From positions 26,651 through 90,650 of the forward strand of contig CAWGUE010000026.1 in assembly GCA_963825595.1 (NCBI GenBank): DNA of 64,000 nt, given 5' to 3'. The translations under genes and the position numbers were made by a program. The notes beneath the pieces were generated by a model. The model did no database searches. It saw only the letters and a program-made list of their open reading frames with translations, and was not told the origin of the DNA. The DNA comes from an uncultured delta proteobacterium (GTDB taxonomy: Bacteria > Desulfobacterota > Desulfobacteria > Desulfobacterales > SG8-13). Positions 1 through 64,000 of this stretch are shown piece after piece. Positions within the stretch are counted from its first letter, which is position 1. Each line of letters opens with the position of its first letter.

Positions 1-339
1 GTTCGATTCCGGTCGGATGCCCTGGTTCCCGGACGGCTGGCAACCGGTGATTATTACTGCCGGGAAGAAAAAGCAGGCGGGTCGATGGCGCGCCGCATTG
101 TCAGCAATCTGGCCGGCGAACTGACCCTGGCAGCCGAGCACCCTTGGGATGCCCCGCCGTCTGCCGGTAACCGGTTAGACATTCTTATCCGGCTCCAGCA
201 ACCTTACGTGCGGCCCGAACTGTGCATCGGCTGCGGCGTCTGCGAGCACGAATGCCCCGTACGGGGACGGCGGGCCATCAGGGTGACCGCGGAAAACGAA
301 AGCCGCCATCCCGAGCACGCGATGATCTTGGAGGCTTAA
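1..339 (+). CDS. 3' end of a 4Fe-4S dicluster/polyferredoxin protein (truncated by window edge)
   Basis: Frame open from base 1; CIGCGVCEHECP ferredoxin motif near the C-terminus. Confidence 0.75.
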   Translation, partial: VRFRSDALVPGRLATGDYYCREEKAGGSMARRIVSNLAGELTLAAEHPWDAPPSAGNRLDILIRLQQPYVRPELCIGCGVCEHECPVRGRRAIRVTAENESRHPEHAMILEA

Positions 340-340
340 A

Positions 341-556
341 CAGTGGCCACCCATAAACGCCCCTTAGGTTCTGATTCCCAATATCCCTTTGTCCCGCGCC
401 GAGCATCGGCGAGATGAACGGAAAAAAGCGCGCGGAACTGTTTGAGTCCGCCGCATGCGGGCGAGTTTTCGCGGGCTCCTGCGCATCGACGACGCGCCGC
501 AACGGTGCAACTTTTCCGAGTCCTCCACCAGAGGTGGAGGGCTTAGATCGATACTA
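341..556. repeat. Possible degenerate MITE/REP-like intergenic element
   Basis: Starts CAGTGGCCACCCATAAACGCC, resembling the reverse complement of the right end of the 37405/48100/61707 elements; contains hairpin CTCCACCAGAGGTGGAG. Confidence 0.35.
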
Positions 557-581
557 AAACATCCAAGAAAGGACGGATATC

Positions 582-1802
582 ATGTCTTCAAAAAATCACG
601 ACCACCTGACCCGCAGATCGTTTCTCAAGGCTGCCGGTACCGTCGGCCTGGGATCGCTTGTGGCCAACTATGGAGAAAGCGCGGCGGCCTCTACGAACCC
701 GGTGACTTCGTCGGAGACCCTACCCAGACGCTCTTTCGGTAAAACCGGTGAGATGGTGCCGATTCTCTCACTGGGCGGTATGTTTGACATCCCCAACAAC
801 CAGCTGTTGCTCAAACAGGCCGTCAAGTGGGGTGTCACCCACTGGGACACGGCCAACTCTTACGGTGGAGGGCGCAGTGAAAAAGGGATCGGAAAATTTT
901 TTGCACGCTATCCGGAAGATCGCAAAAAGATCTTTCTGGTCACCAAATCCGGTGCCTGGACTGTCAACGGCATGACGGAACATCTGGAAAAATCACTTGA
1001 AAGAATGCAGACCGACTATGTCGATCTATTTTTCGTCCACGGTATCAGCAGCATTCGGGAAATGGATAACGACGTTAAAAATTGGGCTGAAAAGGCCAAG
1101 TCCGCGGGTAAAATCCGCTATTTCGGCTTCAGCACCCACAGCAACATGGAGGAATGCCTGCTGGATGCGGCCAAGCTCGGCTGGATCGACGGCATCATGA
1201 TGACTTACAATTACCGTTTGATGCATTCAGACAGGATGACGGCTGCCGTAGAGGCTTGCACCCGGGCCGGCATCGGCCTGACCGCCATGAAAACCCAGGG
1301 CGGTGGACCGATAAAGACTGAAACCGAAACGGAGATGAAGCTGGCCGGCCGGTTCCTGGAGAAGGGATATACAGACGGACAGGCCAAGCTCAAGGCGGTC
1401 TGGGAAAACCCGCTCATCGCCACCATCTGTTCCCAGATGCCGAACCTGACACTGCTGATGAGCAACGTGGCCGCGGCAGTGAACAAAACCCGCATCAGCG
1501 CCCGCGACAAAAAAATGCTGCAGCAATATGCCCTTGAAACACAGTCGCATTACTGTGCCGGCTGCACCGGTATCTGCGAACCGGCGGTGGCCCATAAGGT
1601 GCCCATCGGTGACGTCATGCGCTGCCTGATGTACAGTCGCAGCTATGCGGATTTCAAACAGGCGCAAGATGTGTTCCGAGAGATACCGGCCGCAGCGCGC
1701 GAGCGGTTGACCAAGCTCGATTACTCGGCGGCAGAGCGCCGTTGCCCCCGCAAGCTTTCCATCGGTCGTCTCATGCAGCAGGCGGCCCGGGACCTGGGAT
1801 AG
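582..1802 (+). CDS. Aldo/keto reductase with Tat signal and C-terminal Cys motif
   Basis: TRRSFLK twin-arginine motif; DTANSYG..SE and LERMQTDYVDL AKR motifs; YCAGCTGIC...CP tail. Confidence 0.9.
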   Translation: MSSKNHDHLTRRSFLKAAGTVGLGSLVANYGESAAASTNPVTSSETLPRRSFGKTGEMVPILSLGGMFDIPNNQLLLKQAVKWGVTHWDTANSYGGGRSEKGIGKFFARYPEDRKKIFLVTKSGAWTVNGMTEHLEKSLERMQTDYVDLFFVHGISSIREMDNDVKNWAEKAKSAGKIRYFGFSTHSNMEECLLDAAKLGWIDGIMMTYNYRLMHSDRMTAAVEACTRAGIGLTAMKTQGGGPIKTETETEMKLAGRFLEKGYTDGQAKLKAVWENPLIATICSQMPNLTLLMSNVAAAVNKTRISARDKKMLQQYALETQSHYCAGCTGICEPAVAHKVPIGDVMRCLMYSRSYADFKQAQDVFREIPAAARERLTKLDYSAAERRCPRKLSIGRLMQQAARDLG

Positions 1803-1877
1803 CTGAACCGTTCGCCCACTTTCGACCTGGCAAGTAGGAAACCGTTTGAGAGGAACGGTTTCAAATAGGAGAATGAC

Positions 1878-2201
1878 ATGTCAGTGAAAATGGTCTACAT
1901 GACGGCCGGCAGCCGTGAAGAAGCCCGTAAGATCGGCCGGTCGCTGATCGACGCCCGGCTGGCGGCCTGTGTCAACATCATCGACAAGATGAGTTCCATC
2001 TTCAGGTGGGAGGGCGCCATCGAGGAAGCCGAGGAAGTCGTTATGATTGCCAAGACAACGGATACCCGCCTGCCGGCGCTGATGGCGCATGTGACGGCAA
2101 AACACAGTTACGAGTGCCCCTGCATCGTGAGCCTGCCGGTGGAAAACGGTCATCAGCCGTTTCTGGACTGGATCGCGACCGAGGTGGACGACTCTCAATA
2201 A
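1878..2201 (+). CDS. cutA: Divalent-cation tolerance protein CutA
   Basis: RLAACVNI, FRWEG and HSYECPCI motifs; AGGAG RBS. Confidence 0.93.
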   Translation: MSVKMVYMTAGSREEARKIGRSLIDARLAACVNIIDKMSSIFRWEGAIEEAEEVVMIAKTTDTRLPALMAHVTAKHSYECPCIVSLPVENGHQPFLDWIATEVDDSQ

Positions 2202-2279
2202 CCCTGTGCGGATCTCGACGTTTGTCGGCCACCCGATCACTGACAATACACGACGTCGCATAGAGGTGGCACCTTAAGA

Positions 2280-2705
2280 ATGAACGCCGACCAACAGAAT
2301 GATTTGCCGGAGGACACCTCTGGTCCGATCGCAACAGGCCCGGCTGCCACTGCCGACGATCCAGGGCCACCCAGCCAAAAGGATCGATCCGTCGGCAAGG
2401 TGCTCATCGGGGCAGAACTCGACAAGGTTCTGACGATTCTGACTGTAGCGGCGATTCTGGCAGTGGTCATTACCCGTGCCCGCAGAATACTTGTTCGGGC
2501 CGTCGCTCAAAGCACTGCCGCCAGTGACCTTTCACGTTTTTTCGCCCCAGAGATCGCCCGGCAGATCACTGCGGCTGAAGAAGAGATTCGGGCCGGTAAG
2601 GGACAGGTGCGACATGCGGCCATTTTAAACACCGATATCCGTAGTTTTACGCGCATGGCGACCACGATCGAACCGGATGAACTCATGGTCATTCTCGCTG
2701 AATAA
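2280..2705 (+). pseudogene. Fragment of a membrane-bound class III adenylate/guanylate cyclase
   Basis: TM helix, LSRFFAPEIA helical region and AILNTDIRSFT first catalytic motif, then TAA; rest of the domain absent. Confidence 0.65.
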
Positions 2706-2865
2706 TTGATGATTTAGAGCTTTCATTTTGTGCACCGCTGTGCTTTGATGCCCGCCGCAGCCGTCAAAGACCTGTTCCAATCTTTGAATCGGACTGGCTT
2801 TACTCCGTGAAATAAATGCTTATTATGGACCTGTTTCGAGCGCAACCCACAAAGGAGGCACGTTC

Positions 2866-3378
2866 ATGTACAACAAAGTCGTGATGGACCATTTCAGAAA
2901 CCCCCGGAACGTCGGAGTTATTGAAGATGCAGACGGTATCGGCGAGGTCGGCAATCCCCTGTGCGGCGACATGATGACAATCTACCTGAAGATCGAGAAC
3001 GAGAACATCGGTGACATCAAATTTCAAACCTTCGGGTGCGGATCGGCCATTGCCGTCTCGAGCATGCTCACCGAAATCGCCAAGGGCAAGAGTTTGGATG
3101 AAGCCAAAAAAATCACCAACAAAGACGTGGCCAAGGCCCTCGAGGGTCTGCCGAAGAATAAGCTCCACTGTTCCAATCTTGGCGCGGACGCGCTGCAGAT
3201 GGCAATCAAGGACTACGAAGACCGCAAAGTCGGAAAAAAGCGCCCGGAGTTGATCCGGATCGACAAGCACGAGCACTCGCACGGCGAACAGTGCTACTGC
3301 CCCTACTGCGACATCGAACTGGAAGGCGGCACGACTTTTTGCGACGCCTGCCAGAGCAGCTTAGAAGAAGAACATTAA
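2866..3378 (+). CDS. iscU: IscU/NifU-N Fe-S scaffold with C-terminal His-rich/zinc-ribbon extension
   Basis: DHFRNPRNVG, NPLCGD, FGCGSAIA and KLHCS (three scaffold Cys); tail HEHSH-CPYC-CDAC; AAGGAGG RBS. Confidence 0.92.
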   Translation: MYNKVVMDHFRNPRNVGVIEDADGIGEVGNPLCGDMMTIYLKIENENIGDIKFQTFGCGSAIAVSSMLTEIAKGKSLDEAKKITNKDVAKALEGLPKNKLHCSNLGADALQMAIKDYEDRKVGKKRPELIRIDKHEHSHGEQCYCPYCDIELEGGTTFCDACQSSLEEEH

Positions 3379-3400
3379 ATCGACCGGAGAATGAGGAGCG

Positions 3401-4576
3401 ATGAAAATCATCAACCTGGATCACATATCTTCCAAGCCGCTGCTTCCGGAAGTCAAAGCGGCCATGGTGGAGGCCATCAACAAAGACTATCACAATCCCT
3501 CCAGTCAGCATAAAAGCGGAGAGGTGGCCGCCGAAGCCCTTGATCAAGCCCGGGAATCGGTTGCCGGCCTGATCAATGCGGCCCTACCCAAGGAAGTCGT
3601 ATTCAATTCCGGCGGCACCGAGTCGGTCAATCATGCCATCAAGGGCGTGGCCATGGCCAATGCCGAAAAAGGCAAACATATCGTCACCTCGAACATCGAG
3701 CACACAGCCGTTATCAGGAGTCTTCGACGGCTCAAGTCGATGGGGTACAAGGTGACCTCGGTCTCCGTAGACGAGAAGGGGCGCGTCAACCCCCGGGAAG
3801 TGGCTGAGGCTATCACCGACGAAACCATCCTGGTCTCGATCATGCACAGCAACAACGAAACCGGGACCATTCAACCCATCGAGGAAATCGGCGCCATTAC
3901 ACGCGAAAAGAAAGTGATCTTTCACACCGATGCCGTCGATTCCGTCGGCGTGGTACCGATTGACGTCCAGGAAATGGGTGTCGATCTGCTCAGTTTTGCT
4001 GCCAACAACTTTTACGGCCCCACCGGCGTCGGTGGGCTCTACATTCGTCGCGGCACGCGCATTTTCCCCCTCATCGACGGCGGTGTTCAGGAAGGCAACA
4101 AACGCGCCGGGACCGAAAACCTGCTCGGCATCATCGGCACGGGTGTCGCCGCCGACATCACCCGCCGCAACCTGGACAAATGGTACCGCCATTACAAGGC
4201 GCTCACAACCAAACTGCTCAATGACCTGCCCGAATACATAGACGATTACATCATCAACACCCACCCCGAACACAGCCTTCCCAACATGGTGTCGATGTCG
4301 GTGCAGTACATCGAGGGTGAAAGTGTCATGCTGATGCTCGATGACGACAACATCGCGGTGTCCACGCGATCGGCCTGTGCCACCGGTTCCCTGCGGGCAT
4401 CACATGTGCTGATTTCCCTTGGACTCAGCCATGCGGACGCCCAGGGAACACTGGTGTTGTCTTTCGGCAAAGACAACACCGTCGAGGATGTCACGGCCTT
4501 TCTGGTCGCGCTGAAAAACGTGGTCACGACGCTGAGAAATATCTCACCGCTCTACCAGAAGGTTGCTCAAGGATAA
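3401..4576 (+). CDS. IscS/NifS-like protein, atypical (PLP Lys absent)
   Basis: SGGTES, EHTAV, NNETGTIQP, RAGTEN and SAC motifs; canonical SxHKxYGPKG reads AANNFYGPTG. Confidence 0.9.
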   Translation: MKIINLDHISSKPLLPEVKAAMVEAINKDYHNPSSQHKSGEVAAEALDQARESVAGLINAALPKEVVFNSGGTESVNHAIKGVAMANAEKGKHIVTSNIEHTAVIRSLRRLKSMGYKVTSVSVDEKGRVNPREVAEAITDETILVSIMHSNNETGTIQPIEEIGAITREKKVIFHTDAVDSVGVVPIDVQEMGVDLLSFAANNFYGPTGVGGLYIRRGTRIFPLIDGGVQEGNKRAGTENLLGIIGTGVAADITRRNLDKWYRHYKALTTKLLNDLPEYIDDYIINTHPEHSLPNMVSMSVQYIEGESVMLMLDDDNIAVSTRSACATGSLRASHVLISLGLSHADAQGTLVLSFGKDNTVEDVTAFLVALKNVVTTLRNISPLYQKVAQG

Positions 4577-4765
4577 CGGACCCCGCCGCCCCTTTTGAGC
4601 CCGGCGGGGCGGTGGCCGCTATTCAGGGCCGGTGTTTAAAATGTGCGCGGGCGCCCCACGGCGGCAGAAACGTCCTACGATTGAAGCCACCGCCGCTCAT
4701 TCGAGGAGGAAACGGCGGGGATTCGATGGACGTCATTGGGGCCGGAAAGGATCTCTGCTGACATC

Positions 4766-5428
4766 ATGCTGATCGCAGACAACCTCCACGCCTTTATCTG
4801 GAAGTCCAACACGGTAAACAATTGCAACGCCTATCTGCTCGATGGGCCGACACCGATCCTGGTCGATCCCGGCCATGCCCACCTGTTCGATCACGTCCGT
4901 CTTTCCATGGAAAAAGTGAATCTGGCGCTCGACGATCTGGGAATGATGCTTTGCACCCATGCGCATCCCGACCACATCGAGGCGGTCGAAAAGCATAAAC
5001 CCTCCACCGCCCTTTTCGCCCTCCACCAGGCGGACTGGCAACTGGTGCTTTCCATGGAACCCCAACTGCTGGCCATGGGCCTGCACCTTGAAGGGGTTAC
5101 CCCTGATTTCTTCGTCACCGAAGGAACGCTCGACATCGCGGGCACAGAGTTGCACGTGTTTCACACCCCCGGCCATTCGCCCGGTTCGGTCTGCTATTAC
5201 TGGCCGCGGCACAAGGCGCTCATTACCGGTGACCTGATCTTCAAGGAAGGTCTCGGGCGCACGGACCTGCCCGGCGGCAGCAGCGCGCAGTTGAAAACGA
5301 GTATCTTGCGGATGGCGGAACTCGACCTTGAATGGATACTACCCGGTCATGGTGAGATCATAAGGGGTGCGGCTGATGTCCGCCGCAATTTTGAACAGCT
5401 GGAATCGTTCTACTTCGCGTATATTTAA
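4766..5428 (+). CDS. MBL-fold metallo-hydrolase
   Basis: THAHPDH, TPGHSPG, TGD, GRTDLPGG and PGHG motifs. Confidence 0.9.
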   Translation: MLIADNLHAFIWKSNTVNNCNAYLLDGPTPILVDPGHAHLFDHVRLSMEKVNLALDDLGMMLCTHAHPDHIEAVEKHKPSTALFALHQADWQLVLSMEPQLLAMGLHLEGVTPDFFVTEGTLDIAGTELHVFHTPGHSPGSVCYYWPRHKALITGDLIFKEGLGRTDLPGGSSAQLKTSILRMAELDLEWILPGHGEIIRGAADVRRNFEQLESFYFAYI

Positions 5429-5470
5429 ATTGAATTCACCGCCGCCCGGAATCGGCGCAAATTTTCGCGA

Positions 5471-5992
5471 TTAATCTGATTGTTTCAGACGGTCCAGCAT
5501 TTCCTGGAAACAGGTCCGAATCCCATCCCATTCTGACACCCATTGAGGATCGGCCTCGAGGTTAGGCACTACGGCAGATCCCTTGATGTTGCGCGTTTGG
5601 GCCAATGCGTCCTTCAAATCGCTGCGCCGCTGTTTTTCGGCCGCATTCAGCGCCAATCGATATTCTTCCAGGACCGCATCCAGGCCGGAACAGTCAAATC
5701 CGAATAGTTCTTTCGCGACCGCCAACCAGAGGGCGTTGTCCTGATCCAGGCCGATACGGTCGAAAATTTCGGTTCGCATCCACGCTGCGTCCAAACCGGT
5801 GGTTTTCTGCATCTGTTGAATTTGATCTTTCAGCTGCTCGAGGGACAGCAGGCCGTCAAGGTGTCTTTGCAACAGCCCCTTGAATAACTTTTGCTCCTGG
5901 AGACGACTTTGCTGTTGTTTTTCTTCCGCGCTGAGCGTCAGGTGCCTGGTTTTTTCCATGACCAGGTCGAGTGTGCTCTTTATCTCTCCCAT
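5471..5992 (-). CDS. Hypothetical helical protein
   Basis: 173-aa ORF starting MGEIKSTLDLVMEKT; natural composition. Confidence 0.75.
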   Translation of the reverse strand: MGEIKSTLDLVMEKTRHLTLSAEEKQQQSRLQEQKLFKGLLQRHLDGLLSLEQLKDQIQQMQKTTGLDAAWMRTEIFDRIGLDQDNALWLAVAKELFGFDCSGLDAVLEEYRLALNAAEKQRRSDLKDALAQTRNIKGSAVVPNLEADPQWVSEWDGIRTCFQEMLDRLKQSD

Positions 5993-6139
5993 GTCTCGAC
6001 GTCCTTGGCTGTGCGTCCTTCAGCAACCGGTGTCCGGTGAAGATTTTTTCCGTTTCATAACGATATACCGGATGGCATCGTTTCTTTCCGCTCGAATGGA
6101 ACGACAAGGATTGCACTTGAAACGGTTAGCGGGGAAATA

Positions 6140-6574
6140 CTAGGTGCTTCCCATGCAGATGGTTTTGATGATCGGTTCGAACTCGGGGCGAATGTCGACA
6201 AGCGCCTGTAGTCTTTGCTTGTCGAAAATGGTTTCCAATGTCGGTGGCGAAAGCTTGATATCGACTTCCTTGGCAACCGTTTCGACCGTCACCGAAAGGG
6301 CATAAAGGGTCAATTTTTCGAACATGTCATTTTCCTGAATCTCGAGGCTGTCCCCATTCAAGTGGCGCAAAATTTCCGAGACGCAGGCCGAGAGAATCGG
6401 GTCGGCGGTAAAGTTGGCTTGGCGGCAATTGCCCCCTTCGAAATTCGCATCCAGAAAATCATCGACCATTTTCTGGATGCGTGTCAGCCATTCAACGTTG
6501 AGATTCTGGGGCAAAACCGCCTGGGGGCCTTTTGACAAGACTTCATTGCTGAATTTTGACAATAGCATGCGCAA
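6140..6574 (-). CDS. Hypothetical protein
   Basis: 144-aa ORF between co-oriented neighbours; AGGA upstream. Confidence 0.7.
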   Translation of the reverse strand: MRMLLSKFSNEVLSKGPQAVLPQNLNVEWLTRIQKMVDDFLDANFEGGNCRQANFTADPILSACVSEILRHLNGDSLEIQENDMFEKLTLYALSVTVETVAKEVDIKLSPPTLETIFDKQRLQALVDIRPEFEPIIKTICMGST

Positions 6575-6624
6575 ATTCCTGTGATTGATTGGTACCGAAA
6601 TTTCGGCCGTTCAGTGCTTCCCGC

Positions 6625-7059
6625 CTACTTTGAGGGAAATATCAATTGGTCCAGAATCAAACCGTGAAATCGGTCACCGCTCTCAGAGGCGAAGAGCCAT
6701 CCGAGATGAACCAAACATGCACTGCAGACGGCAACTTTCCAACGATAGCCTTTAAACCAAGTGAATTCTCCGGTGGCCGGGCCGGTGGTGCCGCATCCGT
6801 CGGCCGTTCGAAAACAACCGATGTCATATACGATCCCGTGGGGGTTCGCGAAAGTATGGTGATAGGCGCCTTCCTTTTCGGTCTGCTCGTCCGGATGCGT
6901 GACGGCGTGACCGCAGCGGCGACAAAGAATCAGTTTTTCTTCCTTCTCCTTTGTCTCGTGTCCAACCGCCTCTTGCGGACGGCCGCCCGGTTTTCCACGG
7001 GCCGGCTTGTCCCCCGGCAGGCGAAACCAATATAGAAGCCCGCTGTCGGCCGTATTCAT
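6625..7059 (-). CDS. Cereblon-like (CULT domain) zinc-binding protein
   Basis: CRRC...FANPHG...TWFKGYRW...CSAC..HLGWLF signature. Confidence 0.9.
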   Translation of the reverse strand: MNTADSGLLYWFRLPGDKPARGKPGGRPQEAVGHETKEKEEKLILCRRCGHAVTHPDEQTEKEGAYHHTFANPHGIVYDIGCFRTADGCGTTGPATGEFTWFKGYRWKVAVCSACLVHLGWLFASESGDRFHGLILDQLIFPSK

Positions 7060-7171
7060 GACCGTTGCATTCCATTGAGTGCACGACCGCTTGGCCGGCC
7101 GGCACCCGACCGCAATCGCTTTACATGCGATTCAGCATCGTTATATTCAGAGCGAATTGTCCTGAGAATCT

Positions 7172-7409
7172 AGAAGCCATCTCGAAAAAGTCTTTTCGCC
7201 CGATCCGCCAAAGGCGGATAAATCTCGGTGTTGAGCCCTCGTCTTTGGCAGGGGCGCAGGTCCCTTCCCGCGCCTCTGCGGACATACGTGAGTATGCGTG
7301 CGGGTTGGGACCCATAAAGAAGAATCGATCAGGCGGGGAATCCCGCACAGCGGGGATCCTCGGTCTCGCCTTGATCTGGACTGAAAATCATCATTTTGAG
7401 ATCGCTTCT
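7172..7409. mobile_element. MITE-like element with imperfect terminal inverted repeats
   Basis: Left AGAAGCCATCTCGAAAA versus right (revcomp) AGAAGCGATCTCAAAA; internal hairpins TCCGCCAAAGGCGGA and CATACGTGAGTATG. Confidence 0.6.
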
Positions 7410-7448
7410 CATCAATCATTGTCGAAAAATAAAACAAAGGTAGCCCGC

Positions 7449-7994
7449 ATGAAAAAAAATTTCAACTGGGTGATACTGGTCCTGCTGCTGCTCTTGAGTC
7501 AGACAGCCTTGGCTCAATCCAGCGCTATCGACGGGCGCTTCGAAGAGATTATTGGTCGTCTTTATTTAAACCACAGAAGCCTGTCGGTCGTCTATACCAA
7601 TCTGCACGACGCTGCACTCGATGCCGTCAACGGAACCGACCAGCAGCTCAGCACCATTCAAAAGTCCTACCTCTTTGTCAGTGAGGCCAACTTCGTGTGC
7701 TTCTACCAGTGGGAGCTGCTTTCTATCACGGGATACATAAAGGACAGCCATCGCTCCGACTATTTTACACTGCGGGTTAAGGATCTGGAGCGGGCCGCCT
7801 TCGAGTCACGCGACCGGGTTGTTTCCCTGAAACTCTATTCCGCCCAAATCGAGAACCCGGAACCCCGCGAGCTGCTCGATGAGGCCGTCGGCCTCATCGA
7901 GGCCAACATCGACATGTTTGAAGAATTAGCGGACCTGCTCAAACCCCTGGCAAACCCGCCCAATCCTTTTAATCGCAGCCTGCGCGACTCCTGA
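7449..7994 (+). CDS. Hypothetical exported helical protein
   Basis: MKK + hydrophobic core + ALA signal peptide; start reassigned to ATG 7449. Confidence 0.75.
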   Translation: MKKNFNWVILVLLLLLSQTALAQSSAIDGRFEEIIGRLYLNHRSLSVVYTNLHDAALDAVNGTDQQLSTIQKSYLFVSEANFVCFYQWELLSITGYIKDSHRSDYFTLRVKDLERAAFESRDRVVSLKLYSAQIENPEPRELLDEAVGLIEANIDMFEELADLLKPLANPPNPFNRSLRDS

Positions 7995-8183
7995 CCCGGA
8001 CGAGCGTATCGGCAGCTTATCCGCGCTGATGGAACCCTCGAGCAACAGGCTGATCATGGGCCGGGAATACGGTGGAAATGACTCGTCGCCGATCATGGTA
8101 ATGTCACCTGCGGGGTCGAATTGGCGGATGGTCTCGGCAGCGGTAACACCGGCAACGCCGTTTCCAAGTATGAGGTATTTCAT
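7926..8183 (-). pseudogene. 5' fragment of an FAD-dependent pyridine nucleotide oxidoreductase
   Basis: ILGNGVAGVTAA Rossmann motif and PYSRP; GGAGG RBS; similarity ends after about 60 aa where it meets the convergent gene. Confidence 0.75.
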
Positions 8184-8527
8184 CTTGGCCTCCAGTTGAC
8201 ATGCATGTGTTAGCCCACGGGCGCATGGGGCGGAAGGGGGTTCCGGACAACAGTTGGTCAGGGCGGGATTCCGCCGGGTCAGATCCGGATGCGGATATAA
8301 AGATTCCAGGAGAAAAATTTGAGCTGCATTTGCCCTCCTGAAGCGTTCACAGAACCATTCGGTTGATTGGAGAACATGGCGCAGATGGAAGAATCAATAT
8401 CGGCTCGCGCTGCGGATGTCAAGCGCGATTGGGGAAGGATGGCGCAAGGAAAGCGACCGCAAAATGTATCCAACCCGATCATTGGCCAAGGGTCTCAACC
8501 ATGCGGCATGCTGCTGCATTCAAACAG

Positions 8528-9511
8528 TCACTGGACAGCTAGAACGATTTTGCCGAAATGGCGACTGGCTTCCATCTCCCGGTGAGCGTCGGCTGCCGCC
8601 TCGAGAGGGTAGACCCGGTGCACCAGAGGTTCGATCCTCCGTTCTATGATGTGCGGCATGACCCGCTCCCTGAAGGCCGCCGTGATCCGGGCCTTTTCAG
8701 CAACACTGCGGGCGCGGATGACCGAGCCGATGACCCGCTGACGTTTGACCATCAAGTGGGCCAGGTTGATCGAGGCCGTGGCGCCGCTGGTCACCCCGAT
8801 GATCACCAGTCGCCCGCCCACGGCCAGAGCCTTCAAGTTGGGCGCCAGGTAATCGGCGCCGATATGGTCCAGGATCAGGTCTGCGCCGCGGTTTGCGGTG
8901 AACGACCGCACCTCGGCTGCAAAATCCTGTGAGCGATAGTCGACCACCCGATCCGTCCCCAGGGCCGCAACCCGGTCGATTTTTCCGGAAGAGGCCGTCA
9001 CGATGAGGGTCGCGTCCGGGGTCAGGGTTCGGCAAAGCTGAATCGCCGCCGTGTTGACGCCGCCGCCGCCCCCGTGCAGGAGGGCGGTTTCACCGGGCTG
9101 GAGGTCACCGATCAGATAAATATTCAAAAATGCCGTGATGTAGGTTTCGCTGATGCAAGCGGCTTGGGTGTAATCCATTTCCTCCGGTATGGGAATCAGA
9201 TGGCCGGCATATACCAGGGCATATTCGGCATAACCGCCGCCGGCCACGAGGCCCATAACCCGGTCTCCCGGTTTCCAATCGCCCACTCCGGGTCCGAGAG
9301 CGTCAACGACACCGGCCACCTCCAGACCGAGAATCGGCGATTCGCCCTTGGGCGGCGGGTAGTTCCCCTGGCGTTGAATGATGTCGGCCCGGTTCAACGA
9401 TGTCGCCATCACCCGGACCCTCACCTGATTCGGGCCCGGTACAGGCATGTCGGTCTCTCTGACCTGCATCATTTCCGGCCCGCCGAAAGCGTTTAAAAGG
9501 ACGGCTCTCAT
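8528..9511 (-). CDS. NAD(P)H:quinone oxidoreductase, PIG3/MDR family
   Basis: NRAD..QRQGNYPPPKG..ILGLE, GGGYAEY and HFGKIVL motifs. Confidence 0.92.
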   Translation of the reverse strand: MRAVLLNAFGGPEMMQVRETDMPVPGPNQVRVRVMATSLNRADIIQRQGNYPPPKGESPILGLEVAGVVDALGPGVGDWKPGDRVMGLVAGGGYAEYALVYAGHLIPIPEEMDYTQAACISETYITAFLNIYLIGDLQPGETALLHGGGGGVNTAAIQLCRTLTPDATLIVTASSGKIDRVAALGTDRVVDYRSQDFAAEVRSFTANRGADLILDHIGADYLAPNLKALAVGGRLVIIGVTSGATASINLAHLMVKRQRVIGSVIRARSVAEKARITAAFRERVMPHIIERRIEPLVHRVYPLEAAADAHREMEASRHFGKIVLAVQ

Positions 9512-9833
9512 TCGATTTCTTCTCCTTGGTTACGGCTATTTTTTTGAATCTCACGGCTTGCGGGGCGTATTCGGCCGATGATTTCAGCGGCCCATCACTT
9601 CCGGCCCGCATGTCCGATTTTGATACCGCGGAAGGTGTAAAAACTGTGTCGGTCGACGTCTTCTGTTTCGCAGGCGGACAGCTGGCGGAATGTTCGATAC
9701 TTAGACAACTTTTCTCCCGGGGAAGATCACGGAATCCGAGTTAAAGAGGCGGTGCGCATGCGGTTTCGGTTGGCTGAAAAACCGGAATCGGGACCTCGCA
9801 ACCCATCCGGCATGCCGTTATAGGTTACTCGGC

Positions 9834-10742
9834 TCAGCGGTTGAAAAGGATCATACCGCCGCAGATGAACACCATGCCGAAGATGTGAAAAATCTTCAGG
9901 GATTCGCCGAGCCACGCAATGGCCAGAATTGACGCGAACACGGGGATCAGATTGATGAATAACCCCGCCCGGTTGGCACCGATCACGGCCACGCCGTGAT
10001 TCCAGCACATGTAAGCGATAATCGACGGAAATGCCGCCACGTATAGGATGCTCGAAACGATATGGATATTGAGCGCCATGGGCGCGCTGTCGGTGGTCTC
10101 CCAGAGGTACAAGGGCAGCAGACCAAGCGTCCCGACACCGAAGGTATAAATGAGAAAACTCATCGGGTGAATCCGTGGTCGCCACCGCAGGAAAGCCGAG
10201 TAAAGGGCATAGATGACAACCGCCACCATCATCAGGATATCGCCTTCGGCGAAATTCAGATTGAAAAATGTGGCAAAGTCACCCCGCAGAACCACCAGAC
10301 CGGCACCGAAAACACACATGGCGACACCGAACAATTGGCGTTTGGTGACCGTCTCTTTGAAGGCGATCAGGGAAATCAATATGATCACGGCCGGCATCGC
10401 GGTTTGAATCAGCGCCCCGTTGATGGCCGTTGTGGTATGCACTGCCGCGTATAGCAGCGTGTTAAAGCAGGTAACCCCCGACAGAGACAAAAACAGGACG
10501 ATCTTCCAGTGCCTGACGACCACGCGCCAGTCCACTACCGCATACCGCCACGCAAACGGAAGCAGAATAGAAAAGGCGACCGTCCAGCGCCAGAAAGCGA
10601 GACTGACGGGTGCAATCATGTCGATCACCCCGCGCGCCAGAACAATATTGCCGGCCCAGCACAGTGGTGCGACCGCCAGAATCAGGTACGGCAGGGCACT
10701 GGTAACAGAGCCTGGTTCACTTTTTGCGTCGGGTGAAATCAT
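9834..10742 (-). CDS. EamA/DMT family transporter
   Basis: About 10 TM helices; WAGN, AFWRW and NLIPVF motifs. Confidence 0.9.
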   Translation of the reverse strand: MISPDAKSEPGSVTSALPYLILAVAPLCWAGNIVLARGVIDMIAPVSLAFWRWTVAFSILLPFAWRYAVVDWRVVVRHWKIVLFLSLSGVTCFNTLLYAAVHTTTAINGALIQTAMPAVIILISLIAFKETVTKRQLFGVAMCVFGAGLVVLRGDFATFFNLNFAEGDILMMVAVVIYALYSAFLRWRPRIHPMSFLIYTFGVGTLGLLPLYLWETTDSAPMALNIHIVSSILYVAAFPSIIAYMCWNHGVAVIGANRAGLFINLIPVFASILAIAWLGESLKIFHIFGMVFICGGMILFNR

Positions 10743-10808
10743 TAAGTTTACTCTAAGTCATTATTTAATCGAGCGTTTCAATTTCTGTAAGTCGAATATC
10801 TCGTGGTT

Positions 10809-10870
10809 TTCAAAAAACGTGCCGTTGTTCGAACGGTTTTTAAAAAGCCACTTATACCGCACTTCCTTGT
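10809..10870 (-). promoter_or_regulatory. Upstream element shared with the cupin gene; includes a sigma54-like -24/-12 sequence
   Basis: Minus strand CGGCACGTTTTTTGAA (GG-N10-GA); CACTTATACCGCA at 10849-10861 is identical to 26556-26568. Confidence 0.5.
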
Positions 10871-10924
10871 TTCAGAATTTATTTTTTTAATGCGGTAACC
10901 GATTCATCAACATCCGAGCCGGCA

Positions 10925-12464
10925 TTATTGTAGGGTATTTTCAACCGGCCTATCGGGGTCGGGTTCGATGCCGGCCATCAGGGGTCCGATGCGCGCGATT
11001 TCCTCTGAGTCATCACTGTCGATGACATCCATTATGCGGCCCCCGAAAAGAACCGCAATGCGATCCGACAGGGCCAGCGCCTCGTTCAGGTCACCGGTAA
11101 CGAGCAATACGCCGGCCCGCTCCCGCGCTTTGAGCAGCACCTGCCAGATGTCTTCGGTGGCGCCGATGTCGAGCCCCTGGGTCGGCTGTTCGGCCACGAT
11201 CAGGCGGGGTCGGCGGTAGAATTCCCTCGCCAGCACCATTTTTTGAAGATTGCCGCCTGAAAGATGCCGGGCCAGCGCCAGGGGCTCGGGCGGCTGGACA
11301 TCGAATTCGGCGATCAACTCCCGGGTTTTTCTATGGGCTTTGCGGAGCTGCAGCCAGGGACCCCGTGAAAATCCCTGGCGGGTGGTGAGCAGGAAATTCT
11401 CCACCAGGTTCATATCGAGGCAGGTGGCCAGACCACGTCGGTCCTCGGGAATATAGATCAGATTGCCGTCCCAGCTGTGCCGGGCATAGAACTGTTCCCA
11501 GGATCGCCCGAGAATGTTGACCGTGCCGTTCGCCGGCCGCAGCAGCCCGCAAACGGTTTCCACCAGGGGCTTCTGACCGTTGCCGGCCACGCCGACCACT
11601 GCCAGGATCTCCCCCTGCCGCACCTGAAGATCGATATCATCGAGACCGTTGCCGCTCAACCCGCTGATCCGCAAAACCATCTGGCGCGCCTCGATCGGCT
11701 GTTTTTTTACCTGCAGCACAACTTCCCGGCCGACCATCCTCATCGCCAGATCCGCCTTCGAACCCACCTCTCCCGCCGCCATTTCCGCCACCACCGCGCC
11801 TTTGCGCAGGATGGCAATGTCGTCGGCCAGGGCCATGACTTCGTCGAGTTTGTGACTGATGAAAACGATGGCCTTGCTCCTGGGTTGCCATCTGCCGCAG
11901 GGCATCAAACAACTGCTCGATTTCAGGAGGCGTGAGCACGGCGGTGGGTTCGTCAAAAATCAGCACGCGGCTCTGGCGGTATAGCAGCTTCAATATCTCC
12001 ACCCGCTGCCGTTCCCCCATGGACAGTTCGGAAACACGGGCCGATGGATCGATCCCCAAACTGTAACGCCGCGACAGGTCCGTTACCTGCTGCCGCATCT
12101 TACTGGGAGACAACCAGATGCCTTCCGATTGTCCCAGAAACACGTTTTCCGCAACGGTCATGGCTTCCACCAACATAAAGTGCTGGTACACCATTCCGAT
12201 CCCGGCGCTGTGGGCCGCCTGGGTGGTGTGATTCGATGTTTCGGTCCCGTCAATCAGGATGCGTCCGCTGTCGGGTTGCAGCCGGCCGGACAAAATACTC
12301 ATCAGGGTGCTTTTCCCGGCACCGTTTTCTCCCAGGAGCGCCTTGATCCGCCCGACGTGGATATCGAGGGTGATTTCCCGGTTGGCCTTGACCGGTCCGA
12401 AGGCCTTGCTGATATGTTCCAGCCTGATTATCGGGGGGAGCCTATGACCCATGTCGATGCTCAC
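10925..12464 (-). CDS. Nucleoside/sugar ABC transporter ATP-binding protein (two NBDs), frameshifted near 11878
   Basis: GENGAGKS and FDEPT in the upstream frame; [14 protein letters not shown] in the next frame; deleting one A restores ...[12 protein letters not shown]. Confidence 0.88.
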
Positions 12465-12946
12465 TTCCTGTCCACGAGCGGCTGAATGAACTGAGATTCG
12501 GCGTCCCAGGGAAAAAGGATCCAGGTGTCCTGGCTGACTTCGGTAATGAACGTGTCCACCAGAGGCCTGCCCTTGGGTTTAGCGTATACGGTGGCAAAGT
12601 GGGCTTTGGGCAGCATATCGCGCACGGTCCGGGCCGTTTTGCCGGTATCGACCAGGTCGTCGATCAGCAACCAGCCGTCCCCGTCCATATCGAGGGCCTT
12701 CAGGACTTCCACTTCACCTTGGTGGTCCTGCCAGTCGTAACTGTTGACACACACCGTATCGACCAGGCGGATATCCAGTTCGCGGGCAATGATCGCGGCC
12801 GGCACCATACCGCCTCGGGTAATGGCGATGATACCCGTGAAATAATTATGCCCCAGCAACCGCCAGGCCAGGGCTCGGGAATCCCGGTGAAGCTGCTCCC
12901 AGGATACGGGAAACGTCCGCTTGTAGTCTTTTTTGCTGTCGATCAT
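12461..12946 (-). CDS. gpt: Xanthine-guanine phosphoribosyltransferase
   Basis: [21 protein letters not shown] motif and [11 protein letters not shown]. Confidence 0.92.
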
Positions 12947-13132
12947 AAGCTTACTCCCAAGTGATAGGTGGGGCGGGCCGAGTTTTTGATTATCGTAGAA
13001 CGGGCCGGCGAGCCTTAAAACGATATCTCGGTGCCCCGGGGTAAATATGAAATTCTCATGGAACAAATTGAACCATCGGAACGCATTTCTAAAAACCGAC
13101 ACAAGCCTCCAAGCACATGCAACCTTTTCGGG

Positions 13133-14053
13133 CTAGTCGGCCGGCTCGATATTGATCCCCAGTGCAGCGGGGGCTTCGTCGCCCCGTCCTTTCCAGGACG
13201 AAAAGACCAGCACAGCGATGGTCAGGGCATAGGGCAGCATCAGCAGCAGCGATGAGGGCAGGTGCGTTCCGCTGGCCTGTAGCCGAAACTGAAAGGCCAT
13301 CACCCCGCCGAAAAGATAGGCACCCAGCATTGCCCGCCAGGGCTGCCAGAAAGAAAATATCACCAGGGCCACCGCTATCCAGCCGCGACCTGAAGTCAGG
13401 CCGTTGGTCCACAGGTGAGTGTAGGCCAGTGACAGATAGGCTCCGCCGAAACCCATCAACCACCCCCCGGCCAGAACACCGATCCAGCGATAACCTCTGA
13501 CGGGAAGACCGGCCGCCTGCGCCGCCTCGGGGTGTTCACCGACCGACCGCAGCCCGAGGCCCCAGCGGGTATAGCGCAAATAAAGCCACAGTATGGGGGG
13601 GACAAGGTAGGACGTGTAGACCAGGGGATCGTGATGAAAAAAAATCGGTCCCAACAGGGGAATCTTGGAGAGAAAGGGCAAGGCAACGGCTTTGAATCCC
13701 GGCGCCGCCTGTCCAACGTAAGGTGTGCCCAGGTAATTGGCCAGCCCGGTGCCCAGGATCGTCAACGCCAGGCCCGATACCACCTGATTGCCCTGAAATC
13801 CAAGGCACACCAGTCCGTGAATACCGGCCAGAAAGGCGCCGAAAAGCCCCCCGGCCAGAAAACCATACATTGGATTGCCCGTGAACTTGGCGGTTAAAAA
13901 CGCCGCCAGGGCACCCACGAGCATGATCCCCTCGACCCCCAGGTTCAGAATGCCCGAACGCTCGGTGAGAATTTCCCCCAATGTGGCAAACAATATCGGC
14001 GTACCGGATTGAATCGCCGCTGCAAGCAGGGGTACAAGAAAGTCCGTACTCAT
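13133..14053 (-). CDS. ABC transporter permease (nucleoside/BMP type)
   Basis: GEILTERSGILNLGVEG, GRGWIAVALV and MLPY motifs. Confidence 0.92.
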   Translation of the reverse strand: MSTDFLVPLLAAAIQSGTPILFATLGEILTERSGILNLGVEGIMLVGALAAFLTAKFTGNPMYGFLAGGLFGAFLAGIHGLVCLGFQGNQVVSGLALTILGTGLANYLGTPYVGQAAPGFKAVALPFLSKIPLLGPIFFHHDPLVYTSYLVPPILWLYLRYTRWGLGLRSVGEHPEAAQAAGLPVRGYRWIGVLAGGWLMGFGGAYLSLAYTHLWTNGLTSGRGWIAVALVIFSFWQPWRAMLGAYLFGGVMAFQFRLQASGTHLPSSLLLMLPYALTIAVLVFSSWKGRGDEAPAALGINIEPAD

Positions 14054-15114
14054 CGCCCCCTCCTCAATTGAATGCGATACCGAATGATGAATCCGCTGGC
14101 CAGAACGGTCATCAGAATAAGGCCTTCCATTATTTCCCCGAAAGCGGCCGGTACCTGCAAATCGAGTTGCAATGATTCCAGACCGACCCGCAGTCCGGCC
14201 AGAAGAAACGAGGCCAGAGCAATCGCCAACGGATTGAGACGAGCCAACCACGCCACCACAATGGCCGTGTAACCGTAGCCGACCATGATGCTTGGCTGCA
14301 ATCGATTCACATTGGCGGATGCCTCCAGGAAACCGGCCCATCCCGCCAGCATGCCGCTCAGGACCATCACCAGGATCACCAGTCGCTGATAAGAAAGTCG
14401 CGCGTAACGCGCGGCGCGGGGATTCTCGCCGCTGGCCTTGAGTTCGAATCCCAGCCGGGTGAAACGGAAAAAGACCCACACCCCCACTCCGGCGACCACG
14501 CAGACGAGGATTCCCCAACTCAGGCGCGTGCTTCCGATCATCCCCACCACCGCTCCTGTCGTGAACTCCCTGGTCATGGGAAAACCGAAGCTGTCAGGAT
14601 CTTTCCAGGGACCGTAAACCAGGTAGTCCAAATAAAGGATGGCGATGTAGTTGAGCATCAGGGAGACGATAATCTCGTTGGCCCGCAGCCGGACTTTCAA
14701 GAGCGCCGGCACAAGACCCCAGACACCACCGGCAAGTGACGCCCCGATCAGCATGGCCGGTAAAAGAACATACCCGGGAAGATCCGGAAATCTCAGGGCC
14801 ACCCACGTGGCCCCAACCGCACCCAGGGCAAATTGTCCTTCGGCGCCGATATTCCAGACCTGCAAGCGAAAGGCAATTGCCACGCCCAGAGAACACAGGA
14901 AAATCGGCACGGATTTGATCAGGCAATCCTCAATGGCCCAGGCGGAGAAGAAGGCACTCTTGATGAGCAGGTTCATGGCATTGACGGCCGGTCGGCCCTG
15001 TACCACCAGCAGTAGACTGCAGACGCCCATTGAAAAGGCAACGGCTGCCAGAAAAACAAGAAAGGAGCCCCATCTAAGAGGCTCCCGCCTTTTATAAACG
15101 CGCAAACCGATCAT
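14050..15114 (-). CDS. ABC transporter permease (nucleoside/BMP type)
   Basis: WNIGAEGQ, NEIIVSLMLNY and GYGYTAIVVAWLA motifs. Confidence 0.92.
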   Translation of the reverse strand: MIGLRVYKRREPLRWGSFLVFLAAVAFSMGVCSLLLVVQGRPAVNAMNLLIKSAFFSAWAIEDCLIKSVPIFLCSLGVAIAFRLQVWNIGAEGQFALGAVGATWVALRFPDLPGYVLLPAMLIGASLAGGVWGLVPALLKVRLRANEIIVSLMLNYIAILYLDYLVYGPWKDPDSFGFPMTREFTTGAVVGMIGSTRLSWGILVCVVAGVGVWVFFRFTRLGFELKASGENPRAARYARLSYQRLVILVMVLSGMLAGWAGFLEASANVNRLQPSIMVGYGYTAIVVAWLARLNPLAIALASFLLAGLRVGLESLQLDLQVPAAFGEIMEGLILMTVLASGFIIRYRIQLRRGR

Positions 15115-15233
15115 CGCATAGCCCTTGCAGAGCCAAGAGTTTCAATCGTCTGGCACAATTTTTTTCGGCTCGACACCCCAGCCATTCCGATTTATGAACC
15201 GGAACAAACGTTTCCCCTTAATGGGGCAGGCGC

Positions 15234-16292
15234 TTACTCCAGGGTGCCGCTAACGCCCTCAACGAAATACTTCATGTTCAAAAGTTCTTCGTCCGTCGCG
15301 ACCTTGCCATCCGGAACCTGAATATTGCCCTTTTGATCCTTGACCGGCCCGGTAAAAAGAGTTGCCGATCCATCGATGATGGCCGCTTTTTTGGCATTCA
15401 CTTTTTGGCGGACCGCCTCGGGCACCATCGGCCCAAAAGGTGCCAGATCCACCATTCCCTCTTTCATACCCCACCAGACCGAAGCGCTCTTCCAGGTGCC
15501 GTTTCGGACCTGTTCGACGGTGCGGGTATAGAAGGGAGCCCAGTTCCAGATCGGGGCGGTGAGGTGGGCTTTAGGAGCAAACATCGACATGTCGGTATTG
15601 TAGCCAATGGAATACACCCCCTTGTCCTGGGCCGCTTCCTGGGGTCCGGGAGAGTCCTGGTGCTGAGCGATCACATCGGCACCGACATCCAGCAGGCTTT
15701 TGGCGGCCTCCTTTTCAGTGGCCGGGTCGTACCAGGTCTTGGTCCAAACCACGCGCACCTGAATCTTGGGATTGACCTCCTGGGCACCAAGGGTGAAGGC
15801 ATTGATCCCGCGGATCACTTCGGGGATGGGGAATGCCGCCACGTACCCCAGGATGTTCGATTGGGTCATCGCGCCGGCCACCATTCCGGACAGGTAGCGC
15901 GCCTGGTACATCCGTCCGAAGTAATTGCCCATATTGGGGGCTGTTTTGAAACCGGAGCAATGCTCGAATACCACATCCGGAAACTGTTTGGCCACTTTCA
16001 GCATGGGATCCATGTAACCGAAACTGGTGGCGAAGATGACCTTGTATCCTTTGCGGGCCATGTTGAGCATGACCCGCTCCGAGTCCGGCCCTTCGGCGAC
16101 GGCCTCGACGTAGGATGTGGTGACACCGGCCATTTCTTCGACAGACTTGCGCCCCTGGTCATGGGCAAACGACCAGCCGGCATCGCCGATGGGGGAGACG
16201 TAGATAAAGCCCACCTTCATATCTTCCCCGGCTGCAAACCCTATAGAACTGCAAAGAACCAGAGACAGAAATACAATGGCTATTTTGTGCAC
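15234..16292 (-). CDS. BMP-family ABC substrate-binding protein (purine nucleoside type)
   Basis: GFIYVSPIGDAGWS.AHD.GR, TSFGYMD and PIPEVIRGINAF; GTG start after GGAGG. Confidence 0.92.
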   Translation of the reverse strand: MHKIAIVFLSLVLCSSIGFAAGEDMKVGFIYVSPIGDAGWSFAHDQGRKSVEEMAGVTTSYVEAVAEGPDSERVMLNMARKGYKVIFATSFGYMDPMLKVAKQFPDVVFEHCSGFKTAPNMGNYFGRMYQARYLSGMVAGAMTQSNILGYVAAFPIPEVIRGINAFTLGAQEVNPKIQVRVVWTKTWYDPATEKEAAKSLLDVGADVIAQHQDSPGPQEAAQDKGVYSIGYNTDMSMFAPKAHLTAPIWNWAPFYTRTVEQVRNGTWKSASVWWGMKEGMVDLAPFGPMVPEAVRQKVNAKKAAIIDGSATLFTGPVKDQKGNIQVPDGKVATDEELLNMKYFVEGVSGTLE

Positions 16293-16484
16293 GATCGTTC
16301 CTCCATTTCGTTGTTTGAATGCCACAAATTAATTTAATGAAACATTGCTGTCATGGGTTTCCATTCTGATACGGCGCTGCTTCATCCATATGGCGTCGAA
16401 ACCAGATGAGGATTTTCTATCGTCGAATACTACGGATACTTATTATGCAACTGCCGGTGAAACGAATTAAAACCGCTATTGCCT

Positions 16485-17009
16485 CTACACAGCCGCCTGC
16501 GCGGAAATGTTACCGTCCTGCGCCCGCCATAAGGCCGCAATGGCTCCGGTGGCAGACTTGGCGACAATTTCGCCGAAGATGATGGCCACCAGCATCCCCG
16601 GTTTGAAAACGCCGGCAAAGGCAATCACATTGAACAGCAGGCTGTCCAGGGGAATGCTGATCAGGTTGGAGCCGATCACCCGCTGCATCCAGGTTCGGTG
16701 CAGAAGTTTCTGGTAAATCTCCGTGTCTGCGGTTTCGCTCAATGCAATGGCGATGAAAGATGCGGCAATGATCCGCCACTCGACGCCGAGGAAAATGGAT
16801 TCCATCACCATCCCGGCGGCCGCGATGAAAATCATGAGGTAAACCGGCTTGCGGCCATAGCGGTGGACGCGGTCGCGTTGGGTAAAGGTGACGCCGAAAA
16901 CAAGTGTCCCCACGGACACCATGCCGAAGATCGGCAAGGGAATGAACCAGGTCGCCGTGTAGTTGGCAATCAAAACGGCAAGAATGTATATCGTCATGGA
17001 CAGGACCAT
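16485..17009 (-). CDS. VUT family (YhhQ-like) transporter, possible queuosine-precursor uptake
   Basis: ANYT...GVTFTQRD..H, RIIAASF...SE..D..IY and SN.IS.PLDS..F. Confidence 0.8.
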   Translation of the reverse strand: MVLSMTIYILAVLIANYTATWFIPLPIFGMVSVGTLVFGVTFTQRDRVHRYGRKPVYLMIFIAAAGMVMESIFLGVEWRIIAASFIAIALSETADTEIYQKLLHRTWMQRVIGSNLISIPLDSLLFNVIAFAGVFKPGMLVAIIFGEIVAKSATGAIAALWRAQDGNISAQAAV

Positions 17010-17115
17010 CAGGGCGCTCCGGTAGGAAGGTCTAATTGAAAAAATTGCCCGGTGAACTCTGGCGTCATAACGGATCGCACCGAAAAAAGCAATTTCTCTA
17101 TTGTCACTCCGGTGT

Positions 17116-17901
17116 TTACTTCTCTTTCCAATCGGGCTGTCGTCTTTCGAGAAAGGCCGTGACGCCCTCCTTGGCATCATCGGTGGAACATAGGCGTGCA
17201 AAAGCTTCGTTCATGTAGTCGAAAGATCGGTTATAATCCATATCGGCGACAGCGTAAAAGGCCTGTTTGGCGATCTGCATGGCCACCGGACTCTTTTTGG
17301 CCAAACGCGCAGCCCATCTCCGGGTTTCTCCGTCCAGGTCGTCCGCCGGCACAACTTTATTCACCAAACCCATCTCGAGGGCATCCTTGGCCTTTACCAG
17401 TTCACCGAAAAAGAGCATTTCGAGCGCGCGCTTGCGACCCACCGAACGCGAAACCGGGATGACCGGGCCGACACAATTCAGACCGACGTTTATGGCCGTC
17501 AGGCCGATGCGGGCGTTCTCCGCAGCGACAGCCAAGTCGGCGGCAGCGACCAGGCCGGCCCCATTGGCCGCTGCAACGCCATGAACCTGGGCGATGACCG
17601 GTTTGCGCATCTGGCTGATGGTGAACAGCGGCTTTTCCATCAGCTCGACCCAGGCGCGATATTCCATGGTGGTCTTATCGAAAAATTCTTTGATGTCGAT
17701 GCCGGCGCAGAAAGCCTTGCCCTGGCCTCTGATGACAATGACGCGCACGCGTGTTTCGCGGTCCAGTTCTGCAAACGCGTCGACCAGTTCGCGGGCCAGC
17801 GGGGTATTGAATGTGTTGAGATGTTCCGGCCGATTGAGTGTCACCGCGGCAACAAAATCGTCGCCGATCTCGACCAATAGGTTGTCATAATTCATGATCA
17901 T
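17116..17901 (-). CDS. Enoyl-CoA hydratase/isomerase family protein
   Basis: LNRP..LN, AFCAGID, KPVIAQVHG and DAKEGVTAFLERR. Confidence 0.92.
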   Translation of the reverse strand: MIMNYDNLLVEIGDDFVAAVTLNRPEHLNTFNTPLARELVDAFAELDRETRVRVIVIRGQGKAFCAGIDIKEFFDKTTMEYRAWVELMEKPLFTISQMRKPVIAQVHGVAAANGAGLVAAADLAVAAENARIGLTAINVGLNCVGPVIPVSRSVGRKRALEMLFFGELVKAKDALEMGLVNKVVPADDLDGETRRWAARLAKKSPVAMQIAKQAFYAVADMDYNRSFDYMNEAFARLCSTDDAKEGVTAFLERRQPDWKEK

Positions 17902-18400
17902 CTCCTTTTACCCATGATTACGATTGGTTGTAAAGTCAGACAATAAATTGATCGCCGCCACAGACAAAACCCTGCGTAACGATCGCCGACGGGAATGTTC
18001 CGTACCTACCCGAAGACGACCCAAAGGACAACCCCATTTCTCCGGTTCGGCTTCAAGGTGTCCCCGGAAACCGAAGTTATGGTCTCCGCCGGTTGGCGCG
18101 GGCGCTCTCAGCTTATCGATTCGGACGATGGATGAGACCTGGTAAACTAACAGGTGGTCTCTTCCCGAGCCAAAAAACGGGCACGATTAACGACCGGTAC
18201 CTGGCCAGAAACTGGGTTATTTTACCCACTCTGACTGTGTCAAACCACCCCATATTCCATCACCCGATCGTCCCCTGTCGACGCCAATCTATTTTGTAAC
18301 TATTCGGAATTAATATAAATAATTAAATAAATCGTGCCATTGGCACACTCTGTGATTGGAAAGGGTATAATCTCGATTCGAATGGTTCTCCGACACTGGG

Positions 18401-18838
18401 ATGCAAGGCGCAATTATGGGAAAAATTGATTACTATCGAAACCTGGCCGGTTTCAATATCCTCATGGTGGAAAACGGAATTTTTATCTGTGACACCCTGG
18501 CAGCCGTATTCAGAAGCCTTGACTGTTCCGTGGTTGTGGCGGATTCAGCGCTGAATGGAATCGAGTGCCTGAACACCGACAGCTTCGATATCGTTATCAG
18601 CGATATGGCGCTGCCCGGAATGGATGGTCTGGAATTTTTCAAGTATGTTCTGTCGCTATGTCCCCAGTCACTCAAAATCCTCATTGTCGGATATGGCGAC
18701 ATCGACCCCCTGAGTGCCGCCCTGAGCGCCGGGGTGGACGAAATCGTCGAGAAACCGTTCCCCGTAACCGAGCTGCTCGACCGGATCGTAACCAACTTTA
18801 ACGAATACATCTGCCAACAACCGAAACGATCGATTTAA
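18401..18838 (+). CDS. Single-domain response regulator
   Basis: DIVISDMALPGMDG and KPF receiver motifs. Confidence 0.85.
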   Translation: MQGAIMGKIDYYRNLAGFNILMVENGIFICDTLAAVFRSLDCSVVVADSALNGIECLNTDSFDIVISDMALPGMDGLEFFKYVLSLCPQSLKILIVGYGDIDPLSAALSAGVDEIVEKPFPVTELLDRIVTNFNEYICQQPKRSI

Positions 18839-18995
18839 TCGTATAATTTCAATACCCTGTATAATCCGAAAAAGCCTGCCTTGATAAACCCTTCGATCGT
18901 GCGCACCTTTTTCTCGTAAACCTTTTGGGCGATTCAAGCGTCTTAAATTAACAGAATCCGATAGTCATCGGGTCAAATCGAGCAAGGAGGGTCGT

Positions 18996-19499
18996 ATGAA
19001 AAAGCTCGCCGGTTTGGTTCTGTTGATCTTCATATCCCTTACGCTGGTTCTTGTCGCCCCTCTGCCAAGTTCCGCCGCTGGACGCTCCCATGGTTATGGC
19101 GGCGGTAAACACGGCGGAGGAAATCACGGCTACAGGGGCGGCCGCGGCCACCGCGGGTATCATGGCTATAAACGCGTAAATGGTTACCGAGGGTATCGCG
19201 GCTACAGGCGCGGGCATGGCGGCTGGGGCTATCACCGCCGCGCGTGGGGTCCCCGGTGGGGAGTTAATTTTAACTGGAGCGGACCGCTATGGTGGGGTCC
19301 GTGGTATCCGTCATTCGGCTATTACTCTGCGCCGCCTGTTATCGTCCAGCAGCAACCCCCTGTGTACGTTCAACCGGAGCAACAGCAGACAGATTACTGG
19401 TATTATTGCCAGAACCCCCAGGGATATTATCCTTACATCAAAAGTTGTCCCGGCGGCTGGATGCAAGTAGTACCCGAGACGACACCACCCAACCCTTGA
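18996..19499 (+). CDS. Exported Gly/Arg/Tyr/Pro-rich protein
   Basis: Signal peptide, GYRG/GH low-complexity tract, C-terminal YWYYC...GYYPY..C.GGW; AAGGAGG RBS. Confidence 0.8.
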   Translation: MKKLAGLVLLIFISLTLVLVAPLPSSAAGRSHGYGGGKHGGGNHGYRGGRGHRGYHGYKRVNGYRGYRGYRRGHGGWGYHRRAWGPRWGVNFNWSGPLWWGPWYPSFGYYSAPPVIVQQQPPVYVQPEQQQTDYWYYCQNPQGYYPYIKSCPGGWMQVVPETTPPNP

Positions 19500-19514
19500 T
19501 GGAGGTCCGTAAAA

Positions 19515-20102
19515 ATGAACAGGGGTCGCATATTCGCATTTGGTCTGGTCCTCTTGACACTGAACGCCTGTGCAACGATACCGAACGGTCCGAGTGTCAT
19601 GGTTTTGCCAAATCCGGGAAAGTCCTTTGCGGTTTTCCAGTCCGAGGACCTTTCCTGCCGGAATTGGGCATCGCTGCAGACGGGACTCGCACCGGGTGAT
19701 GCCGTCAATCGCAACCTTGTCAGCGGAGCGGCGATCGGAACTTTGATGGGCGCCGGCCTGGGAGCGGCGATTGGCGCGGCTTCCGGCAATGCGGGTGCGG
19801 GCGCCGCAATCGGCGCCGGGTCCGGTCTCATCGGGGGCACGGCCGTAGCGAGCGGCCCGGCCTACGCCAGCGGTTGGGAATTCCAGCGGCGCTACGACAT
19901 TGCCTATCAGCAGTGCATGTACGCAAAGGGAAACCAGCTGCCGGGAGCCATGCGGGCATCGCGACGATCATACGTACCGCCGCCACCGCCACCACCGGGC
20001 TACTCTAACAGCCCATCCTATCCACCGCCGCCAGCAGGCGCTTATAAAACACCCTCCTATCCCCCACCCGGTACGCCGCCGCCAACGCTGTACCCGCAAT
20101 AG
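19515..20102 (+). CDS. Glycine-zipper lipoprotein with Pro-rich tail
   Basis: LNAC lipobox, GAAIG repeats, QRRYD.AY.QCM..KG. Confidence 0.85.
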   Translation: MNRGRIFAFGLVLLTLNACATIPNGPSVMVLPNPGKSFAVFQSEDLSCRNWASLQTGLAPGDAVNRNLVSGAAIGTLMGAGLGAAIGAASGNAGAGAAIGAGSGLIGGTAVASGPAYASGWEFQRRYDIAYQQCMYAKGNQLPGAMRASRRSYVPPPPPPPGYSNSPSYPPPPAGAYKTPSYPPPGTPPPTLYPQ

Positions 20103-20373
20103 GTGAGCCTTTAGAGGAAGAAACAAGGGACCGGCCGCGATTCCTTTGGGAAGAAGAGCAGCGTCCGTTTGACGACAGGGGCCGGAAACGGCTCCTTATT
20201 ATCTCCACCTTCCTTGTGTCGATTCCCAATGTCGCAACGCCGCCACTCTGGGGAAGAGAGTGTCGCAGATACGTCCCGATATCTACCCTCCCGCCCGTTT
20301 TCCGCCAATCTTGACACCTTGCCGGCTTTGAGACATAGTTCGAAGACTCATTTCCTGAGCAAAGGGGCACGTT

Positions 20374-22275
20374 TTGGTCGATAGATCCTTAAAGATCAGG
20401 TCACATACGATACCCGTTCGGATTCTCCTGCCGGTGGTGCTGACCGTCGCCCTGTTCGTGGGAACCATTTTTCTGTTCATCCTGCCGATCCTGGAAAATC
20501 GAATGATGACCGACCGGCGCGAGATGGTCCGCGAACTGACCGAAACCGCCTGGAGCGTCCTCGAATCGTTCAGGGAAAAGGAAATCGGGGGGCGATTGTC
20601 GGGGAAGCAAGCCCGCCTTCAAGCCGTCGAGGCTTTGCGGGCGCTGCGGTACGGGCCTGAAAAAAAGGACTATTTCTGGATCAACGATATGCATCCGCAT
20701 TTGGTCATGCATCCGTATCGCCCCGATTTGGAAGGCAAGGACATCTCAGGCTTTACCGACCCCAGCGGCAAAAAGCTCTTTGTCGAATTCGTCAAGGCGG
20801 TCGAGACCGCGGGGGCCGGTTATGTCGATTATCAATGGCAGTGGAAGGACGACCCGCTGCGAATCGTCCCCAAGATATCCTATGTCAAAGGCTTCGATCC
20901 CTGGGGCTGGATCGTCGGCACCGGCATATATGTCGAAGATGTCCGCACCGAAATCGCCGCCATTACCCGCCGGCTGACAGTTGTCTGCCTGGCGATTCTG
21001 CTGTTGATCGTCGGCCTTTCCGGCTACACCGTCTGGCAAAGCGCCGCTGGCGAGCGTCGACGGCGCCTGGCCGTCACGGCTTTGCGTAAGAGCGAGGAAA
21101 AATACAGGCTGCTGGCCGAAACCGCCCGGGAATTCATCCTCGCATTCGATCCGGTCGGCCGAATTTCTTATGCCAATCGCGCCTGGCTCGCGGCCAGCGG
21201 ATTCGATTCGGCAGCGATTCGTGATATGAAGATGGCGGATATTCTGCCGGTCGAGGAACGGGCCGCATTCGAAGAACGCCTGGAAAAACTAAAGTCCGAA
21301 GGCACGAGCGAGCCCCTGTTTGCGACGCATTTCCTGCTTGATAGCGGGTCCCATATTCCGGTCGAGGCAACCCTGGCGGCATTGCAGGAGGGCTCAGAAA
21401 TCGATCGCATTTTCATCACGGCCCGCGATGTCACCGAGAAAAAAAAGGCTGAACATCAGGCCCGAAGGCACCGGGAACAGCTATTTCAGGCCGACAAGAT
21501 GGCAACCCTGGGAACATTGGTCTCCGGTGTCGCCCACGAAATCAACAATCCGGTCACCTTCGTCATGCTCAATGCGCCGGTTCTCAAGCAGGCCTGGCAG
21601 GCCGTGCTTCCCATACTGGATGAACACCTGCAAAACCATGGCGATTTCAAAGTCGGCCGTATGGACTACTCCCGCTTGCGCGAAAGGCTACCGCTGCTGG
21701 TGGACAACATCATCGAGGGCGCCGAACGGGTCAAGGCCATTGTCGGTGACCTCAAGGATTTCGCCCGTCAGGGTCCGGGTCAGATGACCGATGCCGTCGA
21801 CATCAACCGCATTGCCGCCAAGGCTGTCAGTCTCGTCGGAAACATCATCAAAAAGAGCACCCATCATTTCGAAACCCATTACGCCGCGGATATCCCGACG
21901 GTGGCCGGCAACCCTCGAAAAATCGAACAGGTGGTCATCAATCTGCTTGTGAACGCCTGCCAGGCCTTACCCGATCCCAGTCGGACCATCCGGCTGTCCA
22001 CCGCCTACGATCTCGACACCCGCAGCGTTACGATTGAGGTTCGCGATCAGGGCATCGGGATGCCAGCCGAAGTGCTCCAGCGTATCCGTGACCCGTTTTT
22101 CACCACCAAACGTGAGTCCGGCGGCACCGGACTCGGACTGGCCATCGTTGATCGAATTGTCGACGACCACAAGGGGCAGCTGACATTCAGTTCCGTTGTG
22201 GACCATGGAACGACGGTCAGGATCAGCCTGCCGCTTACCCCTTCATCCGCAAACGAGCGGGAGACGACATCATGA
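20374..22275 (+). CDS. Cache/PAS sensor histidine kinase
   Basis: YFWIND...MHP Cache domain between TM helices; PAS; AHEINNP H-box; N, G1, F and G2 boxes; start codon uncertain. Confidence 0.93.
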   Translation: MVDRSLKIRSHTIPVRILLPVVLTVALFVGTIFLFILPILENRMMTDRREMVRELTETAWSVLESFREKEIGGRLSGKQARLQAVEALRALRYGPEKKDYFWINDMHPHLVMHPYRPDLEGKDISGFTDPSGKKLFVEFVKAVETAGAGYVDYQWQWKDDPLRIVPKISYVKGFDPWGWIVGTGIYVEDVRTEIAAITRRLTVVCLAILLLIVGLSGYTVWQSAAGERRRRLAVTALRKSEEKYRLLAETAREFILAFDPVGRISYANRAWLAASGFDSAAIRDMKMADILPVEERAAFEERLEKLKSEGTSEPLFATHFLLDSGSHIPVEATLAALQEGSEIDRIFITARDVTEKKKAEHQARRHREQLFQADKMATLGTLVSGVAHEINNPVTFVMLNAPVLKQAWQAVLPILDEHLQNHGDFKVGRMDYSRLRERLPLLVDNIIEGAERVKAIVGDLKDFARQGPGQMTDAVDINRIAAKAVSLVGNIIKKSTHHFETHYAADIPTVAGNPRKIEQVVINLLVNACQALPDPSRTIRLSTAYDLDTRSVTIEVRDQGIGMPAEVLQRIRDPFFTTKRESGGTGLGLAIVDRIVDDHKGQLTFSSVVDHGTTVRISLPLTPSSANERETTS

Positions 22276-23703
22276 GCTCTGCGCGACCTTCCCAACCGAT
22301 CCTCATCGTGGATGATGAGGCCGCCATAATACTGGCCATCGACACCGCTCTTCAGATGGCCGGATTCAACAACACCCTGACCTGCCAGGACAGCCGTCGG
22401 GTCATGGATCTATTGGCCGAACACCCGGTCGAGGTTCTCCTGCTCGACCTCACGATGCCCCATATCCAGGGCGGACAATTGTTGGATCAGGTCAGCCGGG
22501 AATTTCCTGAAGTTCCGGTGATTATCGTCACCGGGGCGGTGGACATTGAAACGGCGGTGGTGTGCATGAAATCGGGCGCTTTCGACTATGTCGTCAAACC
22601 CGTGGAAGTCGACCGGCTGGTATCGGCGGTCAACCGGGCGGTATCGTTCCGGGAACTCAAGCGTGAAAACTTCGCTTTGAAGCAGCACATTCTCAATGAC
22701 ACGCTGGAAAGCCCGGAGGCGTTCACCAGCATCATCACAAACAATAAAAAAATGCTGTCCATTTTCCAGTATATCGAATCGATCGCGCGGACGGCGCAGC
22801 CGGTGCTGATACGGGGTGAAACCGGTGTGGGCAAGGAACTCATCGCCCGAACCCTGCATACCCTCAGCGGGTTGCCGGGTGCGTTCGTAGCAATCAATGT
22901 CGCCGGGCTCGATGACAATGTATTTTCCGACACCCTGTTCGGCCATATCCGGGGCGCATTTACCGGTGCAGAGCGTGATCGCCGGGGGTTGATCGAACAG
23001 GCTGCCGGTGGCACCCTGTTTCTGGATGAAATCGGTGACCTGAGCCCGGCATCGCAAGTAAAACTGCTCCGCCTGCTGCAGGAAAGCGAGTACTTTCCCC
23101 TTGGGCAGGATGTGGCCAAGCTATCGGATGCACGCATCGTGGCCTCCTCCAATGTCGATCTCTGGGAGCGCCAGAAAGCCGGACTGTTCCGTAAAGATTT
23201 GAATTACCGGCTGCGGACCCACCGGATCTACATCCCGCCGCTGCGGGACCGGAAGGACGATCTCCCGCTGTTGGTCGACCATTTTCTGGAAAAAACCGCC
23301 GCCGAGCTGAATAAAAAGAAGCCGGCCGTGCCCGAGGAACTCTTTGCACTGCTTCGGGCACACTCCTTTCCGGGAAATGTCCGCGAACTGCAAACTCTTC
23401 TTTTCGACGCCGTCAGCCAGCACAAGGGAGGCATACTCTCTTTGAGCGTATTCAAGGCTCACATCAAGCTGCACCGGTCAAGGGAAAATCCCGCCCCTGA
23501 AGCCCTAAACGACGCTCCTCAGGAGCGATCTGGAGCGGATCGTTTTCCCTGAAAACCTGCCGACCATCAAGCAGGCTGCGCGCCAGCTGGTGTCCGAGGC
23601 GCTCAAGCGCGCCGGGGGTAACCAGTCCATTGCCGCCGGAATGTTGGGAATTACGCAGCAGGCTTTGAGCAAGCGGATCAAAAAAATGAAAGCGGATACG
23701 TAG
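22272..23703 (+). CDS. Sigma54-dependent response regulator (NtrC family); Fis-type HTH in the +1 frame after about 23520-23550
   Basis: Receiver, GETGVGKE, GAFTGA, LDEIG, FPGNVREL; +1 frame FPENLPTIKQ...GGNQSIAAGMLGITQQAL to TAG 23703. Confidence 0.9.
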
Positions 23704-23979
23704 ATTCAAAAGCTCGGATCGCAACGAAGTTCACGGCGCAGACCAGCGAAAAGGCGTCGCCAACATTCGAGTCTGTGTGCCGAGGCACGCAGAAAGGGCC
23801 CTCTGGCCCAGCCAGAGGCGGTCCGCAACGAAGAGATTCGGTATTACCCTAAAGGATCGTAAACAAAACGTGATAAGTTTTTATATACCTGATTTATAAT
23901 GCAATATGTAAATAGACATGCCATTTATTATCTCTTCCCATGGTGAGATGTAAATGTCCATTTTTAATCCCGTTTTGTT

Positions 23980-24123
23980 TACCCTGCGGGAAAGTCGACG
24001 ATGCCCCATCTCTTTCGTTATCAAGGGTTCGCAGTATACGAATACGGCTTCACCCTTGATGCCTTGAATCCGGGACATCCTCGCCGGAGGCGGACAAGCC
24101 TCGACTTTCGCTCAGTTAGGGTA
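23980..24123. repeat. Palindromic MITE/REP-like element
   Basis: Nested inverted repeats TACCCT/AGGGTA, GAAAGTCGA/TCGACTTTC and ATCAAGGGT/ACCCTTGAT. Confidence 0.6.
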
Positions 24124-24300
24124 TTAGATGGGGGAGAAAACCACTTCTCGTCATCCATGCACGGCGGCCGGTATCTCTTCACGCATTCAAGCGACCCAAC
24201 CTCTCTACAGTCATCACGTGCTTCCCCCCGCTAACGATGTTACAACCGCAAACAACCTCGAGCTCGAACCGATCGGCCGGATCGAGACATGGGGACACCC

Positions 24301-24399
24301 ACAATTCAGGTTGTTTCCACAACTTTTATTGTCGCCTTGCCAAACGGCCCTCATGGCCGTATTCAAGCCCTCATCGTCCTCGGTCACAACTTAAGTTGT
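24301..24399. promoter_or_regulatory. Three ACAA-N6-TTGT palindromes, putative enhancer sites
   Basis: ACAATTCAGGTTGT 24301, ACAACTTTTATTGT 24319, ACAACTTAAGTTGT 24386; 80-180 bp upstream of a sigma54 promoter. Confidence 0.7.
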
Positions 24400-24477
24400 C
24401 ATCAACGCCATCCGCCGTCTTGCGCAAATATACGTATTTAACGAATAATTACAGTTACATAAAATAAATCCGCACTA

Positions 24478-24494
24478 TTGGCATCCCTTTTGCT
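24478..24494 (+). promoter_or_regulatory. Sigma54 -24/-12 promoter of the MFS gene
   Basis: TTGGCATCCCTTTTGCT, exact GG-N10-GC. Confidence 0.85.
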
Positions 24495-24620
24495 CTTATC
24501 TCCATACGAAACAATATTTGGTTCTTAGATATCACTCAGACAATAAATAGAATTCATTGAATATTGTTTATTTTTTATATTTCATTTTAGTTTCAATCAC
24601 TTTCAGGAAAGGGGTTGCGC

Positions 24621-26033
24621 ATGGAAAAGATCATCAACCGCGGCAAGCAGGTCGTCATGGCTGGATTGGGCATCAATCTCGCCCTGGGAATCCTTTATAC
24701 ATGGAGCATATTCAAACTGGAAATCAAAGAATCGATTCTCGCCGGTGACGGCCGCTTCAACTGGGACATGGCCTCCCTTAACGATCCGTTCGCGGTGTGC
24801 TGTCTGATGTTCACTCTCGGTATGCTGGCTGCCGGCCGACTGCAGGACAAGGTGAATCCGCGCTTGACGGCCATTTTTGGCGGCTTGCTCACCGGTGCCG
24901 GATTATTGGCCTCCTCTCAGAGTACCATCCTGGCCAACTGGATCCTCGGCTTCGGTGTCCTGATGGGCCTGGGCCTCGGTTTCGGATACGCATCGGCGAC
25001 ACCCCCGGCAATCAAATGGTTTCCGGCATCCAAAACCGGGATGATCGCTGGTATCGTGGTGGCCGGTTTCGGTCTGGCATCGGTCTATATCGCGCCCCTG
25101 GCCAATTTCCTGATGGCTCAGTACGGTATCAGCCAAGCCATGTTGATCTTCGGTGTGGCCTTTTTGATCGTTGTCTGCGGGCTCGCCATGCTGCTTGTCA
25201 ATCCACCTGAAGGTTACAAGCCGGAGGAAAAAGATCAGGAAAAGGTAACGACTTTGAGGCCGGCGGCTAAAATCGAAGAATTTCCTCCGAGCGAAGTGAT
25301 CAAGACCAGCACCTTCTACAAGCTCTGGTTCATGTTCTTTGTCGCTTCCGGTGCCGGATTGATCATTATCGGCAGCGTCGCCGGCATGGCCAAGCAGAGC
25401 CTGGGTGGACTGGCCTGGATAGTGGTGGCGCTGCTCGCCATCGGCAACGCCAGCGGTCGTGTCGTGGCCGGAATCCTGTCCGATAAAATCGGCCGTACCC
25501 GCACCCTTTTTACCATGCTGACATTTCAGGGTCTGATCATCACCTCACTGATTTTTATTGGTGAAAGCCAGGCCTTTCTGCTGGTTCTGGCGGCAACACT
25601 GATCGGGTTCAATTATGGCACCAACTTGTCCCTGTTTCCCTCGGCCACCAAAGATTGTTTCGGTCTGAAAAATTTCGGCACCAACTACGGACTCGTGTTT
25701 ACAGCCTGGGGAATCGGTGGCTTTCTTTTCCCTCGGATTTCTCAGATGATCGTCGCCAAGACCGGATCCTCCGAAGCCGCCTATATCATGGCAGCCTTCC
25801 TGCTGTTTGTCAGCGCCGGCATGACATTTTTTACCAAGGCCCCGAAAAGCCTGCGCGCCAAAGCTAAAATTATCACCGCCCTGGAACCCGGCAAACTTTA
25901 CCATGGATATTTTATTTACCAACCCGGTTTTGTTTCCGAAACATCCGAAGTCGTGAGCGAAGCCGAAACCGCCGCTCCAAAACCGGTCATTAAGCGGCTG
26001 CCGAATTTCTTTCTCAACCGTAAAACTGGATAA
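24621..26033 (+). CDS. MFS transporter, oxalate:formate antiporter (OFA) family
   Basis: LGILYTWS, GRLQDK, KWFP..TG..AG...AGFG and FGLKNFG.NYG; 12 TM. Confidence 0.9.
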   Translation: MEKIINRGKQVVMAGLGINLALGILYTWSIFKLEIKESILAGDGRFNWDMASLNDPFAVCCLMFTLGMLAAGRLQDKVNPRLTAIFGGLLTGAGLLASSQSTILANWILGFGVLMGLGLGFGYASATPPAIKWFPASKTGMIAGIVVAGFGLASVYIAPLANFLMAQYGISQAMLIFGVAFLIVVCGLAMLLVNPPEGYKPEEKDQEKVTTLRPAAKIEEFPPSEVIKTSTFYKLWFMFFVASGAGLIIIGSVAGMAKQSLGGLAWIVVALLAIGNASGRVVAGILSDKIGRTRTLFTMLTFQGLIITSLIFIGESQAFLLVLAATLIGFNYGTNLSLFPSATKDCFGLKNFGTNYGLVFTAWGIGGFLFPRISQMIVAKTGSSEAAYIMAAFLLFVSAGMTFFTKAPKSLRAKAKIITALEPGKLYHGYFIYQPGFVSETSEVVSEAETAAPKPVIKRLPNFFLNRKTG

Positions 26034-26055
26034 AAAAGAGTCCGATCAATACGAC

Positions 26056-26094
26056 GCCGGGCAATCTCGAAAGCTGAATCGGAGATTGCCCGGC
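26056..26094. terminator. Hairpin between convergent genes
   Basis: GCCGGGCAATCTC...GAGATTGCCCGGC 13-bp stem. Confidence 0.7.
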
Positions 26095-26123
26095 ATGCTT
26101 CGAGAGCTGAATTCCCTCCCCGG

Positions 26124-26477
26124 CTATTTAGCAGCGCGTTTCAGCCAGAAATCGAAAGATCGCCCGGGGACGAATATGTCCATCCCCACCGACGGCTCAC
26201 CCAGGGCGTTCGTGACGATATGCGGCTGATCACCGGGTATGTAAACCGCATCACCTTCATCGAGAACCACTTCTCCGTCCTCATCAGTAACAATTTTCAG
26301 TTGGCCCTTCAATACAACCAGAACTTGGGCGTTCAGGTGACCATGGCGGGGTGAGGCATGGTGGGGCGGCTTGACGAAATGCTCGATTGAAATATCGTTC
26401 TCGTTACACAGACTCACCCGCTTCCAATCGGGTTCGGGTTCATAATTTTCCGCATTCTTGAAACGAATAACTTTCAT
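26124..26477 (-). CDS. Cupin domain protein
   Basis: HGH..AQ...VLKG and GD.VYIPG..PH motifs. Confidence 0.88.
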   Translation of the reverse strand: MKVIRFKNAENYEPEPDWKRVSLCNENDISIEHFVKPPHHASPRHGHLNAQVLVVLKGQLKIVTDEDGEVVLDEGDAVYIPGDQPHIVTNALGEPSVGMDIFVPGRSFDFWLKRAAK

Positions 26478-26642
26478 CGTTGGAACTCCTTCCCTTTGTT
26501 ATTTATAGCGGTTGTCAAAAAAACGTCCCGTTAATCGAACGTTTTTTTCTACAATCACTTATACCGCAATTCCTTTTTCGGCACATAATTATGAAAAGCG
26601 GCACAACGTATGCATTGAAAAATATACATGAAATACGAGGGG

Positions 26643-27584
26643 TTAGTTGTCGGGAAACCGCAGCCCGTATATCTCGCGAACCTCATCGCGGTTGAAGGCA
26701 AAAAGAGTGCTGCAGTTATGGCAGTGCAATTCGAGCGGAAAGGGTCCGTTTTCGAAGATGTCACTCAGGTCATCGAACGGCAGCATCATCAGCAGGTTGC
26801 GCACTTTCTCCTTGCTGCAGTGACACATGAACTCTACCCGGCGTTCGGCAAGAACCCGGGGGGTGTGCATTCGAAATTCTTCCTCAATCAGCGGCATGGG
26901 CCGATTGCCGGACGCATAGGCCTTGCCGAGAGAAGGGAATCCAGCAACCTTGTCTTCAAGTTCGGCAACAACCTCTTCCTGCGCTCCGGGCATGGTTTGA
27001 ATGAAGAGGCCGCCGGCGCCCACAACCCGGCCGTCATGATCGAAGCGGATGCTCAGATTGAAGGCCGTTGGAATCTGCTCGGATGTCAGACAATAGTACG
27101 CCAGGTCCTTGGCGATGTTGCCGTAGCGAAGCGCCACCCTGCCGGTGAAGGGATGTTTGGCCTTTTCGAGGTGTCGGGTCACGGATAAAAACCCGGCACC
27201 GAAAAAGGGCGCCAGATCGAAACTTCCCAACGGTTTTTCGATGGGAATCGGCACGCTTTTCAGGTAGCCGCGCACCTCCCCGAACGCATTGGCGTCAACT
27301 GTCAGACCCTTGATCGGCCCGTTGCAGTCAATCTGCAGACTGATCCGATCATCGCCTTTCAGGCCGGCCGTCATCAAAACCGCCCCCAGATACGCCCGGC
27401 CGAGGACAAGGGTTTCGAGAATGCCAAGCTCATGGTTGGCACGCATTTCATTGACCATGCGCGTGCCGTTGACCACGACCCCGCGCACCGTATCGTCGGC
27501 CAAAGTAAAATTGACCAACCGGTCGTTGGCCCCAGCAAGGAGTTGCGCCTTCAGATCGTTGCCGTAGATGTTTTTTTTGATCAT
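26643..27584 (-). CDS. hslO: Hsp33 redox-regulated chaperone
   Basis: SEQIPTA, AGG.FIQ.MPGA and the CHCS...CHNC zinc centre. Confidence 0.93.
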   Translation of the reverse strand: MIKKNIYGNDLKAQLLAGANDRLVNFTLADDTVRGVVVNGTRMVNEMRANHELGILETLVLGRAYLGAVLMTAGLKGDDRISLQIDCNGPIKGLTVDANAFGEVRGYLKSVPIPIEKPLGSFDLAPFFGAGFLSVTRHLEKAKHPFTGRVALRYGNIAKDLAYYCLTSEQIPTAFNLSIRFDHDGRVVGAGGLFIQTMPGAQEEVVAELEDKVAGFPSLGKAYASGNRPMPLIEEEFRMHTPRVLAERRVEFMCHCSKEKVRNLLMMLPFDDLSDIFENGPFPLELHCHNCSTLFAFNRDEVREIYGLRFPDN

Positions 27585-27587
27585 CGT

Positions 27588-28037
27588 TTATTTTCCGAGT
27601 TCGTCGATGCGGTCCTTCTGCCGGCTGATTCGGGTCTGCCACACAGCATCCTGTCCAAAGCGAATCCCGGCCAGGCGGTTGAATTCACGCGCATGTCGGG
27701 CGTTTTTCTTCATCAGCCAGGCTTCGGCCAGGTAATAATAATTCTGACCATTGCTCGAGTCGAGCGCCACCGATCGTTCCAGAATGCGGATGGCCGCATC
27801 CGGTTCTCCCTGGGTCAAATGCTGGCGGCCTTGCCGGACCATTGCGGCCGATGCGCGAACGTGAGCGTTGTCGGGTTCTTGAACCGAGGGGGCCGGCGCA
27901 GGAACAGGCGCCGACGGCGGTTTTGTCACACTGACCCTGGGTTTTTCCATACAACCTAAAAGCACCCCGACGACCAGAAGGCCGCAGAACACCGCAAGAT
28001 ATTTATTTCTGTGGTTTGATAAGTCCTCTGAGTCCAT
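27588..28037 (-). CDS. TPR lipoprotein, LpoP-like
   Basis: LLGC lipobox, Pro-rich linker, AIRILERSVALD..N...YYYLA TPR; overlaps the mrcB stop. Confidence 0.75.
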   Translation of the reverse strand: MDSEDLSNHRNKYLAVFCGLLVVGVLLGCMEKPRVSVTKPPSAPVPAPAPSVQEPDNAHVRASAAMVRQGRQHLTQGEPDAAIRILERSVALDSSNGQNYYYLAEAWLMKKNARHAREFNRLAGIRFGQDAVWQTRISRQKDRIDELGK

Positions 28038-30303
28038 CGATAATCACCTTTAATGGCCCCTGCGCCGGGTGGATCGGGCAGGGCCGGTCGGGTTGGTTTT
28101 CTTTCAGAAAAATCTCCTCCACCGGTTGGGGGCAGCTGCGGCCCTCGGCCAGCAGGCCGGTTTCACTGCAAACCCTTAACCGTATAACGCCTTCCGGCAT
28201 TTTGAAATCCGTTCCGGAAAGGTAGTCGGGGATGGATGTCATCAGGTCCGCCCATATCGGCAGGGCAGCCTTCGAGCCGGACGCATTGATCGGCTCTCCG
28301 TTGTCGAATCCGACCCAAACCAGTCCCAGGATATCCGGGGTAAACCCGACGAACCAGGCATCCCGAAAATTGTTTGTGGTGCCGGTTTTACCGGCAACCG
28401 CTCCCGGAAGCTTCCAGGCCCCGAGCGCCTGGGCGGTACCGGCGGTCACCACACTTCTGAGCATGTCTGTCAAGATATACGCTTTGGCCGGGGTGATCAA
28501 GTTCTCAAAATTGAGGTGGAGCTGATTGAGTATCTGGCCGTGATCATCGGTGACATCCCTGAGAGACAACGGATAGGGCAGTACACCGTCACCTGCGAAA
28601 ACACAATAAGCGCGGGCCAGCTCGATCGGAACCACCTCAAATGCCCCCAGCGCCAGTGAGGGATAGGGTTTGATCGGGGTTGTGAACTGAAATCGCGCCA
28701 CCTGGTCCACGATCGCCTCCAGCCCCACCCGCATGGCCATATCCACAGTGGCCCGGTTGTTGGAAGTCGCCAGCGCTGTCCGCATGCTCACGTCCGTTTC
28801 GGTGTCTTCAGAAAAATTTTCGGGCGTCCAGGCTTTAGCGTCAACCTGGTAGGTCTGGGAAACGCTCGAAAGACGGGACCCCGGCGTCAATGTGTCCAGC
28901 GCAGCCAGATAGACAAACGGTTTGAAGGCACTCCCGGGCTGCCGACGGCTCTGAGTGACGCGGTTGTATTGGCTCGTGGTGTAATCTCTGCCACCCACCA
29001 TGGCCAGAACAAAACCGGTTTTAGGCTGGATGACAACCACCGCCCCCTGCAGTTGATGGGCCGGATCCGGTCGATTCAGAGATGGCATTGATTTCTCCAG
29101 CCTGGTCAAGCCTCGGTTGAGGGCCTGTTCGGCGGCGTGTTGAACTCGGGTGTCGAGCGTCGTGTAAATCGAGAGCCCCAAGCGGGTAAGGTCATCCGGC
29201 GAATAGAGTGTTTCGAGCTGTTGGGAGAGGTAATCCAAAAAGTATGGCGCCTTCTTGACGGAGACGCTCTCGCCGAAAGTCTGCACGGGTCGCGACCGGG
29301 CCGTATCAAGGGCTTCAGCGCTGATCCAGTTTTTCGTGAACATCGCCTTTAACACGTCATCCCGTCTCTGGCGGCAGCGATCTTTATGATCGTATGGTGA
29401 ATAGCGCCCCGGGGCACGGATCACGCCGGCAATCGTCGCCGCCTCGGCCAGCGATATTTCCTCGATGCTCTTTCCGAAATAAAAAATGGTCGCCTCTCCA
29501 ACACCGTTGATCGCCACCGATCCGCTCTGGCCGAGGTAGATGTCGTTGAGATAGATTTCAAGGATCTCGTCTTTCGCGTACATCCATTCGATGATCACCG
29601 ACATGATCAGTTCATTGAGCTTTCTGCCGATCGTTCTTTCCGGAGTCAAAAAAAAATTTTTGGCCAGTTGCTGGGTGATTGTTGACCCGCCTTGCCTGAT
29701 CTCACCGTATCGCAAGTTGACATACAGGGCTCTGAGAATGCCGATAGGATCGAATCCGTGGTGATCGTAGAACCGGCTGTCTTCGGCAGCCAGAACCGCG
29801 TGAATGAATTCGCTGGGCACCTGACGGATGGAAACCAACTGCCGGCGTTCCCTATGCGGCCCGTAGAACTGTCCGATTTCCTCCGGCTCGAGTTCCAGGA
29901 TCGGCAGCGGTTCCCGGTTGTCGACCCGCTCGATGGATTTAATCACTTTTCGGTCATATCGTATCCGGACGAGGAACCCTGGTCGACTCAGGTTCAGAAT
30001 TGAAAAGTCGTTCAAATATATCTCCGTCGATGCGGTCGAAAACAGCACCTCACCTTTCTTCTGAGGTCGACCGCTGACAATCCGGTAACGCAGACGGGAC
30101 AATTTCTCCCGCAGGTGATCCGGCCCGAACCGTTGACCCGGATACAGCAGCGTCGAGTCTGAATAGACCGTGGAAGGAATACGCCAGAGACGGGCGGAAA
30201 ATCGGCTTTCAATGCGGGTCGACAGAAACCAGCCGTAAATGCTCACGGCGCAGACGGCGACGGCCAGTAAAATTAAAACCCATTTGAACAATTTTTTCAT
30301 CAT
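28003..30303 (-). CDS. mrcB: Class A penicillin-binding protein (PBP1B-like)
   Basis: N-terminal TM, UB2H-like region, EDSRFYDHHG, GGSTITQQLAKN, SAFK, SNN and KTG motifs. Confidence 0.9.
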   Translation of the reverse strand: MMKKLFKWVLILLAVAVCAVSIYGWFLSTRIESRFSARLWRIPSTVYSDSTLLYPGQRFGPDHLREKLSRLRYRIVSGRPQKKGEVLFSTASTEIYLNDFSILNLSRPGFLVRIRYDRKVIKSIERVDNREPLPILELEPEEIGQFYGPHRERRQLVSIRQVPSEFIHAVLAAEDSRFYDHHGFDPIGILRALYVNLRYGEIRQGGSTITQQLAKNFFLTPERTIGRKLNELIMSVIIEWMYAKDEILEIYLNDIYLGQSGSVAINGVGEATIFYFGKSIEEISLAEAATIAGVIRAPGRYSPYDHKDRCRQRRDDVLKAMFTKNWISAEALDTARSRPVQTFGESVSVKKAPYFLDYLSQQLETLYSPDDLTRLGLSIYTTLDTRVQHAAEQALNRGLTRLEKSMPSLNRPDPAHQLQGAVVVIQPKTGFVLAMVGGRDYTTSQYNRVTQSRRQPGSAFKPFVYLAALDTLTPGSRLSSVSQTYQVDAKAWTPENFSEDTETDVSMRTALATSNNRATVDMAMRVGLEAIVDQVARFQFTTPIKPYPSLALGAFEVVPIELARAYCVFAGDGVLPYPLSLRDVTDDHGQILNQLHLNFENLITPAKAYILTDMLRSVVTAGTAQALGAWKLPGAVAGKTGTTNNFRDAWFVGFTPDILGLVWVGFDNGEPINASGSKAALPIWADLMTSIPDYLSGTDFKMPEGVIRLRVCSETGLLAEGRSCPQPVEEIFLKENQPDRPCPIHPAQGPLKVIIDGLRGLIKPQK

Positions 30304-30596
30304 GCACCACGCAAAACAGATGGTTGATCGATCTTGGATGGGCGATTATACAGACAGAATCGACGCGATGGAAGGGTTAATCGTGCGGTCGGCGAATGAT
30401 AGCAGGGAGACTGTCGCTAAAGGCGTTCCAGTCGGGCAATCGGTATGTTAAACGGACAACGTAATGGATCAGAAAGGGCGTCACAACGGTTAGGCACCAA
30501 GTGGGGCGTGGCGGTCGCTTGAACGCACCCGGCATCTGCGGACAAGACGGTGCTTCTGGCGAGAGGAAATGCAAACAGGGGTGGCATTGACGGATA

Positions 30597-30737
30597 CTAG
30601 TGTTCCGGATCCTCGCGATCGAACTTTGGCTCGGTGTCATCGCAACCGTCATCGAAATCACTCCAGGGGATTGATTTCTTGACCTCCTTTTCGATCAAAT
30701 CTTCCCAATTGTATCCGGGTCTGTATTCTTCGTGCAT
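30597..30737 (-). CDS. Small acidic hypothetical protein (46 aa)
   Basis: ATG preceded by AAAGAAAGG; MHEEYRPGYNWEDLIEKEV... Confidence 0.4.
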   Translation of the reverse strand: MHEEYRPGYNWEDLIEKEVKKSIPWSDFDDGCDDTEPKFDREDPEH

Positions 30738-30870
30738 GACTGCGAACCTTTCTTTGTTTGCGATTCGGGAGCCCGAGTAACGCTTCGAAGGCACTATGCC
30801 AAACGAATCACGCCTCGATATCTTCTCTTCTTTTCAACTCCGCTGAAAACTATTCTTCAATACGCGGACC

Positions 30871-30906
30871 AAAAGTAAAACTCCCCGGGTGACATACCGC
30901 AGGGAG
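30871..30906 (-). terminator. Intrinsic terminator of candidate sRNA 1
   Basis: Minus strand CTCCCTGCGG..CCCGGGGAG followed by TTTTACTTTT. Confidence 0.7.
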
Positions 30907-31330
30907 TTAAAAGGAGGATGATATAAAGGATGTTTCAGATACCGCTTCAGATTTACATATACGTTTTAAGTTATATTACTCGGATTATCCGTCTTTAACC
31001 AGTACTGCTTTTCGATGATACAAAAGGCTACCCTTACCTTTTTATTTAATCCTTTGTGTTGAGTTTGATAAGTAATGTTAACTTGCCAACGAGTTTTTTT
31101 CGGTTTAGCGTTTCAGATTGAAGGTAATTATCACCACCGGCTCTGAAACATCCTTTATACGCGTGGTTGAGGGCTCATCCGATTAACCCCCGGCTTTGCC
31201 GTATATCCTTGTGTGTCGGCATGCCCGCTCGGTTCGTCGGCAGCAGCGCAAATGTCGAAAGCGGAAAAGGAAGATAAGCGCGATAGGGTCTTGGATAACG
31301 TTCAATACCATCCGTGGCCCGGCATACCGA
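30871..31330 (-). ncRNA. Candidate sigma54-dependent sRNA 1 (about 450 nt)
   Basis: Lies between a sigma54-like promoter and terminator; 18-bp inverted repeat 30922-30939/31142-31159; several ANGGA motifs; anti-SD tract before the terminator. Confidence 0.55.
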
Positions 31331-31340
31331 AAACGGATCA

Positions 31341-31356
31341 TACAAATTTTATGCCA
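31341..31356 (-). promoter_or_regulatory. Sigma54-type promoter
   Basis: TGGCATAAAATTTGTA (GG-N10-GT; one mismatch at -12). Confidence 0.65.
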
Positions 31357-31430
31357 CAGACGTAATTTACTGTATTTCTAAATTTTTCGAACGGTTATAT
31401 AGCTCCGCTTACGCTCACCGACCACCTTAT

Positions 31431-31467
31431 TGACAAAATACAGTCAAATTCTTGACAAAATTTGTCA
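31431..31467. promoter_or_regulatory. Paired TGAC-N7/8-GTCA boxes (putative enhancer)
   Basis: TGACAAAATACAGTCA 31431 and TGACAAAATTTGTCA 31453, 22 bp apart. Confidence 0.65.
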
Positions 31468-31509
31468 GCCGCCAATCTACGCCCACAGATTTGTGGTCAT
31501 CGGGCCGAT

Positions 31510-33300
31510 TCAGACCCACCGCAGGGCTTCTGAAAGGCACGTTTCCCGCAGCAAGCGCTTTTTGCCCAGGCGCAGGCAAACGGTCCGGCCGGAGGCGGTC
31601 AAACGGCGAAGATCCGTCATCAGCACGCGCAACCGGTCATAGGCCGGTAGGTCGAGGCAGCGTTGCCTGGTGAAGACACCACGATGATAATGCGGTGGCA
31701 CAGGCGGCGCATCGCAGGAGTCCACCTCGAACCGGTCGACGACACGCCCCTCGCTGATAACGAGTCCGATGATGGTCTCCCGCCGCGAAGTCCAAACCAG
31801 AGACGATTCGCTCAACAACATCAACCACCGCGCCCGGCGCAGCAACCAGGCGCATTGACCCAGTACAGATTCAATCCGGCTGATCACATCTTCCGCTGTC
31901 CATTGGACATCGACAGGACCGGTTTCCGTCTCTACCGCACTGCCGATTGTCGGCTCTTGCTCGATTTCGGCCGCCGCTGCGGCCAGCCGTCTTTTCCTGT
32001 CACCGATGGCGAGCAATGATCGCCAGAAAGGTTTCGATTCAACAGCCGATGCATACTGCTCCCTGAAGATTCGTAGACCCTCTTGAAGACATGCGTCGCC
32101 GGGGCAGAAGCACTCCGGCAGGTCAAGCAGCACGGTTGCTTCAGGGGTGGCTGCTGCAGGCCGGGCTCCGATGGGGCTCGTCATGAATCCACCGATGGCA
32201 TGCAACGCCGCAAAAGGACCCCGGTGCAGCACGGGGCCGAACCGATGCCGGCGATCGGGTGTATGCGAAAAGTGGCTGAAGTGAGGAGACATGAACCACG
32301 TGCGGCGATTGTCCGCCTGCAGGGCGACGTTATAGGGCGGGCAGAGTCGCTTGATCTCCTCGGATTCCAGGAGAGCGGCCTCAAGCGCCGATGCAGTGGG
32401 CGTTATTTTCAAGCCTGCAGCCTGGGTAAGCATTTCAAGGGATTTCTCCGAACTGCAGCCGGTTTTACGAAAATGACTGTTTACCCTCTGGCGAAGACGC
32501 GTCGCCTTACCGATGTAGAGAGGATCACCGTTGGAGCGCACGAAACGATACACACCAGGACCGTCCGGCAGGTCACGCCGCATGGCCTCGGCCATGGGAT
32601 ACCGGCGCACAGTGCCGGCCGGCACCGGTGTTTTCTCGAGCCAGCATTTCAGTTCCGAAAGAGTGTGAATCTTATCGGAGCGTCCGAGAAGAGCGACCAG
32701 CTCACGCCAGATGACGGCCGTGGCCGTAACGTGGGCGGCGCAGCGCCGGCTGGGGGTAACCGTGTGCCCAAAGTATCCGGCCAGGGCCCGCAAGCCTTTG
32801 CGGGGAAGTTCGGGCAGCAGGCGCCTCGCAATTTCATGGCTGCAGATGATGTCGAACGGAAATATCGATGCGGCTCCCTGCGCCTCGTGAAGATGCCGTA
32901 AAAAAGGACCTTCAAAGCGCGCAAAGTGAATGACTGTCGGGCAGCATTGCGATTGGTTAAGTCCGGATATCGACCGGGCCGTTTCGCTCAGGCGGTGCCA
33001 CACGGTATTGGTCGACCGCCCATCGACTAAATCGGTTTGCTTAATACCCGTCAGACGCGCCACGGGTGACGGAATCGTCTCGGTTGTCGGCAATCGAACC
33101 AGGCAGCTGACAACCGGCAAACGGCCCGGTGCGGCCACGTGTGCGGCCGATGTCCGCATCCATCCCACTTCAATTAGACTGGCGCTTTCCGGACGGCTAC
33201 CGGTGGTTTGGCAATCGAAGATCAGCACCTCGAGTGTCTCGAGTGGTGAATCGATCCCCATGCCTTCAGGGGGAGTGTTTGTCATTGGATGGTGCGACAC
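31510..33300 (-). CDS. DEDDh-like exonuclease domain (degenerate) fused to UvrC/Cho-like GIY-YIG endonuclease
   Basis: IFDCQTTG...LIEVGW; GVYRF..LYIGKA..LRQRV.SHF...ALLE...P.YN. Confidence 0.82.
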   Translation of the reverse strand: MSHHPMTNTPPEGMGIDSPLETLEVLIFDCQTTGSRPESASLIEVGWMRTSAAHVAAPGRLPVVSCLVRLPTTETIPSPVARLTGIKQTDLVDGRSTNTVWHRLSETARSISGLNQSQCCPTVIHFARFEGPFLRHLHEAQGAASIFPFDIICSHEIARRLLPELPRKGLRALAGYFGHTVTPSRRCAAHVTATAVIWRELVALLGRSDKIHTLSELKCWLEKTPVPAGTVRRYPMAEAMRRDLPDGPGVYRFVRSNGDPLYIGKATRLRQRVNSHFRKTGCSSEKSLEMLTQAAGLKITPTASALEAALLESEEIKRLCPPYNVALQADNRRTWFMSPHFSHFSHTPDRRHRFGPVLHRGPFAALHAIGGFMTSPIGARPAAATPEATVLLDLPECFCPGDACLQEGLRIFREQYASAVESKPFWRSLLAIGDRKRRLAAAAAEIEQEPTIGSAVETETGPVDVQWTAEDVISRIESVLGQCAWLLRRARWLMLLSESSLVWTSRRETIIGLVISEGRVVDRFEVDSCDAPPVPPHYHRGVFTRQRCLDLPAYDRLRVLMTDLRRLTASGRTVCLRLGKKRLLRETCLSEALRWV

Positions 33301-33400
33301 CTGATAAAAGGGTAAAAAGGGGGTCGAAAAAGACCAGACAGGCCTGCAGCATTCCTGAATGGACTGATTGCTGGTGGTGGGGGTTGAGACAGCCCGCGAC

Positions 33401-34309
33401 TCAGTCGACTTTCAACTTCTTGGCGTAAGAGGCCGCTTCAAGACCTGCCACACAGCCTTCTCCGACGGCTTTGGCCATCTGCCACGGCGGCCCGCAGATG
33501 TCTCCGGCAGCAAAGACGCCCGGTACGCTGGTTTTCTGTTTTTTGTCGGTCTGGATATACTTGGCGTCATCGTCCAGGCGGATTCCCAATTCGGTGGCCA
33601 GTTCCATGACACCCTTGGCTCCGAGTTCGATAAAAACACCGCTGACAGGAATAAGCGTGCCGTCTTTCAACACGATGCCGGTCACTTCTTTGTCTCCGTT
33701 TATTTTCGCGACGGTCGCACCCTGGCGGACGATCACGGCGCTATGTTCGATTTCCTTCCTCAAAGAATCCACTACTTGTAACCGGTTGCAGATCAGATGA
33801 ATCTTACTGCCGTATCCCGTCAGCGTCAGGGCGCCGCCGGCAGCAGCACTTTCATCCCCGATAACCGCCACTTCCTGGTTGCGGAAAAAATTCGCATCAC
33901 ACTCGACGCAGTAACTGACCCCTTTGCCGAGAAGTTCCTTTTCCCCCGGGACACCCAGTTTGTTGCGGGTTGAACCGGTAGCGATAATCAGGCTTTTACA
34001 GCGGATTTTTTGTCGGCTTTCGGTCGTCAGGCTGAACAATGGGCCGTCCTGGGCAACCTTCATAATATCCTCGTCGACGATTTCTGCACCGAAGCGGATC
34101 GCCTGCTCACGTCCAATTCTCAGCATATCCTCCCCGGCCACATTGAAGAGACAGCAGAAGTTCTCGACATGGGCGTGAAACAGACTACTTTTGACCTGCT
34201 TACCGTACATGACGACCGTGGCTTTACGCCGGGCGGCATGAATGGCGGCCTGAAGTCCGGCCGGTCCTGTACCGAGGATAACCACATCAATGATCTCGTT
34301 GTCCTGCAT
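33401..34309 (-). CDS. Thioredoxin reductase-like flavoprotein
   Basis: GTGPAG, IATG, GKGVSYCVECD and TSVPGVFAAGD. Confidence 0.88.
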   Translation of the reverse strand: MQDNEIIDVVILGTGPAGLQAAIHAARRKATVVMYGKQVKSSLFHAHVENFCCLFNVAGEDMLRIGREQAIRFGAEIVDEDIMKVAQDGPLFSLTTESRQKIRCKSLIIATGSTRNKLGVPGEKELLGKGVSYCVECDANFFRNQEVAVIGDESAAAGGALTLTGYGSKIHLICNRLQVVDSLRKEIEHSAVIVRQGATVAKINGDKEVTGIVLKDGTLIPVSGVFIELGAKGVMELATELGIRLDDDAKYIQTDKKQKTSVPGVFAAGDICGPPWQMAKAVGEGCVAGLEAASYAKKLKVD

Positions 34310-34451
34310 TCGTCATCTCCCTTGTTCGACCATCATCTTGATACGGTCCGACAGAACTGTCAAGCGCTGGAGCCTGGGTAACGGATTGCGATCGGTAAAC
34401 GGAGCCCATCCACCGACTCCGACCTGCATCAATAGGCGCTTTGTCAATCAG

Positions 34452-34509
34452 TGCCCATCCACATTTCGTTAAAGGCATTACAGAGTGTCCAATTCATGAA
34501 TGCACATTT
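34452..34509 (+). repeat. Truncated left end of the 37405/48100/61707 element
   Basis: TGCCCATCCAC...TCGTTAAAGGCATTACAGAGTGTCC matches 61707-61760. Confidence 0.75.
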
Positions 34510-34710
34510 CACTCTCGACTCTTCCAGGCTCTTGAATTAGGCGTTTTCGGCATTACACTATTGTCTGTAGTTGTCAACCCGAGGCCGACCCGTTTAATCG
34601 ACACATCGATTGTGGGTCGGAACAGACCTCATCCGAGCATGCTGACGCCGGAAAGCATCGACACCGGTCGCAGCGTGTCAATATGGAAGTTCGAAAGGAG
34701 ATGAAGCCGC

Positions 34711-35013
34711 ATGGCAAATGATAAATTCAGAGTTACGCCGGATGTTTGTACCTACCTCAGCGAAGATGAGCACACCCTGAACATTGAAGTATCCGTACCG
34801 GGTGTCAACAAAGACGATATCCGCCTGCGAATGCTCGACGACAGTTTCAATCTGACGGCCCCAGGAAAGGATGTCGAATACGTCACTGCTTCAGCCTTCT
34901 GCTGCCCGGTAAAGGCCAATGAAGCCCAGGCAAAATACGAAAACGGCTGCCTTAAAATATCGGTGCCGTTTAAAAATCCGTTTGAAAACGCCGTGCAAGT
35001 TCTTATCAGTTGA
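34711..35013 (+). CDS. Small heat-shock protein (Hsp20 domain)
   Basis: VPGVNKDDI and AKYENGCLKI..P; AAGGAG RBS. Confidence 0.88.
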   Translation: MANDKFRVTPDVCTYLSEDEHTLNIEVSVPGVNKDDIRLRMLDDSFNLTAPGKDVEYVTASAFCCPVKANEAQAKYENGCLKISVPFKNPFENAVQVLIS

Positions 35014-35440
35014 TCGCAATCTTTCGCCGGGAATTTACCGATCACCACCCCAAACGCATCGCGTCACGGGGGCACGTCGCAATATAAATACGAAAAGCGG
35101 GGCCGTTAAAGGCCCTGCTTTCTGCTTCAGTCCCTAATCGAACCGCCGCGCGACCGTTGGATGAGTGCTCCCAACCTAAGCATTTTACCAATAGGTGGCT
35201 TTCGAGTCCATGGCCTCTCGTGGTGAAGTTGGCGTTCATCTATCGCGAGCCCAAATTACGCCGGTTTCCGAATCCACACCAAAATTCAGTTCCTAAAAAG
35301 CCGGCTTTTGACCCGAGGGTGAAAATTTCGGGTTAAATGTCGTTCCGATACAAGGCGCCCGCAGGGAGGGATTCGGAGTCGTCGTTTTTAAACGCACAAC
35401 CGGCCGCTAACCATCGCGCAGACAAAGGGTCAATCGCCGG

Positions 35441-36025
35441 TCAGCTACTTTCACCTTTGAGGCCAAGAGTGTCGGCGACCTCCCGCATACCCATGATGGT
35501 GTCGGTGATGAGCTCGCTTACGTCGACACCCAACATCTGACCCCCTTTTTCAATTATTCCTCGATCAACGCCGGCGGCAAACCGCTTGTCTTTCCACTTT
35601 TTTTTGACCGACTTGGCCTTCAAGTCCATCAGGCTCCGTGATGGCCGCACGAGAGCGGTCGTGACCACCAGTCCCGTCAACTCATCGATGGCGTAAAGGA
35701 CCTTTTCCATTTCCGTTTGGGGTTCCACATCCGTGCAGATTCCCCACCCATGGCTCACCACCGCGCGGATATACTCTTCGGGCCAATTCTGGTCCCGAAG
35801 GATTTCTTCGGTCTTCCGGCAGTGCTGTTGGGGAAACATTTCGTAATCCAAATCATGAATGAGGCCGATTATGCCCCATTTTTCTTCATCCTCGCCGCGT
35901 TTACGCGCCATGTAACGCATGACGCTTTCAACGGCAAGGGCGTGTTTGATCAGGCTTTCATTTCGATTGTATTCCTTCAGCAGTTGGAAGGCTTTTTCAC
36001 GTGTCGGTTCTCTTGATTCATTCAT
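35441..36025 (-). CDS. HD-domain phosphohydrolase
   Basis: KHALAVE, GLIHDLDYE, SH, DELTG and KKKWKDKRFAAGV. Confidence 0.9.
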   Translation of the reverse strand: MNESREPTREKAFQLLKEYNRNESLIKHALAVESVMRYMARKRGEDEEKWGIIGLIHDLDYEMFPQQHCRKTEEILRDQNWPEEYIRAVVSHGWGICTDVEPQTEMEKVLYAIDELTGLVVTTALVRPSRSLMDLKAKSVKKKWKDKRFAAGVDRGIIEKGGQMLGVDVSELITDTIMGMREVADTLGLKGESS

Positions 36026-36116
36026 ACGTCAACCCCTTTGATCTCCAAAAATTTCATGATTTTTTATCACGCGAACGCGTTTTGAAGATAAAATGCACCG
36101 CAGCCGACCCCCCCGC

Positions 36117-36668
36117 TCAAGGCAGAAACAACTGCAATTCCCTCAAACCCATGGTTCCGGCCGACGCGATGATTCTCTGTGAGTATCGGCCGCACTCGAT
36201 GATTCTCGCTGTTTTTTTTTCACAAACCGCCGCGGAAAAACGGCCGCTTAGAAAGAGGATCCTCGGGAACAGAAGCGCGTTGATGAACGGCAGGCCGCTG
36301 TCCCGGCAGAATCCGCTGCCGCGGCCATCGTCGATAATGATAAAATCGGCCCGTCCTTCTTTAAAACAAGCGATGGTATCCCGCTCTCCCGGGTCAAGGA
36401 GCTGCAAACGCATAGCGCGCGGACTGCGCGTCGCGGTTCGCCCGTCGCAAGACATGATAGTGATGGCCCGCCGGCGCCCCATATCTCTAAAGAATTCCGA
36501 TCCGGGGTATCCGCTGCGGGTCACTTCCGAGAGGACCGAAGCCGTCATCAGGAGGCGGTAGGTCTGAGCCAGCCGCCCGAACAACCCTGCCTTGAAGAGA
36601 ATAATGGCTGATGAGGCATCGACGATCGCTCGCTTACGATTGTTGTCGTTCTTCTGAAAAATGTCCAT
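36117..36668 (-). CDS. PIN-domain-like protein (DUF3368-like)
   Basis: IVDASS, VLSEV, LDPGE and IIDD acidic pattern of PIN folds. Confidence 0.7.
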   Translation of the reverse strand: MDIFQKNDNNRKRAIVDASSAIILFKAGLFGRLAQTYRLLMTASVLSEVTRSGYPGSEFFRDMGRRRAITIMSCDGRTATRSPRAMRLQLLDPGERDTIACFKEGRADFIIIDDGRGSGFCRDSGLPFINALLFPRILFLSGRFSAAVCEKKTARIIECGRYSQRIIASAGTMGLRELQLFLP

Positions 36669-36714
36669 GCAAAGATGGCGATAGGGTAACCACCGCGGCA
36701 TTTTTTATCAAGTT

Positions 36715-36863
36715 GAAAAATATTCATGAAATATGCGGGTGAGAGACCCAGAGTGGTGACAGAGCGTGATCATCGATCGAGCCGTACCGGAAGAGTCGAA
36801 TCAGGGGCGTTCTATCCCGCACAATTTACGATGCGGGAAAATATTCATGCTGTATGCGGGATA
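36715..36863. repeat. Short direct/inverted repeats AAAATATTCATGnnnTATGCGGG
   Basis: Copies at 36715-36739 and 36837-36860; TATCCCGCA 36813 is inverted to TGCGGGATA 36855. Confidence 0.6.
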
Positions 36864-36992
36864 AAATATGAGCCCCTGAAGTTCTGAGAACTCCAGGGGC
36901 TTTTAAAGGAGGAGTCACCCCGAGGTTCACCACGCCTCGGAGTTTGTCTGATGAAGTTGCCGACACCGGGTTGGTTGGCGTGGCAGCTTGAT
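36862..36992 (-). ncRNA. Candidate sigma54-dependent sRNA 2 (about 130 nt)
   Basis: Hairpin CTCCGAGG..CCTCGGGG, then ACTCCTCCTTTAAAA anti-SD tract, then terminator-like stem AGCCCCTGGAGTT..AACTTCAGGGGCT; no ORF. Confidence 0.65.
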
Positions 36993-37001
36993 TTCTGGTA
37001 T

Positions 37002-37017
37002 TTCAATTTTCATGCCA
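37002..37017 (-). promoter_or_regulatory. Sigma54-type promoter
   Basis: TGGCATGAAAATTGAA (GG-N10-GA; one mismatch at -12). Confidence 0.65.
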
Positions 37018-37040
37018 AACCGACCTTAAAATTGCATTTT

Positions 37041-37053
37041 TAATTCGTTGATA
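37041..37053 (-). promoter_or_regulatory. IHF binding site
   Basis: TATCAACGAATTA matches WATCAANNNNTTR, with adjacent A-tract, between enhancer and promoter. Confidence 0.65.
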
Positions 37054-37096
37054 TGATTGGTTTTTTATTTAAGGCGGGCAAAGACCGCCGCAAACT

Positions 37097-37133
37097 TGCC
37101 AAAACGCGTCAGAATACCTGACCAAAATTGTCA
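37097..37133. promoter_or_regulatory. Paired TG(A/C)C-N7-GTCA boxes (putative enhancer)
   Basis: TGCCAAAACGCGTCA 37097 and TGACCAAAATTGTCA 37119, 22 bp apart. Confidence 0.65.
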
Positions 37134-37404
37134 CCTGTAGATCTGAAACGGCCGTTGAATCCGACAAATGGGATCCGTCGTCCCTGAACAGCAAAACCGA
37201 TTTCTGATGGCCGTAAGATCATCCGGCCGACCGGATTGTTGGCGTCAAAGAACCGGACCGCCCTGCCGGACCCTCAAGGTATCGCCCCCGTATCTAAGCC
37301 GTTTTTTCCTTTTATTTCACCCGTGATTATGTAAAAACAGGGGTGACGATCCCCTTAACGACCGATCGTCGCCCCTAAAAACCTGCGCCAGGAATGCTAA
37401 GTAG

Positions 37405-37598
37405 TGCCCATCCACGAAAAGTGGATGGCACCATTAAGTGTCCAATTCATAAATGAGATTTTTTTTCGCTGGGCAAGACCGCATCCCGCCTCGGCGGGAT
37501 TTGCGGCGAGGCGTACTTTATGTACGCCGCAGCCGGAAACCTGCGGAGAATCCCGCCTGGCGGGACCCAGCGGAAAAAAGGCCATTTATGGGTGGACA
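37405..37598 (+). mobile_element. MITE-like element, copy 1
   Basis: Ends TGCCCATCCAC/ATGGGTGGACA; flanks CTAAGTAG/CTAAGTAA; similar to 48100 and 61707. Confidence 0.85.
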
Positions 37599-37625
37599 CT
37601 AAGTAAGGAGGAGACCGTCGATCAG

Positions 37626-38603
37626 ATGGGCAAGGCAAGCGCGATTGTTATGGCCGGCTACAATAACAAATGGGTCGTTCGGAAATATGCCAAAATCGTC
37701 GCCGAACACTACGGTGAGACATTCATCGAAACCGGATACAAGCCGTTACGGGAATTCGAAGTCATCGAAAACGATCGACCGGTTAAAAAACCGCTGATTC
37801 AATTCACTCTGGAGCAGCTTTTGCAGTGCGATCGTATCGGGGACATTACCATCGTCGGTCATCAAATGTTGCTGGAGCAGCGTCTCAGAGATTTTCTCAA
37901 CCAGTCCGGCAGGCCATATCGAATTATCAACCAGAACACCCACATTCCGGCCGATGTCATCGAGGCCTTTCATATTCGGCCCCGCAAGGTTAGTCACAAC
38001 TCCATCGCCGGAAATATGATCAAGGGTTATGCGGCCAGCGCCGCCAGCGAACAGCAGCGACACGCTCTGTTCGTGGCATCGGACTCGCCGTTGACCGCCA
38101 GCAGTTTTATCGATTACTTTCTGGATCTCTCCGAAAAATTCGCCCAGGACTATACCATTATTCTCCCGGCAGTATTGATCGAAGGCGTCACGGACAATTT
38201 TGGGCGCTATCCCATGAAACTCATCAACGACTCTGAAATTCAACTGTCTGACAAAACCGACGCCCATGGTCGGCAGGGTTTTCGCCTCTCTTCTCTGATG
38301 TATGCCAATCCGTACGGATTCGACATCAACACGGCCAATACCGCTTACAATCTACGCAAGTGCCTGAATCCCAAGGTGCAGCTAAAATTGTTCAGGATCA
38401 CGCGGGATCTGGGGTACAAAAATGTCTACTCCAAGCATTTTATCCAAAAGGATCTAAGTCTGAAAGAAGTCGAGAATATAACCTCGGCCTTTTTCGACGG
38501 GCGCCTGAAGATAATTCCGGTACAGGAGGTGGCCACGAGCTACGATTATGACGGTACGGACGACGAATACAGGCGGCTGGCTGAAATCCTCAGAAAAGTT
38601 TGA
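37626..38603 (+). CDS. Hypothetical protein, probable GT-A/NTP-transferase-like fold
   Basis: AIVMAG, KPLIQFTLE.L, VASDSPL and C-terminal DYD; start moved downstream of the repeat (AAGGAGG RBS). Confidence 0.65.
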   Translation: MGKASAIVMAGYNNKWVVRKYAKIVAEHYGETFIETGYKPLREFEVIENDRPVKKPLIQFTLEQLLQCDRIGDITIVGHQMLLEQRLRDFLNQSGRPYRIINQNTHIPADVIEAFHIRPRKVSHNSIAGNMIKGYAASAASEQQRHALFVASDSPLTASSFIDYFLDLSEKFAQDYTIILPAVLIEGVTDNFGRYPMKLINDSEIQLSDKTDAHGRQGFRLSSLMYANPYGFDINTANTAYNLRKCLNPKVQLKLFRITRDLGYKNVYSKHFIQKDLSLKEVENITSAFFDGRLKIIPVQEVATSYDYDGTDDEYRRLAEILRKV

Positions 38604-38651
38604 GTCAGCTGGACTCCGACCCGGACAACGTCGGCGGCCGACAATCGGTCG

Positions 38652-39125
38652 TTATTGACGATGCGGTTCTTCCGAGGCGCAAAGCTGCAGTTGCCGGGCG
38701 TGCTTTCGCTCCTCTGCAATGATCTTCTCGAGGAGTTCCTGAGCTTCCCTGTCTTCCACAAACGGCCTCAGCATTTCAAAAAACTGAACTTTATCTCTTT
38801 CAAATTCGATCGTGATTTTCACCAGTTCCATGTCCCGCTGAATTTCCGAAACGTTGGCATCCTCCAGCGAAAAGCTCAGGCCACCGATAGTCTCCAATAA
38901 TATCTCACGGCCGACCGCGGCTATCCTCTGGTCCCCTTCCAGTTTCTTGACTTTCTTTCGGAGGGCAAAAAACCACTCCACATGCCGGGTTTCCTCATCT
39001 ACGAGCCACTCGAGCAGCGAGCGCAGATCTGCGTTAGCGGTCCGACTCAGCGCATTGCGGTAGATTCTTTCAGCGTTTTTGTCGATCTGGATGGCTATTT
39101 CGATCAATTCTTCACTGGTAAACAC
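38652..39125 (-). CDS. Rubrerythrin/ferritin-like protein
   Basis: IAIQID..A..IY, DEETRH, FE.D...F and EERKH diiron pattern. Confidence 0.82.
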   Translation of the reverse strand: MFTSEELIEIAIQIDKNAERIYRNALSRTANADLRSLLEWLVDEETRHVEWFFALRKKVKKLEGDQRIAAVGREILLETIGGLSFSLEDANVSEIQRDMELVKITIEFERDKVQFFEMLRPFVEDREAQELLEKIIAEERKHARQLQLCASEEPHRQ

Positions 39126-39266
39126 AGCATCTCCCCGGATTCAATGACCTCCGGCAAAGCCGGAGGAATGATCTGTTAACCGCTCAAAGCGGTCTTTTAA
39201 AACCATTATTTCAGACAAACAGACGGTCATTGAATGTTGTTTTTTTAATGAATCGGGATCGGGGCC

Positions 39267-40163
39267 CTATCCGGCGATCCGCAGGACCTTGCCTGAATCC
39301 ATCTGCAGAGCCAAGTTATCGATCATGCCCTCGACAATGTTCTCCGCCCGCCTGAGGTCCTTATCAGAGCCGAAACCGGAGCCTAGCTCCCGGAAGATGA
39401 CATCGTAGGGCGACGGCTGGTCGGAAAAGAGCGGATAAGTCGTCTCCATTTTGTCGTAGAGATGATCATCAAAGACATAGTTGCAGGGTCCTGGATCAAC
39501 TTGCCTCCGGAAGGGCCACTCGATCTTCAACCGCGAGAACTGACGCAGCAGCCGTCGGCACTCCATGCGTTGGAGGATGTCTGCTGCTTTTACCGGGGCA
39601 CCCAGGCGATCTTCCACTGCGATGAAAAACGCTTCCAGCATCTTGACCTCGGTGATGATCAAACCGAATTCATACCAATTGTCGGCGGTCTCCCGCACGA
39701 CCGTCTTGATCTCGCTGGACAGTTTATGGTGGGTTGGACAGAAATAAACCCGGCAAGCCATGCCGCCGTAATAACTGAGCCCCCGGAAATCAACGCCGCC
39801 GTTTCCAGCCGCCAGGGGGTGCAGAAGGCAACCGGCCCGGGCTTGCTTTTGGCCGACCAGACCCACAAAAGGGCAGTGATGAAATTCAGGAAAGGGGGGG
39901 CTGCCGCCCAGGCTCTTCAACATCTGTTGCCCAAAAGCCGCAATCGCGTCCGCCTCGCGGGGAATCCGTTCAAAGCGCTGCGTACGATCGATGAGGATCG
40001 CCTCCAGGGCGGCATGCGATGCATCCGCCACGTTGTAGAGACCGCAGCAGGCTGCGCACGACACGCGTTCATTGACTTGACACAGATAAACGCCGCCGGG
40101 GGCCGGCGGCCCCGGTGATTGAAGGGCCTCAGCGATTGGTCGCGCATCCGGATTCTTTTTCAT
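39267..40163 (-). CDS. Cys-rich hypothetical protein
   Basis: SCAACCGLYN, HCPFVG, GCLLHP and CRVYFCP. Confidence 0.75.
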   Translation of the reverse strand: MKKNPDARPIAEALQSPGPPAPGGVYLCQVNERVSCAACCGLYNVADASHAALEAILIDRTQRFERIPREADAIAAFGQQMLKSLGGSPPFPEFHHCPFVGLVGQKQARAGCLLHPLAAGNGGVDFRGLSYYGGMACRVYFCPTHHKLSSEIKTVVRETADNWYEFGLIITEVKMLEAFFIAVEDRLGAPVKAADILQRMECRRLLRQFSRLKIEWPFRRQVDPGPCNYVFDDHLYDKMETTYPLFSDQPSPYDVIFRELGSGFGSDKDLRRAENIVEGMIDNLALQMDSGKVLRIAG

Positions 40164-40330
40164 CTTTATCCTGTATATGCCGTGACATGTTCCTCAACAG
40201 GGCTGAAGAAAGGACACGCTATCAAGGTGATATCGTTTTTCTCTGACAATTTTTGACGGTAATCCTGTGCATAGAAATAGAAATGTTTTTCGACCCTTCT
40301 GCTCAAGATGAACAGTATACAAACCGGGCG

Positions 40331-40945
40331 TCAGCGCCGCATCGCCAGGCACAGCCCGTCATTTTCCGGCGAGTGCGCCGGTAAAAAAGAGTACAGGTGC
40401 ACAGAGGCCCATTCGGGTGCGGCAAAGATCGAACGGTTAAACGGGTCAGCGGCTTCGAAGCCCACATTGTCGGCGATCAGCAACCCGCCTTTGCGCAGCA
40501 GGCGCCGGCAGTCGGGCAACACCTTTTGGTAGTCCGATTTTTCGATATCCAGAAATATCAGATCAAACTGGTCTTGCATCTGCTGCACCGTCGTGACGGC
40601 ATCTGCGAGTCGCACCTCGACCAGCGACGCCAGGCCGGCCCGGCGGAGATTGGCCTTGGCCCGCCCGGCCATGTTAGAATCGTTTTCCACAGTCACCAAA
40701 CGACCGCGGTCGGGTTCGAGGGCCCGGCCCAGATAGATGGCCGAATAACCGGTGGCCGTTCCCAATTCAAGTATGGCCGTGGCGTTGCCGGTGCGGGCCA
40801 GAATAAAGAGCAGTTCTCCCACTACCGGTCCGACAATGGGAATGTTCTGCCTGTCTGCCTCCGCTTCCAGTTCTTTCAGCAGGCGCTCGCGTCCGGGGAT
40901 GAACTGCCGGAAATACGACTCGGGATTTTCCACCATAGCGGCCAT
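40331..40945 (-). CDS. SAM-dependent O-methyltransferase
   Basis: ILELGTATGYSA, FDLIFLD..K and GGLLIADN. Confidence 0.9.
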   Translation of the reverse strand: MAAMVENPESYFRQFIPGRERLLKELEAEADRQNIPIVGPVVGELLFILARTGNATAILELGTATGYSAIYLGRALEPDRGRLVTVENDSNMAGRAKANLRRAGLASLVEVRLADAVTTVQQMQDQFDLIFLDIEKSDYQKVLPDCRRLLRKGGLLIADNVGFEAADPFNRSIFAAPEWASVHLYSFLPAHSPENDGLCLAMRR

Positions 40946-40961
40946 TGCTCCCCCTGATTGC

Positions 40962-41375
40962 CTATTCTTTTTCAGGCAGAATTTCGTATTCGGTTGTGAT
41001 ATCGGCAACGCCGCGCACGGTCGCCGCTACCGAGCAGTATTTCTGTTCGGACAGTTGAATCGCCTTCTGGACGGCCTTTTCCGTCAGCCCCTTGCCGCCG
41101 ATGCGAAAAGTCAACTTAATGTTGCGATAGGCCCAGGGCGGTTCGGGATCGTGCTCACCGGTGGTAACGATCTCGAGACTGCTGGGGGGCTGTCGTTTTT
41201 TGGTCAGTATATCGACCACATCGACGGCCGTGCATGCTGACAAGGCGATCAAAAGCATCTGCGACGGTCGCATGCCGTTCGGATCATTCTCGCCGGACAA
41301 GACAACCGCATGCTTGTTTTCATCCATCCCCACGAACTGCTGGCCCGTTACCCAGCGTAAGGTGGTGCTCGGCAT
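40962..41375 (-). CDS. OsmC family protein
   Basis: P.QMLL.ALSACT..DV and LS..KYCSV. Confidence 0.9.
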   Translation of the reverse strand: MPSTTLRWVTGQQFVGMDENKHAVVLSGENDPNGMRPSQMLLIALSACTAVDVVDILTKKRQPPSSLEIVTTGEHDPEPPWAYRNIKLTFRIGGKGLTEKAVQKAIQLSEQKYCSVAATVRGVADITTEYEILPEKE

Positions 41376-41622
41376 TTAACTTCTCCTTTCGAATGGTTTC
41401 AAAGACGGAAAATGGCTCCCGGTTCACTATTTGTGGTCTCGATCTGACAACCGGTGTTGCCGCTGTACTTTCCCCCGGCTGCCGAATACATCCGGGTCCC
41501 GCCATGCCGAGACCCGCTTTCGCAGTTGATCGTTCCCTCCGCTCGGTTCAGCATTTGCGGAAAAAACGCTCCGTCACGCAGGTGGCGTGTCGTTTGAGGG
41601 ATATCGCGAGCCGCCCCGGGGG

Positions 41623-42138
41623 TCAGGCCAGGGCTTCCCGTATCACCTGGTAGCGCGCAAAGATCTGTCCGCTACCCAAATGTTTGAAATCGATCAGCTC
41701 AAGCATCATAGACACCGGCTCAGAAAAGAGAGAAAGACCGTATCCGAATACCCGCGGTACATACGTCACGTGAATTTCGTCGATCAATTCATCCCGGGCA
41801 AAAAGTGTGTTGATTTGCGATCCGCCGGCCAGAATAACCGTGTCGTAGCCTTCCCGGTGCAGGTCCGCGAGCACCTCCCGCGGGTTCTTGGATGTGAATA
41901 CCAGGTCCTCGTGCCGGGAAACTCGGCTTTTGTCGCGACTGAGCACGATATTCTTGCGCCCCGGAAGGGGTCTCCCAATGGTATCGTATGTTTTGGACCC
42001 CATGATCAACACGCCTGCCTCCAGGGTGGAATTCTTGAACATGCGTTTGTCTTCCGTGCCGGTCCAGTCCGGAAAATCTTCAGGGTCTCGCGCAATCTTG
42101 CCGTCTACCGTGAGTGCCATTAACAGAACGACTTTCAT
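41623..42138 (-). CDS. folA: Dihydrofolate reductase-like protein
   Basis: IMGSKTY, RPLPGRKNIVLSR, GG..I and IDEIHVT. Confidence 0.75.
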   Translation of the reverse strand: MKVVLLMALTVDGKIARDPEDFPDWTGTEDKRMFKNSTLEAGVLIMGSKTYDTIGRPLPGRKNIVLSRDKSRVSRHEDLVFTSKNPREVLADLHREGYDTVILAGGSQINTLFARDELIDEIHVTYVPRVFGYGLSLFSEPVSMMLELIDFKHLGSGQIFARYQVIREALA

Positions 42139-42211
42139 CTCGCTGCAACTCCATGTCGTTAAACCCCGTCCGCGGCTCCGGCGGGAGGTGATAGATTGCG
42201 GGTTTCCACAA

Positions 42212-42979
42212 TCAAAATTTTCTTAATACATCCCTGTCTACGATTATCGGCGTGTAACCGAAGACGGCGTTCAAATGGTGCAGGAAGGCATGGTGGCCTT
42301 CGGTCTGCCATGCCTTTCGAACCTCATCGTCGATACTGCGGTAGTGTTCCTGCAATGTTTCGATAGACGGATAGTCTATCGACTGCCCTTGGCGCCCGGC
42401 TTCTGCATCGATCATCTCGAGCCAGGTTTTACTGACGCCCATGATGAAATACGGCCAGGTGTTTTGAACGACGGGAGACCAGCTCTGGTCGCTGGTATCA
42501 CCGATACCGGGTTTGGTAACCTGCCCGGTGTCATCCGAGATAACCTGACGGATCCGGCCGATCCGCATTAATTCCTCCACGAGAGAATCGTTTCGAACGG
42601 CATCGATGACCTCTCTCGCGGTGTCGGCATCGCTGTAAAAAATGAAGCTGAAACGGTGGCCGGCCCCGTCGCGCGCGGCCCTGCGGTGAAACCGCCACAG
42701 GGGGATCTGCTCTCGGTGAGTTTCGAGAACCGGGGCGACAACCCTATGGGCGATCAAATCGTCCATATACCATTCGGCTGTGACCCCCTCGGGCCATTCG
42801 TTCTGAAAACGCACGGCCCACCAGCCCATGGATGCCGCGGCTGACGCCGGCTCATGGGGAAAGGCCGTGATCGACCCTTTTGATTTTATTCCGGCACACC
42901 CGCTAATCAGGATCAATCCAAGGGAAAAAACCACCAAGCCGTTTCGGAACCGCACCGATATGGTCAAACTCTCCTCCAC
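42212..42979 (-). CDS. Hypothetical lipoprotein
   Basis: ISGC lipobox; WRFHRRA and HAFLHHLNA.FGY blocks. Confidence 0.75.
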   Translation of the reverse strand: MEESLTISVRFRNGLVVFSLGLILISGCAGIKSKGSITAFPHEPASAAASMGWWAVRFQNEWPEGVTAEWYMDDLIAHRVVAPVLETHREQIPLWRFHRRAARDGAGHRFSFIFYSDADTAREVIDAVRNDSLVEELMRIGRIRQVISDDTGQVTKPGIGDTSDQSWSPVVQNTWPYFIMGVSKTWLEMIDAEAGRQGQSIDYPSIETLQEHYRSIDDEVRKAWQTEGHHAFLHHLNAVFGYTPIIVDRDVLRKF

Positions 42980-43044
42980 AAGATCTCAGGCCGCTAACCT
43001 CGAAGAAAAGCCGTCCGCAGCCAATTTGTCATTTAATTCAGGCG

Positions 43045-43737
43045 CTACTTGAGATCAAACACCAGTTTCCACTGCTCGGAGCCCTTTCGCACCGACACTT
43101 CCTCCTTGTCGATCTGAACGATCACGTAGCCTTCCAGGGATGCCCCTTCCCTGACGATACTCCCATTGATGACCGCCAGACGGTCGCCGGGTGCCGGTGC
43201 CCATGAAATGGCCTGCAGTTTCAGATCGGAGGTCAGGATCGGAAGGCTGGCCGTGGCAGGAACGCTCGGTCTGGCGGCTTTCTTTTCTGTCGGCGGCGGT
43301 CTTCGGACAGTCGCTGCCGGTGTTTTTTTCACCACCGGTGATGGTGCCGGCTTGGGGACAGGCTTAGCCGTCTCCGGCTGGGGTTTGGGACGCGGTGCTG
43401 CGGATTGGGGCGGTTGTGTCGCCGGCGGTCTGGCCGTGGATCCGGGAGTCGATACAGTCGAATCCGGTTTGCTTATCGGCCGTGTCACTGCCGCCGTCGT
43501 CTCAGTGCGGCTGTCCGGCCCCGGTTTGAAATAAAGGTAGAGCCCACCTGCGGCTGCCACGACTGCGAGAGCCAGCAGGCCCCATAAAACGAACGCGGAT
43601 CGGCCGGCGCTGATATCCCATCGTCGCATGGCGCTGCGAGGCGTCGACCCGGATGGCCAGATGACCGTCCGCCGCTTTCGGGGAAGGTCATCGTCGAGTT
43701 TCTTGAGGGCTTTTAGTATGGAACTCACGGTGTTCAC
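43045..43737 (-). CDS. ExeB/GspB-like protein
   Basis: SSILKALKK N-terminus, TM, Pro-rich linker, LQAI.W...AVING..VREG; follows ExeA. Confidence 0.78.
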   Translation of the reverse strand: MNTVSSILKALKKLDDDLPRKRRTVIWPSGSTPRSAMRRWDISAGRSAFVLWGLLALAVVAAAGGLYLYFKPGPDSRTETTAAVTRPISKPDSTVSTPGSTARPPATQPPQSAAPRPKPQPETAKPVPKPAPSPVVKKTPAATVRRPPPTEKKAARPSVPATASLPILTSDLKLQAISWAPAPGDRLAVINGSIVREGASLEGYVIVQIDKEEVSVRKGSEQWKLVFDLK

Positions 43738-43829
43738 TTCCTTAAGAGGTTCGCATCGCGGCGTATCGAATTATTCGGACACGCACACAAAAGCATCCGT
43801 TCCCGAATCGTGCCGCCGGTCAAAGAGCT

Positions 43830-45554
43830 TTACTGTCGCGTCGACGCTTCGCTCCGGATATGAGGGATTTGCAGTACCGGATTGTCATTGAACAGCAAGA
43901 TTTTTGTTAGCGGCCCAACGATTCCGTCCGGCCGGAGTCCGTTTTTCTCCTGTAAATGTTGAACGGCCAATTCAGTCTGCTCGTCATAGTAAGGACCGGT
44001 ACCGACCTGGATATAACCGATCTCCCGGAGATATCTCTTGAGTCTTGCAACCACCGCGCCGGACTGCACTCGCGGGTTCAGGTTAACATCGTCCAAGTGG
44101 TTTCGCCATGGAACATACACCGCACCACGGCAATACGCTGTCAATACATCCATCGGCACGGTGATGAGCGCGTTGCTGCCCGCTCGGCCGAGAGTCACAT
44201 CCCGGTCGTCAATGGCACGCAAGGCCAGAAACCCCGGCGCGGGCCCATGCGGTAATTTCACGGCAATGATGGCCGGCAGATTCAAACTGTTAAGGAGCCC
44301 GAGATTGCATGTCGTTTTGAGCACTGAAAAACCGTTCTGTTCGGCCGCCAATTTGAAAAAGATATCGTCATCGGTCTCGTCATCCAGCACCGGATCGAGA
44401 ACGGTCTCACCGCCCCATAGTTCCAGCACCGATTTCATTGCGATGTGTCTGGCGGATCTGACGTCCATCTCTTCCAGAAAACGTGCCAAGGCATCGGTTT
44501 CCGCATCTCGCTGCCTCCCGGAGGTTTGGGCGGGCGCGGGTGGCACCTGAGCCTGTTGGACAAATGTTTGCCGTGGCTCGTCCCGGGGGGATAGTTGGAA
44601 GTTGGTGGTCCCAAAGATGCGCTCGATAATCCCCTGGGCCCCAGCGGTTCCCTGTCTGTAAAACCAAAACATGAAAACAGCGGAGCAGACAATGACCAGC
44701 AAGGTCAGCGACAGTTTGAATCCCTTCCTTTTGCTTCGCGGCGCGGCCCGGCCGCCGCCGATTTCACGGATGGCCGCCCGTACGATACCGCCGGTTATCT
44801 TCTGGCGATTACGACTAAAAGCCGTCAGCAGGGACCGGTCGCAGACGATATTGATCAGGCGGGGGACGCCTTTGGAGAAACGATAGATCAGGCGGACGGC
44901 GCTGCTGCTAAACGGTACCTGGGCCTTGGAGGAGGCAACGAGAATGCGGTGCTCGATGTATTCCCTGACTTCCCTGAAGGTCAGCGGAGACAGATGGCAG
45001 CTGAGCGTAATGCGCTGGGCCAGTTGTCGAAGATCGTAGGAATCGAGAAGTTCCCCCAGTTCCGGCTGTCCGACCAGGATGATCTGCAGCAACTTGGAAC
45101 GGTTGGTCTCAAGGTTTGATAGCAGTCGCAGCTGTTCCAGGACGCGCCGGGACAGGTTCTGGGCCTCATCCACCAGCAGCACGACCCGTTTCCCCTCGGT
45201 TTTCATCCGGATCAGGTAGATGTTGAGCGCATCGATGAGCGCTTTGATATCGTCTGACCGGCAACGGATGCCGAGTTCATCCGCAATCGTCTTGAGGAGC
45301 TGCTTCGGGCCAAGCCGGGGGTTGAATATGTATGCTACCTCCGTTCGTTCGTCCAAGTTATCGAGAAAAACGCGGCAAAGCGTCGTTTTTCCGGTACCGA
45401 CTTCCCCGGTGATCTCCACGAATCCGTCCCCCTCGGAGATGGCATAACTCAGGTGCGCCATCGCCTCCTCGTGGCTGCGGCTCACGTAGTAATACTCGGG
45501 GTTGGGAACGAGCTTGAAGGGTCTCTCGCGAAAAGAGAAGAATTTCTTATACAT
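43830..45554 (-). CDS. ExeA/GspA-like AAA ATPase with peptidoglycan-binding domain
   Basis: GEVGTGKT, DEAQ, LVGQPEL, GVPRLIN and C-terminal DGIVGPLT. Confidence 0.9.
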   Translation of the reverse strand: MYKKFFSFRERPFKLVPNPEYYYVSRSHEEAMAHLSYAISEGDGFVEITGEVGTGKTTLCRVFLDNLDERTEVAYIFNPRLGPKQLLKTIADELGIRCRSDDIKALIDALNIYLIRMKTEGKRVVLLVDEAQNLSRRVLEQLRLLSNLETNRSKLLQIILVGQPELGELLDSYDLRQLAQRITLSCHLSPLTFREVREYIEHRILVASSKAQVPFSSSAVRLIYRFSKGVPRLINIVCDRSLLTAFSRNRQKITGGIVRAAIREIGGGRAAPRSKRKGFKLSLTLLVIVCSAVFMFWFYRQGTAGAQGIIERIFGTTNFQLSPRDEPRQTFVQQAQVPPAPAQTSGRQRDAETDALARFLEEMDVRSARHIAMKSVLELWGGETVLDPVLDDETDDDIFFKLAAEQNGFSVLKTTCNLGLLNSLNLPAIIAVKLPHGPAPGFLALRAIDDRDVTLGRAGSNALITVPMDVLTAYCRGAVYVPWRNHLDDVNLNPRVQSGAVVARLKRYLREIGYIQVGTGPYYDEQTELAVQHLQEKNGLRPDGIVGPLTKILLFNDNPVLQIPHIRSEASTRQ

Positions 45555-45717
45555 CTCGATTCTTTCCGGTAACGGCACCGAACCGGGTGCGCCGATCGCA
45601 GCCGACGGTCAAAGCCCCGTTGATCCGAAAATATTTATAATAAAAACAATTAAATGTGTCAAGCGAGGGCACAATATTTCGTGAGGTCGCTCGGTCATGC
45701 CCATTCTTTGGAGATGT

Positions 45718-46722
45718 CTATTGCGAATGATGGGAATCCCGGAACAACTCCAGCTGGTCTACCTGTCCGCTTTCAAAGTTTGTTATGAACAGCTCGACGG
45801 CTATTTTCAGCGCCTCGATCGGCTCCCGGTTGGCCAGCTTCCAGGCATAAATGTCGCGGTGGAGCTGGCGGCTGTCCTCGGCCAAGGCCTCGATCACTTG
45901 GTATTTGGCCGGTTCCCAGAGCAAATGGGCCTCCTCACCCGGCAGACCCAATTTCTGAAACTGCCAGTTACAGTTGCGCTCCCACCAGGGTGAAGGTACC
46001 TCACCATTGGTGACACTGCCTTCGAAGTAAAACAGGGACCATTCAAGCTGTTTAAGACGGATGTGCAGATCTCGGGCCACGTCATTCAGTGCGCGTTTGC
46101 CCTCGGGCGTATGCCTGTCCAGCACGACCCAGTAGGGAAAGGGTTTTTCGGTACCATCCGGCGCTGCTGCCTCAGTGACCTCGGGAAGGCCGGATGCAGA
46201 CAAGTAAGCTGCCGCCTGGATCACTGCCCGGTCAAAAGGTCTTCCGGTGCTTTTAAATTTCATGGCGTTGATACAGAGCGATCGCCATTCGTTATCGGCC
46301 AGGTTTCGCTCCATCCAGTTCCAGAAATCTTCCGGGCGCCGGATGGCATTAGCAATGATCCTGATGTGGCGGTCGTTCGGAGTACCGCCAAGCATCGAGG
46401 TGTCACCCTCGGACAGTCGGTAGGCCAGGTATCCGAGACCGGCGGCATCCCTGTTTTTGACCGACCGGGCGACTTTGACCAGGACGGCCACTTTACTGTG
46501 AAAGTGGCGGTTGAAAACCAGATCTTGTCCCAGGGGCCAGCACTCTTCGAAGGTGATGTTCACCGACCGGTTCCGGAACCAGTTTTTCTCCCTGAAACTC
46601 AGGCTTTGAATCAACGCACTGACGATGTATACCAGGTTGACATTTCCGCGCCGTACCGCTTTTTGAAGCAGAGATCGAAAACGGGCATCGATGTCGGCAC
46701 CGCGCTTGTCGATAATTGTCAT
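45718..46722 (-). CDS. Hypothetical protein with MgsA/RarA C-terminal-like motifs
   Basis: SLLQKAVRRG, EEC and LDRHT..G; no Walker A. Confidence 0.65.
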   Translation of the reverse strand: MTIIDKRGADIDARFRSLLQKAVRRGNVNLVYIVSALIQSLSFREKNWFRNRSVNITFEECWPLGQDLVFNRHFHSKVAVLVKVARSVKNRDAAGLGYLAYRLSEGDTSMLGGTPNDRHIRIIANAIRRPEDFWNWMERNLADNEWRSLCINAMKFKSTGRPFDRAVIQAAAYLSASGLPEVTEAAAPDGTEKPFPYWVVLDRHTPEGKRALNDVARDLHIRLKQLEWSLFYFEGSVTNGEVPSPWWERNCNWQFQKLGLPGEEAHLLWEPAKYQVIEALAEDSRQLHRDIYAWKLANREPIEALKIAVELFITNFESGQVDQLELFRDSHHSQ

Positions 46723-47050
46723 GTCTATCCCGGGTATTTCACGAATCTCATTCGCTCATTTACAAGGCGCACGCCTTGTATTTAACGATCATATGTGTGA
46801 TCCCGTGAGGCAAAGACATACATGGGTGCAGCCGTAATCGGGTACCGCAAATCCTTCATTCGCCGGCCTTTGATCGGCCTTCGAATCTGTCAGTGAGTGA
46901 ATGCGGCTTGCAGGATTTAAAAATAATCATGAAGTATGCGGAATGGCGCTGCTCCGCCACAGTTGCAGGCCTGTCAACGGGTGCCGCAGCACGCCCCTTG
47001 CCGATACCGGCGGACACCACCGCTCACTCTTCGTTCGGTACCAAAATGCG

Positions 47051-47791
47051 CTACAGCGTCATGCCGCCGTCAACGACCAGCACCTGCCCCGTCATGAAAC
47101 GGCTTTCATCGGAAGCCAGAAAGATGCAGGCATCGGCGACTTCATCCGTCGTACCCAAGCGTTTCATGCGGTGGCGTTTGATAAAGGCGTTCCGCGCAGC
47201 TGTGGGGTCGGACGCAGCGGCGATACGCGACGCCAAGCCCGGGGTTTCGATGGCACCGGGACAGACGGCGTTGACCCGGACGCCCCGGTCAACAAAGTCG
47301 ATGGCAACCGACTTTGTAAAACCGATGAGAGCCGCTTTGGTGGTGCTGTAAGCCAAACGGGCGGGAGCGCTGGTGATACTGGAGAGGACTGAGGCGATAT
47401 TAACGATCGCACCGACTCCTTTGGCGCACATGGACGGAAGAAACGCCCGGGTCATGTAAAACGCCCCCCGTATATTGACATCCACCGAACGCTCCAGTTC
47501 TGCCGGGGTGCAGTCGAGAAGGGTTCCCGAGGCCACATATCCGGCGCAGTTGACCAAAATGTCGACGGGCCCGATCTCTTCGGCCGCCGCGTGGATGTCA
47601 TCGGGACGAGTGACGTCCAGTTGCCGTGTTCGGACCGATCCAATCTTTTCCAGTTGCTTCAGCGGATCAATGCTGCGACTCGTAGCCCAGACACAGCATC
47701 CCTCCCGGGCGAAACCGAGCACAATGGCGTGACCGATTCCCTGCCCGGAACCGGTCACCACTGCGGATTTACCATCTAAACGTCCTGCCAT
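47051..47791 (-). CDS. Short-chain dehydrogenase/reductase
   Basis: TGSGQGIG, NCAG, YSTTK and VDGG. Confidence 0.92.
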   Translation of the reverse strand: MAGRLDGKSAVVTGSGQGIGHAIVLGFAREGCCVWATSRSIDPLKQLEKIGSVRTRQLDVTRPDDIHAAAEEIGPVDILVNCAGYVASGTLLDCTPAELERSVDVNIRGAFYMTRAFLPSMCAKGVGAIVNIASVLSSITSAPARLAYSTTKAALIGFTKSVAIDFVDRGVRVNAVCPGAIETPGLASRIAAASDPTAARNAFIKRHRMKRLGTTDEVADACIFLASDESRFMTGQVLVVDGGMTL

Positions 47792-48099
47792 ACATACTCT
47801 CCATCCGGCTCTTCGGTCCCGGTGCGTGCGACATGGAAAGTGTCGCCGATCCGGTCCAGCTGTTCGAGGACGCCGCCGAAGGTTTTTACCGACAAACGCG
47901 AATGGTCGCAGCGAAAAAAACAGCCGGGTGAAGCCAGGCGAAAGGGATGGCCTCAAGCCGCGGCTTCAGATAGCCCTTTATTCCGTGACGACATTGGGGG
48001 CATTGCCCCGGGGATCGGACCAAGTGATCATGACCGGTCTGTTCAATTCCGGTATTTATCCGATCGACACTCCGTGATTCTGCATCATTTTCTACCCAG

Positions 48100-48246
48100 T
48101 GCCAATCCACGAAAAGGAGGTGGCACGATCGAGTGGCCAATTCATAAATGAGAATTTTTTCCACTGGGCAAGGCCGCAACCGGAATCCTGCGGTGAATCC
48201 CGCCATGGCGGGACCCAGCGGAAAAAAGGCCATTTATGGATGGACA
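48100..48246 (+). mobile_element. MITE-like element, copy 2 (internally shorter)
   Basis: Same ends and core as 37405; flanks CTACCCAG/CTACCTGG. Confidence 0.85.
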
Positions 48247-48673
48247 CTACCTGGTTGGAAACACTCGGTTTAGATTCAATTATGCAGCTCTCAGGGCGAT
48301 TGTCAAGCCGCTGAAAGCACTGTGCGCGGTATAAAGGCAGGTACGACCATTCCGGTTGGTGCAGGTTATGGCGGAGGGCCAAAGCGACCGGCCGTTAGAA
48401 CCTGACCAAAGGCTTATATCGGTCGATCACGCAGTGGCGTGCGTCAAACCCGGGAGTCGCATCAGGCCGCCCGGGTAATGCACCACTGAATGCAGCCAGT
48501 CCTGGCAATACATCTTTCAGGGAGACTATCGCGGTAAGACTGCCCCGTCGCGATGAACGAATAAAAACCCGTTGGAACGAAAAAAGGACGCGTTCTGAAT
48601 GGGTTCGTGCGCTGAGATCCGTGCCGACGGCCGGTTACCGGTCAAACTGGTGGGTGACTCATCTCGCGACCTT

Positions 48674-48868
48674 TTACTGCTGTGAATCTGAATCGTCGTC
48701 ACGGCACAGAAAACGCGTAAAACATTCCCATTGATTGCAATAAACCACCGCGGTTCCGGAGCATTCCGAGCGGCTCAACCGTTTTGAAGTACCGTCCTGA
48801 TTGTTTATGCTCTTGGAACGATCGGACTTGTAGATATCTCTTTTCACTATTTTTTTCGTCTTTTTCAT
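48674..48868 (-). CDS. Possible small protein (64 aa)
   Basis: ATG after AAAGAG; basic N-terminus, C-terminal CNQWECF..FLC. Confidence 0.3.
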   Translation of the reverse strand: MKKTKKIVKRDIYKSDRSKSINNQDGTSKRLSRSECSGTAVVYCNQWECFTRFLCRDDDSDSQQ

Positions 48869-49234
48869 TTTTATTCTCTTTTAAATCGTATGGCAGCGCT
48901 CGGCGGGTTGTTTCGATAAATGACATGTCGAACACGGCGTCCCGGCTGACCATAGCGCATAAAATGAACGTGTCTCGAAAAAATCAGGGTTCAGGGCAGC
49001 ATGAAACGAGTAAAACGTGGCGCATACAGGACGCACGTGAACATTTTGAGTCGTTTCATAACGCCGCCCATGAGCACTGAGACTACTTTTGAGATGTGTT
49101 CATGTTATCTATGGGAATCGTCATCCGTCACCCTAAAGGTGGAGACTTTCCGGCTGTGTCGGCTCGCCTCTCTTACCCTTACACTGTGGAATAAATCTGA
49201 ATGAATCCAGTCATCTGTGTCTTGCCCGTCGCGG

Positions 49235-50011
49235 TCACCGATTGGAAAGCTGAACATTCGCCCCCAAACGGTTTTCCATCCAGCGCACTGCCCAGGATAC
49301 GATAAGTATTAAAACCAGGTACTCAAGTATCAATACGGTGTAAATTTCCAATGGTCGATAAACCGTGACCGTCAACTCGTTGGCTTTCCGGGTCAGTTCC
49401 TGAAGGCCGATAACAGAAACCAAGGAAGACATCTTGAGCATGTATACAAACTGGTTACCCAGCGGGGGGAGAATTCGGCGGATGGCCTGGGGCAGAATGA
49501 TGAGACGCAACTTGAGCAAATACGGCAGCCCCAGAGCATCGGCCGCCTCTATCTGGCCGCGCTCGATGGACTGGATTCCGCCGCGGAAGATTTCGGCTTC
49601 GAACGCGCTGTCGCATATCGATAACGCCAAGACACCCGCAGCAAAAGGGGCCAGAGAAAGACCGAGAACAACCGGCAATCCGTAATAAACCCACAAGACC
49701 ATCACCAGCGTCGGCACGGACCGAAAGGTTTCGACGTACACCCGGTTAAAAATCCGCAATAGCCGGTTTCTCGATAAACCCGGCAGTGCAACCAACAGCC
49801 CGACACTGACGGAAATGACAATCGACACCGCGGCCAACCCGACCGTCATCCATAACCCATCGAGCATAAACTTGAGATTGACGCTCCCCCTGGGCGTGGT
49901 CGGAAGCACCTCGTACCAGCCCCAATGATAGTCGACGTTACTGCATCCATTGACGACCAGTGCGCTGACGAAAGCGGCTGTGGCCGTGAGCCATCCGTTG
50001 CGTCGGTGCAT
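49235..50011 (-). CDS. Polar amino acid ABC transporter permease
   Basis: YVETFRSVP, AEIFRGGI..I..GQ.EAA.ALG and ILPQA. Confidence 0.92.
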   Translation of the reverse strand: MHRRNGWLTATAAFVSALVVNGCSNVDYHWGWYEVLPTTPRGSVNLKFMLDGLWMTVGLAAVSIVISVSVGLLVALPGLSRNRLLRIFNRVYVETFRSVPTLVMVLWVYYGLPVVLGLSLAPFAAGVLALSICDSAFEAEIFRGGIQSIERGQIEAADALGLPYLLKLRLIILPQAIRRILPPLGNQFVYMLKMSSLVSVIGLQELTRKANELTVTVYRPLEIYTVLILEYLVLILIVSWAVRWMENRLGANVQLSNR

Positions 50012-50111
50012 ACGGTTCCTTCTCCCCTTATCCCTTCACAGACTCCTGGTCCGCATCGGGCCGCAGGTCACATTTTCATGCAGCACCGCTCTGATGTATG
50101 GCTTGCGGATG

Positions 50112-50894
50112 TCAATCGAGCATCTGCCATTTGATCCGGAGCCTGTCGAAGAATCCCTCGTTTTCTTTTATGGTGATCCAGTGGTTCAGGTAATTCAGCC
50201 ACACGATGTCGTCCTGTTGAACGATAAACGCCAAATCGGCAGGCTTGCGTGGTTTCGAGACCGGTACAACGGCCAGTTCAGGATGCGTTTGGACCAGCCG
50301 CAAGGCCTCCAGGTTGCTGGTCACCGACACCATCGCTCTTCCGGACAGGACCTCCTGGTAGTCGCGGGCCGGTGTTTCAATGGCACGGACCGTCGCGTTG
50401 GGGAAAAACTCTTTGACCTGCTGTTCGTGAGAGGTGCCGAGGGTGACGGCCACGATGACTTCCGGCTTGTCGATGTCCTCCCAGTCATTAAATCGCGTCA
50501 GGTTGGATTTCAGGGTGACGGGGACGGTGTTCACCTGGTAATAAGACTGGGTAAAGCCGACCGTGCGTATCCGTGAGACCGTGATCGATGCACTGGTGCT
50601 GATATCGTATTTGTCGGCAACGATGCCGTTGACCAACGTTTTCCAGTCCGTGGGAACGAATGCGATCTTTACCCCCGTGTCTTCGGCAAGTGCCGTCATC
50701 ACATCGATGTCAAACCCCTTGTAGCTGTTGGTGGCCGGATCCTTGATCGACATAGGGTTCCAGTCGCCGGTGGTGCCGACCCGCAGCAAACCGGATTCGA
50801 GGATTTTGTGCAGTCGCGACCGATCCTGGGCCTCGGCCGCAACGGCGGCAAACAGCAGCACAATCGTCAGCGACAATACCGTACGAAACTTCAT
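50112..50894 (-). CDS. Amino acid ABC substrate-binding protein (PheC-like family)
   Basis: Signal peptide, LRVGTTGDWNPMS and GFDID; GGAGG RBS. Confidence 0.88.
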   Translation of the reverse strand: MKFRTVLSLTIVLLFAAVAAEAQDRSRLHKILESGLLRVGTTGDWNPMSIKDPATNSYKGFDIDVMTALAEDTGVKIAFVPTDWKTLVNGIVADKYDISTSASITVSRIRTVGFTQSYYQVNTVPVTLKSNLTRFNDWEDIDKPEVIVAVTLGTSHEQQVKEFFPNATVRAIETPARDYQEVLSGRAMVSVTSNLEALRLVQTHPELAVVPVSKPRKPADLAFIVQQDDIVWLNYLNHWITIKENEGFFDRLRIKWQMLD

Positions 50895-51193
50895 GAATTG
50901 GCCTCCTTCAGCCAGTGGTGGTCGATTTTTGTCATGCCGTAAATTGAAGGCGGTGTCACAGCGGGCAAAAAGACGGTTACAACATAAAATCAGATTGTTA
51001 GTTGTCAACCGCAGCGGCCGGTCGATCTTCCAACACCCACGGCTATAAATTGTATAGACGCGGACGCGACCCTTGACTCTCTTCGTACGGTTTCATATTT
51101 AGTGTCCATTGGTAGATGGCAGTGTTTAACGCAGGACCCAGAGGCCGGGAAAAGAATGCCCCGAACCTTGCATCCGATTTCCCGGGTCACGAT

Positions 51194-54100
51194 ATGCCGG
51201 ATCAGCCAGTCAAAAGCAACGGAACGAAATATCCCAGCCCCAAAAAGATCAGGCGTCTGATCTTGACCGCCACCCTTTTGATTGTCACCTGCCTTGCTGC
51301 ACTGATAGCGACGGGTGTGTACGTGTATCGACACCCTAAAAGTGTGGGCCCTCTGATTGCCAAAAGTATCGTCACCTTTACCGGTTTGGAAGTCTCGGCC
51401 GAAGAGCTCTCCTACGGCCTTGTCCCGCTTTTTCTGCACGCTCGCCGCATCAGGGTGGTCCCGGCAGGGAAAAGCGCAGACGATTTCAAACTCGTAGTCG
51501 GCTCTCTTGACGTACTGGCGCGAATTAACGGACCTTTCGGCCGCCGCACCCTTACCGTCGAGCCATTGCGGATAGAGGGTTTCGAAGGGTCCCTGCCGAC
51601 GCTCAACCGGGCACCGGACCTTCTCGCTGCACTGATCGAACCCGGTCCACCATCCCTTGCCGGTCGCCTGGCGAAGCGACTGGTCCGATATTTGCTATTC
51701 TCCGACATCAAGTGGGCCGGATTGGAGGCCGCCGACGGTCGGGTGTCGATCACGTCCGAGTCTTGGCAACTGAGATCTGAAGGGATCGAAGTAACAATAA
51801 GCTCTCAATTGGAAATCGATGTCCGCGGCCGCTCCCTCGAGGGTCACGCCGGCCCCCAGGTCCGTTTGGCAACATCCGGGTACCATCTCCACGTCGATCC
51901 CGAAGATCCCGCGGCAGCGGGTGCCACGGCCGGTCGATTGCTCATATCCGACAGCTTGCTTCATACACCGCCGATGGTGTGGCAAGACGTATCGATTGAT
52001 GCCCAACTGGTCTATTATCGCGACCGCAGTGAAATTTCGCTATCTGCCGTCAAGTTGGATGGGCGTGCGGTGCCACGGCATGTATCGGCAGAAGCGCGTC
52101 AGCCGGGTTACGAGGTATCCTTGGCCGCCCGCGGTAATATGCGGCTGGCGGAAACGAGCCTCGAGTTGTCCGAATGGTCTTTGAACGCGACGGATTTTCT
52201 GGCGGCTTCCGGTCATGCCCGGCTCGATTTAGCGCCGCCGTACCACCTGGAGCTTAACCTGACCGAGTGCGGCTTAAAGAGCCATGCCCTTGGTGGTTTT
52301 TACAGAGCCGTGACGGGCAGGCCACGCCTGCCGCTTTCCCTGTCCGGTGACATCGGCGTCGCGGGACATGCCGCCGGTCCCCTTAGCGACGAATTTTCCC
52401 TATGGCAGGGAGACGTGATGCTGACCCTGAAAAGGGTTCCCTTGGTATTCGAGGATGCCGGTACACGCCTGGCGACCGATCTGACCGGAAGTGTTGCGGC
52501 CACCGGACAACTCCTCGATCCTCAACTCAAGATCGATCTCGATGCGGATGACCTCGTGATCACCGGATCCGGCGCGGCGTTGACCGGATTTCAACCGAGC
52601 CTGAGTGCCGCCGGTCGCTTTCCTGTCCTGGATTTTGCCTTACGCACCCGCGGCGCGGGCGCTCTTTTGACCAAAGGAGGCCTCCGGATCGAACAGGCCA
52701 AAGTCGAATTGGACCGGGGGCGGATTGATCTGCAGTCCATGGATGTGTCACTGCCCCGTATGACCCTGTCCACCGCAACGCTGAATGATCTCACCGCATC
52801 CTTGACGGGCAATCCGAACCAGGCCTTAATGCAAGTTCGGGCACGCAACAGCGGCCTCGTCCGCACAGCCGCTTCACTGCGATTCCTGCCGGCCGGTTGG
52901 CGAATCAACGCTCAAGAAACACTCGATTTAACGCTCGACTGGCAAGCCGGGGCCGGGGTGTCGCTTAACAGCCGGATGGAATTGACGGATCTCCGGTTCA
53001 GCAGCCCGGAAGAAAGCCGCATCGGCGAGGCCGTGCAGATCAACATCGATACCACCGCCCACTTGCGTCTCGAAGGCGGCATCGTCCGATCGGAAATGAA
53101 CCTTTCGGCTGGCGGTGGAGAAATCCTGTGGGGCCGGTACTATCTCGATCTCAGCGCAACCCCTCTTGCCGCCGCCGGGAAAATCGAATGGGATCCAGCT
53201 CGGCGCCGCCTAACCCTCGACCGCCTGGTGACATCCCTGAAAGACCTGGTGGCTTTGAGCGCCTCCGGTACGATGCGATCGACTGCAGGAGGCACCAGCG
53301 TGGACCTGCGCGTCAAGATGGCCGAAACGAGTGCGACGACTCTGTACCGTAACCTGGTAGCCGAACCCTACAAATACGACCGACCGTCCCTGAGCGATAC
53401 GGTGATAGACGGACGCATTGGCGGTGAATTGGCCCTATTCGGCAACACCGACGCCCTGAACGCCCGGGGCCGTGCCTACTGGAAAGACAGGCCGCATCGG
53501 CAAGAAAAATGGTTCCCTGGTCCTCTCGGGCATCGATCTCGACCTGCCTCTCTGGTATCAGGCCGTCCCGGAGAAAAAAGCCGCTTCCCCCCTCCGAGGG
53601 CACCTGGCCGTGGCGGATATGCGGCTGCCACGCCTCGACAATCAGCCCCTGCGGCTCGATTTCGACGTCGGCCCCAATCGTTTGACAATCCCCCGGCCAT
53701 CGGTACTCAGCGCGTTCTCGGGCCGGGTGGATGTCGGGCCGGTGACCATCAGCAATCTGTACACCGACCGCATGTTGCTGGAAACCGACCTCGCCCTCAG
53801 CGGTATCGACATCGACCGCCTGCTCGAGGGGATCTGGCCGCAACCCACAGGCGGAATGCTGGCCGGACGGCTCGAATCGGTTCGCCTGGAAAGCAGCCGG
53901 CTCTCGACGAACGGTACATTGACCGCCGATATTTTCGGCGGCAGCATCGATATCATCGATCCGGGTTTTTCCGGACTGAAGACGTCCGTACCGGTGCTCA
54001 AATTGTCCAGCCGCATCAATGAACTGAACCTTGAGCAGATGACGTCGGGCACCACTTTCGGCAAAATCCGGGGGATACTTCAGGGGACGGTGGACGGCAT

Positions 54101-54494
54101 CGAGATCGTCGACGGTCAACCACAGCGGTTCGACCTGCGTCTGGAAACGGTGGATAAGAAGGGCGTACCGCAGAGAATCAACATCCTCGCCGTGGACAAC
54201 ATTGCCCGCCTCGGCGGTGGCGCCAGCCCCTTCATGGGAATGGCCGGATCGTTTGCCAAAATCTTCAGGGAATTCCCCTATCGGAAAATCGGCATTGCCG
54301 CGAAGCTGGACAATGATATATTCCGCGTCAACGGAACCATAAAAGAAAACGGTACCGAGTATCTGGTTAAAAAAGGTGGTCTTTCGGGGGTTAATGTAGT
54401 AAATTTGAATCCGGACAATCGGGTCAGTTTCAAAGACATGATTAAACGCATAAAACGTATTTCTGGTTCCCAGGGAGGGCCGGAGATCCGCTGA
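51194..54494 (+). CDS. Large AsmA-like/YdbH-like envelope protein, frameshifted near 53489
   Basis: N-terminal TM then beta-rich sequence; deleting one A joins ...YWKD-GRIGKK; followed by a YnbE/YdbL-like gene. Confidence 0.72.
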
Positions 54495-54509
54495 TTACAG
54501 GAGGCGCTC

Positions 54510-55055
54510 ATGCAGTCGAACAGCCGCGTATTTCGGGTCGTATTCTTCGTTGCACTCCTTCTTGTCGGGGCCTGCGTGACAATCAACATATATTTTCCGG
54601 CCGAAAAAGTTGAATCGGTGGCCGGCGAGATCGTGGACGACATCCGCGGACCGCGGCCGGAAAACCAGCAGGATTCCGATCCAAAACGCCAGGGATTCTT
54701 CCGGGGAAGGTCGCTGCTGGCGAGCCTGGTGCCGGTTGCCTGGGCCCAGGATGCGACGACGGTGTCGAACCCCGCCATCCGGGAACTGAAGGACCGGATG
54801 AAAACCCGCTATGCCCAACTCAAACCCTGGTTTGCCAACGGAGTCCTGAAAGAGGGAAACGACGGATTCGTGGCCATCGCCCAAACGAACACCCTGGGAC
54901 TGAAGGACAAGGGGACGGTCCGGAATCTGGTCACCGCAGAAAACAATGACCGCCAGAATCTTTACCAGGAAGTCGCCAAAGCGCTGAACATCGACCCCAG
55001 TCAGACCGGACGGATTGCGGAAATTTTCGCCAAGGAATGGCAGAAGTCGCTTTAA
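54510..55055 (+). CDS. Lipoprotein with YnbE-like N-terminus and YdbL/DUF1318-like domain
   Basis: VGAC lipobox + VTINIYFP; EGNDGFV and AENNDRQNLY..VA. Confidence 0.8.
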   Translation: MQSNSRVFRVVFFVALLLVGACVTINIYFPAEKVESVAGEIVDDIRGPRPENQQDSDPKRQGFFRGRSLLASLVPVAWAQDATTVSNPAIRELKDRMKTRYAQLKPWFANGVLKEGNDGFVAIAQTNTLGLKDKGTVRNLVTAENNDRQNLYQEVAKALNIDPSQTGRIAEIFAKEWQKSL

Positions 55056-55426
55056 TGGGGATTGAAAAACGTCATGTGCGCCGGCAAGTCAAGCCGTGCA
55101 GATCCGGCGCAACCGGTCCATAAACCGAATCAGGCCGTATGACAGCGAACCGGCCGAAACCGACGGCCGTTAATCTCACCTCACGCGGATCGCTCTCTCA
55201 CTGCTTTCGAAACGACCGGCATTGCGCACGGCCGGCGAACTGAGAAAGGACATATCTCGTCCCTGACGCCGTCGGCATCCGCCGACCAGCCGAATATTTC
55301 GGGGCGCATACCCCCATTCTCGATTCCGTTCCGTTTCAACGGGGCATATTTCTGAATCTCGCTGAAAACACCTGCACCTGGTATCCGCTATAAAGACGAT
55401 CCTTACAGAATGACGACGCTTGCATC

Positions 55427-55615
55427 GTGCCAATGGAGCGCCCCATGAGCCTGACAAATCGCATCTTTATTGCCGCTCTGGTGGTGGTGCTCGACCTGGT
55501 GGTCTTTTTCTTTCCGATATCGGCCGTTTTTATCGCCTACGTCATCATTTTCAATCCACCGTGGTTCAAAGACTTTATTCTCGGACTCGACAAGCCGGAC
55601 GGCAAGCACTCATGA
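55427..55615 (+). CDS. Small membrane protein
   Basis: Two hydrophobic segments ending PPWFK. Confidence 0.6.
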   Translation: MPMERPMSLTNRIFIAALVVVLDLVVFFFPISAVFIAYVIIFNPPWFKDFILGLDKPDGKHS

Positions 55616-55774
55616 TCTTCCGATTATCGGCCGTTTCGCGCAAATCGCAGCGGACGAAATACGGCCCGGGGGCCGGCCGCCATCGTGGTGGTTGCGAAAA
55701 ATGTCGATAATCATTAGACTAAACCCATCGTTCATAAAATTTTCAGGCGAACAACCGGCTAAAGTAAACACGCG

Positions 55775-57352
55775 ATGTATCGACAACTCTTTGGTTTCAG
55801 CAAGAACCCGTTCCGGCAGACCCACGATCCGGCGTACCTTTTTCTGGGCCGGCACCACGAGGAGGCCATGGCCCATTTGACCTATGCCGTCATGAAGGGC
55901 GAGGGCTTCAGCGTCATTACCGGCGCGCCGGGTGTCGGTAAAACCACCGTCTGCAGGTCCTTTCTGGAACAGCTGGATGATGACGTTCAGGCCGCCTATA
56001 TTTGTGACGCCGGAGGCCTCAGCCCCCTGAGACTGCTGAACCACATCAATGCCGCGCTCCTAATCCCTTCAAAATTCAATAATATCAAGGATCTGATCGA
56101 CACGCTCAACGACTTTCTCATCCAGAAAAGCCGTGCGGGACAGAAAGTGGCGCTTTTTATCGATGATGCCCACGCGCTGTCGAACGAGGTGCTGGAGCAG
56201 GTCCGCCTGCTGTCGAACCTTGAGACCACCCGGCACAAATTGCTCCAGATCGTACTGATCGGCCGGCCTGAACTCTCGGATCGACTGGCATCGTACGAAC
56301 TCAGGCAGATCGGGCAGCGAATTTCGGTCAACTGGCACATCAACCCATTGAGCTACGAAGAGACCCTCGCTTACGTCCAGCATCGGATTTCGGTGTCCTC
56401 CACGGGGCCGCCGGTTCGGTTCGACCCGTCCGCCGTCCGCCCTTTGTACCGCTTTACGGATGGAGTTCCGCGCCGCATCAACGCGGCTTGTGATCGCATC
56501 CTCAAAGAGGCCTATGAACGCCGGGAAAGACTCATCGACGAAAACATTGCCAAGAGCGCTCTGCAGAAACTGGCAGATCACCCGGAAGGCCGGCCGGCCG
56601 GGTTGAACTGGCGCAAAGTTCTACTGCTGGGCGGTGCGGGTTGCCTGGCGCTGACCGCGGTCCTGGCTGGCACCTATATTATCAAAAAAGGTCAGGCGGG
56701 AACAGCCACACCAAGCGTTGTCGTCAAACCAATCGCACCGCTACCGGATTCATCACCGGATTCCGCGCCGCCACCGCCGACCGATTATGACCGCCTGCTG
56801 GGAGCCCTTTCCGGACAGGCCAAAAAGTCGTCCGAAGCGGTTGCCGGAGCGGCGTCCACCGACCCGGACGTTCCTGTTCCTCTGGTCGCAGAAGCGGAGG
56901 ATGTCACTGTCGACGACACACCGCCTATATCACCGGATTCCGCGCCGCCGCAACCGGCCGATTATCCCCGCCTGCGGGGAGCCTTTTCCGGACAGGCCAA
57001 GGAGTCGCCTGAAGTGGTTACCGGAAAAGGGTCCGCCGGCCCCGACGTTCCTGTTCCCGCTGTCGCGGTAGCGGAGGATGTCATCGTCGATGACACACCC
57101 CCGCTCCGGTTGACCCACTCGGTCCAGATCGGCGCCTTTTTGGAAGAGGCCAATGCCAGCAAACGCTCGGCGCAATTGAAAAAGAGCGGCTACCTCCCCC
57201 GCATCGTCACCGTAGCCGGCCCCGACGGCCACATTTGGTATACCGTGCGCATCGGAGACTATCCCTCGCTCGAAAGGGCTCGACAAGAGGCCGATCGGTT
57301 CACCGCTTCGGAAAACATGCCGACAGCCGTGCGACCCTATGATGCGTATTGA
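55775..57352 (+). CDS. ExeA-like AAA ATPase with C-terminal SPOR domain
   Basis: GAPGVGKT, LLSNLET, GVPRRIN, TM, then VQIGAF...WYTVRIG.Y. Confidence 0.88.
   Translation: MYRQLFGFSKNPFRQTHDPAYLFLGRHHEEAMAHLTYAVMKGEGFSVITGAPGVGKTTVCRSFLEQLDDDVQAAYICDAGGLSPLRLLNHINAALLIPSKFNNIKDLIDTLNDFLIQKSRAGQKVALFIDDAHALSNEVLEQVRLLSNLETTRHKLLQIVLIGRPELSDRLASYELRQIGQRISVNWHINPLSYEETLAYVQHRISVSSTGPPVRFDPSAVRPLYRFTDGVPRRINAACDRILKEAYERRERLIDENIAKSALQKLADHPEGRPAGLNWRKVLLLGGAGCLALTAVLAGTYIIKKGQAGTATPSVVVKPIAPLPDSSPDSAPPPPTDYDRLLGALSGQAKKSSEAVAGAASTDPDVPVPLVAEAEDVTVDDTPPISPDSAPPQPADYPRLRGAFSGQAKESPEVVTGKGSAGPDVPVPAVAVAEDVIVDDTPPLRLTHSVQIGAFLEEANASKRSAQLKKSGYLPRIVTVAGPDGHIWYTVRIGDYPSLERARQEADRFTASENMPTAVRPYDAY
56753..57103 (+). 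repeat. In-frame 177-bp tandem duplication (2 copies)
   Basis: TCACCGGATTCCGCGCCGC at 56753 and 56930; SPDSAPP...DDTPP repeated. Confidence 0.9.
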
Positions 57353-58277
57353 TATCGATATGGATGATTTCGACGTTCTGGTTATCGGGCGCAGTTGCCT
57401 GGATACTATTGCCGTTCTGAACCGATTCCCGCAAGAAAATCAGAAGGCCCCGCTCGAATTCCGGCTCACCGAAGGCGGAGGCCAGGGTGGGACGGCCGCC
57501 TGCTGCATCACCCGTCTGGGCGGCCGGGTCGTTTACATCGGGACGCTGGGGAACGATACGGAGGGTCGTTTTTGCCGGCAGCGGCTGCAGGATTTCGGCG
57601 TCGACACGCAGCGGGTCGAGATGGTTACCGGTGGACGGACGCCTGTCGCCTACGTCTTTGTTTCCAAACCCAGCGGCCGCCGGACAATCATCTACGAACC
57701 CAGCGGGCTGCCGCCGGTCGTCCTCTCACCCGAACTGCAGGATTTGATTTGCAAAGCGCCGGTGGTCCTCCTCGATCCGGAAGTGACCTATCTGGGGCCG
57801 GAGCTGGGTCGGCTGAAAACCGACGGTCCCCTGATCGTCTATGATGCCGAACGCTGGCGGGCCGGCTTGCCGGACATCATGGCGCTGGCCGACTATTTTA
57901 TCCCGTGCGAGGATTTTTTGGATTCGCCGCAGCTCGGTTTCGGCGGGATGTCTTTCGAGGAAAAATTGACCGCCCTAAACGCACGGGTCAAAGGGCACTT
58001 GATCATTACCCGGGGAGAAGGCGGCGCCTGTTATTTATCCGGTGATGACCTCCGGCATGTGCCCGTGCCGGTATCGGCCGCAGCTGCCGCCGTCGATACA
58101 ACCGGCGCCGGCGATAATTTTCATGCCGCTTTCGCCCTGGCTGTCAGCCGGGGGTTGGGGCTGCACCGCGCGGTGCGTTTCTCCGTTGCGGTGGCATCGC
58201 TTTCGTGCCGAGACTACGGAGGCCGCAATGGTGTGCCCAGCTGGAAGGAAGCCATCGCGCTGGCAGCGCAAATATGA
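57339..58277 (+). CDS. PfkB family carbohydrate kinase
   Basis: GGQGGTAA..I.RLG and VDTTGAGDNF. Confidence 0.92.
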   Translation: MMRIDIDMDDFDVLVIGRSCLDTIAVLNRFPQENQKAPLEFRLTEGGGQGGTAACCITRLGGRVVYIGTLGNDTEGRFCRQRLQDFGVDTQRVEMVTGGRTPVAYVFVSKPSGRRTIIYEPSGLPPVVLSPELQDLICKAPVVLLDPEVTYLGPELGRLKTDGPLIVYDAERWRAGLPDIMALADYFIPCEDFLDSPQLGFGGMSFEEKLTALNARVKGHLIITRGEGGACYLSGDDLRHVPVPVSAAAAAVDTTGAGDNFHAAFALAVSRGLGLHRAVRFSVAVASLSCRDYGGRNGVPSWKEAIALAAQI

Positions 58278-58520
58278 TCCCTTCATCCAATGGATCGGCC
58301 GGCATGGTCCCCATCCGGATATTTCGCCCTTGATAAGATTAAACCTAAATTGAGCGAATTTTGACTCGCGCTGCACCCATCCATTGCCCATCAAGGGCCT
58401 GTGCCAATCCTCGACATAGCCATGGGTAGCCTGCGGTTGGCGCAGGCCCTTGATGAACAAGATCTCAGCACATCGCTTCCTCAAAAATCGCTCAACTGAG
58501 GTTACAGTAAAATTTCCGGT

Positions 58521-59204
58521 CTACAGTGATAGTCGGGAAATCGATGCTTTTCCGCCGAAGCACACGGCCACGTCGCAGTCCGGGTCCCGGGGTCTTTCGT
58601 GGATTGTGCCGGAGTAGGAATACAGATCACCCTCCCGAGTGTAGGTATAGCGGTGGGGATTGGCGTCGGGATCGCAGAAACGGTGACTGATGCGGGCGTT
58701 ACGATCGATGGGGTGCGGTAGGTTGACATTCCAATAGCAACCGTTGGGCAGACGCCGATCGAGAAGCATCCCCATGATCTCGCCGGCGCAGCGCCCGGTT
58801 ATACCCCAGTCGATGCGGCAGTCCCGGGCGATGTATTGCGAAACCGCCATGGCTCGGTAACCCAGAATAGCGGCCTCCCGCGCCGCGGCTACCGTTCCCG
58901 ACTGATAGATGTCCGACCCGAGGTTGGCGCCGGGGTTGATTCCGGCAATAACCCAATCCGTATCCGGTGCGATCATTTTGAGGGCCAACCGGACGCAGTC
59001 GGCCGGCGTACCGCCGACACTGTAGCGGTTCGCGGCCCGGCGTCTTACCGTGATGGGCGCATGGGTCGTCACCTGGTGACCGACGCCTGATTGGGCCGTT
59101 TCCGGAGCCAAGATCACCGGATCGGCAAACGCCTGAGCGACTGCCGCCAGCGCGCCGAGACCCGGTGCGTCGAAGCCGTCATCGTTTGTCAGCACGATTT
59201 TCAC
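58521..59204 (-). CDS. surE: 5'/3'-nucleotidase SurE
   Basis: LTNDDG..APG, GTPADCV, GIN.G.N and SGTVAAA.E; GTG start. Confidence 0.92.
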   Translation of the reverse strand: MKIVLTNDDGFDAPGLGALAAVAQAFADPVILAPETAQSGVGHQVTTHAPITVRRRAANRYSVGGTPADCVRLALKMIAPDTDWVIAGINPGANLGSDIYQSGTVAAAREAAILGYRAMAVSQYIARDCRIDWGITGRCAGEIMGMLLDRRLPNGCYWNVNLPHPIDRNARISHRFCDPDANPHRYTYTREGDLYSYSGTIHERPRDPDCDVAVCFGGKASISRLSL

Positions 59205-60349
59205 TGTCTTTCACCTCTCCCGGTTTCATTTCGCGTCGTGTCGGTGTCTAACACATGGCCGATGTAAGCCGCGATCTCTTCTGAACCGTTTCTCACGCAC
59301 CGGTGGCGACGGCGCATGGATAGCAGATGCGGAAGTCTTTCCACCCAGCGGCCCGAAATGAAATCTTCTTCCCCAAAAGCGACACTGTCCATTTTTTTAC
59401 GGATAAAGTCGACCAGACCTGGAGATTCCGGATAGCGCTCGCGCGCCACATAGCCGAAAGGCACACCGGCCGCATACACCTCTGCTATGGTGCTGTAACC
59501 AGCCTTGCCGATGACGACGTCACTGGCATTGACCAGATCGGGATGGAAAAAGTCCGAGTGGTGCGGCAGAAGGATCATGTTGTCCCGGAATTCCGGGGAA
59601 CGGCTGCTGCCCGGCAGAATGAAGGTCGCATCCAGATACGATGACAGGCAGCCAAGAAACCGGTAGTGCCCGGGGATTCCGCCAGTGGTTATCAGAACGG
59701 TTTTCTGCGACATCGGTATGCGCAGCCGCCGCCGGATTTCCGCCTTTTTGGATCTGAAGCTGCGGCTGACCGGCCCCACGGTCAGATCGGCATTTCCCCG
59801 GAAACACACCGGCTCGGTCTGAATGTGATGGTCAGCGCCGGCAAACATCTGGCGGAGGTAGTCGATGTGTATTTCCATCGCCGCCGCCATCGACGGGTAC
59901 CCGCCGTAAATACGGTCCCAAGTGAAATTTTCGATCAGCACCGTCGGCACTCCGCTGACTCGTCCGACGGCGATACCCAACGGGGCGATATCGCACAGGA
60001 TCAAATCGCACCGGTTCCGAGTCACCGTCCGGGACAGATCCGAAACCAGCGTCGGATCGAAGGGCATAAAAGCGTTCAGGCTCGCAAGGGTGCGGTCCAG
60101 GTCTTCCGCGAAGGCCGACTTTTGGATCAGGCCGATATCGGTCGTCACCGGATAGCGGGTGTAGGATACCGAAAGAGAGTCCTCGAAAAACTGATGCGGA
60201 ACTGTCGTGAAAATGTCGAAGTGACAGGACGGGCGGTGGTTCCCCAGAGCCTCCATGACTGCGGCGGCACGGGCGGCGTGTCCGAAACCGTGGGGGGAGA
60301 TAAAGCAGGCGATTCTGTCGTGCTGCGCCGGTCGACGACCCGCATTCAT
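59201..60349 (-). CDS. GT-B fold protein (glycosyltransferase-like)
   Basis: ISPHGFGHAAR, D.GLIQ, NFTWD.IY and VIGKAGYST..E. Confidence 0.75.
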   Translation of the reverse strand: MNAGRRPAQHDRIACFISPHGFGHAARAAAVMEALGNHRPSCHFDIFTTVPHQFFEDSLSVSYTRYPVTTDIGLIQKSAFAEDLDRTLASLNAFMPFDPTLVSDLSRTVTRNRCDLILCDIAPLGIAVGRVSGVPTVLIENFTWDRIYGGYPSMAAAMEIHIDYLRQMFAGADHHIQTEPVCFRGNADLTVGPVSRSFRSKKAEIRRRLRIPMSQKTVLITTGGIPGHYRFLGCLSSYLDATFILPGSSRSPEFRDNMILLPHHSDFFHPDLVNASDVVIGKAGYSTIAEVYAAGVPFGYVARERYPESPGLVDFIRKKMDSVAFGEEDFISGRWVERLPHLLSMRRRHRCVRNGSEEIAAYIGHVLDTDTTRNETGRGERQ

Positions 60350-60636
60350 TGCAGCGCTGCCGGTGCGAATATCTTTTCGAACCAGCAAGGGGGTTTGGCC
60401 CCTGGGGTATCCAAACCTTCAGCTTCCAAACAGGCGACGGCCATCTGAAAAGTGTGGTAGTCCATGTCGCAACCGTCCCAGCCCAGGTAACGGAGACGCT
60501 GGTTGACCTGGTCGAGGTTCATCCCGGGGCTGTAGAGGATGGCGCCCGCCAGGCTTCTGATGAAACCGGGAATATTGCGGGCATCGATTCCCTGCTCTTC
60601 CAGGCGGTGAAACAATATCTGCTTAAGCGGCTGCAT
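60346..60636 (-). CDS. Hypothetical protein
   Basis: GGGAGGAG RBS; IPGFIR.L and L.YLGW blocks; stop overlaps next start. Confidence 0.7.
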   Translation of the reverse strand: MQPLKQILFHRLEEQGIDARNIPGFIRSLAGAILYSPGMNLDQVNQRLRYLGWDGCDMDYHTFQMAVACLEAEGLDTPGAKPPCWFEKIFAPAALQ

Positions 60637-60812
60637 CGGGCTCCTCCCATGATGAATTGTTCACGATAACTGTTGAAGGATATCAGGCTCATATGGTGTG
60701 GTCAAGAAAAATATACCACTATATGTAGTGGGAATTTCCGATATCTCCATCGGAGTAGCATATGGGATCGCGTCGGCCCCAGGTAACCTGCCGGCGTGCC
60801 GACAGGCGCCTG

Positions 60813-61367
60813 TCATTGCATTTTTTCACTGTACACCGAAAGCATAAAAAGGGTCGCAAGGGGCTGGGTAAAAAGGGACCCGACAAAAAAGGATGACCCA
60901 ATCGCCAGAATCCCAAGGTAGATGGCAACCGTGATCAGATGGCCGACAAAGCCGCCGCCGCCGACCCCCATGGCGTATGATGTCTTGACCGCCTCCGTCA
61001 AGAGAAGTCGCCGGTCGGTCATCAACGGCAGCATGTACAGGCAGGCAAAGGTGATGAGAATGGCTATCAGAAATCCGGGCAACACAACGAAAATGATCCC
61101 GATGACAATCGCCAAGACCACCATGATCGAAAAACCGATCAAGGGCAGAAAGAGGCTGAACTCGGAAAAAAGGTCCCTGATGTTTGGATCCCGCCCTTCT
61201 CGCATCATCCGCAGCAAGGACTGGGTGTAACCGGCAAGGGTCACGGGAGCCAGGATACCGAGAGACAAGAACCAGATGCAGAACATCGCCAGGGTAATCA
61301 AGATCAGCGGCTTGATAAACTCCAGGGTCAGATCCCAGGCGTTTTCGAGATGGGTTTTGAAATCCAC
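60813..61367 (-). CDS. Integral membrane protein
   Basis: GTG after GGAGG; several hydrophobic helices. Confidence 0.78.
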   Translation of the reverse strand: MDFKTHLENAWDLTLEFIKPLILITLAMFCIWFLSLGILAPVTLAGYTQSLLRMMREGRDPNIRDLFSEFSLFLPLIGFSIMVVLAIVIGIIFVVLPGFLIAILITFACLYMLPLMTDRRLLLTEAVKTSYAMGVGGGGFVGHLITVAIYLGILAIGSSFFVGSLFTQPLATLFMLSVYSEKMQ

Positions 61368-61706
61368 GCCGGCCTCCGTTCAGCCTAATAGGCTTTTGTG
61401 TGTATCTGCAGCTATATTTGCGCCCCCTGCCCGCCAGGGCCGGTTGGCCACTGCATGGGCCCGGGTTTTCACCAAAACAGATTGGGGGACAATTTATATT
61501 GGAATATTGAATAGTTGTCAAGCGGATCCCATCCATCCCCTGCCGTGCTCCATCGGGTCGGACCCCGACGCATCGTCCAATCAGGTTGGAAACCGGGACA
61601 TTCCTGTACCAAAACGATGTCCTCGACTGCCGGACGACCGGGGGAGCCGGTCGAGATCTGCCTGCGCCCCGTGGGTAAATGCCATCGATGCAGGGATACT
61701 AATTAG

Positions 61707-61894
61707 TGCCCATACGCGAGTCGTTAAAGGCATTACAGAGTGTCCGATTCATAAATGAGCATTTTTTTCGTTGGGCAAGGCCGCACAAAGGTTTGCGGCG
61801 AGGCGCACTTATCGTACGCCGCAGCCGGAAACCTGCGGATAATCCCGCCATAGGCGGGACCCAGCGGAAAAAATGGCTCATTTATGGATGGACA
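61707..61894 (+). mobile_element. MITE-like element, copy 3
   Basis: Same core and right end as 37405; perfect CTAATTAG direct repeats at 61699 and 61895. Confidence 0.88.
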
Positions 61895-62007
61895 CTAATT
61901 AGTATTGACACCCCCCCAAGAATTGTTAGTATGCAGCATCGTTTCAAGATAAATTCAATTTCCGTTCACACGCCCCCTGAAAGGGGGTTTTTTACAGTCC
62001 TGGTAAC

Positions 62008-63666
62008 ATGAGCTTCCAGCCGCCCGAAAATTCGCCCGTCAGCGATGGGTCGAATCCCAACGCACGACCCCATCCACCATTGGCCACACAACCGCCCATT
62101 TCCGCCCGCATCCGCCTTGGCCTGGCCGCCGGCAGCGGTCTTCTGCTCACGGGCGCGTTCCCGAATATCGATGTCGGCTGGTTGGCGTGGATCGCTATCG
62201 TGCCTTTATTGACAGCTGTTCGCAACGTCCACTGGAAAAGAGGTTTCGGACTCGGATTTCTGGCCGGCATGGTTCACTACCTCTCGTTGATTTACTGGGT
62301 GGCCTACACCATGCGAACCTACGGACACCTTCCCTGGCCGGTGTGCATTTCGATTTTGGTGCTGCTGGCCGCCTATCTTGCACTCTTCTTCGGCGCGCTG
62401 ACCGCCTTTGTCTGCATTCTGAAGCCGAAGCCGGCCGCCGCGCTCGTTGCGGTGCCTGTCACGTGGGTGGCACTGGAATATCTTCGCTCGTTCTTCCTGA
62501 GCGGATTTCCGTGGGAACTCCTCGGATACTCCCAGTACAAGGTGTTGCATCTCATTCAGATTTCAGATATTCTGGGTCCGTATGGCATTTCTTTTCTCAT
62601 CCTGTTCATCAACACGGCCCTTTTTTTTCTGCTGCTTCGCATCCTGAAACGCGACTGGCACGGTGACTGGATATCGGGACGGCTTGCGGCCGTCGCCGTT
62701 ACCATCGGGGTTTTTCTCACGGGTGCTGCCTGGTACTACGGAGACAGGCGCCTGGCGGATATAGACCAATTGAATCAAACCGCGCCGTCAATTCGGGCGG
62801 CTGTCGTCCAGGGTAACATTGAGCAGGCGCTCAAGTGGAATCCGGCTTTCCAGGAAGCCACGATCGACAAGTACTTGAAGTTGTCGCAAGGAGTCCGTGA
62901 CGTCCGGCCGGATCTCGTCGTGTGGCCGGAAACGGCACTGCCGTTCCATTTTTTGTATGATGTCCCCCTGACCGACAGGGTTCGGGGCGGCATCCGTCAG
63001 AACGGAACCTATTTTCTCGTCGGCAGCCCGTCTTTCGACCGGGGCGCACAACGGGTCGATTACTATAACAGTGCCTACTTGATCGACCCGCAGGGGAACG
63101 CCCTGGGAAAATACGACAAAACGCACCTGGTCCCTTTTGGTGAATACGTTCCCCTGAAAAAATGGCTGCCTTTCTTAGGGAAGTTGGTGGCTCAGGTCGG
63201 TGACTTCAGCCGGGGAAATACCGGCGACACCATTGCCTGGCATAACGGAAAACTGGCTGTGTTCATCTGCTATGAAGCGATTTTTCCGTATATCACGCGG
63301 GCCATGGTCGCAAACGGTGCAAACCTGCTCGTCAATATAACCAACGATGCCTGGTACGGACGCAGCAGCGCCCCGTATCAGCATTTTACCATCGCCCTTT
63401 TCAGGGCGGTTGAAAACAGGCGGGCCCTGATCCGTGCGGCCAACACCGGGATCAGCGGGTTCGTCGATCCGGCCGGCCGGATCCTCGATTCGACGGCCCT
63501 GTTCGTGGATGCGGCCGTTGTCCGCAACGTACCGCTGATCTCCCGGCTCTCTTTCTACACGCGCTTCGGAGATCTATTTGCAGGCGCATGCCTGGCGGCT
63601 TTCGCGTTCACTGCGTTGGGGCATCTGATCGCACGCTTCAAGAACAGGAAGAAAAAATCATCTTAA
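62008..63666 (+). CDS. lnt: Apolipoprotein N-acyltransferase
   Basis: GFPW..LGYSQ, QGNI, WPETA, K.HLVPFGEY, ICYE and NDAW. Confidence 0.95.
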   Translation: MSFQPPENSPVSDGSNPNARPHPPLATQPPISARIRLGLAAGSGLLLTGAFPNIDVGWLAWIAIVPLLTAVRNVHWKRGFGLGFLAGMVHYLSLIYWVAYTMRTYGHLPWPVCISILVLLAAYLALFFGALTAFVCILKPKPAAALVAVPVTWVALEYLRSFFLSGFPWELLGYSQYKVLHLIQISDILGPYGISFLILFINTALFFLLLRILKRDWHGDWISGRLAAVAVTIGVFLTGAAWYYGDRRLADIDQLNQTAPSIRAAVVQGNIEQALKWNPAFQEATIDKYLKLSQGVRDVRPDLVVWPETALPFHFLYDVPLTDRVRGGIRQNGTYFLVGSPSFDRGAQRVDYYNSAYLIDPQGNALGKYDKTHLVPFGEYVPLKKWLPFLGKLVAQVGDFSRGNTGDTIAWHNGKLAVFICYEAIFPYITRAMVANGANLLVNITNDAWYGRSSAPYQHFTIALFRAVENRRALIRAANTGISGFVDPAGRILDSTALFVDAAVVRNVPLISRLSFYTRFGDLFAGACLAAFAFTALGHLIARFKNRKKKSS

Positions 63667-63691
63667 TCTTTGTTTGGGGAGGAACGTCACC

Positions 63692-64000
63692 ATGTCAGTC
63701 GAACTGAAACAAAAAGTAAAAGAACTCGGCCAGAAACTCGAACAACTGCGAGGTTATCTTTGACCTGGCGGCCAAAGAAAACCGTTTGCAGGAAATCGAA
63801 AAACAGATTGCAAAAGATGGCTTCTGGGACAATCCGGAGGAAACCAAAGGCATCTTGAAGGAACGGACGAAATTGTCCAATCAGGTGGAGCGGTTCAGTA
63901 ATTTAACCGTAAAACTGGAAGAAAGCGACATCCTGATCGATCTGGCGCAGGAGGAGTCCGATACCAGAACCCTCGAAGAAGCCTCCCGTCTGCTCGGATC
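63692..64000 (+). CDS. prfB: Peptide chain release factor 2 (5' part) with programmed +1 frameshift
   Basis: MSVELK...LRGYL then GAGGT-TAT-CTT-TGA-C at 63750-63764; +1 frame DLAAKENRLQEIE...FWDNP. Confidence 0.95.

Follow-up and report, generated by a model that had tools for sequence, protein, structure and literature searches.

A lysine-less IscS homologue encoded with a tailed IscU in Desulfobacterota, a candidate non-desulfurase partner in Fe-S cluster assembly

Described IscS-IscU systems and the locus in the window

IscS2 of Archaeoglobus fulgidus is described in a review as inactive, bound to PMP, and supplying the IscU cluster with a Cys ligand (PMC8918507). Methanosarcina acetivorans has an IscS1 (MA0808) in which the catalytic Lys and the residues that bind PLP are reportedly missing and the Cys motif is kept, with an enlarged partner, IscU1 (MA0807; 24.2 kDa versus approximately 14 kDa), besides two further iscSU and two SMS copies; by this description, IscS1 would resemble the protein studied here (PMC7585200). 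The MIS system pairs MisS with MisU, where MisS is defined as a cysteine desulfurase (PMC13066941). For the SMS system (SmsBC), assembly from sulfide without a desulfurase has been proposed in anaerobes (PMC13066941; bioRxiv 10.1101/2024.03.20.586028).

The window, which is the whole 64,000-nucleotide stretch of DNA that was analysed, encodes an IscS-like and IscU-like pair with the following features:

2866..3378, + strand: IscU/MisU scaffold, 170 aa (TIGR03419, 194.6 bits, above the 187.9 cut-off)
3226..3375, + strand: C-terminal extension of IscU, 50 residues, a His-rich linker and CxCPYC-x10-CxxC, predicted metal-binding
3401..4576, + strand: Lys-less IscS/MisS homologue with the type I cysteine desulfurase fold, 391 aa (PF00266, E 1.5e-71)
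3701..3703, + strand: His101, the PLP-stacking His, kept
3929..3940, + strand: DAVD, with Asp177 (pyridine-N partner) retained and the conserved Gln replaced by Asp180
4004..4009, + strand: Asn202-Asn203 (AAC at 4004-4006 and AAC at 4007-4009) in place of His-Lys, the Lys being that of the PLP Schiff base
4364..4405, + strand: loop TRSACATGSLRASH with Cys326 (TGT, 4376-4378) and the clade-specific Arg323, where canonical enzymes have Gly
4454..4456, + strand: Val352 at the position of the substrate-carboxylate Arg, from alignment to solved desulfurases

The iscU gene lies upstream and ends 22 nt before the start of the Lys-less iscS, an intact ORF of 391 codons with zero internal stops. Profile, alignment, and model all give the latter a class V aminotransferase fold with the long Cys loop of type I enzymes. 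The AlphaFold2 model has a pLDDT of 83.3 overall and matches NFS1, A. fulgidus IscS, and E. coli IscS with Foldseek TM scores of 0.88-0.93; confidence is low at the Cys loop (residues 324-348, loop pLDDT below 50). The best NCBIfam model is TIGR03402, with a score of 427.6 bits that is below its cut-off of 530.75, and the protein also falls under the cut-offs of NF010611, TIGR02006, TIGR03235, TIGR03403, and NF002806, the other NCBIfam desulfurase models listed.

A. fulgidus IscS2-IscU (PDB 4eb5, 4eb7, 4hvk; D199K variant 4r5f) has the same fold (TM 0.88-0.90 on the query, 40-42% identity), and over the C-terminal half of the protein A. fulgidus IscS gives the best match in the PDB. Its motifs are DYTSAKP, DATAS, SSNDIYGPKG, STGSAC, and GTLLLTL. 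Both proteins have Asn at the His site (Asn198-Asp199 in A. fulgidus), lack Lys, Gln, and Arg, and share S-x-K-P, the loop Cys, and an IscU partner. They differ at the Lys site (Asp in A. fulgidus; Asn, Thr, Pro, or Gln in this clade), in the loop (STGSAC versus STRSAC), and in a phosphate-binding Ser, replaced by Ala in the window; a His/Cys-rich tail sets the IscU of the window apart from A. fulgidus IscU, and A. fulgidus also has SufBC, whereas no SufB was found in this genome or in the six relatives described below. The coordinated substitutions are the signature already known from A. fulgidus IscS2: Lys, His, Gln, and Arg are absent, the loop Cys remains, and an intact IscU is encoded alongside.

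As in MIS, an IscS-like protein and a single-domain IscU-like protein form a two-gene locus, with intact scaffold ligands and no chaperones, carriers, or other accessory genes nearby (1.5-5 kb flanks); unlike in MisS, the catalytic Lys, Gln, and Arg are missing. SmsBC are unrelated proteins of a system whose SufB family was found neither in this genome nor in the six relatives. By analogy, the protein would not be a member of the active type I desulfurases and would work like A. fulgidus IscS2. This kind of Lys-less IscS is already known; new here are the breadth of the clade, its own loop, its tailed IscU, and genomes in which the pair apparently stands alone. No paper on a Desulfobacterota Lys-less IscS, biochemical data included, was found in open-access PMC or bioRxiv.

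The best PDB sequence matches are 9WEP, 9WER, 9WEW, 9WF8, 9WFB, 9WFE, and 9WFY, 406-aa entries named "cysteine desulfurase", which are absent among the fold-search matches listed. Across this series Ala becomes Ile, Gln becomes Ala or Pro, Lys becomes Leu, and Arg becomes Val, stepwise changes toward the natural Lys-less pattern that suggest unpublished or not yet located work on a related pair; a search of open-access PMC and bioRxiv did not find a source paper.

Residues lost and retained across the family

A sequence-only reading of the window had listed substitutions in a full-length ORF with the SAC cysteine intact, and translation and alignment agree with it throughout. DHISSKP begins at 3419, AANNFYGPTG at 3998, and TLVLS at 4448, DAVD is in its place, the ORF is complete, and Cys326 is encoded at 4376-4378. 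On the solved desulfurases, Asn203 aligns with the Schiff-base Lys, Asp180 with the conserved Gln, and Val352 with the substrate-carboxylate Arg; the Asp which that reading attributed to A. fulgidus IscS at the Lys position is Asp199 by alignment. Asn202-Asn203 thus occupies the H-K of the S-x-H-K motif that bears the Schiff-base Lys, and neither the substrate-carboxylate Arg nor the conserved Gln is present. The stacking His, pyridine Asp, and loop Cys are all retained.

We compared the best 120 of 7794 homologues with E ≤1e-50 (77-99% identity). Among these best 120, position 203 is Thr in 102, Asn in 17, Ser in one, and Lys in none, so that the orthologues with His-Lys which would have spoken against the sequence-only reading did not appear. 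His101, Asp177, Asp180, Asn202, Arg323, Cys326, and Val352 are each present in 120 of these 120, as is Gly72 of the phosphate cup, while its Thr73 is found in 119. Purifying selection is indicated by dN/dS values of 0.08-0.12 in five pairs, a sixth pair being saturated. What is kept under selection is the fold, the Cys loop, and the linkage to IscU.

In the wider clade of 85 sequences, the Lys site holds Gln (29), Thr (27), Pro (21), Asn (4), Ser (2), or other residues (2). The conserved trait at this site is therefore the absence of Lys and not Asn, with Thr, Pro, or Gln as the usual residues. Gly72, His101, Asp177, Asn202, and Cys326 are each found in 85 of 85, and position 180 is variable. 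Arg or Lys at 323 is likewise universal (85/85, by group definition), versus Gly in 57 of 58 Lys-bearing type I sequences. Lys12 was considered as a substitute Lys and rejected, as it occurs in 112 of 120 close homologues (best of 7794) but in only 16 of 85 clade members; the only columns with Lys in at least 80% of the clade (81, 90, and 387) lie outside the active-site motifs. Ala200 and Asn202 presumably replace two phosphate contacts. Because His101, Asp177, and the Gly72-Thr73 cup remain, it is possible, by analogy, that PLP or PMP is bound non-covalently with these two contacts changed. Beside the stacking His, Thr102 (ACA, 3704-3706) is found in the window only, the position being Asn in 120 of the best 120 of 7794 homologues.

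Among 201 genomes of the class, 52 carry a match that is full or nearly so (61-100% identity) and another two a partial one; Lys is absent in all 34 of the 52 carriers inspected (the 30 best and four others). The fetched loci yielded 169 distinct IscS-like sequences, 103 of them without Lys, and 85 of those have a T-[RK]-S-A-C loop; these loci were picked by score and are thus not an unbiased sample. Of the 150 representatives taken at 50% identity, 127 possess all of Lys, Gln, Arg, and Cys; another 15 jointly lack Lys, Gln, and Arg and keep Cys, and eight are mixed or broken. Sources named for some of the 15 are Odinarchaeum, Chloroflexota, and Latescibacterota. Sister Lys-less groups (L179-L190, L192, L193, L200, L201, L210, L027) have a GSAC-type loop and the order iscS-iscU wherever iscU is in view, with DsrE-type, TusA, or Rrf2 genes near some loci and two Lys-less paralogues in some genomes.

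A tree was calculated from 62 of 120 picked rows after 15 diagnostic columns were dropped, with an A. fulgidus-like row (P0141, E 1.9e-128 to 4eb5) as proxy for the A. fulgidus sequence. In it, the Lys-less rows from bacteria group together (SH-aLRT 99), along with one canonical and one intermediate Lys-bearing row; row P0134 has Arg at the Lys site. A. fulgidus-like rows lie apart from this group in the free tree, and enforcing a single Lys-less clade gave a likelihood 11.86 higher (AU p 0.666), so that, with this proxy, a common origin with the archaeal Lys-less proteins is neither shown nor rejected.

The IscU partner and other Fe-S machinery

The IscU residues C33, D35, C58, K99, H101, and C102 are all intact; they are counterparts of residues listed as critical in E. 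coli IscU in a preprint (bioRxiv 10.1101/2024.03.20.586028). The tail matches Pfam Zn_Ribbon_1 weakly (E 0.0036, below cut-off), and its dN/dS is well below 1 in four of four pairs. IscU lies upstream of the Lys-less iscS in 21 of 21 close loci, and an adjacent IscU with a CxxC..CxxC tail was found in 84 of 85 clade loci, which confirms the linkage to this IscU type that the sequence-only reading had proposed to examine. None of the 29 IscU/NifU genes adjoining a Lys-bearing IscS has such a tail (66 Lys-bearing loci, 37 of them without IscU/NifU in view). Three clostridial IscU proteins have a Cys tail of a different type.

No other neighbour recurs in more than nine Lys-less loci (1.5-5 kb flanks). 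A gene for the ferredoxin-thioredoxin reductase beta-chain (FeThRed_B) adjoins the pair in six loci of one family (L149-L154), possibly as an electron link. The gene after the pair in L005 (3425-4612) resembles quinolinate synthase nadA by sequence, and a presumed ferritin/rubrerythrin-like ORF precedes iscU in the G096 family (L105, L213).

Complex prediction for the Lys-less IscS with IscU gave 0.58 versus 0.00 for the best control and was graded weak; the runs agree in at least 81% of contacts and the partner pLDDT is at least 76. This mark was reached by 116 of 157 solved and two of 215 mismatched pairs, and scores up to 0.60 cover only 18 of the 157 solved pairs but both of those mismatched ones. 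The predicted score may also reflect memory of the solved like complex (4eb5).

Contigs from RNA runs (X5, X6, X16) lie on both iscU and the Lys-less iscS. Of 30 bins of positions 1-12000, X5 covers 18 and X16 covers 11 (both from one study), compared with 30 for DNA run X1 and 27 for RNA run X6; these RNA runs were found with this stretch and are represented by contigs, so that their coverage is no proof of transcription and does not rank genes. A promoter scan gave one site (2799-2826) versus 1.1 expected, and a GC hairpin after the stop has z 0.10; neither carries weight as evidence. Elsewhere in the window, positions 2280-2705 (+) hold an adenylate/guanylate cyclase remnant, three blocks of which match a 472-aa Guanylate_cyc ORF of the relative L004, with two long internal stretches missing relative to that ORF. 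An ABC-transporter ATPase appears to be spread over two overlapping frames (11637-12464 and 10925-11956, −), which suggests a frameshift. At approximately 7200-7400, two runs show a short stretch where summed contig depth is high and loose ends are numerous, which suggests a repeated element.

The genome of this strain, which comes from sediment samples, is 95% complete. It encodes a canonical three-domain nifU-nifS on contig C14, a second Lys-bearing IscS homologue on C13, and dsrA; no SufB match was found in it. Because of this nifU-nifS, the Lys-less pair is a second system in this genome, and the possibility that it is the sole one here is ruled out. A second IscS-like match occurs in 48 of the 52 class carriers and is lacking in four, and a second homologue was also found in five of five further carriers tested from the phylum. 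Since most carriers have such a gene, sulfur supply in trans is possible for most of them.

Six genomes (G010, G054, G096, G150, G489, and G064; 99, 96, 93, 96, 99, and 97% complete) appear to have the Lys-less pair as their sole system, although all are incomplete assemblies, three of them share a genus, contamination is 6% in one, and in one the gene is cut by a contig end. In a PF00266 search of G010, G054, G096, and G150, the Lys-less gene was followed solely by a SerC-like gene and weak matches to aminotransferases, and in all six genomes the next PF00266 match after the Lys-less gene is SerC-like by sequence. In the G096 family, three of three genomes (93, 97, and 99% complete) have only the Lys-less gene at E ≤1e-15; none of the three genes has the Lys, and a contig end truncates one of them. 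SufB had no match in any of the six genomes, the control being positive in 14 of 14. NifU_N has one match, the partner, in four of the six and one more, divergent match in the other two. Radical SAM matches number 26-49 in each of five such genomes tested, and dsrA is above cut-off in four of four tested. An obligate heterodimer with canonical NifS is disfavoured, as no canonical NifS was found in these six genomes. G139, a congener of G054, has both a second homologue and SufB.

A divergent NifU_N-family protein is encoded at approximately 31710-32192 of G000:C31 (L141) with no adjoining desulfurase, and others at L139 and L140; L140 and L141 have GxCxDT, CLxTxAC, and HCAELA motifs. Several weak NifU_N matches in G407 and G427 may be of the same kind.

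Possible roles of the pair

The reading we prefer, and consider probable, is that the Lys-less IscS is a non-desulfurase partner that docks the IscU encoded with it and provides Cys326 while clusters are assembled from sulfide. With Lys, His, Gln, and Arg absent, it most likely releases no sulfur from cysteine; Cys326 would serve as a temporary ligand while a [2Fe-2S] cluster is built on IscU, and inorganic sulfide, as gene content suggests, would probably be the sulfur source. In the genome of the window, it would operate alongside the canonical, cysteine-dependent NifU-NifS.

Normal desulfurase catalysis is very unlikely by analogy with E. coli IscS, because the K206A and Q183E variants each abolish its desulfurase activity (PMC9978102); the claim of the sequence-only reading that the protein is not a desulfurase is therefore well supported. 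Its suggestion of a partner in Fe-S assembly also gains support, from the intact IscU to which the gene is tightly linked (84 of 85 loci) and from the A. fulgidus precedent, which includes the loss of the Arg. By analogy with A. fulgidus IscS2-IscU, complex formation with IscU and ligation by the Cys are likely. That ambient sulfide is used we still infer, as that reading did: genomes without another desulfurase or SufB and with dsrA speak for it, and against it stand the canonical nifU-nifS of this genome and the failure of A. fulgidus iscS2U2 to complement E. coli UT109 anaerobically with Na2S. A Methanothrix iscSU pair failed too, and no IscSU pair passed the UT109 test (bioRxiv 10.1101/2024.03.20.586028).

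More tentatively, the tailed iscU and Lys-less iscS could constitute a self-sufficient, cysteine-independent Fe-S system of sulfide-producing Desulfobacterota, an IscU-based counterpart of SmsBC in which the dead desulfurase would act as an assembly platform, the tail may supply metal or electrons, and the pair would be the only machinery in some lineages.

It is unlikely that Cys326 instead takes sulfane sulfur, be it from NifS in trans, from a TusA/DsrE-type carrier, or from polysulfide, and hands it to IscU in a persulfide relay. The near-invariance of Cys326 and its loop in the best 120 of 7794 homologues would fit such a relay, as would the second IscS-like gene of most carrier genomes and the DrsE_2 (three loci) or TusA (three loci) genes near some sister-group loci. 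However, in the clade to which the window belongs no neighbour of this sort is recurrent (1.5-5 kb flanks), no desulfurase that could act as donor was found in the six genomes, and the Cys is a cluster ligand in the solved A. fulgidus complex (PMC8918507).

We regard as improbable a remodelled site, with non-covalent PLP or PMP or no cofactor, in which Asn202, Asp180, and Arg323 would serve another reaction or sulfur substrate. His101, Asp177, Gly72, and Asn202 are universal in the clade (85/85), Arg or Lys323 replaces Gly, and A. fulgidus IscS is reported still to bind PMP (PMC8918507), but the Lys position drifts across the clade, position 180 varies, Lys12 occurs in only 16 of 85, and the Lys-rich columns (at least 80%; 81, 90, and 387) are outside the active-site motifs. 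The model is, moreover, unreliable at 324-348 and so gives no firm position for Arg323.

There is similarly little likelihood that IscU or spontaneous chemistry builds the cluster and that the IscS homologue is a holding, stabilising, or regulatory partner that protects it, stores it, or gates its release. Such a role would accord with the failed complementation by the A. fulgidus pair (bioRxiv 10.1101/2024.03.20.586028) and with two observations on M. acetivorans in PMC7585200: IscS1 alone formed inclusion bodies, and only IscS2 and IscU2 were consistently found in proteomes. It accords less well with the strong constraint in genomes that have a high Fe-S demand and yielded no other system, although by sequence it is hard to tell from the reading we prefer.

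A sequencing error or a decaying pseudogene, for which only the Thr102 private to the window (Asn in 120/120, best of 7794) might speak, can be dismissed, as the sequence-only reading had also argued, because the losses are common to 120 of 120 homologues (Lys in 0/120, best of 7794), dN/dS is approximately 0.1, and an independent DNA contig (955 nt, eight differences, no gaps) covers the Lys-site codon, with none of the differences listed falling at 4004-4009. An independent contig also matches 3479-3754 with zero differences, which makes Thr102 a real allele.

Returning to the partner role that we prefer, a 2022 review (PMC8918507) lists as open questions both the reason for which A. fulgidus retains an inactive IscS and the origin of its sulfur, and the only in vivo test that we located had a negative outcome (bioRxiv 10.1101/2024.03.20.586028). 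Both A. fulgidus and M. acetivorans have back-up systems that hide the function. The clade described here is common (52 of 201 class genomes sampled) and includes genomes with no other assembly system found, so that its bacterial genes would allow sulfide-based assembly on IscU to be tested more cleanly. In these bacteria, the annotation "cysteine desulfurase" overcounts cysteine-dependent systems.

Follow-up and report, generated by a model that had tools for sequence, protein, structure and literature searches.

How many kinds of regulatory RNA stand behind two minus-strand intergenic regions that carry the same ordered promoter elements is the question raised by this locus. The window, i.e. 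the whole stretch of 64,000 nucleotides that was analysed, belongs to a Desulfobacterales genome (G000 in the following), and a preliminary description had assigned to both regions (here A and B) a pair of enhancer boxes, a Sigma-54 promoter, the tract TCCTCCTTT, complementary to the Shine-Dalgarno (SD) sequence, and a terminator. All of these were recovered in A and in B on the minus strand. Desulfobacterales and their kin are described as carrying out a large share of sulfate reduction in marine sediments (PMC11887813), and as far as we searched the literature on them describes no small-RNA regulation.

The predicted Sigma-54 switch of A and B

The features of A, ordered from the enhancer downstream, are:

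31453-31467, minus strand: distal enhancer box, TGAC-N7-GTCA palindrome (box pair in 16/17 homologues)
31431-31446, minus strand: proximal enhancer box, N8 variant (sequence, and box pair in 16/17 homologues)
31341-31356, minus strand: Sigma-54 -24/-12 promoter, GG-N10-GT (17/17 homologues)
31160-31330, minus strand: 5' lead domain, ~170 nt, dispensable (12-89 nt in 4/17 homologues)
31143-31159, minus strand: 5' arm of the 17-bp long-range helix (conserved in homologues)
30939-31142, minus strand: insert of 204 nt, unstructured and A-rich, with CTGAA repeats (length in homologues 144-244 nt; rich in AAC in most relatives)
31077-31090, minus strand: small GTTG-N-GTYAAC hairpin module (common to the tails of C-motif RNAs, see below)
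30922-30938, minus strand: 3' arm of the 17-bp helix (all positions predicted to pair)
30909-30921, minus strand: linker with the anti-SD tract TCCTCCTTT at 30918-30910 (tract in 1/17 homologues)
30871-30908, minus strand: intrinsic terminator-like hairpin (30908-30879) and U-run (17/17 homologues; two pairs with double changes)
30597-30737, minus strand: small downstream ORF, 46 aa, acidic (14/17 homologues)

The corresponding features of B, which has its homologue in genome G002, are:

37119-37133, minus strand: distal enhancer box, N7 (kept in G002)
37097-37111, minus strand: proximal enhancer box, N7, ending GGCA (kept in G002)
37041-37053, minus strand: IHF-like site between boxes and promoter (exact match to WATCARN4TTR)
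37002-37017, minus strand: Sigma-54 -24/-12 promoter, GG-N10-GA (kept in G002)
36918-36987, minus strand: two hairpins, 36987-36956 and 36942-36918 (same fold in G002)
36905-36913, minus strand: single-stranded anti-SD tract TCCTCCTTT (identical in G002)
36862-36901, minus strand: terminator-like hairpin (36901-36871) and U-rich tail (sequence and fold)

The proposal that A and B have a single Sigma-54 enhancer architecture in common was borne out, and this architecture is conserved in relatives. The palindromic activator sites lie upstream, about 100 bp off and in helical phase, and the genome encodes RpoN as well as activators. The box period of 22 bp reported earlier holds for B; in A it is 22 bp when counted end to end, but 21 bp from start to start. 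The promoter of A is 74 nt away from the proximal box, and the predicted starts of the transcripts are near 31330 (A) and 36991 (B). The consensus of the -12 element is GC, from which both A (GT) and B (GA) deviate. A weight matrix ranked the third locus C13 (61.9), A (46.8) and B (44.8) first to third in G000, against a best score of 14.3 in the reversed genome, where it should be read that the matrix was trained on 19 sites from relatives and is partly circular, homologues of the A, B and C13 loci being among them.

The tandem-box pattern was present in 22 of 251 genomes of the order and in none of the reversed controls; of the 22 box-pair loci that were fetched, a promoter lay within range at 19, and 10 of the 19 lead into non-coding units that lack a long ORF. 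Within a set of 54 sites that includes close kin, the box-to-promoter distances cluster at 73-75 nt (29/54) and 84-87 nt (14/54), one helical turn apart, and sites like the IHF consensus WATCARN4TTR (PMC7962754) occur between boxes and promoter in 31/54 cases, versus 12.8 in shuffles. These boxes are also found ahead of coding genes, pilin-like and others, in some cases beside different activators, and they may therefore be read by more than one activator.

By co-occurrence, the best activator candidate is a response regulator (G000:C30:83805-85193), encoded behind a hybrid sensor kinase. Its C-terminus was found in 18/18 genomes with boxes before A or a C RNA, versus 70/251 overall, and outside the family of the window in 11/11 versus 5/11 for a rival activator, in a profiling that covered 3 of 45 activators order-wide and in which kin genomes are not independent. 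Three other candidates were set aside: PilR (in G000 the best identity to a pilin-adjacent activator is 44% and the promoter of the pilin cluster has no such boxes), the activator encoded in the window itself at 22272-23552 (it comes with a kinase gene of its own, and in five genomes no orthologue exceeded 46%) and an NtrX-like protein, which is uninformative because it is near-universal (232/251).

Structure and conservation of A and B

Element A measures ~460 nt. Its promoter, its terminator and, between them, a 17-bp long-range helix that encloses an unstructured insert are retained in 17 genomes, all of one family; this family limit derives from several searches combined, with an order-wide query that was mainly the 3' end plus the small ORF, and distant forms could be missed. 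The helix, absent from the preliminary description, is nearly invariant among the homologues (98% of cells paired). Double-compensated pairs were not seen in it among the homologues, and the five pairs that vary on one side are all G-U on the Sigma-54 strand, a pattern that suggests pairing in RNA rather than in DNA. The hairpin module in the insert is the top genome match of a profile made from 10 C-RNA tails (E = 2.6), and the same module was not significant in B (E = 0.82). AAC is enriched in 5/9 representative inserts, but its excess is not significant in G000 or G002, so that it is precisely in the genome analysed here that the sponge-like signal is at its weakest. The anti-SD tract of A has a mean unpaired probability of 0.52.

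That neither element holds a long ORF was confirmed: the longest sense ORF of A has 42 codons and no ribosome-binding site, and none in B pass the filter. A coding role of A via an ATG in either helix arm was rejected as these ORFs are not conserved, and no conserved small hydrophobic antisense ORF, as expected of a type I toxin-antitoxin system, was seen, the antisense ORFs varying in length and sequence over 12 homologues. The downstream 46-aa ORF falls into no known family: its 17 database relatives carry no Pfam domain, and it had no NCBIfam match. In four RNA runs, analysed as assembled contigs, those of run X1 cover all 30 bins at a similar low, DNA-like depth; runs X3 and X4 each hold one short contig over the insert of A, next to contigs elsewhere, with strand, ends and level not given.

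Element B, of ~130 nt, is composed of two hairpins, the exposed tract and the terminator. Its fold is unusually stable (z = -4.9; 0/200 shuffles as stable), the mean unpaired probability of its tract is 0.83, and in the one homologue recovered from 40 relatives the tract is kept. An exposed anti-SD stretch is present in 2/2 copies of B, and in A it is not conserved. A derivation of B from the tail of C13 was rejected, as the alignment was significant in G000 (p < 0.002) but not in G002 (p = 0.99).

The earlier suggestion that A and B constitute one family defined by the tract did not hold: beyond TCCTCCTTT the bodies do not align (p = 0.14), and the tract is confined to a single A homologue in 17. 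As a 9-mer, TCCTCCTTT occurs 93 times in G000 and is a weak signal alone; among the 45 matches listed, most are the reverse complement of ordinary ribosome-binding sites. Ranking the 93 sites by the energy of the downstream hairpin placed B 1st and A 9th. The covariance models of Rfam 15 gave no match in the window at the gathering score, A and B included, and in 27 related loci and re-cut stretches only a flanking tRNA passed. An identity with 6S RNA (RF00013) was rejected; the 6S RNA of this genome is at G000:C12.

A third locus and the C-motif RNAs

Outside the window, a third locus (G000:C13) has the same boxes, Sigma-54 promoter and terminator as A and B, and lacks TCCTCCTTT. It holds a covarying RNA motif of ~100 nt (the C motif) that is not in Rfam and is spread through Desulfobacterales and Desulfatiglandales. 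Double changes were counted at 9 pairs and in 51 cells, versus 4.7 and 12.5 in shuffles, for a structure that was set by hand from anchored counts and then counted, RNAalifold on the raw alignment having given 8 pairs. The internal loops are near-invariant, and C RNAs occur in several copies per genome, including tandem copies. The motif was also found in records labelled Desulfosarcina and Desulfatibacillum, genera with cultured members, and is hence amenable to testing at the bench. The core of the C RNAs (model R1) had no match in the window or at the loci of the A and B homologues; of the accessory modules, the small hairpin, pyrimidine tail and enhancer are present in A, and the tail and enhancer in B.

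The 30 long-tailed C RNAs pair better with the SD consensus than 261 control terminator regions (p = 2e-5), and [CT]TTCAT occurs in 11 of these 30 tails versus 1.4 after shuffling. Box-driven RNAs that lack the C motif (L303, L305, L309) have the same kind of anti-SD ending, and a tail is missing from 19 of the 48 C RNAs with a terminator. Judged by sequence, anti-SD tails recur before terminators across these RNAs. Of the anti-SD role originally put forward for both elements, the sequence feature stands in part: such tails are recurrent across the order and B retains its exposed tract in its sole homologue, but for A the tract is not a conserved feature. A, B and C13 are likely members of a so far undescribed group of regulatory RNAs from sulfate reducers of sediments, some of them predicted to occlude ribosome-binding sites with no need for the customary helper protein.

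Proposed action, alternatives and known systems

The reading that we favour, with a probability of roughly 0.55, treats A and B as two distinct non-coding RNA genes with one Sigma-54 activator predicted at their tandem boxes, B likely being an anti-SD repressor that acts through TCCTCCTTT and A likely acting via its helix-closed loop and not via its tail. A predicted two-component response regulator, for which the C30 protein is the best candidate, would bind the tandem TGAC-N7-GTCA boxes and loop to the promoter with the help of IHF, by which A, B and C would be co-induced. The exposed tract of B would pair with ribosome-binding sites and repress translation. The long unstructured loop of A might be offered to an RNA-binding protein; alternatively, A might be cut within the helix by a double-strand nuclease, freeing a 3' piece, and its anti-SD tail would be an optional addition in this lineage. 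Across the order, the RNAs may be built from interchangeable modules: the ~100-nt core, the GTTG/GTYAAC hairpin, AAC/CTGAA single strands and a pyrimidine tail that is the complement of the SD and often also of the start codon. Consisting of little more than the tail, B would dampen many mRNAs with a strong SD.

The search for partners of these RNAs gave the following. Hfq was found in 0/41 genomes, and CsrA and ProQ were not found in G000 (95% complete). Targets of the A tail were no better (best -28.9 kcal/mol) than with the 5' part of A shuffled (mean -27.1 kcal/mol); a gene that we take to be ybaB/ebfC-like paired well, but ranked 4th-5th, inside the shuffled range, and was rejected. For the linker of B, 299 of the 4834 called genes gave a pairing energy below -15 kcal/mol, similar to a generic 16S-tail control (207). 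Among the matches listed, the sole perfect complement in two genomes was the RNA locus itself, and no single perfect target for the C-RNA tails appeared in five genomes.

It could be argued that A and B are siblings within a single sRNA family and both act via the 3' TCCTCCTTT on ribosome-binding sites, since the identical tract takes the same position before the terminator in both and anti-SD tails are enriched across the wider set; moreover, four further A homologues have CCACCTC (SD pairing -9.7 kcal/mol), and the invariant 3' arm of A contains CATCCTTT. We regard this as unlikely, in view of the scarcity of the tract in A homologues, the lack of A-B homology beyond it, the 3' arm that is predicted to be fully paired and the weak pairing (above -7 kcal/mol) of 10/15 first-listed A linkers and of both linkers from the second genus. 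No more credence is given to the view that the whole set of RNAs works as decoys which sequester a protein, in the manner of CsrB or CrcZ but with another protein bound, and with C/U-rich tails that serve as binding motifs or are by-products and not seeds. The several and tandem copies, the near-invariant internal loops of the C motif, the AAC and CTGAA repeats in unstructured inserts, the two single-RRM proteins of G000 as possible partners and the failure to find a specific mRNA target would all fit; however, there is no Hfq or CsrA to titrate, B has kept its exposed tract and has no repeats, and the tails fit SD plus start codon beyond what composition explains.

Two further explanations concern A alone. 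A long 5' leader (attenuator- or riboswitch-like) with read-through into the 46-aa ORF and a penicillin-binding-protein gene would account for the ORF that follows the terminator in most homologues and for the same-strand gene downstream, but in three homologues of other genera the ORF is absent while RNA and terminator are still there, there is no overlap between terminator and conserved helix, and B and C13 have the same switch and no such gene; we consider it very unlikely. Least probable of all, with hardly any chance of being right, is that the 17-bp inverted repeat is a DNA element (an invertible segment or small mobile element) and not an RNA helix. A near-invariant repeat that flanks a variable insert, with no double-compensated pairs, has that appearance, yet it is single-copy, is fixed between promoter and terminator in 17/17 homologues and has substitutions biased towards G-U on one strand; CTGAA occurs in 8/9 inserts and its complement in none, so that there was no sign of an inverted insert.

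Beyond the favoured reading of A and B as two different RNA genes, we put forward, tentatively and as something we rather doubt at present, that Desulfobacterales possess an Hfq-free and CsrA-free Sigma-54 RNA network with swappable modules: a new structured core of ~100 nt as the docking site for a protein or ligand, loops that act as decoys, and a tail mimicking the complement of the entire translation start (SD plus AUG-AAA). If true, one two-component signal would throttle translation broadly and not gene by gene. The parts that the analysis makes available for testing are a motif for the enhancer, a candidate for the activator, two putative RNA genes in the window and, outside Rfam, a structured motif with a wide distribution, and the finding bears on how base-pairing RNAs act and find their targets in bacteria that lack Hfq, ProQ and CsrA.

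Several regulatory RNAs are known to be driven by Sigma-54, such as CrcZ, Qrr and Pxr, of which CrcZ is a long A-rich decoy and CrcZ and Qrr need Hfq. A might resemble CrcZ in being a long A-rich decoy, unlike CrcZ and Qrr in a setting where Hfq was not found, and without an Rfam match. In another sulfate reducer, Desulfovibrio vulgaris Hildenborough, Sigma-54 ncRNAs are reported for the regulons of DVU0653, DVU0679, DVU1419 and DVU2359 (PMC4641369, PMC3333781), and as with A and B these combine a Sigma-54 promoter, a dedicated activator and a non-coding product to which the reports assign no function. According to the site descriptions the activators of these four regulons recognize other palindromes, and it is by description that their RNAs are set apart from ours; the closest published site that we found is that of the nitrogen regulator DVU1949, TGAC-N6-GTCA, one base shorter. 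NrsZ of Pseudomonas is described as dependent on RpoN and an activator, with a long processed primary transcript and a variable number of modules, but it displays repeated ACAGGCAG loops, activates rhlA and is driven by NtrC (PMC4253122), and A and B have no Rfam match. The Cuckoo RNAs of Alphaproteobacteria (RSs0680/CcsR, ar14) are likewise reported to be modular, multicopy and equipped with an anti-SD motif, but they present CCUCCUCCC in 2-4 hairpin loops, have an RpoH-type promoter and are bound by Hfq (PMC4615179), whereas A and B have one tract in the linker before the terminator, outside the loops, a Sigma-54 promoter and no Hfq found. FlmE (CJnc230) of Campylobacter jejuni is, as described, RpoN-dependent and composed like B of two stem-loops and a single-stranded anti-SD stretch; it represses at the ribosome-binding site, and its processing by RNase III in a long stem parallels the possible processing of A (PMC11187230). 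It is cut from the flgE mRNA and has flagellar targets (PMC11187230), whereas B, likened to it by description, would have its own enhancer-driven gene. Of the systems compared, FlmE appears to offer the nearest working model, both for B and for a possible processing of A.

The sigma-54 switch of loci A and B

The sites compared, all within the genome studied (G000), were the following:
31467-30871, minus strand (boxes included): locus A, a putative RNA of ~460 nt
37133-36862, minus strand (boxes included): locus B, a putative RNA of ~130 nt
G000:C13:142998: a third box pair with a promoter of the same kind, found by genome scan

The elements listed for A and B in the preliminary description, i.e. 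a tandem pair of TGAC-N7/8-GTCA palindromes (the box pair), a sigma-54 promoter and an anti-Shine-Dalgarno (anti-SD) tract TCCTCCTTT before the terminator, were all found at their places on the minus strand. A weight matrix, for which 19 sites of relatives served as training set, homologues of the scored loci included, ranked C13 first, A second and B third in G000, far above the reversed-genome control, and the box pair was present in 22 of 251 genomes of the order (reversed pattern: 0/251). The common switch that had been proposed was retained in relatives, with the promoter in 17/17 and the box pair in 16/17 A homologues, and with boxes in the B homologue of relative G002. The arrangement of box, IHF-like site and promoter is the well-established looping geometry of sigma-54 activation. 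In 54 distinct spacers, the box-promoter distances clustered at 73-75 nt and 84-87 nt, and IHF-like sites (consensus as in the accessible text of PMC7962754) were enriched, 31 being observed vs 12.8 expected. RpoN is encoded in G000, and the sigma-54 activator domain matches at 51 places in this genome. Judged from the sequence, the predicted switch of A, B and C13 is real and conserved, and this conservation gives good support to regulation of the putative RNAs A and B.

Structure and relation of A and B

Locus A lies between genes for a 596-aa exonuclease/GIY-YIG protein and a penicillin-binding protein. Of the 19 genomes in its own family 16 carry a homologue, as do 11 metagenome stretches; just three weak matches were recovered in 21 genomes of other families. 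The terminator is present in 17/17 homologues and the 5' lead is short in 4/17. Behind A, a conserved acidic small protein of 46 aa (30597-30737, minus strand) is encoded in one genus; it has 17 relatives, none with a family assignment, and one of its homologues is labelled Desulfobacterales. The conserved feature of A itself is a 17-bp helix (31159-31143 with 30938-30922) enclosing an insert of 144-244 nt. Within 18 aligned copies 98% of the helix cells are paired; 12 pairs are invariant and five vary on one side, one of these being also mismatched in 4 copies. No pair was doubly compensated in these copies. All five one-sided changes lead to G-U on the transcribed strand (odds of about 1 in 32, were both directions equally likely), and because of this bias we infer that the helix acts as RNA pairing. 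In predicted folding the insert does not surpass its shuffles. An excess of AAC marks 5 of 9 representative inserts, those of G000 and G002 not among them, and CTGAA is recurrent.

Locus B is flanked by two genes, neither with a Pfam family, and its predicted fold consists of two hairpins, the exposed tract and the terminator (z = -4.9). Of the 40 relatives, one (G002) yielded a homologue, in which tract, boxes and fold are all kept. Nearby, at 37437-37601, lies a 165-nt repeat that is bounded by terminal inverted repeats and folds as a single long hairpin; it has 105 BLAST hits in G000 (74 of ≥ 60 nt), appears MITE- or REP-like and overlaps the over-long called start of ORF 37404-38603.

Neither locus matched Rfam, in keeping with the preliminary description, but its view of A and B as one family defined by the tract was not supported: their alignment is limited to tract and terminator foot (p = 0.14), the bodies are not alignable, and TCCTCCTTT occurs in 1/17 A homologues. 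By these comparisons A and B are not homologues.

The C motif and the shared modules

The third locus carries the C motif, a covarying ~100-nt core (G000:C13:143199-143295; L047, L062) without an Rfam match, which is probably the most valuable lead of this analysis. Its model (R1) recovers three copies in G000 and none in A or B. The core occurs in 41/201 genomes of the order (BLAST), in at least 119 GTDB stretches (exact-pattern search) and in 4/150 genomes sampled across the phylum; most bearers have the label Desulfobacterales, Desulfobacteraceae or Desulfatiglandales. The motif is widespread in Desulfobacterales and Desulfatiglandales and often multicopy, sometimes in tandem. An alignment of 74 of 80 de-duplicated copies, many gathered by a fixed 5' pattern that inflates conservation there, has double changes at 9 pairs, a count that just one of 500 shuffles equalled or beat; in slid controls the signal declines. 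A sigma-54 promoter within 400 nt accompanies 52, and a box 24, of the 105 distinct copies.

Two more units with a shortened core (G000:C2:85266-85415 and G000:C7:37830-38080; L248, L249, L474) are preceded by another recurring module, AAACC-hairpin-AAAGGTTA, seen in 11/85 C copies. A sigma-54 promoter and a terminator belong to the C7 unit itself, where the search detected no tandem box pair. In the 60 nt preceding the core, 11/85 copies (L062, L064, L066, L069, L075, L049 and others) vs 1 on the reverse strand carry what we take to be a boxA-like sequence, which may recruit Nus antitermination factors. Since the cores of L074, L079 and L170 directly precede a ribosome-binding site and gene, without a terminator, the motif may additionally function as part of 5' leaders.

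Among 85 distinct C copies, 48 are closed by a terminator, which follows at once in 19 and is set off by a longer tail in 29. A small hairpin module is found in 10/85 tails (0 on the reverse strand, 0 upstream), and when the 5.3-Mb genome is searched with a profile of these ten, the A insert is the top match and lies on the right strand (E = 2.6), in a test made after the likeness had been spotted by eye; the match in B was not significant. The last 30 nt of 30 C tails outdo both 261 control regions (p = 2e-5) and their own shuffles in pairing with the SD consensus, with CAT-N-anti-SD in 10/30 vs 3.5 expected. Similar ends occur elsewhere: L290 ends in TCCTCCTTT, the tract of A and B, and the box-driven units L303, L305 and L309, found without the C core, have a long hairpin, C/U-rich tail and terminator hairpin much like B. 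The latter three form a separate sRNA-like family of ~140-165 nt in one genus (long hairpin GGCAATC/GATTGCC; no Rfam match). L291 (G378:C46), a box-driven non-coding unit of ~280 nt from another family, has six CTGAA repeats vs 0.2 expected and resembles the A insert. Given the pairing excess and these like ends, the predicted anti-SD tail is a real, recurring but optional module, and the putative modules common to A, B and the C-motif RNAs tie A and B to that set. A and B probably share their regulation, differ in structure and belong to an undescribed, modular set of predicted sigma-54 RNAs.

Activator, partners and known systems

The same box pair also precedes coding genes. In three genomes (G000:C15:147190-147600; L294, L307) it is followed, together with a sigma-54 promoter, by the gene for a small cysteine-bearing protein of ~65 aa, likely a protein-coding member of the regulon, and presumed type IV pilin-like genes (two genomes; L298, L300) and ccdA-like genes (four genomes; L301, L302, L304, L306) are preceded by it as well. 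When 45 intact G000 activators were compared with 150 activator loci of five genomes, at least 3 had, among the matches listed, a reciprocal orthologue in the four genomes that bear boxes but not in the one that is free of them. The C-terminus of one regulator (G000:C30:83805-85193) occurs in 70/251 genomes of the order, in 17/22 with the strict box pair and in 18/18 with boxes in front of an A or C RNA; the corresponding figures for a rival on C15 are 109/251, 17/22 and 12/18, and an NtrX-like rival is near-universal across the order. The helix-turn-helix most like that of the activator just before a box-bearing pilin-like gene is that of the C30 regulator, which reached the NCBIfam cut-off for none of the 25 families listed. 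The C30 regulator is a candidate only, since related genomes do not count as independent and similar boxes in some genomes have a different activator beside them. A sigma-54 activator apparently without the usual C-terminal DNA-binding helix lies at 22272-23552 (plus strand).

No specific mRNA target emerged from target prediction, as is consistent with a repressor of broad reach and weak selectivity or with a role that involves no pairing. Searches for Hfq were negative in all genomes examined (0/41), and those of G000 (95% complete) returned neither CsrA nor ProQ; two single-RRM proteins are encoded there. An RRM protein and paralogous sRNAs are reported for Bacteroides (PMC11697453), which serves as a lead and not as evidence.

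No published description of these RNAs was found in the literature searched, subscription papers being mostly outside its coverage, and the main text of a 2026 preprint on non-coding families held no match to the five terms looked for. The C motif may be listed in the supplement of PMC11109978, whose available text reports a Desulfobacteraceae motif (gcsH). For D. vulgaris, the accessible portions of PMC4641369 and PMC3333781 list four sigma-54 ncRNAs, the activator sites of which, as far as given in PMC4641369, differ from the TGAC-N7-GTCA boxes. From what is accessible on these systems, the cuckoo RNAs and NrsZ have modularity in common with the RNAs described here, and FlmE (PMC11187230) is the best working model for B.

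Follow-up and report, generated by a model that had tools for sequence, protein, structure and literature searches.

The element upstream of the PIN-like gene

The window, by which is meant the whole stretch of 64,000 nucleotides that was analysed, comes from the genome of an uncultured delta proteobacterium (Desulfobacterales; contig CAWGUE010000026.1). Its minus strand carries a gene for a PIN-domain (DUF3368-like) protein, which has no Pfam or NCBIfam match, and a divergent NTP-transferase-like gene with a weak MobA-like match lies on the plus strand at 37626-38603. The intergenic region that precedes the PIN gene contains, as judged from its sequence, a conserved non-coding element of three hairpins (SL1, SL2 and SL3) with a sigma-54-type promoter, and it is likely to be transcribed as a separate small RNA with a predicted length of ~130 nt (Table 1); the promoter and both ends of the RNA in the window are predictions. 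An inverted repeat (36860-36815, minus strand) sits directly 3' of the RNA and a direct repeat, CCCGCA...ATGAATATTTT, occupies 36739-36715 of the same strand; neither is present in genome G002 or metagenome contig L220.

Table 1. Features of the RNA locus and of the neighbouring PIN gene in the window.
Feature	Position	Strand	Basis or remark
Distal enhancer site, TGAC-N7-GTCA, predicted bEBP site	37119..37133	-	Tandem motif conservation
Proximal enhancer site, TGAC-N7-GGCA, predicted bEBP site	37097..37111	-	Motif
IHF consensus site, TATCAACGAATTA	37041..37053	-	13/13 match
Sigma-54-type -24/-12 promoter, TTGGCAT-N5-TTGA	37003..37018	-	In all 30 members (part of extraction pattern)
Predicted sRNA, about 130 nt	36862..36991	-	Start from promoter spacing, end from U-rich tail
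SL1, 5' hairpin	36954..36989	-	Sequence and length variable across family
Possible second seed CUUCAUCAG, complement of AUG plus Lys codon	36948..36956	-	UUCAU spacing in f1/f85; weak gain over shuffles
SL2, 8-bp stem and 9-nt loop, CTCCGAGG-N9-CCTCGGGG	36918..36942	-	Loop sequence not conserved
Open anti-Shine-Dalgarno linker ACTCCTCCTTTAAA (also given as CUCCUCCUUU), core CCUCCUUU	36902..36915	-	Core is genome's 16S rRNA 3' tail
SL3, GC-rich 3' hairpin, terminator-like in window, then CATATTTTAT	36871..36901	-	Terminator scan and covariation
U-rich tail, 6/10 U	36861..36870	-	At least 5 U at that place in only 4/30 members
Likely sigma-70 promoter of PIN gene, TTGATA-N17-TACCCT	36683..36711	-	Found by eye; not reported by scanner
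PIN-domain (DUF3368-like) gene, neighbour only	36117..36668	-	Atlas feature match 0.96 to DUF3368 clusters

The features named in the preliminary description (promoter, 5' hairpin, the SL2 sequence, linker and IHF site) were all recovered in place on the minus strand. The region from 36995 to 36855 folds at -53.3 kcal/mol (z = -4.48), a stability equalled by none of 200 shuffled sequences, and covariance model R2, whose training set includes the window, scores the RNA at 115.6 bits. The GC-rich 3' stem, described at first as 13 bp long, is present but differs in length: the terminator scan, which calls SL3 and its tail terminator-like in the window, gives it 14 pairs and a 3-nt loop, whilst the conserved core consists of 10 pairs and a 9-nt loop. 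The CU tract had been proposed to be exposed, and the folds agree, with a mean unpaired probability for CCUCCUUU of 0.88 in the window and of 0.88-0.95 in each of the four folds with SL3 included. In sequence, this core is identical to the tail at the 3' end of 16S rRNA in the same genome, GGATCACCTCCTTTCT.

The plus-strand AAGGAGGA had been dismissed as a ribosome-binding site, and it is indeed unusable as one, since the first ATG is reached only 46 nt further on. A product of the plus strand, namely a short ORF from 36951 with its Shine–Dalgarno sequence (SD) brought near by SL2, or else a DNA feature that is never transcribed, is extremely improbable: AAAGGAGG and a conserved ATGAA could be joined by SL2, and the ORF reaches 30 codons in the window, but among the members it has 30, 12, 40, 11 or fewer than 8 codons, shares no common sequence and extends into the promoter, and the G-U pairs, the promoter and the U-tail all fit the minus strand.

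Distribution and conservation of the predicted RNA

The family comprises 30 members, found in 29 genomes and on one metagenome contig (L220), which are spread over four families of a single order of sulfate-reducer-type bacteria: f1 (14 of 20 genomes), f85 (2 of 2), f11 (4 of 12) and f29 (9 of 12), plus L220. Eleven members are close relatives within one genus. BLAST over 61 relatives returned one clear homologue and one weak colinear one, and a search of 141 genomes with covariance model R1 brought in another 11 from the window's genus, in which the RNA occupies a different locus, together with members from two further families. A strict promoter-linker-stem pattern matched 18 of the 401 genomes of the order, 17 of which are real (reversed control, 0/401); the remaining match, G274 (L296), has no SL3 and was rejected. 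Three further members were found by reading upstream of a neighbouring orphan protein rather than through the motif. Loose scans gave one member among the 119 stretches listed for named genomes, and two among 80 metagenome stretches, L220 and L169, the latter near-identical to the window and left uncounted; L056, from the named collection, is likewise a member that was not counted separately. No further members were found in the other genomes of the 141 sampled from the class or in 99 sampled from the phylum, sets that are samples in which no more than about 20 candidates from each genome were scored by the model searches, and model R2 gave a score to none of six viral stretches and one G004 match (0/7). 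The RNA was not found in the f1 genomes G004, G007, G014, G016, G017 and G019, which are 70-95% complete and five of which were also checked with the pattern. Weak model matches in other families (L272, L274, L276, L278, L287-L295) were excluded, the promoter or SL2 being absent. In f51 genomes (L276, L278, L288, L291) there are repeated elements that end in CCTCCTTTT or a similar sequence, a GC hairpin and a U-tail, with no sigma-54 promoter; these are possibly another anti-SD sRNA family.

The stems covary. Across 17 sequences, 97.4% of the cells of SL2 and SL3 are paired and six pairs have changed on both sides, a score reached by 0/500 shuffles in a test that the kinship of the members inflates; controls slid along the alignment paired only 32-70%. 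Taken singly, SL2 is 94.9% paired in the 17 sequences, with both-sided changes in four of its eight pairs, and SL3 is 99.0% paired in all 30, with both-sided changes in six of ten. SL1 and both loops vary whilst the linker stays constant, and in G047 the 5' part of the RNA holds about 100 extra bases. The core CCUCCUUU lies between SL2 and SL3 in every member, including the three found through the neighbouring protein, an invariance that is partly by construction because the core was part of the search patterns. The hairpin of SL2 ends 0-3 nt before the linker in 30/30 folds, and the base that follows the core, C, is common with the 16S tail in 25/30. The linker is unpaired at a probability of at least 0.7 in 21/30 members and of 0.37-0.65 in the other nine, mostly f29. 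UUCAU stands 41-48 nt upstream of the core in 17/17 members of f1 and f85, and at that distance in 0/13 others. No conserved ORF was found on either strand across the members. Only 4/30 have the U-tail, a genuine weak point for the idea of a discrete 3' end in lineages other than the window's.

Taken together, the element is very probably a real non-coding RNA gene family. It is also a new one: Rfam 15 gave no match at the gathering threshold in the whole window, and five member loci searched at E up to 10 gave only terminator-like matches below threshold (His leader, 23.7/49 bits; anti-hemB, 20.9/49.5; Spot 42, 19.9/80). A literature search returned no sRNA from this order, though a homologue may be listed among the sRNAs in supplements to transcriptome papers on Desulfobacterota. 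Assembled contigs from four runs, three of them metatranscriptomes and the fourth of a kind not on record, contain parts of the stretch. One contig of run X1 spans 36457-37134, enhancer included, at a flat depth of 5.4 like that of its flanks, so that the RNA is not separable there from a DNA signal; in runs X2 and X3 the RNA is barely covered, and the contigs show neither strand, ends nor level. The high contig depth at 37456-37585 is explained by a palindromic MITE/REP-like repeat at that place, which has 74 BLAST matches in the genome.

Promoter, activators and neighbouring genes

Nine promoter columns are invariant in the 17-sequence alignment. The -12 element of the window's copy is TTGA, not TTGC, and its promoter 16-mer recurs upstream of a sigma-54 regulator gene in the flagellar cluster of the genome. 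A consensus IHF site had been placed between enhancer and promoter, and it stands: the site matches at all 13 positions what we take to be the IHF consensus, and perfect matches are rare in controls, at 0/2000 for random genomic 60-mers and 0.45% when the 60-mer containing the site was shuffled 2000 times. Eight of the 30 members carry the site with at most one mismatch. Genes of the IHF/HU family are present in the genome, none scoring above the himA cut-off.

Two types of enhancer are found in the family. Tandem TGAC-N7-GKCA sites are spaced by 22 bp in the window's genome (G000), G002, L220 and G103, and by 21 bp in G158. A GTCA-N6-TGAC box is carried by 25/30 members (24 by extraction, and G273 by reading) and fits the FleQ box of Pseudomonas aeruginosa, described as GTCAAT-NN-ATTGAC (PMC10723142). 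In the window's genome this box occurs at 5/132 intergenic sigma-54-like sites against a background of 0.5%, and three of those five lie in the flagellar cluster; most members are therefore likely to be under the flagellar master regulator, and the window's copy, as its motifs suggest, is likely to answer to another activator. The flagellar link is not universal, since FlgB was not found in G103 or G158 and the enhancer of the window is of the other type. No activator of the window's copy could be singled out among 51 genomic matches to the sigma-54 activator domain, and for the regulator encoded in the flagellar cluster, FleQ (E 1.5e-85) is no closer a match than ZraR or NifA. Regulators of Desulfovibrio are the subject of a separate study (PMC3333781).

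The tandem motif also stands upstream of other sigma-54 promoters, including those of a second conserved ncRNA candidate and of a small protein gene. The ncRNA candidate, of about 225 nt (G000:C13:143121 onward, plus strand), has a sigma-54 promoter, the same tandem enhancer and a U-tailed terminator; it is present in G000, G002, G003, G103 and G158 (L409, L410, L412, L430), with no Rfam match on three loci. The small protein, of 67 aa and containing cysteine, lies behind the same enhancer in f85 (L419, L416) and has a homologue, 48% identical, in G000 (C15, near 147400). On the minus strand of the window, from about 31356 to 30870, a further promoter of the sigma-54 type is accompanied by an array of TGAC/GTCA half-sites; about 440 nt past it come CCTCCTTTT, a hairpin, a U-tail and then an acidic ORF of 65 codons (30794-30597), all in single copy in the genome, and this is possibly a further sRNA.

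The preliminary description also offered the RNA as an attenuating leader for the downstream PIN-like and HD genes, a reading that we consider very improbable. The PIN gene does follow on the same strand, 190 nt downstream, the imperfect U-tail would allow some readthrough, and in GYNNKW-linked f1 loci an HD gene is located two genes downstream. The check on synteny nevertheless went against it: the PIN gene adjoins the RNA in only 3/30 members, behind a spacer of ~150 to 420 nt that is variable in sequence, and it likely has a separate promoter, with sigma-70-like elements found before it in G002 and L220 too. SL3 forms with a probability of 0.997-0.9997 at all four transcript lengths that contain it, no alternative antiterminator fold was seen when the RNA-PIN leader was folded at successive transcript lengths, and a conserved leader peptide and a constant downstream gene, which a transcription attenuator would also need, are missing as well.

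Downstream of the RNA there may be a PIN gene, DUF362, DUF401, a convergent Dus gene or, in 15 members, an orphan gene of 61-63 aa; the neighbours in the loci that were read are NTP-transferase-like, PIN, CDP-alcohol transferase, DUF401, Dus and orphan genes. The orphan family has 80 homologues and occurs in 21/401 genomes, always behind a sigma-54 promoter (e.g. L302:1701-1892). Its protein gives a confident alpha/beta model (pLDDT 89), with no Pfam match and no Foldseek match under E 0.001 (best Z 5.0). In f11 and f29 a conserved hairpin RNA candidate follows 3' of the orphan gene, with a U-tailed terminator and a promoter, TAAAG-N14-CCGATA, of what we take to be the sigma-28 type (L299, L300-L303, L305-L307, L271, L315, L325-L329, L332, L333); it was not found in G000, and three of its loci had no Rfam match.

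The orphan gene gives rise to a second reading in cis, in which the anti-SD tract sequesters the SD of a co-transcribed orphan gene and the window's copy is a remnant or has become trans-acting secondarily. We regard this as distinctly unlikely for the family. The gene does lie at a fixed 92-104 nt 3' of the RNA in the 15 members, none of which has a U-tail, the linker is predicted to pair with its SD at more than 0.5 in seven of them, and several f29 genomes show an 8-bp match of UCCUUUCA with UGAAAGGA. In the other eight, however, the pairing stays below 0.4, and f1 retains the RNA in 14 genomes, at two different loci and with compensatory changes, although the gene was found in 0/13 f1 genomes searched. 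The gene in turn manages alone: 15 of the 21 orphan-gene loci have the RNA, and six have promoter and gene only. With each occurring without the other, and with such different genes downstream, the RNA is a separable module with no fixed downstream gene; these comparisons favour action in trans, with a dual role possible in those lineages in which pairing in cis is predicted.

Proposed mode of action and relation to known small RNAs

The main proposal of the preliminary description, an independent sRNA with an exposed anti-SD tract that acts in trans, thus finds support in the 30 homologues, the covarying stems, the open linker, the unlike downstream genes and the absence of a conserved ORF. 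On balance it is probable that the predicted RNA represses translation in trans, its open CCUCCUUU linker pairing with AAAGGAGG ribosome-binding sites, and that it does so without Hfq, which was not found in 5/5 genomes tested. Activation of the sigma-54 polymerase would come from an enhancer-binding protein that occupies the tandem TGAC-N7-GKCA sites, helped by IHF bending of the DNA; in most other members the FleQ-type GTCA-N6-TGAC box, a mark of flagellar sigma-54 promoters in the window's genome, would take the place of the tandem sites. SL2 and SL3 would keep the linker open and protect the RNA, and the linker would compete with the 30S subunit for ribosome-binding sites.

For target prediction the core was co-folded with each of 5062 putative start regions from a simple in-house gene caller, which places some starts wrongly and so affects the target ranks. 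Many of the top matches pair the linker with the SD and UUCAUC with AUG-AA whilst SL2 stays folded, a two-part form taken by 80 of the 436 AGGAGG sites. Signal peptides are encoded, as judged by a crude rule, in 12 of the top 20 targets, against 12% overall and 5/20 when ranked by 16S pairing alone. Several top-predicted targets, among them those with start regions at G000 C10:218850, C10:111901, C17:12849 and C9:45077, are mRNAs of solute-binding proteins, the best of them an AapJ-like gene at rank 2 of 5062, which with the cognate RNAs falls in the top 3% of 436 AGGAGG sites in 5/7 genomes, one of these being the genome in which it was selected. A LivJ-like gene reaches the top 2% in 2/6 genomes and a NifS-like gene 4% in 1/2, and a DctP-like gene has too few orthologues for comparison. 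Repression in trans fits the comparative data as far as an sRNA with an open anti-SD is concerned, but the one comparative test of a target was negative: the AapJ-like gene pairs at a mean of -15.7 kcal/mol in 12 genomes with the RNA and of -15.9 in 19 in which none was detected. The second seed, CUUCAUCAG, is barely better than its shuffles, with 25 strong targets against 11-26 (one of eight shuffles higher). Flagellar genes are not predicted targets, the best rank in the main flagellar cluster being 564 of 5062 (flgM itself was not located). The SD of the divergent NTP-transferase-like gene, AAGGAGGAG, is complementary to the linker in the window's genome, a match not seen conserved in G002.

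The missing target-specific signal in the comparison for the AapJ-like gene bears on another reading, in which the RNA does not act on chosen mRNAs but is a decoy that mimics the 3' end of 16S rRNA (a hairpin followed by CCUCCUUUC) and so titrates some protein whose role is to bind or cleave it. The identity of the core with the 16S tail, the shared C that follows it, a sequence conservation of SL3 beyond the needs of a plain terminator and the mostly missing U-tail would all suit such a decoy, which we judge unlikely. Any anti-SD seed, however, necessarily resembles the 16S tail, the SL2 loop, as would-be mimic of the helix-45 loop, is not conserved, and no gene for an RNA-binding partner travels with the RNA, the orphan protein being missing in f1 and having no informative fold match.

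Translational repression in trans would place the RNA beside several described sRNAs. CJnc230/FlmE of Campylobacter jejuni is described as an RpoN-dependent translational repressor with two stems around a single-stranded anti-SD (PMC11187230). The architecture of the window RNA is the same; FlmE is, however, cut from the flgE transcript, whereas the window RNA has its own promoter and enhancer, has no predicted flagellar target and was compared with FlmE in sequence only through Rfam. In none of the loci read does flgE lie upstream of the RNA on its strand. The csRNAs of Streptococcus, which depend on CiaR, are reported to carry anti-SD as well as anti-start-codon (CAU) motifs in unpaired regions (PMC3091779); motifs of both kinds and control by a signalling regulator are shared, but both motifs lie in one unpaired stretch there and are split by SL2 here, with the anti-AUG motif confined to f1/f85 and a promoter of the sigma-54 type. 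Rhizobial alpha-r14/NfeR1 (cuckoo), whose confirmed targets include periplasmic ABC transporter components, is similar in its length of about 120 nt, three hairpins, anti-SD seed and independence of Hfq, but has CCUCCUCCC in each of the three hairpins and, as there described, no sigma-54 signature, whereas the window RNA has one CCUCCUUU in its linker (PMC10746234). Pxr of Myxococcus is likewise an RNA of three stem-loops with a conserved SL3 stem, has a predicted sigma-54 promoter preceded by an enhancer and belongs to a host that lacks Hfq, but its gene lies directly downstream of the activator gene pxrR, its SL1 and SL2 are conserved and it needs the loop of SL1, the hairpin that is variable in the window's family (PMC5684412). 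Among the loci read, none has an activator gene next to the RNA, and there was no Rfam match to Pxr. By analogy the window RNA would thus work like FlmE, the csRNAs and NfeR1, and it resembles Pxr in the type of its promoter and in having a host without Hfq; it departs from the defining features of each of these families. It does have what is expected of a trans-acting sRNA in general, namely its own (predicted) promoter and a non-coding sequence of conserved structure.

A more speculative extension concerns f1 and f85, in which the UUCAUC tract 5' of SL2 might also pair with AUG-AA, SL2 being looped out, and such pairing would favour mRNAs of exported proteins, e.g. solute-binding proteins. 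As a tentative and rather doubtful scheme, this split seed would act as a clamp that grips SD and start codon with SL2 looped into a three-way junction, damping strongly translated signal-peptide mRNAs (AAAGGAGG...AUGAA) without Hfq; the RNA would be a mobile module rewired between the FleQ-type flagellar enhancer (25/30) and a second activator, coupled in f11/f29 to the orphan mini-protein and the sigma-28 sRNA, and would form an independently evolved sRNA layer on the decision between motility and uptake in uncultured sulfate reducers.

Occlusion of the SD by an anti-SD sequence is already a well-known mechanism, so that the surprise is moderate, and it is the split seed, if confirmed, that would be the unusual part. 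If real, the family would provide a defined and testable set of riboregulators in Hfq-less sulfate reducers of sediments, would show how an sRNA gene can come or go as a module that sits between promoter and mini-gene, and would point to a small sigma-54 regulon that is rich in non-coding RNAs.
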